Assembly: GCA_965233585.1 (NCBI GenBank)
Contig: CBDDTI010000696.1
Coordinates: 1 to 18,535, forward strand
Direction: 5' to 3'
Length of the DNA: 18,535 nt
DNA from: a bacterium
Lineage (GTDB): Bacteria > SAR324 > NAC60-12
The first letter of the stretch is position 1. Each line of letters starts with the position of its first letter. Shown here piece by piece: positions 1 through 18,535 of the stretch. The notes beneath the pieces are model-generated. The model ran no database searches, was not told the DNA's origin, and saw only the letters and a program-made list of their open reading frames with translations. The position numbers and the translations under genes are program-made.

Positions 1-339
1 TTGGCTTTTAACGAGATTAAACACATTTTCGATCGTTTGCTTAGAGTTGCAAAAATCTTGCAAAGAGCTTTTTAGGTGAGTCAGTTCTTGTTGGAAAATG
101 CAAACTTTGTCGCCAATGGCTCCTTGCCTTTTAGAAAATACCCTTGATTCCGCGTGATTCGAATCTACGTGTGACGATAACTCGTTCTTATCACTGTATT
201 TAAGTTCACAAAACGGGCACTTTCTTAACTTGTCGCGACCACTATGATTTGCTTGATTTCTGTGTTTTAATTTTAAATGATTGACAAGACGACTCTTTCT
301 GGAAAACGATATGTGACACGTTTCACACTTGTGCGTCAT
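1..339 (-). CDS. N-terminal 113 aa of a C2H2 zinc-finger protein running off the window; possibly the N-terminus of protein-primed DNA polymerase B
   Basis: Manual translation from ATG at 339 (in-frame TAA upstream at 358-360), open to base 1: MTHKCETCHISFSRKSRLVNHLKLKH...RKCPFCELKYSDKNELSSHVDSNH...NLVKSQ, containing two CxxC-x12-H-x4-H fingers. Not in the ORF track. PolB identity is inferred from context. Confidence 0.75.
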   Translation of the reverse strand, partial: MTHKCETCHISFSRKSRLVNHLKLKHRNQANHSGRDKLRKCPFCELKYSDKNELSSHVDSNHAESRVFSKRQGAIGDKVCIFQQELTHLKSSLQDFCNSKQTIENVFNLVKSQ

Positions 340-434
340 TCTTTTTTTCTCTCGCTTTTAAACTTTTTCTGAAAAAGGAAAAAATGATGTATCTTATAAT
401 CTTTAATATATACACACACAAACAATTGTTATAT

Positions 435-1205
435 TTACAATAAATTATTTGCACTTTCTACAAATTCTTGGACTTCAGTTAAATTTTTTTTATACAGATC
501 GCGTATGGAAGGGTTTAAAAATAAATTTTCCCCTTGCGACTCGTAAAATACGAGCAAGGGGGACACCTTACTTAAAATTTTTTTTAATTTTTCCGTAAAA
601 ACCTGCGGATCCGGACAGGGGCGGTTTACCCTCAAGTCGAGCCCCTCACTTATGACCCCTCCATTTACCGACACGCGCGGTAATCTTACCACCCTTTGCG
701 GTTCGGGGATGACGAGTCGTGGCGGTGCAGCTAGAAGCGGAGTTGTTATCGGTGCCGGACGGATCGGCCTTAGCTGAGCCCGCAAAGCCCTCATGTCACA
801 CAACATTGGGGATTGCGGGAGGGGCACAGCCGTTGGAGACATAATTGGTAGTCTCGGTGGAGCCGGAGTTGGGGGGCCCGGCAAGAACAAACCAGGTTGA
901 AGCGGACGATAGGGAGCCGGCATTGAATAGACCGGTGATGCCACGAGCGATGGGGAAGGCGGAGGGCTGTAACACACCGGTCTGAACGAGGTGTTTGGTG
1001 TCGAGGTTAAAAGGGGCTCAGTTCTAATTCGTATAAAGGAAGTGGAAAGGGAAGCGGGCGGTGAATTCGAAGGCAGCGCGACGGTGGAAGATGCGGACGT
1101 GAGCTCGACCGAGACTTGTTCCACAGGTGTCCTTCTTCCCAGTTTTATTTGGAAAGGCCCACACCTCTTAAAACCAATCAATCTTGATTCCCTATTTTTT
1201 GGCAT
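435..1205 (-). CDS. Pro/Ser-rich, largely disordered protein with a helical C-terminal domain; function unknown
   Basis: 256-aa ORF, GC-rich within AT-rich flanks, co-oriented with the zinc-finger ORF; no recognised family. Confidence 0.7.
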   Translation of the reverse strand: MPKNRESRLIGFKRCGPFQIKLGRRTPVEQVSVELTSASSTVALPSNSPPASLSTSFIRIRTEPLLTSTPNTSFRPVCYSPPPSPSLVASPVYSMPAPYRPLQPGLFLPGPPTPAPPRLPIMSPTAVPLPQSPMLCDMRALRAQLRPIRPAPITTPLLAAPPRLVIPEPQRVVRLPRVSVNGGVISEGLDLRVNRPCPDPQVFTEKLKKILSKVSPLLVFYESQGENLFLNPSIRDLYKKNLTEVQEFVESANNLL

Positions 1206-1242
1206 TGTCTAGAAAGCAGGGTGGTTGAAATCAGGTTTAAGA

Positions 1243-1345
1243 TTTTTTGCGTAAGCTCAATTTTGGGTAAAAAATTTTAAGACTTTGAGCACTTGTTAAA
1301 TTTTTTTTGCGTAAGCTCAATTTGTGTAAAAAATTTTTAGACTTT
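1243..1345. repeat. Two-copy direct repeat (about 44 bp, period 60) with core TTTTTTGCGTAAGCTCAATTT
   Basis: Copies at 1243-1286 and 1303-1345 read directly from the sequence. Confidence 0.85.
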
Positions 1346-1632
1346 AACCAACTTTATGTTTAAAAATATTTTTAAAAAAAAACTTCAATGTTTAAAAATT
1401 GTAAAGACTTTTTTGTCTACTTACGATTTTTTCAAGTGTCTAAAAGATAAAACCAGGATCTTTTCGGTTTCAGTTTAGATTTTGGAATGACTCCTTATCT
1501 CAAAAAGGGTCATTCATGTAAACTTTTTAATAGTAGAAAAAGGCGCAAAAATTAAACCTGGTTTTTTTCAAAAGATAATTAATTTTGGAGAAAATTTTAA
1601 CCTTTCTTGTAAATCCTTTTTATCCCCGCAAC

Positions 1633-1642
1633 CTGACGTCAG
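1633..1642. promoter_or_regulatory. Palindromic CRE/ATF-type site CTGACGTCAG in the divergent intergenic region
   Basis: Perfect TGACGTCA at 1634-1641 in a 1.1-kb AT-rich region between divergent genes; function is inferred. Confidence 0.35.
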
Positions 1643-2243
1643 ATTGTGTTTTCCGTGCAATTTTCCTTTATTTTTGTTCATTTTTCCGCACATGCATTAA
1701 GGCTTAAAGCAAAAGCGCCGAAATTGGAGCAAATTAATGACAAGATATGAGACAGTGTGTTTGCTAAAAATTGTTTTTTCTTTTAAACAACAGTCAATTT
1801 TTTAGCAGCACACCCATTAAAATAAATCAGCAAAAGGAAAAAAGATTAATTATTAAAAGGTTAACAATCGGGTCTTTGCACCCTTTTTTGCGGTCAAAGA
1901 AATAAAGAATGACAATTTTCTGGAAGGAAAATTAGCGTTGAAAACCATTAAGCAGAAAAACCATTAGCTCAAGTGAGAAAAAAAAGCACGTGCCAAGGAG
2001 CAGCATCTAAAAAGGAGAAAAAATTCTCCATTTTACAAAAGATGCCCTAATTTTAGGTCATTTTACCGACAAAAAAAATTTGAAATGAGCATTTTTAAAT
2101 TTTTTTCAAACCTTTATAAAAATAATTGCTTTTAGATTTTTCTAGTTTCTTCTAGAACTTTTTTTGCCTTAAAATGGGTTAAAAAGTTGACCACAATTTC
2201 ATCGAGAATATTCTAGCATTTGCCATTATACAAGTCAAAATAG

Positions 2244-2251
2244 TATAAAAG
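2244..2251 (+). promoter_or_regulatory. Candidate TATA box (TATAAAAG) for the 2333 gene
   Basis: Consensus TATAAAAG about 90 nt upstream of the ATG at 2333. Confidence 0.45.
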
Positions 2252-2332
2252 CCAATTTGCGCTTTTGGTGAAACACCAATAATAGTTTGACTGGCTTCAC
2301 ATCCACACCTAAGATAAAACATCGGTCGCGTC

Positions 2333-3546
2333 ATGGGTAAACCGGCTACATCATCTGAAAGCAATGGCAAAGGCAGCAAGACGATCTTGTACAAAAAAAA
2401 GGGGAAGTCTGCGCATAAAAAGGTCGCGAAAAAGACACCGTTCGAAAAAAGCCACGTTGAAAAAACGTCAAAAGTTTACACCAAAGAGCAAAAAAGTAGT
2501 AAACTTGCCAAATCCCGTTCGTCATCTGCGAACAAAGGACATAAGCAATTAGAAGATTCCGACTCAGACATGGAGAAGGATGAGGACATGAGAGACAACG
2601 AGAATTCAAGCGATGACGAGTCTGAAGAATCCGGCTCAGAGAACATGCAAGACGGCTCTGATAACGATGATAACGATGTTGAGTCTGATGCTGCCCAAGA
2701 TGATAACGAGGATGACGATGATGACGAAGATGATGACGATGCTCCGACTGATATTGAAGAACCGGAGATGGAGGATCAAAGAAAGCCGTTTTGCGCGAAA
2801 AAAAGACCAAGGTCCGATTCAGGCAAAAAGAAATTACCCGATTCAAAGAGGAAAAATTATGTCGAGCCGGAGCCGGTTTCGTCCAAGGTGGATGGGATTA
2901 ATTTGACAAGGAAAAAGCAAGAGGAGTTGTTTCGACCCTGCAAATGGGATCTTAACGAGCGCGTAAAAACCGCGGAGGTAAACTTTTCCAAGTGGCTTGA
3001 AAGCCACAGCCATCGCGAACAATATTTTATTGGAGACGACGGGGTGAGTAAAACAGTTCAGAATCAGCTCAGCGTATTTTTAATTTAAAAACTTTTCTGC
3101 GCTGTTTTGCTCAACAGTACATCTACCCTAATCCAGCCACCATGAAAAAGTTTATTGAGGCTTTTAAAAACAAGGAGGTGTCATCGCGATCGGTGAGCTT
3201 GCCTTTTGCCCCAATGAGCAAAGTGATTGCATCCAACCCTAGGATGGTAATTGGAGTTAGCGGCGTTAGGCATATCCAGCGTGCTGCGGGCCTTAGCGTG
3301 TGGCCGGTATTTTACGTCTCTAAAGAGCAGGTAAGGCGAAATAAAAATGTAAATAGAAAAAAATTGAGCGGAAAAATGCGTAAAAAATCTTTTTTCCCGC
3401 AGTATAACGACAACAACAAAAGCCACAGCACCAAGATAATTAGGATGAATTTTCCTCTGCACAAGTTGGATGAATTTACCGAGGGTATGGTGGAGCTGTG
3501 TCAAGGTCTGGATTTCCCCATCAATGCCAAACTCGGCGGCAAGTGA
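2333..3546 (+). CDS. Predicted spliced gene (exons 2333-3043 and 3118-3546, 379 aa): Lys-rich N-terminus, long Asp/Glu tract, globular C-terminal domain; possible nucleic-acid-binding or chaperone protein
   Basis: Donor GGG|GTGAGT at 3044 (phase 0) and pyrimidine-rich acceptor TTTTGCTCAACAG| at 3117. Splicing fuses the 251-aa and 134-aa ORFs in frame (...YFIGDDG|YIYPNPATMKKF...). Confidence 0.7.
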
Positions 3547-3669
3547 AGATGCGTGTGTGCAACCGCGGCAACAGCCGCGGCAACGGCGGCGACTGCAGCT
3601 TTGCTGCAGAACAGAAATCAGATTTGCGGCTTTTTATTAACTAAAACATTATAGGCAATTCTGTATATT

Positions 3670-4155
3670 CTAATAAAGCTTGACTTGCAAACAATTAACT
3701 AAATGTTTGACGCGTTTTTCATTTTCGCGTAAATTAATGGGATTAAAAAAAGTGCAAAAGTGCCGCGGATTCGCGTTTGCGTATGCATTGACAAACATGC
3801 AGAATGCGGCAGCATACCACCCGCAAAACAATGAATCGAAAGCTTGAATCGATCGGTCCAGGACATGTCTTATTCTGCCGCAATTTTCCCATTTTTTCAA
3901 AAAATGGATGAGGTGGTGATTATAGGCGGGCACGGGTAGTGCATAGCTGTCGAAATAATACAAATAGTTTTGCTTATTAATAAAAAAGGCGATGAAATGA
4001 CTGCCGGGATGGCTTGAAACCGAAAGATTGACGATGGCGCAACAGCTAGTGTTCCACAAGTTTGAGGGTAACGTGTCGACTGCAAAGGTGCCGATGAAAT
4101 TCTTGCAAAGTGGGGATAAAAACCGATCTAGAAATACGTTGCTCAAACCGGCCAT
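3670..4155 (-). CDS. Adenain-like (adenovirus/Ulp1-type, clan CE) cysteine protease for virion maturation
   Basis: Motifs IVN...GSHF (catalytic His), YYFDSYA (Asp) and IQ..DSLFCGWY (oxyanion Gln and catalytic Cys), typical of Polinton PRO. Confidence 0.92.
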   Translation of the reverse strand: MAGLSNVFLDRFLSPLCKNFIGTFAVDTLPSNLWNTSCCAIVNLSVSSHPGSHFIAFFINKQNYLYYFDSYALPVPAYNHHLIHFLKKWENCGRIRHVLDRSIQAFDSLFCGWYAAAFCMFVNAYANANPRHFCTFFNPINLRENEKRVKHLVNCLQVKLY

Positions 4156-5489
4156 TATCGCTCTTCGGCCCTAACAACTTGGCCGTTCTCCTCTATTTTA
4201 ATTCCGGAATTAAAAATGCTGTAGGCTAGCAGGTAGATGGGGTGAGGCTTGGCTGTTTTAAAGCCTAATTCCAAGTCCAACTTGCCTTTTTCGTCGGGGT
4301 GAATGTGAAAACTGTTGCAGCGATCGGGGGTCAAATCGGCAGTTAGAAAACATCTTCCTCTCTTAAAAACCGCGGGCGAAATGTCGCAAGAACTATTTGA
4401 AATGCCGAAACCCGTGCTGTCGTACATGTGTCTGTACAGGTCCATGTAGTTATCATCATCAAAATCCGGCTGAAAAGCTTTTGGGAAGACGCATTGTCCG
4501 TTTTTAATAAGATTGAAATAATTAAGATCAAAGTGTTGAAAGTCGAACGGGTTGAATTTGCTATCGTGCGTCAAGGCTTGGTTGTGAATTAGGGTGAAAA
4601 TAACTTGTTTGGGCAGTATTTGTGAGGCAATATTGGTAACGGTGTACGATGTGACGCCGGCTGGAATCACAAAAACCTTCAACTGACTCAGCTTAAAGGG
4701 TATATAGCAGGGCTGTTGAGACATTTTCATCCTAAAATGCTTTCTCTGCTGCTCGACCGGCAAAACTTTTCTCATTTTCAACTTTAAATCCTTTAAAACG
4801 ATTTTAAAAGATTTGTCATCTTCGGCGTGAAGAATACCGAATGTCGGACTGTTTCTAATAAGCTTAATCTTGATGTCGACATTCGGTGGCATATACTTAT
4901 CCGTATACATAATATCCGCCCCCAATCGAGAGCAGAAATAAACTTTTTTGCCGTGAAGTATAAGATTTCGACGGTGTATTAAACGCTGATTTATACCGGG
5001 CTCGCAAGCTCCAATATCGTTTTCTTTTTCTTCAAAATAACCTTCGGCTCTTAGCTGACTCTGTTTGGCCTCTCTATCAAACGACAACTCGGTCTGGATA
5101 AAGTTTTTGAAAGGGTAGGAATTTGCCGTGCTCAAGTCGCAGACTTGAGTACCGTTAATGTAGATTTCAACCGCGCTAAATAGATTGCTCGCGAAATTAT
5201 TGGCCAGAAAGACTCGATCGTCGGGTCCGACATTTTCATCCTTTGCTGTCTTGACAACGAAATGCCCTATTAATCTAGTCTGATCCAGAATGATGGAACA
5301 CTCTTCGTCTCGCGGGATGATGAATTCGATCGGTCCGGTGTTTGAAACGCTGGAAACGCTGTTGTAGACCACATCATTGCCTTTTTCAAGGCTTATATCG
5401 ACCCCGAGCGGCGCGTGCAGATCAAGAGCTTGTTCTGTCAAATCGTCCTGCTCGAACCCTAGACCTCCGATGCCGCCCTTTTCAGTCAT
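4155..5489 (-). CDS. Polinton-type double-jelly-roll major capsid protein, paralog 1
   Basis: Motifs GPIEFIIP, NNFASNLFSAVEIYING, YPFKNFIQTELSF, KYMPPNVDIKIKLIRN, LPKQVIF, NPFDFQHFDL, DLTPD, GKLDLELGF; 444 aa, next to the protease. Confidence 0.9.
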   Translation of the reverse strand: MTEKGGIGGLGFEQDDLTEQALDLHAPLGVDISLEKGNDVVYNSVSSVSNTGPIEFIIPRDEECSIILDQTRLIGHFVVKTAKDENVGPDDRVFLANNFASNLFSAVEIYINGTQVCDLSTANSYPFKNFIQTELSFDREAKQSQLRAEGYFEEKENDIGACEPGINQRLIHRRNLILHGKKVYFCSRLGADIMYTDKYMPPNVDIKIKLIRNSPTFGILHAEDDKSFKIVLKDLKLKMRKVLPVEQQRKHFRMKMSQQPCYIPFKLSQLKVFVIPAGVTSYTVTNIASQILPKQVIFTLIHNQALTHDSKFNPFDFQHFDLNYFNLIKNGQCVFPKAFQPDFDDDNYMDLYRHMYDSTGFGISNSSCDISPAVFKRGRCFLTADLTPDRCNSFHIHPDEKGKLDLELGFKTAKPHPIYLLAYSIFNSGIKIEENGQVVRAEER

Positions 5490-5558
5490 TGTCGAAAATG
5501 CATGCTAGTCTGTAGTTTTCTGTTCTTCTTAAAAAGAGGGAGTCGGTGGTGTGCAATT

Positions 5559-6899
5559 TTAATATTTTATTTTGGTAACCTGAAGGTTGCTGTCGATGGA
5601 AATGGCAGCATTATAAATAGCGTAAGAAATCAGGGTTAGGGGGGTTCTGGTGGGGGTGTTAAAAGTCAAGTCTAGTTCTAAATTTCCGGGCACTCCGACG
5701 TGATTGTGAAAGGATAGGCATTTATCCGGAGTCAGGTCGAACGCGAGAAACATCTGACCCTCTGTAAAAGCTTGGGGTGAAATACAATTTCTGCCGCCGA
5801 CGTTGCTTTGAAAATGGTCGTACAATTCCATATAATCGCCTGTAAGTATCTTGCATTCTATAGGTCTAGGCATGAGAAGTCTTCCATTGTTTTTTAAAAT
5901 GACGGATGCTAAATCGGCGTGTTTAAATTTAAAGGGAAATTGATCGCTCGGTCCCTTGGCAAAAAGGTCGCTTCGAAGCATGCAGAAAATAATTTGTTGC
6001 GGCAACATCTCGCTATTGTTGATGTGATTTGCAGAGAAACTAAGGGAACCAGACGGGATCAGATAATGCTTCATCTGCGTGTCTTTAAAAGGCAGAAAAA
6101 ATGGTCGACCTTTTAGCAGTTCGGCGTTTAGCCTGTTTCGCACACGCTCGCACGGTAACACTTTTCTCATGCGAAGTTTTAATTCCTTTAAACGAATGCG
6201 ATAGACTTTGTTCGGATTATCTTGAAGCAGCCCGAAACACGGGTTGAACCTGCGTAATACAACAGTGATTTCCACATTCGGAGGTAAATATTTGTCGGTG
6301 TAAAAAATATCTGCGGGCAAAGTTGAGCTAAAATAAACTTTTTTGTCGTTTATTATTTTCGCGCGATTCTCCGCGATGCATTGGCACATTTTACCGGTCG
6401 TGGTAATATTGTCAAAGCATTTGTCGTGGTGCGTTCGGCAAAAGCCTTCGGACCGTCCCACATTTGTTAATACATTATTGTTATAGGACAGGAGAAAGTC
6501 AATGTGGTGTTTGTACGAATAAGAAAGAGGGGCACTCAAATCACATATTTGAGTTCCGTTAAGGTGGACTTCAATTTGCGAGAATAATGCGGCGCAATAA
6601 TGGTTAGTAATTGTTGGCGTGTCAGTGTCTGTTACACCCTCGCCGCTGTCGGTCTTTACCACAAAGTAACCCTCTAGCCTTGTCTGATTTAAAACAAAAG
6701 CGCATTCGGGGTCGGAAGGAATTGAAAACGTAACATCTTCTAAATCTTCGACGGGAGTCACGCTATTATATAACACAGTACGACCTGATATTAAATCCGT
6801 GTCTTCGAGGGGGGTCGCATGCGCATTCAAACTATCACCCTGCAATTCATTGAAATCCACATTTAAACCGCCGACACCGCCATTAATCAACGATGACAT
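5559..6899 (-). CDS. Polinton-type double-jelly-roll major capsid protein, paralog 2
   Basis: Colinear with paralog 1 (LNQTRLEG, LFSQIEVHLNGTQICDLS, KYLPPNV, LPQQIIF, FDLTPD, GNLELDLTF); 446 aa. Confidence 0.9.
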   Translation of the reverse strand: MSSLINGGVGGLNVDFNELQGDSLNAHATPLEDTDLISGRTVLYNSVTPVEDLEDVTFSIPSDPECAFVLNQTRLEGYFVVKTDSGEGVTDTDTPTITNHYCAALFSQIEVHLNGTQICDLSAPLSYSYKHHIDFLLSYNNNVLTNVGRSEGFCRTHHDKCFDNITTTGKMCQCIAENRAKIINDKKVYFSSTLPADIFYTDKYLPPNVEITVVLRRFNPCFGLLQDNPNKVYRIRLKELKLRMRKVLPCERVRNRLNAELLKGRPFFLPFKDTQMKHYLIPSGSLSFSANHINNSEMLPQQIIFCMLRSDLFAKGPSDQFPFKFKHADLASVILKNNGRLLMPRPIECKILTGDYMELYDHFQSNVGGRNCISPQAFTEGQMFLAFDLTPDKCLSFHNHVGVPGNLELDLTFNTPTRTPLTLISYAIYNAAISIDSNLQVTKIKY

Positions 6900-7453
6900 T
6901 TTTAGACAACACGGAGCACGTCACTGTGACAAATATAAAGCTTAGCTGCACAATTATTCTTACGGATGAGGGGCCGTTATCCTTAAATAAAGATGTGTCA
7001 CAAAAAGTTTTTAGTAATTTTACTGTAGTGAGGAAACAATACGTCTACACCATTTTCAAGACCCGCGGAAACAACAAATCATATCATGTCAATATTACCA
7101 AAGTGCCGTCGCGAGCGGATATAAAAATATCGTTAAGTCTGCTGACGGACATTATCAGCAATCGTTTCTTTGTGCAAACATGGGAAATAAACAATTTAAC
7201 TTGTTCCTTTCGTGCGGGCTTTGAGATACCGCTGCCGGACGTTTTTGATAAACTTCGAAAGGAGAGCTACGTGAAAAAAGTACGCTTCAATCCCGAACGT
7301 TTCCCGGGCATGTTTGTGACTTTTGAAGCCAACACGGTTTTAATATTTTCCACAGGCAAGATGGTAATCATCGGGGCCAAGTCCGAAGATGCGGTCAAAC
7401 ATAGTTTGGACTTTATTATAGATTTTTTGAAACAATATAAAAGCGATCGATAG
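6893..7453 (+). CDS. TBP: TATA-box-binding-protein-like protein (divergent, intronless, core domain only)
   Basis: C-terminal repeat INNLTCSFRAGFEIPL...RFNPERFPGMFVTFEANTVLIFSTGKMVIIGAKSEDAV matches the TBP signature (Y.PE.FPGL....LIF.SGK.V.TGAK). The N-terminal repeat is degenerate (VTNIKLSCTI...TIF...HVNITKVPS). 186 aa is the size of a TBP core. Confidence 0.88.
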   Translation: MTFLDNTEHVTVTNIKLSCTIILTDEGPLSLNKDVSQKVFSNFTVVRKQYVYTIFKTRGNNKSYHVNITKVPSRADIKISLSLLTDIISNRFFVQTWEINNLTCSFRAGFEIPLPDVFDKLRKESYVKKVRFNPERFPGMFVTFEANTVLIFSTGKMVIIGAKSEDAVKHSLDFIIDFLKQYKSDR

Positions 7454-7471
7454 TTGATTTGCGTTTCAGTT
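7436..7471 (+). promoter_or_regulatory. TATA + Inr core promoter upstream of the TFIIB-like gene
   Basis: TATAAAAG at 7436-7443 and TCAGTT at 7466-7471; the Inr A (7468) is 32 nt from the first T of TATA; ATG at 7497. Confidence 0.6.
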
Positions 7472-7496
7472 TTGCAGCGCGTGCGGAGAAATAAAC

Positions 7497-8219
7497 ATGC
7501 CTCGCTTTCATAATTTCAACAGGACTTGTTCTCATTACAATATTGTGGATGATTTTTCAAACGGGTGTGAAGTATGTACAGATTGCGGGCTCGTGATGCA
7601 TGATCGGCTATATGCCTCGTATGACTATCGGCTCGAATCGATTAAAACGGAGAAAATGAGCGAGGATGTGACTTGCGACAAAAACAATTTTACTGATGAG
7701 ACAATGCAAAGGGTATGCTATAAGTGCAATATCGAATGCGCGGATTTAAAACGCGTCATCGCCAAAAAATGGGACGCTAGCGGGAAAAGAGGGAAAAGAG
7801 GTGTTTGTTTAGAAAGTTTAGCGGTAATGTGCATCTACTCCGCGCTTATAGAGTCGGGGGTGCCGCGACCGATGAAAGATTTATGTGCCATAACCGGCGT
7901 CAAGCAGGACAAAGTGTGGCAATATCTTAAAAACGACGACTCTTTCTACAGCCCAAATTTAATGTGCGAATATTTTCTTCACTCTTTAAATCTAAGCTAC
8001 AAGGAGTTGAAGGAAATTAGAGAGAAAGTAAAGCAACACGAAAAAAAGTTTGTTTTTTCGCCAAAAACACTAATCGCGGCATGCGCGCACGTCTTTTTAA
8101 GAGAACAACGGAGTAGGGTTGATCAGGAAAAGCCGAAAAGCTTATCACGTTTAGCCGAGCAATTAGGCGTTAGTCCGATGGCCTTAAGCAGGTGCGTCAA
8201 AAAAATTGAAAATTGTTAA
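7497..8219 (+). CDS. TFIIB: Transcription initiation factor IIB-like protein (Zn ribbon plus two cyclin-fold repeats)
   Basis: N-terminal CSH..IVDD...G.EVCTDCGLV zinc ribbon; repeat 1 LAVMCIYSALIESGVPRPMKDLC (cf. [20 protein letters not shown]); repeat 2 SPKTLIAACAHV...KSLSRLAEQLGVSPMALSRCVKKI helix-turn-helix. Confidence 0.88.
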   Translation: MPRFHNFNRTCSHYNIVDDFSNGCEVCTDCGLVMHDRLYASYDYRLESIKTEKMSEDVTCDKNNFTDETMQRVCYKCNIECADLKRVIAKKWDASGKRGKRGVCLESLAVMCIYSALIESGVPRPMKDLCAITGVKQDKVWQYLKNDDSFYSPNLMCEYFLHSLNLSYKELKEIREKVKQHEKKFVFSPKTLIAACAHVFLREQRSRVDQEKPKSLSRLAEQLGVSPMALSRCVKKIENC

Positions 8220-8222
8220 AGT

Positions 8223-8651
8223 ATGCGATACCACCGTGGTCCGTCTGTGCAAGCTGGGGCGGGATTAGGTTCAATTTTTAGCAGTCTTTTCCGGTCGTTG
8301 GTTCCGGTGGCGAAGGGCGCCGCAAAGACAATCGGTAAAATTGCGAGAAGCGAGGGTGTCAGATCCGCAGGACGATATTTGAAAAAAGAGGCGGGACGAG
8401 CGGCCATTGACACCGCACTGGAAGCCTTGGACGGCAAAGCAGTTGGAGCCGCTGCGAAAAAGAGATTAAAATCCGCGACTAGAAACATCTTACTGGCTGG
8501 TAAGGCGAGTAGGCCTGCACAGGCGTCCAAGAGACCGGTCAAGAGAAAAAATAGCACGCATGCGGTAGGAAGCGGTAAGAGAAGAAAAACAAAACAAAAA
8601 CCGCTGTTTTATGTTGAGGACGACAACGACGACGACGAGGATGATTACTAA
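8223..8651 (+). CDS. Polinton core/membrane-lytic protein (QxGxG plus amphipathic helix; cupiennin-like or adenovirus pX/pVI-analogous)
   Basis: QAGAGLGSIFSSLFRSLVPVAK is the recurrent Polinton small basic protein motif; Lys/Arg/Ala-rich body and acidic tail. Confidence 0.75.
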   Translation: MRYHRGPSVQAGAGLGSIFSSLFRSLVPVAKGAAKTIGKIARSEGVRSAGRYLKKEAGRAAIDTALEALDGKAVGAAAKKRLKSATRNILLAGKASRPAQASKRPVKRKNSTHAVGSGKRRKTKQKPLFYVEDDNDDDEDDY

Positions 8652-9720
8652 ACGCGAATTTTTAAAAGCTTACACTTCGCCCGGCTCGCCTTTTGCTTTT
8701 TCATCGCCGAACCGCGTTTTTAATCATTTTAACGGGACCATACCCATAAATAAAATAAAGAAATGGCTGCAGGCGTCAGACACCTATACTCTGCACTGAC
8801 AACCTAGGGCTCCAAAACCTAGGAACCCAACCTATGTTTATTACAAAAGATATCAATTCCAAATAGACTTGGTTGAAATTGGAAAAATGGCAAGCGCGAA
8901 TGACAATTATCGTTACTTGCTGACAGCGATCGACATTTTTTCGAGATATGCCTTTGTTGAACCCATAAAAAACAAGACAGCTTTGGTTTTTTTACAAGGA
9001 TTCAAAACCATTGTCAATAAGGCTGGCCAGCCGCCTCGAAAAATTCTAGCTGATAGAGGGTTAGAGATCAAAAATAAATTTTTTAAAGACTACTGTCGAC
9101 GTAATGGCATTACTCTTTTACACAGCGACAACTTTGTGCACGCGCCGTTTGTGGAAAGATTTAACAGATCTCTAAAAAGTCTAATGTTTAAATATATGAC
9201 ATCTAGAGGTACGGATCGATTTATCCACGTGCTTCAATCTTTAGTAAAGACGTATAACTCGCGCGTACATAGAATGATCGGTATGAGTCCGGCTGAAGCG
9301 GAAAAAGCAAAAAACGCGCCCAAAGTCCGAATGAAACAAGAAGAGGCTTATGCGAAAATAAAGAGGCGACCGCCTAAATTTAAGAAAGGCCAGACGGTCA
9401 GAATAAGTAACTACAGAGCTCAATTTGACAGAGGTTACAATAAGCAATTTACTGAAGAAATTTACAAGATCAAACGGGTGTTTACGCGATTACCCATACC
9501 TACATACGAACTGGAAACTCTGGACGGTGACGAGACGGTAGAGGGAAATTTTTATGCTAATGAGCTGACTCTGGCCAAGCCGCCGGAATTATTTCACATT
9601 GAAAAAATTGTTAAAAGGAAGAAAGATAAAAGAACCGGGCAGAAGTTGGTGTTGGTCAAGTGGAAAGGCTATAAAAACCTTAGCTGGATTGCGGAAGATA
9701 ACGTTATTAATCAGGCGTAA
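8641..9720 (+). pseudogene. Polinton retroviral-like DDE integrase with C-terminal chromodomain, interrupted by one in-frame TGA at 8797-8799
   Basis: One frame from ATG 8641: MITKREFLKAYTSPGSPFAFSS...WLQASDTYTLH*QPRAPK...FQIDLVE...IDIFSRYAF...ADRGLE...VERFNRSLK...YNSRVH...IEKIVKR...LVKWKGY...SWI. The two ORF-track pieces (8611-8799, 8869-9720) are in this same frame. Confidence 0.9.
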
Positions 9721-9725
9721 CAAGT

Positions 9726-11318
9726 ATGAAAGGAGGACATCTTATATATTGCATTTCAAACGCCAGCACTGATTGTTACGTAAACACGCTAACGCGTTTT
9801 AACAATTTTTTACCGAAAAATTTAGAATTAAACAAAAGAAGAGATTGGGAAGTTGGGGTTGTAGCTTTTGGTCTGCATTTAAACGTAAAACAAGATTTTG
9901 TTTTTGACGTGGTGCAGGTTAAATCCAACATTGTGTCTACAAGCTCAAATGAGAATTCTCACATCTTATGCGTGGCCGACTTGCCTTCAAGCAAAAAACG
10001 GAAATATTTCTACCATACTTTAAACAACATACGATATTATCCTATTCAAAACACTTCAATAAAATCAGTGGGCATTGAGTTTCTAGACGCGTCCGACAAA
10101 CTTCTAAAACTAAAATCGGGTCAGCCGAGTCTAGTTTTACTTCATTTGCGAAAAACAAAACGAGCGATGTCATATTTGACAAAGCACATTCGCGTCGACT
10201 CAAAAATGGGCGACAACATAAAACCTGCGCAGAAAAACAACAATTTCGAGGTACATTTGAGCCATCCCATTTATTTGAACGAAGGAGCTAAAATAGCCTT
10301 AGCCGACATCTCCTTTCCAAATCGTGTTAACAGCGTTCCGTCAAGCGTTTTTGATAAGAAAATTAAAGTAAGTACAGACCCGTTCAAGCAAGAAATCGAG
10401 GTCAAACTTGATCAGCAGAAAACAATTGCTTATTTATTAAATTGCTTAAACGACGGAAGAGACAGCGTAGTACGTAATTTTGTTGAATTTGGGCAAACGG
10501 AGAAAACAAAAGAATCGGTCGATATCTTTTTTCGAGTAATTTACACCGGACCGTCGACGTACGATGCCGAATTTAAATCACCTGAGGTAAAAGTGCTGAT
10601 ACCGCCCGAATTTAAAAACATTTTGGGAATCAAAGAAGAATATATTGTTATGGGACCGGAGAAAAAAGAATTTATATCGCAACAGCCAATGCAAAACCCT
10701 GACCCAACAGAAACATTTCCACCTGTGAAAATCAGGGTAATAATTGAAACAATGCAATTTTGCTTTTGCATTGAGAAGAGGTTTATCAAAACAACGGATG
10801 AATTAATCGAGGCCATGTCTAATGGTATGAGCAAAGATTTACAAAGTCTCATTCAAATTTCCGCGCATAAAGACCGTTTTAAAGTAAAACGGGTCGGCAA
10901 TCAATTCAATCGCTCCTTGGTAGTAAGGATAAGAGTGCCGCATGAAATAAGATTATTGCTAGGAATAAGTCAAGATGATGACATTGTTTTGGCGGATGAA
11001 AGTAATCAATTTATAAGTGACGAACGTCTAGATCCGCACTATCTATATCCGGGAGTGATGATCTGCTATGCCAATTTCGTCAATCACTCGGTAATTGGAG
11101 ACGAGTTTTACCCTGTATTAAAAGTTATACCAATTAATAGAGCCGAGGAACAAGACAATTATGTGACGACGCATTTTGAAAATTTGGAATACATAAAGTG
11201 TAATACAAGTCGACTGGATTTGTTGCATTTTCAGTTAAAAAGACTTGACGGAGAATTGATTAATTTTGAAACAAATGAAAAAATCATGATGAATCTAGCC
11301 ATACAAAACCCTAAATAA
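9726..11318 (+). CDS. Minor capsid (penton) protein with two tandem single-jelly-roll-like modules
   Basis: The penton N-motif occurs twice (SNAS..YVNTLTRFNNFLPKNLEL...WEVGV; DSK...NNNFEVHLSHPIYLNEGAKIALADISFP). The C-motif also occurs twice (YYPIQNTSIKSVGIEFLD...LVLLHLRK; SVIGDEFYPVLKVIP...EYIKCNTSRLDLLHFQLKRLDGELINF). Confidence 0.8.
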   Translation: MKGGHLIYCISNASTDCYVNTLTRFNNFLPKNLELNKRRDWEVGVVAFGLHLNVKQDFVFDVVQVKSNIVSTSSNENSHILCVADLPSSKKRKYFYHTLNNIRYYPIQNTSIKSVGIEFLDASDKLLKLKSGQPSLVLLHLRKTKRAMSYLTKHIRVDSKMGDNIKPAQKNNNFEVHLSHPIYLNEGAKIALADISFPNRVNSVPSSVFDKKIKVSTDPFKQEIEVKLDQQKTIAYLLNCLNDGRDSVVRNFVEFGQTEKTKESVDIFFRVIYTGPSTYDAEFKSPEVKVLIPPEFKNILGIKEEYIVMGPEKKEFISQQPMQNPDPTETFPPVKIRVIIETMQFCFCIEKRFIKTTDELIEAMSNGMSKDLQSLIQISAHKDRFKVKRVGNQFNRSLVVRIRVPHEIRLLLGISQDDDIVLADESNQFISDERLDPHYLYPGVMICYANFVNHSVIGDEFYPVLKVIPINRAEEQDNYVTTHFENLEYIKCNTSRLDLLHFQLKRLDGELINFETNEKIMMNLAIQNPK

Positions 11319-11384
11319 AAAACATGATCTGTATTTGAGCACATTAAAATAAAATTTTGATGTGTATTTCTAGTTTAAACGCGA

Positions 11385-11639
11385 TTAAACATTATCATTT
11401 TCTGATTTGTCTGGTTCTGACCAAGCAGCGTAGAATGCTCCTACGGTTGAAAAGAGCAAGAAAAAAATTAATGCCATTATAATAAATGGGGTTGAGGTTC
11501 TTGTATTATCTGACGACGATAGGAGTTTATCCAAGGTGTTAATTACAATCTTGTTAATAGCGTTCGTTGTGATGTTGGGGGCGGCGGTAACGTTTGACAC
11601 GTCTGCCACTTGATAATTGTCTTGGCGGGGGGAACTCAT
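11385..11639 (-). CDS. Small single-pass membrane protein, unknown function
   Basis: 84 aa with hydrophobic stretch FIIMALIFFLLFSTVGAFYAAW; start overlaps the upstream stop (ATGA, 11636-11639). Confidence 0.6.
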   Translation of the reverse strand: MSSPRQDNYQVADVSNVTAAPNITTNAINKIVINTLDKLLSSSDNTRTSTPFIIMALIFFLLFSTVGAFYAAWSEPDKSENDNV

Positions 11640-12247
11640 TCTTGTATTTCAAATTCAAGAGAAGCGGCCGCGGAGTATTTAGAGCGGTTGTAATTTTGCG
11701 GGTTAACATACACCCCATCTTCTAACATACCCATAATTTCCCTCTTTAATTTTCTCGCCTGTCTAGCCATTTGTCGAAATTTTTCAATCGATCTCTCCAA
11801 TAACTTTTCTTCTTTGTGAGCATCTTCACGAGTCATATCAATGGGAAAACTCAACTTTAGTTTTTCGAGCTCAAAAACGAGGTAAGAGACGTTTGCCATC
11901 AAATTCTCTAGAATGCTTTTAACATGGTAGGACCTTTGGTGCGTCAACGGTGACCAATTAAAACAGTTTGGTACGGTGTAAGACAATGGATTCGGAGTTT
12001 CTATTTTTGGTTGATTTTCATCGGCAATCCAGGCATCAGTCGGCTGAGTTTCAGGAAATGGAGGGATGATTGTTTTATAACCACTCGTGTCACTATTTTC
12101 CGATTCATCGTTTGTAACGGGTGAAGAATTTGCTATTGTCATCTGACTATCGTTTTTCATCCAGGACTCGGTCATCTGCGTTTCTGGGAATGGAGGAATG
12201 ATGGATCTATAACCAGACATGTCTCTAATTCCTGTTTCGTCAGTCAT
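11636..12247 (-). CDS. Unknown protein with a duplicated N-terminal IIPPFPETQ motif and a helical/coiled-coil C-terminus
   Basis: 203-aa ORF; upstream minus-strand TATATAAG (12315-12308) with a TCATT Inr-like element near 12287. Confidence 0.7.
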   Translation of the reverse strand: MTDETGIRDMSGYRSIIPPFPETQMTESWMKNDSQMTIANSSPVTNDESENSDTSGYKTIIPPFPETQPTDAWIADENQPKIETPNPLSYTVPNCFNWSPLTHQRSYHVKSILENLMANVSYLVFELEKLKLSFPIDMTREDAHKEEKLLERSIEKFRQMARQARKLKREIMGMLEDGVYVNPQNYNRSKYSAAASLEFEIQE

Positions 12248-12671
12248 GTTGATGTTGATTTTTCAAGTGATGGATTTGAAATGCAATGAAATGTGATGTT
12301 CAGGCTGCTTATATACCTTATTACAAAGGAACTTTCTAGAAAACCCTAGAAAAAATTGCGGACAGGTTGAAAAATGTATCTTGTCAAAAATTAAAAAATT
12401 CTTTTACAAAATACCTCCAATCCTAATTGTTTCTAAATGATAGGAATGTTCTAGAAATGGGAAGAATTTATAAAAAGAACAAAAAAGGAAACATCTGCTT
12501 TGCGCAAAAATATTATGTAGAAAACACCAGAAAAAATCGCGGTCAGTTCAAAGGTGATTTTTGGAAAAAATTAAAATTGCATGGTAAAAAATACCAAGGA
12601 ACCATACAACTTTTTCGAGAAATCAAATTTATATAAAACCTTTTTGTGCTAAAAACAAAAAAACACAATTG

Positions 12672-12715
12672 ATTAAATTATTGATAAAAATCACATTAAA
12701 TTATTGATAAAAATC
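12672..12715. repeat. Perfect 21-bp direct repeat ATTAAATTATTGATAAAAATC x2
   Basis: Copies at 12672-12692 and 12695-12715. Confidence 0.8.
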
Positions 12716-12949
12716 GCTCGTTTACTGATACCATTACAGCAAGAAAATTTACACAGAATGAAGAAGAACATTGTGACATTGCAACACCAGTTATGGTAAA
12801 AAAGAAAAAAGCTCTGCTTCTTTTCTCCAATTTACTCAACTATGGACCACTGACATTCTGGTGCCGGGATCTAAAATTTCATGCCAGCATCAAAATTGAG
12901 ATCCAGGCACCAGAAAAAGTAATGCAGACAAGTAAAATTTTGATGCGTG

Positions 12950-13220
12950 CATGAAATTTTTAGTGCGTGCACCAACTTTTTCATGCCTGCATTAGACAGA
13001 GCAATGCAGGCACCAAACTTTTCATGCACGCACCAAACTTTTCATGCAGGCATTAGACGGAGCAATGCAGGCACCAAACTTTTCATGCACGCACCAAACT
13101 TTTCATGCCAGCATTAGACGAAGCAATGCAGGCACCAAACTTTTCGTGCACGCACCAAATTTTTCATGCCAGCATTAGACACAGCCATGCAGGCACCAAA
13201 CTTTTGGTGCACGCACCAGA
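12950..13220. repeat. Minisatellite, 61-bp period, about 4.3 copies, built from roughly 20-bp subunits (TTTTCATGCACGCACCAAAC)
   Basis: CATTAGAC recurs at 12990, 13051, 13112 and 13173. Confidence 0.92.
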
Positions 13221-13230
13221 AATCGGTGTG

Positions 13231-13338
13231 CATTTAGATGCATTTAGATTGAATCAGTTGACGTTTTGCTTGCAACGAGAACGCATCTAGATGAATTTAG
13301 ATGAATTTAGAACGCATTTAGATGAATTTAGATGAATT
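13231..13338. repeat. Degenerate 10-bp tandem repeat (ATTTAGATGA/C)
   Basis: Multiple ATTTAGATG units at 13232-13250 and 13285-13338. Confidence 0.8.
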
Positions 13339-13389
13339 CGGGCCGAAAACATCTAAAAACAAGCTTCTGTCATCCGTTTTTACTACAAC

Positions 13390-14129
13390 ACACGGATTTA
13401 ATATCGGGTCGTACTGTGCTATATAATAGCGTGACTCCCGTCGAACGTTTAGAAGATGTTACGTTTCCAGTTCCTCCCGAACCCAAATGTGCTTTTATTT
13501 TAAATCAGACGAGGCTAGAGGGTCACTTTGTGGTAAAGACTGACAGCGGTGAGGGCGTAGGACCGACTGATACGACAACAATTAATAACCATTATTGTGC
13601 CGCCCTATTCTCGCAAATTGAAGTCCACCTCAACAGCACTCAAATCTGTGATTTGAGTGCTCCTCTTTCTTATCCGTACAAGCATCACATAGATTTTCTC
13701 TTGTCCTACGATAATAATGTTAAAACAAGTGTGGGCCGGTCCGAGGGCTTTTGCCGGACGCACCATGGCGAATGCTATGACACGATTGACGCATCTGGTA
13801 AGTTGGCTCTGTGTCAGGACTTTGCGGAGAATCGACAGAGAATAATGAACGGCAAAAAAGTTTACTTTAGCTCGACTTTGCCTGCCGATATTTTTCACAC
13901 TGATAAATATCTACCTCCGAATGTCGAAATCTCCATCGTATTCCGCAGGTGCAACCCTTGTTTCGGCGCGATTCAAAATAATCCGCACAAAGTCTTTCGC
14001 ATTCGTTTAAAGAAATTAAAACTTCACATGAGAAAAGTGCTACAGTGCAAGCGTGTGTGAAATAGGCTAAACGCCGAACTGCTGAAAGGCCGACCTTTTT
14101 TTCTGCCCTTTAAAGACACACAGATGAAG
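13390..14129 (+). pseudogene. Truncated, inverted fragment of a major capsid gene closely related to paralog 2; premature TGA at 14058-14060
   Basis: Aligns by eye with the reverse complement of about 6069-6802 from TDLISGRTVLYNSVTPVE to RV*NRLNAELLKGRPFFLPFKDTQMK. It lacks the N-terminus and the C-terminal third. The first ~20 aa of the 13332 ORF come from repeat DNA. Confidence 0.92.
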
Positions 14130-15449
14130 AAATGTATGATAGCTTACTACTTACCAATAAAAAACCGGGCTCGTTTTTGTTTTGAATGAAAGATTTTGAA
14201 TGAAATCTAATTCAAAAGGCCTTGAAGTTAGGTCCCAATGATAACTGGGGAATTGAATTCAAGTTGTTTATTTCAAACTGAAAGAGATTTGACCTCTATT
14301 TTTAAAGCTAAAGCCAAAAAACCGAGATCGTTTTTTACTTCCCTTCCTCCAAATCTTATGTAGCTATGGAGTAAAACTGCCTCCAGAAAAACACAAATAT
14401 CTTGGAATTGGGCAACATTGCCTAAAAATGTATTTTATATGAAAATGATCAGAAGAAATGGGTGCATCTTTCTTTATAAATTTCATTTGCTAAAAAAATG
14501 AACCAATATTTAAAAAAATTGAAGTTTTTTTCTATGTTAAAGGTTTTTTGTACTCGAATGATGCTGCAATGTTCATATGAACATGGGCCATATCTCAGGA
14601 ACTACACAAGATACAGCGATAAAATTTCATATACGTTCTTCCCCTGTCCCTTAGGCAATGTGTATGAAGTTTCATGGAAATCGGACCATTTTTTGAATTT
14701 TCGCGCCAAATGGGTTAAAGCTTTTTTGCTCTCTGTTTTTACATTGTTTTCGAGAAGAAATTTTACGCTTTTTTTGAAATTCTGGTTGGCCACACGATGA
14801 AGAAGAAAAGATACCTTGAAAACGAAATACATTTTTGCCTGTTTTATGAAAAGTTTAAAAAAACTATTAAATGCGTGCACTGCACATGTAGCCTGAGACA
14901 TTACGCGTCCTAGTGCGTATTCCATGCATTTTACCATGCACTTAACCAACTGGATTGGGACAACGTGTGACGTCACTGAACACATGTGGTGCCATCTAAC
15001 TGCAACTGTAGGAAGGTGGTTTCCCCCCTTTTTGCCCATGACGTATTGCAAAGGGATAGCTCAAGAAAGTAGAGACTGGAGCGCTTCCCCACTTCCGGTT
15101 AGTCACCATAACCTGAGGATTAACCCCACTGAGGGCAGACCAGGATCTTGGGATCTCAGTTGAAAGTGGCCTGGAACTACTACACCTGTCCAGGGGTAAA
15201 GGGTGTATAGGCCTAAAGGGACTGACCTCGAGCACAAAGTGCACTCATGGTTTGACAGAATCAGATTTGGTGATCAGCTTGAAACCTGAGCTTGAAACTT
15301 GAAGATTCTTAGAGGGAAGAGTGGCACCTTCTGTAATTCCAGCTAGTGGAACGACGATCTGCTGGTTTTCTCTTGTTCAATGCCAAGCACATTTTGTCTG
15401 AACGACTGCAGATATTAGGCATATATGTACAAAAATCATGACTCAGCAT

Positions 15450-15946
15450 CCATTGGCATATATATACGTCCTCACGAAATCATATTTTTGTTTTACTCGG
15501 TCGTTCGCGAGGGGTCGTACAGTAAAAAAAAGGAAAACTACTCTTACTACTAACTTCAGTGACCACAGTATACACTCGCAAACGACCGAGTAAGACAAAT
15601 ATAAGTTTTGGTGAGGGTGTACATATACGTCCATGGTTGCTGAATTATGCATTTTGGACGTATATACCGTAAATTCCGGACTATAAACCGCACCTGATTA
15701 TAAGCCGCACCCAGTACATTTTTAAAGAAAAAATCATTTCATCCATACATAAGCCGCACCGGACTATAAGCCGCATGTGCCCTCACTGAAACATGATATA
15801 TTTACTTCTACTTGAGCCCCCTGGCAGAAAAATCCATAAATAAGCCGCATCGTTGTATAAGCCGCAGGGTTGAAAATGTGAGAAAAAAGTCGCGGCTTAT
15901 AGTCCGGAATTTACGGTATATAAGTCTGTGGCATTGAAAGGGTTAA
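15450..15946. mobile_element. Partial piggyBac-like (TTAA) MITE copy, interrupted by a TA-flanked MITE; left end not found
   Basis: Ends GAAAGGG-TTAA at 15936-15946; internal inverted repeat (TTTTGTTTTACTCGGTCGTT...AACGACCGAGTAAGACAAA) is homologous to the 16222-16513 copy. Confidence 0.6.
15667..15916. mobile_element. 250-bp Tc1/mariner-pogo-type MITE with TA target duplication
   Basis: TIRs CCGTAAATTCCGGACTATAA(A/G)CCGC match 24/25; TA at 15665-15666 and 15917-15918; internal TAAGCCGCA repeats. Confidence 0.9.
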
Positions 15947-16221
15947 GTGCCTCATTAAATATTTAAGAATTAGGAGCTATGATAGCCTGGTTTTCGTAAT
16001 GTTGGAGTACCCTTACAAAAAAAAATTTTAGGCGTGCTTATCGGGAAAAAATATTCTGCACTAAAAAGCAAGAGTACTATGTCAGAGGTGGAAAAAAAAT
16101 TTAATGTGTTTCTAGGTAAAATTATTGAATGTTACATTATGGAATAAAATTAATTTTTCTGCCAAAATCTGCCAAAAAATACTGAGGTTTCCTTGTTCTC
16201 GCCCCATGGCTAGTTCTTTAA

Positions 16222-16513
16222 CCCTTTCCAAAGGTGATTCAGTGACCATGGATGTATATATACGTCCTTTAATCCAGGCTCCGATACAATGGACGTGTAT
16301 ATACATCCTTATCCAAAGCTTATTTTTGTTTTACCCGGTCGTTCACGAGTGTTTGCTGTAGTTGCTGAAGGGAATTTTTTTACTGCACAACCACTCGCAA
16401 ACGACTGGGTATAACAAAAATAAGCTTTCGTTAGGGTGTAAATATACATCCATAGTAGCTGAGGAAAACATAGAAAATGTATTGCGGTCCAAATGTGCTT
16501 GGCCATGAAAGGG
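16222..16513. mobile_element. piggyBac-like MITE (TTAA-CCCTTTC...GAAAGGG-TTAA)
   Basis: TTAA at 16218-16221 and 16514-16517, CCCTTTC/GAAAGGG termini, long internal palindrome. Confidence 0.75.
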
Positions 16514-16828
16514 TTAAGTGCTTCATGAGTTAAGGATTAAGAGCTATGGTAGCATGGTCTTCTTATTGTTGCAGTACCCTTACGATTGGACAAAGAACAT
16601 GTTTAGGTACAATTACAGGAACAAAACATTCTGACATAAGAAAACATTTAAAAAAATATTTTGTTGGGTTTAACAGAAATTCTTGCAAAGAATGACCAAG
16701 AGAAAAAGACTTCGTCTGGCCATTCAGAATTTCTTACCACAAAAGGCCAAGAGGAAAGGAATTCATAAGACGGAGCAATAGAAGAAAAAGGACACAAGAA
16801 AAAGATAACTGTCAAGATGTCAAATAAT

Positions 16829-16856
16829 CTTTTTTTTTTTTTTTTTTTTTTTTTTT
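16829..16856. repeat. Poly(T) homopolymer, about 28 nt
   Basis: Seen directly. Confidence 0.9.
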
Positions 16857-17170
16857 CAAACTTTTGAGCTGTAAATATAATAAATGTAAATTCAAATGAG
16901 GTTTTATAAATGTTTAAAATGTGGCCGTTCGATTCCAATTCGAGGTTTCAGTAGTGGGGACGTAAAATACATTTCTTCTGTGGATACATGGAATATTCTT
17001 TTGTACAGTGGTCAGCTGATGAACATGTTTAGTTGTGTGCCAGCTCCGTTCCTCCTCCATGATGGACTGTTAAGCCCTTCGCTAATTGAGGAATATTTCC
17101 AGAGATATCCTTGAAATTTTGTTATAAATATCAGAAAGGATATCCATTGAAATTGTTCCTGAAAAATCGA

Positions 17171-17375
17171 GGATATATCTAGGAATATTCCTTGGAATAT
17201 CAGTAATAATTCTCTAAAGAAGAATACTTTCAACTATGATTCTTTTGCTTTAGAAAACAAACCAATGATAAAAAAGGATATTTCTAGCAGTATTCCTAGG
17301 AATATCCGTAATAATTTTCTAAAGAATAATACTTTCAACTATTATTCTTTCGATTCAGAAAATAAAACGATGATA
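17171..17375. repeat. Diverged two-copy tandem duplication, period 105 bp
   Basis: GGATAT.TCTAG.A.TATTCCT.GGAATATC.GTAATAATT.TCTAAAGAA.AATACTTTCAACTAT starts at 17171 and 17276. Confidence 0.85.
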
Positions 17376-18420
17376 ATGAAGGGTCTGGAAATAATTATAT
17401 AATTACGACTCTAATATGAACAAATGAATAAACGAGTCATTTTCCTCCTTCAAAGAATTTAATGACCCTCATCACTTCTCCATAGTGGAAAATTACTGGT
17501 TCTACGATGGACTACTATTTTCTTTGTGTACAAACTCCAGTGACAACTCTCAAAGACGAAAATGGCACTGGGCCAACTTTTTCCACCTATGTACAAAAGC
17601 CCCATTGACAAAAGGAGCACAAGTTGCTTAAAGACACTACCAATGAGGTCACTTACTTTGTCTATCCTATGATAATATATATATTTTTTTATACTAAATT
17701 TTTCCTTATTGCGCAAAGTTTACTTTGTAATTAAATTTGCGAATAAAATTCAGATTCATAGAAAAAGAAAAGCTTCAGGACTTAGGTCCTACGTCTTTTT
17801 ACTTCACTGAGGGTATTTCGTGGACGGGGACCAGAGGGCAACGAAGGAGGCATGGCGTATAATGGGTCCTTGGGGGTGGCCAACAATCAACCAGATGGTC
17901 AGGCCGGTGGAGGATGTGGCTGCCCTTTTTCCTGCTAAATTGTTTTTGTCTGAACCGCAAAATATAACATCGGTGGTCGGCGAGCTCTGCCGGCTGCTCT
18001 TAAACAGTGATAAACAGTGAGGGTATTTCGTAAAAACCCCTAGTCCTTTCACGTGGTGTCAGGCGGACCCTTTTACGGGGGGGGGGGGGGGGGAATAAGT
18101 CTTTACGACTATATACCCATATCAGTCAACATGCCTAGAGACAACCTTGAAGCCACTGACCAAGGTGCCGTCGCTCCCAGGACGCTACAGAAGTCCTTCA
18201 CAAATTCCAAATCTCGGAACACTCAGAGACCCAGCTTACTACATTTATCGAACATGTCTCGGAAAGGAGTAGACCTCAATTCCGTAAGTTTTATTATATA
18301 TCCTCCCATTCGTTGAGTACATCCGTTCGCGGTATCTCCAAATGAGGCATGAGCTTACGCAGATTTAGGAGGAGTTATCGTATTTAAAAGACAACTTAAA
18401 TGCCGCTTTTGCCTTTAGTG

Positions 18421-18535
18421 CAGGGGTGTTAAATGTACGGCCCGCGGGCCGCATGCGGCCGGCGAATGGATTTAATGCGGCCTGCGAGAATTTTTTTTAT
18501 GCATGCGGCCTGCGAACGGATTCAATACGGCCCGC
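18421..18535 (+). mobile_element. Left end of a hAT (Charlie/SPIN-like) DNA transposon or MITE, continuing past the window
   Basis: CAGGGGTGTTAAATGTACGGCCCGCGGGCCGCATGCGGCC with CGGCCC/GCGGCC subterminal repeats; the preceding 8 bp CTTTAGTG fit an NNNTANNN target. Confidence 0.75.

What the first reader, a model, noticed from the sequence alone, without database searches (positions are those of the whole stretch)
6893..8219. Polinton-like virus encoding its own TBP and TFIIB pair: a candidate viral pre-initiation module
Seen: two adjacent, intronless, co-oriented ORFs with TBP and TFIIB signatures sit between the capsid genes and the core-protein/integrase/penton block. Established: TBP plus TFIIB is the minimal promoter-recognition and polymerase-recruitment unit. 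Both are encoded by many Nucleocytoviricota, which also carry their own RNA polymerase, but they are not part of the canonical Polinton/adintovirus gene set as I know it. Inference: no RNA polymerase gene is in the window, so this element may redirect host Pol II to viral (late/structural) promoters using a divergent TBP-TFIIB, conceptually like the herpesvirus vPIC. The TBP is asymmetric (repeat 2 conserved, repeat 1 degenerate), hinting at altered DNA specificity. The TFIIB has a non-canonical region between the ribbon and the core.
Basis: partly seen in the sequence, partly recalled or inferred. Interest (0 to 1): 0.92.

Follow-up and report, generated by a model that had tools for sequence, protein, structure and literature searches.

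The report
Polinton virus element with own TBP–TFIIB
A 20-kb virus-like mobile element integrated many times in a eukaryotic (probably animal) genome carries its own, conserved copies of the two proteins that normally mark a promoter and call in RNA polymerase II, although it has no polymerase of its own.

Summary
ORF 6893-7453 is a TATA-binding protein (Pfam TBP 9.9e-17; model pLDDT 90, full two-repeat saddle, TM 0.68 to solved TBPs). ORF 7497-8219 is a compact TFIIB: CxH…CxxC ribbon plus two cyclin folds (profile to human TFIIB 7.9e-10; every Foldseek row to rank 42 is TFIIB/TFB/Brf).

They lie in a ~20.6-kb Polinton/Maverick element with an intron-bearing protein-primed PolB, rve-chromo integrase, adenain-like protease and ~600-bp terminal inverted repeats. 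The window holds 13.4 kb of it. The contig is eukaryotic DNA inside an assembly filed as prokaryotic.

The pair is not a one-off. In this assembly 41 of 41 TBP matches have the TFIIB gene directly downstream, across clades down to 39%/30% identity, with dN/dS 0.06-0.28. Two unrelated metagenome contigs (27-35% identity) keep the order MCP-like | TBP-TFIIB-basic protein-integrase. A second Polinton lineage in the same assembly lacks the pair.

No RNA polymerase was recognised, PolB has GT-AG introns and several genes have TATA boxes, so I infer the pair recruits host Pol II to element promoters. That is not shown.

My paper searches found only a "TBP" label in one adintovirus figure legend and no TFIIB. 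Verdict: new variant of a known kind.

The parts
6893..7453 (+). TBP homologue (186 aa). Repeat 2 is canonical and repeat 1 is divergent in sequence. Its start overlaps the start of the divergent MCP-like gene by 7 nt.
   Evidence: Pfam TBP 9.9e-17; PDB profile 5.3e-26; model pLDDT 90.3 and Foldseek TBPs at TM 0.68; dN/dS 0.16-0.28
7497..8219 (+). Compact TFIIB-like protein (240 aa): C11-x-H13…C27-x2-C30 zinc ribbon, a short variable linker (about residues 40-66), and two cyclin folds (about 67-240).
   Evidence: dN/dS 0.06-0.25; predicted to bind the TBP C-terminal stirrup, score 0.65 against best control 0.00
5559..6899 (-). MCP-like gene A (446 aa), divergent from TBP. Capsid identity is not verified by sequence.
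   Evidence: Atlas features score 0.98 to eukaryote clusters, one with PF21738 DJR-like in 15% of members; no Pfam, PDB or PHROG hit
4155..5489 (-). MCP-like gene B (444 aa), a paralogue of A at 39-40% identity.
3670..4155 (-). Adenain-like cysteine protease (161 aa), with H53, D69, Q104 and C111 invariant in the family alignment.
   Evidence: Profile A7 to adenovirus proteinase 1avp, 2.6e-4; Pfam Peptidase_C5 0.079
8223..8651 (+). Small basic protein (142 aa) with an acidic tail. A counterpart sits at the same place in L047 and L048. Possibly a core or pX-like protein (inference only).
8611..9720 (+). rve integrase with a C-terminal chromodomain. This copy has an in-frame stop at codon 63 (8797-8799). 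In the 13 other copies examined no stop falls at that codon, and the nine closest (93-99.7% identical) read to the normal end.
   Evidence: Pfam rve 39.3 bits against 32.6, Chromo 24.9 against 25.1
9726..11318 (+). 530-aa protein, candidate virion (penton-like) protein. A TATAAAAA box lies 56 nt upstream of its start.
   Evidence: Atlas score 0.97 to clusters mostly from Preplasmiviricota; the TATA box is conserved in 5 of 8 loci
1..3546 (.). Left part of the element as held in the window: the N-terminal part of a C2H2 zinc-finger gene (1-339, minus strand) and ORFs 435-1205 (-), 2333-3088 (+) and 3142-3546 (+) of unknown function. The element continues beyond the contig end.
11385..12247 (-). 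Two ORFs (84 and 203 aa) of unknown function. The second is preceded by a TATATAAG box at -68.
12840..13383 (.). Right terminal inverted repeat, including 61-bp tandem units at 12969-13218.
13387..14129 (+). Flank: a fragment of an MCP-like gene from another, 85-87% identical copy.

Best explanation
Shown. The window carries 13.4 kb of a ~20.6-kb Polinton/Maverick-type integrated virus-like element in eukaryotic, probably animal, DNA. The element encodes a true TBP homologue and, directly downstream, a compact TFIIB homologue. The pair is a fixed, selected part of one Polinton lineage.

Inferred. The element is transcribed in the nucleus by host RNA polymerase II. Its TBP binds TATA-type boxes upstream of element genes. 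Its TFIIB binds the C-terminal stirrup of that TBP through the cyclin core, and binds the polymerase dock through the zinc ribbon. Together they would form a private promoter-recognition and polymerase-recruitment unit. That unit would make element expression independent of host TBP/TFIID supply or regulation.

The short, unconserved segment between ribbon and core suggests that start-site reading or promoter opening differs from cellular TFIIB.
For: Identity.

Conserved linkage:
- 41 of 41 TBP matches in the assembly have TFIIB just downstream, 40 of 41 have the MCP-like gene divergent upstream, and 39 of 41 have the integrase downstream.
- This holds across clades at 100, 93, 84, 61, 45 and 39% TBP identity.
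- Metagenome contigs L047 and L048 have the same order at 27-35% identity.

Selection: dN/dS is 0.16-0.28 for TBP (9 computable pairs of 10) and 0.06-0.25 for TFIIB (10 pairs).

DNA-binding positions that are invariant across element and archaeal TBPs: N14, F55, T69, N101, F137-P138-G139, F152.

Ribbon ligands: H13, C27 and C30 are invariant and C11 is in at least 90% of 25 sequences.

TBP-TFIIB contact: the predicted complex scores 0.65 against a best control of 0.00. That mark was reached by 116 of 157 solved complexes and 2 of 215 mismatched pairs. The runs agree in at least 76% of contacts, and partner pLDDT is at least 81. The interface is TBP 113-119, 129-136, 138, 153 with TFIIB 125-127, 141-151, 182-189. 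This is a textbook pair, so the pass may reflect likeness to solved complexes.

Nuclear Pol II setting:
- PolB has three GT…AG introns at conserved positions.
- No RNA polymerase family was found among the 24 ORFs scanned.
- TATAWAWR occurs 23 times in the window against 8.64 expected, reached by 0 of 200 shuffles.
- In the window it lies 56-89 nt upstream of four genes. The box is positionally conserved upstream of the 530-aa gene in 5 of 8 loci and upstream of TFIIB in 3 of 8.
Against: - No expression data: no RNA run holding the sequence was listed, so transcription of the pair is not shown.
- The window copy of TFIIB is below both Pfam cut-offs.
- The segment corresponding to the B-reader/linker is short and unconserved. 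A factor without it might not support initiation in the cellular way.
- TBP repeat 1 is not detectably homologous to repeat 2 by profile comparison. Its saddle rests on a predicted model.
- TATA boxes would serve host TBP equally well, so they do not show that the element's TBP is used.
- A second Polinton lineage in the same assembly does without the pair, so it is not essential for Polinton expression in general.
- The complex prediction may be from memory of solved TBP-TFIIB structures.
Confidence: 0.62

Rival explanations
1. Interference rather than recruitment. The pair acts as a decoy that sequesters host promoters, host TFIIB/TBP partners or Pol II. The result would be host shut-off or escape from host repression of TBP (NC2- or Mot1-type control), not direct driving of element promoters.
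For: The ribbon-to-core segment that cellular TFIIB needs for start-site reading is short and unconserved. TBP repeat 1, the side that cellular partners such as TFIIA use (recalled knowledge), is strongly diverged and has an insertion.
Against: The ribbon ligands and the TBP-contacting PRP motif of TFIIB are conserved, which fits a factor that still bridges TBP and polymerase. A decoy would need only one of the two proteins, yet both are kept in all 41 loci.
Confidence: 0.15
2. The pair serves another polymerase. It would work like TBP with a Brf- or Rrn7-type TFIIB-family factor, driving Pol III (or Pol I) transcription of small element RNAs.
For: Foldseek and VIA-align also list Brf1 and Brf2 chains, with Z 9.3-10.6 against 12.4 for TFIIB. 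The PDB profile weakly hits the TFIIIB 50-kDa subunit (0.15).
Against: The best sequence and fold matches are TFIIB proper. The protein ends right after the second cyclin fold, so it has no Brf-type C-terminal extension. TATA boxes sit upstream of protein-coding genes.
Confidence: 0.07
3. Passenger genes: a captured host TBP and TFIIB with no role for the element, or an assembly artefact, or archaeal contamination.
For: The contig sits in an assembly filed as prokaryotic. By E-value, archaeal TBPs are the nearest named relatives.
Against: dN/dS is 0.06-0.28. Synteny is fixed in 41 loci and in two unrelated metagenome contigs. Archaeal TBP models score 47 bits against a cut-off of 181. The contig's setting is eukaryotic: spliceosomal-type introns, BEL/Pao and Ty3-like retroelements, and low ORF density.
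Confidence: 0.02

Closest known systems
TBP and TFIIB homologues of Nucleocytoviricota (giant viruses)
   Same: They are virus-encoded homologues of both general factors. With the TBP model, the top BFVD matches are NCLDV TBPs (4.2e-11, TMq 0.67).
   Different: Giant viruses also encode a multisubunit RNA polymerase, and many transcribe in the cytoplasm (recalled knowledge). This element is ~20 kb, has no recognised polymerase gene and has intron-bearing genes. An NCLDV TFIIB found in IMG/VR (L076, 318 aa) passes both Pfam cut-offs and is only 28% identical over residues 11-129.
Herpesvirus late-gene pre-initiation complex (vPIC; TBP-like BcRF1/UL87 family)
   Same: It is a nuclear DNA virus without its own polymerase that supplies a TBP-like protein to bring host Pol II to its own promoters (recalled knowledge). 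BcRF1 appears at rank 46 of the BFVD search (1.1e-3, TMq 0.36).
   Different: The herpes protein is a remote structural mimic inside a larger protein and has no TFIIB homologue beside it (recalled knowledge). Here both proteins are plain sequence homologues of cellular TBP and TFIIB.
Polintons/Mavericks and adintoviruses (Starrett et al. 2021, PMC8502044)
   Same: The element shares pfam03175-type PolB, rve integrase, adenain-like protease, inverted terminal repeats, size and integration in eukaryotic genomes (paper sections 3.1-3.4 read).
   Different: The gene sets described in those sections include no TBP or TFIIB for animal adintoviruses. [quoted passage not shown] Which element carries it could not be seen, because the figure is not held. 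TFIIB is not mentioned. The one supplementary file held as text has no TBP, TATA or TFIIB term.
Cellular TBP-TFIIB-TATA ternary complex
   Same: The TBP has a two-repeat saddle with kept Asn and Phe DNA-contact positions. The TFIIB has a ribbon plus two cyclin folds. The predicted contact runs through the TBP C-terminal stirrup.
   Different: The TBP has no N-terminal extension, repeat 1 is diverged with an insertion, and repeat 2 has Ile where archaeal TBPs have the conserved Thr. The TFIIB has 240 aa against 316 aa for human TFIIB (length), with about 27 residues between ribbon and core.

Membership tests
TATA-binding protein (TBP) | Sequence match to the TBP repeat above the curated threshold | tested here: met
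   PF00352 scores 61 bits against a cut-off of 22.9, for residues 98-182 only. L047 and L048 relatives score 56.9 and 68.2 bits.
TATA-binding protein (TBP) | Two tandem repeats forming one saddle | tested here: met
   The model has pLDDT 90.3. Foldseek aligns 186-208 columns to solved TBPs at TMq 0.60-0.69. Repeat 1 is not detectable by sequence, so this rests on a predicted structure.
TATA-binding protein (TBP) | DNA-contact residues: a central Asn in each repeat and paired Phe in each repeat | tested here: met
   N14, F55, T69, N101, F137 and F152 align with the invariant archaeal positions. N42-F43 is nearly invariant in the family, but its equivalence to the first Phe of repeat 1 is uncertain by about 3 columns.
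TATA-binding protein (TBP) | Binds and bends TATA DNA | not testable with these tools
   Needs EMSA or a footprint.
TFIIB / TFB family | N-terminal zinc ribbon | tested here: met
   H13, C27 and C30 are invariant and C11 is in at least 90% of 25 sequences. PF08271 scores 21.9 bits against 29 for the window copy. By my count PF08271 is precomputed on 53 of 107 family clusters. The ribbon aligns to human TFIIB 22-45.
TFIIB / TFB family | Core of two cyclin-like repeats | tested here: met
   The profile matches human TFIIB at 7.9e-10 over positions 64-225. Foldseek rows to rank 42 are all TFIIB, TFB or Brf. VIA-align gives Z 12.4, rmsd 7.3, 166 aligned. PF00382 is below cut-off for the window copy (13.8 against 23.6) but above it for L047 (32.4).
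TFIIB / TFB family | Conserved B-reader and B-linker between ribbon and core | tested here: inconclusive
Only about 27 residues separate ribbon and core. Residues 35-63 have pLDDT below 50. Length and sequence vary across the family.
TFIIB / TFB family | Binds the TBP C-terminal stirrup and the polymerase dock | tested here: inconclusive
   TBP contact is supported by prediction only: score 0.65 against best control 0.00, for a textbook pair. The polymerase contact was not tested.
Polinton / Maverick | Protein-primed family B DNA polymerase | tested here: met
   PF03175 scores 30.4 and 26.0 bits against a cut-off of 25.8, on two exons in the full copy L009. This lies outside the window, in the part of the element beyond the contig end.
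Polinton / Maverick | Retroviral-type (rve) integrase | tested here: met
   39.3 bits against 32.6, plus a chromodomain at 24.9 against 25.1. The window copy has an in-frame stop.
Polinton / Maverick | Adenain-like maturation protease | tested here: met
   The profile matches 1avp at 2.6e-4, with His, Asp, Gln and Cys invariant.
Polinton / Maverick | FtsK/A32-type packaging ATPase | tested here: inconclusive
   Only Pfam ATPase_2 at 0.0027, 18 bits against 33.2. No PDB or NCBIfam hit.
Polinton / Maverick | Double jelly-roll major and single jelly-roll minor capsid proteins | tested here: inconclusive
   No Pfam, PDB or PHROG match. One of 61 sequence relatives has a source name, 'transposase-like protein'. 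The only support is Atlas feature similarity.
Polinton / Maverick | Terminal inverted repeats and a short target-site duplication | tested here: inconclusive
   The inverted repeats are present: 545-605 bp at 86% identity, with the terminal 40 nt perfect. No target-site duplication was seen at the one copy with both ends examined.

The most novel reading that the evidence does not exclude
The pair is a self-sufficient 'private' pre-initiation module. A 20-kb nuclear virus without a polymerase would bring host Pol II to its own promoters without TFIID. This Polinton-borne TBP-TFIIB would also share descent with the giant-virus factors, which would mean that capture of general transcription factors came before polymerase capture on the path from Polinton-like viruses to giant viruses.
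Probability: 0.12. Interest if true: 0.9.

Novelty: new variant of a known kind. Interest (0 to 1): 0.72.

Why it matters
Polintons and adintoviruses are described as relying wholly on the host for transcription. Virus-encoded TBP and TFIIB were known to me only from giant viruses, which also bring their own polymerase.

A whole Polinton lineage that keeps both factors under purifying selection gives a small, tractable system in which two proteins and a handful of promoters can be tested. It can be used to ask how a nuclear DNA virus privatises promoter recognition. It also adds a data point on when transcription genes entered the Polinton-to-giant-virus lineage.

The family is not rare. Searches found 106 unnamed TBP clusters and 107 TFIIB clusters at 90% identity. 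A wider set of short CxH-ribbon TFIIB-like proteins has 118 representatives at E<=1e-30 in public data, none of them named.

Tried and rejected
Wider searches for relatives
- IMG/VR scan with the TBP profile: 79 pattern matches, none a relative.
- IMG/VR scans with TFIIB profiles: one giant-virus contig with a canonical TFIIB (L076) and three weak hits on large viral contigs, none of this family.
- GTDB genome scan: 17 loci, all true archaeal TBPs in records titled as archaeal MAGs.
- JGI metagenome scan: of 12 loci, only L047 and L048 match both TBP halves. The other 10 match residues 127-185 only.
- Phage collection tblastn: no match.
- Earlier findings of this scan: nothing by place, words or sequence.

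Expression
- No RNA holder was listed for window 3600-11400.

Capsid identity
- Profile A6 against PDB: 0 hits. Pfam at E<=10: only noise. PHROGs: none. Of 61 sequence relatives, one has a source name, 'transposase-like protein'.
- ATPase: no PDB or NCBIfam hit.

Other tests
- Internal repeat test of TBP by hhalign: not significant.
- Host markers: no tubulin or COX1 on the small contigs, only actin fragments. No canonical host TBP is in the assembly, so element and host TBP could not be compared.
- Alternative stop-codon readings of the small contigs were uninformative.

Left open
- Origin of the pair (host, archaeal or giant-virus). No labelled eukaryotic or giant-virus sequences were available for a tree. 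Archaeal TBPs score best, probably because both of their repeats resemble the element's repeat 2. The ribbon is of the Cys-His…Cys-Cys kind, and the best TFIIB match is human.

Rejected
- Archaeal or prokaryotic origin of the contig.
Full report
**What is at the coordinates.** The window has two co-oriented, uninterrupted ORFs at 6893-7453 (186 aa) and 7497-8219 (240 aa), separated by 43 nt.

**The first ORF is a TBP.**
- Pfam PF00352 matches residues 98-182 at 9.9e-17, 61 bits against a cut-off of 22.9.
- phmmer against PDB sequences finds 35 TBP chains, the best at 3.1e-17.
- A profile of 11 copies from the same assembly reaches 5.3e-26.
- Only the C-terminal repeat is recognisable by sequence. 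A profile-profile comparison of the N half with the C half is not significant (E 0.28).
- The AlphaFold model (pLDDT 90.3, pTM 0.80) nevertheless folds the whole protein as a two-repeat saddle. All 44 Foldseek matches at E<=0.001 are TBPs, aligned over 186-208 columns with TMq 0.59-0.69.
- Aligned with archaeal TBPs, these positions are invariant: N14, F55, T69, N101, E135, F137-P138-G139, F152, G155-K156. They include the central Asn of each repeat and at least three of the four Phe positions that I recall as DNA-kinking residues.
- Across 26 family members N42-F43 is also nearly invariant.
- Repeat 1 has an insertion before its last strand. Repeat 2 has Ile where archaeal TBPs have the conserved Thr.

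**The second ORF is a compact TFIIB.**
- The window copy is below Pfam cut-offs: Zn_Ribbon_TF 21.9 bits against 29, and TFIIB repeat 13.8 against 23.6.
- phmmer puts human TFIIB first at 2.3e-6. The profile of 11 copies gives 7.9e-10, with one stretch on the ribbon and one on core positions 64-225.
- H13, C27 and C30 are invariant and C11 is present in at least 90% of 25 sequences.
- The model (pLDDT 69.9) has a small ribbon, a low-confidence segment at residues 35-63, and ten helices arranged as two cyclin folds.
- Every Foldseek row listed down to rank 42 is a TFIIB, TFB or Brf chain, best 1.7e-6. TM-scores are low (0.29-0.35) because the domains are oriented differently.
- VIA-align gives Z 12.4, rmsd 7.3, 166 residues aligned, for model 64-240 against yeast TFIIB 127-319. 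For helical proteins that Z alone is not decisive. Together with the sequence matches it is.
- A family member on metagenome contig L047 passes the Pfam TFIIB-repeat cut-off, 32.4 bits against 23.6.

**The element.** The window is a whole contig (C696) of a 12-Mb assembly. Comparing it with the other contigs shows that window 1-13383 is part of a repeated unit.
- A full copy spans C530:21086-41724, 20.6 kb. Its inverted terminal repeats are 545-605 bp long at 86% identity, and their outermost 40 nt are perfectly inverted.
- The part missing from the window encodes the rest of a C2H2 zinc-finger protein and a pfam03175 protein-primed PolB in four exons.
  - The PolB exons score 30.4 and 26.0 bits against a cut-off of 25.8.
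  - The junctions read GTAAGT…TTTAG, GTAAT…TTTCAG and GTAAAA…TTTCAG, and the gaps recur at the same places in diverged clades.
- The missing part also encodes a 243-aa weak ATPase candidate and ORFs of 117 and 504 aa.
- Inside the window are an rve integrase with chromodomain and an adenain-like protease: the profile matches 1avp at 2.6e-4, with His, Asp, Gln and Cys invariant.
- Also inside are two paralogous 445-aa genes and a 530-aa gene. Their capsid or penton nature I could not confirm by sequence. Only Atlas feature similarity points that way.
- No ORF of the element matches an RNA polymerase family.

**The host setting.** The assembly is filed as prokaryotic, but it is mixed.
- Five contigs over 100 kb (2.9 Mb) have ORF density 0.79-0.89.
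- The 742 small contigs (9.09 Mb) have a median density of 0.13, and a third of their DNA is repeated on other contigs.
- Twenty long ORFs from the small contigs were scanned against Pfam:
  - 3 BEL/Pao-type;
  - 4 Ty3-like retroelements;
  - 2 HYDIN/CFAP65-like;
  - 1 TPR-CHAT;
  - 1 rhabdovirus-type fusion glycoprotein;
  - 3 others with single domains;
  - 6 with no hit.
- I read this as eukaryotic, most likely animal, DNA. I recall BEL/Pao elements as restricted to animals.
- Archaeal TBP models score 47 bits against a cut-off of 181, so this is not an archaeal gene.

**Is the pair a one-off?** No.
- The assembly holds 41 TBP matches on 35 contigs. All 41 Pfam TBP matches in the assembly lie on those same 35 contigs, and no canonical host TBP is present.
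- 41 of 41 have the TFIIB gene directly downstream, 40 of 41 have the MCP-like gene divergent upstream, and 39 of 41 have the integrase downstream. The exception is a truncated copy on C670.
- The copies fall into clades at about 100, 93, 84, 61, 45 and 39% TBP identity, and down to about 30% for TFIIB. Both ORFs are intact in all ten representative loci taken.
- dN/dS is 0.16-0.28 for TBP (9 of 10 pairs; one pair was saturated) and 0.06-0.25 for TFIIB (10 pairs).
- Two JGI metagenome contigs, L047 and L048, have TBPs only 35% and 27% identical. Both keep the order MCP-like (minus strand) | TBP-TFIIB-small basic protein-integrase. L047 also has the adenain-like gene.
- The big protein collection holds 106 unnamed TBP clusters and 107 unnamed TFIIB clusters of this family. 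For 22 of the 105 distinct 'longest contig' lengths of the TBP clusters, a TFIIB cluster shows the identical length, a circumstantial sign of co-location.
- A second Polinton-like lineage in the same assembly (C581, C657, C304; PolB 30-35% and integrase 30-34% identical) has no TBP or TFIIB. The pair therefore marks one lineage.

**How it most likely works.**
- Shown: the identities, the linkage and the selection.
- Inferred: the element is transcribed by host Pol II in the nucleus. Three observations point that way: the spliceosomal-type introns in PolB, the absence of a polymerase gene, and the TATA boxes.
  - TATAWAWR occurs 23 times in the window against 8.64 expected, reached by 0 of 200 shuffles.
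  - On the right strand it lies 56-89 nt upstream of four ORFs in the window.
  - The box before the 530-aa gene is kept in 5 of 8 loci, and the box before TFIIB in 3 of 8.
- The TBP keeps its DNA-contact positions, the TFIIB keeps its ribbon, and the two are predicted to bind each other:
  - The complex scores 0.65 against a best control of 0.00. That mark was reached by 116 of 157 solved complexes and 2 of 215 mismatched pairs.
  - The runs agree in at least 76% of contacts, and partner pLDDT is at least 81.
  - The contacts are TBP 113-119, 129-136, 138 and 153 with TFIIB 125-127, 141-151 and 182-189. They involve the TBP C-terminal stirrup and the TFIIB PRP motif, which is invariant among the 11 own-genome copies.
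  - TBP-TFIIB complexes are solved, so this pass shows likeness, not binding.
- I therefore take the pair to be a private promoter-recognition and polymerase-recruitment unit (confidence 0.62).
- Against this reading:
  - There are no expression data.
  - TATA boxes would serve host TBP as well.
  - A sister lineage manages without the pair.
- Rivals are a decoy or host shut-off role (0.15), service to Pol III or Pol I (0.07), and functionless passengers or artefact (0.02).

**Comparison with what is known.**
- With the TBP model, BFVD returns giant-virus TBPs first, and herpesvirus BcRF1 at rank 46. No named Polinton, adintovirus or virophage protein is among the 50 rows, though many rows lack names.
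- Nine full-text searches combined polinton, Maverick or adintovirus with TBP, TATA, TFIIB or 'transcription initiation factor'. They gave listings in which I saw no description of such a module. I read matching passages in two papers, and they were irrelevant.
- For Starrett et al. 2021 I read the outline, sections 3.1, 3.2 and 3.4, and the passages of its preprint.
[quoted passage not shown] The legend stands in the section on non-animal datasets.
  - TFIIB is not mentioned, and the figure itself is not held.
  - The one supplementary file held as text has none of the terms.
- So a TBP-like gene in a related virus has been noticed in print. The conserved TBP-TFIIB pair as a lineage trait has not, as far as these searches reach. 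Subscription journals are not covered.

**A wider family.** With a 25-sequence profile, the exhaustive search of 1.84 billion representatives finds 118 proteins at E<=1e-30 and 1186 at E<=1e-10. The 150 listed are mostly 210-290 aa. A sample of 18 of them plus P0230 shares the CxH…CxxC ribbon and the PR motif. Their genomic settings could not be fetched.

**Verdict.** The mechanism is inferred. I rate it a new variant of a known kind, with interest 0.72.

Noticed in passing
whole assembly G000 (window = contig C696): The assembly is filed as one prokaryotic genome (92% complete, 2% contamination) but is mixed. Five contigs (2.9 Mb) look prokaryotic. About 9.1 Mb in 742 small contigs is repeat-rich eukaryotic, probably animal, DNA with BEL/Pao and Ty3-like retroelements.
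   Followed up: partly
window 4155-5489 and 5559-6899: There are two tandem paralogous MCP-like genes (39-40% identity) in this clade. The clades with 39% TBP identity and metagenome contig L047 have only one.
   Followed up: partly
window 8797-8799: The integrase of this copy has an in-frame stop at codon 63. None of the 13 other copies examined has a stop there, and the nine closest read to the normal end, so the window copy is slightly decayed while TBP and TFIIB are intact.
   Followed up: yes
L009 (C530:33000-42500) 1766-5334: The protein-primed PolB is split into four exons by three short GT…AG introns with T-rich 3' ends. The gaps recur at the same positions in clades down to about 60% identity.
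   Followed up: partly
window 12840-14129: The right inverted repeat contains 61-bp tandem units. It abuts a fragment of an MCP-like gene of another copy. One end of the C530 copy has a similar flank beginning with the same 8 bases, which hints at nested insertion or a preferred target inside related elements. No target-site duplication was seen.
   Followed up: partly
G000 contigs C581, C657, C304: A second, distantly related Polinton-like lineage (PolB 30-35% and integrase 30-34% identical) has no TBP or TFIIB.
   Followed up: partly
G000 C523:37328-41893 (L029): A 1521-aa ORF carries a Monjiviricetes-type viral fusion glycoprotein domain (2.7e-43). It lies on a contig that also carries an element copy. 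Whether it belongs to an element was not examined.
   Followed up: no
proteins P0295-P0431: A large unnamed family of short (mostly 210-290 aa) TFIIB-like proteins with a CxH…CxxC ribbon exists in public (meta)genomes: 118 representatives at E<=1e-30. Their genomic context is unknown.
   Followed up: partly
window 6893-6899: The start codons of TBP and of the divergent MCP-like gene overlap head to head by 7 nt. Other clades have 0-20 nt between them. Each gene's promoter must therefore lie inside the other's coding sequence or far upstream.
   Followed up: no
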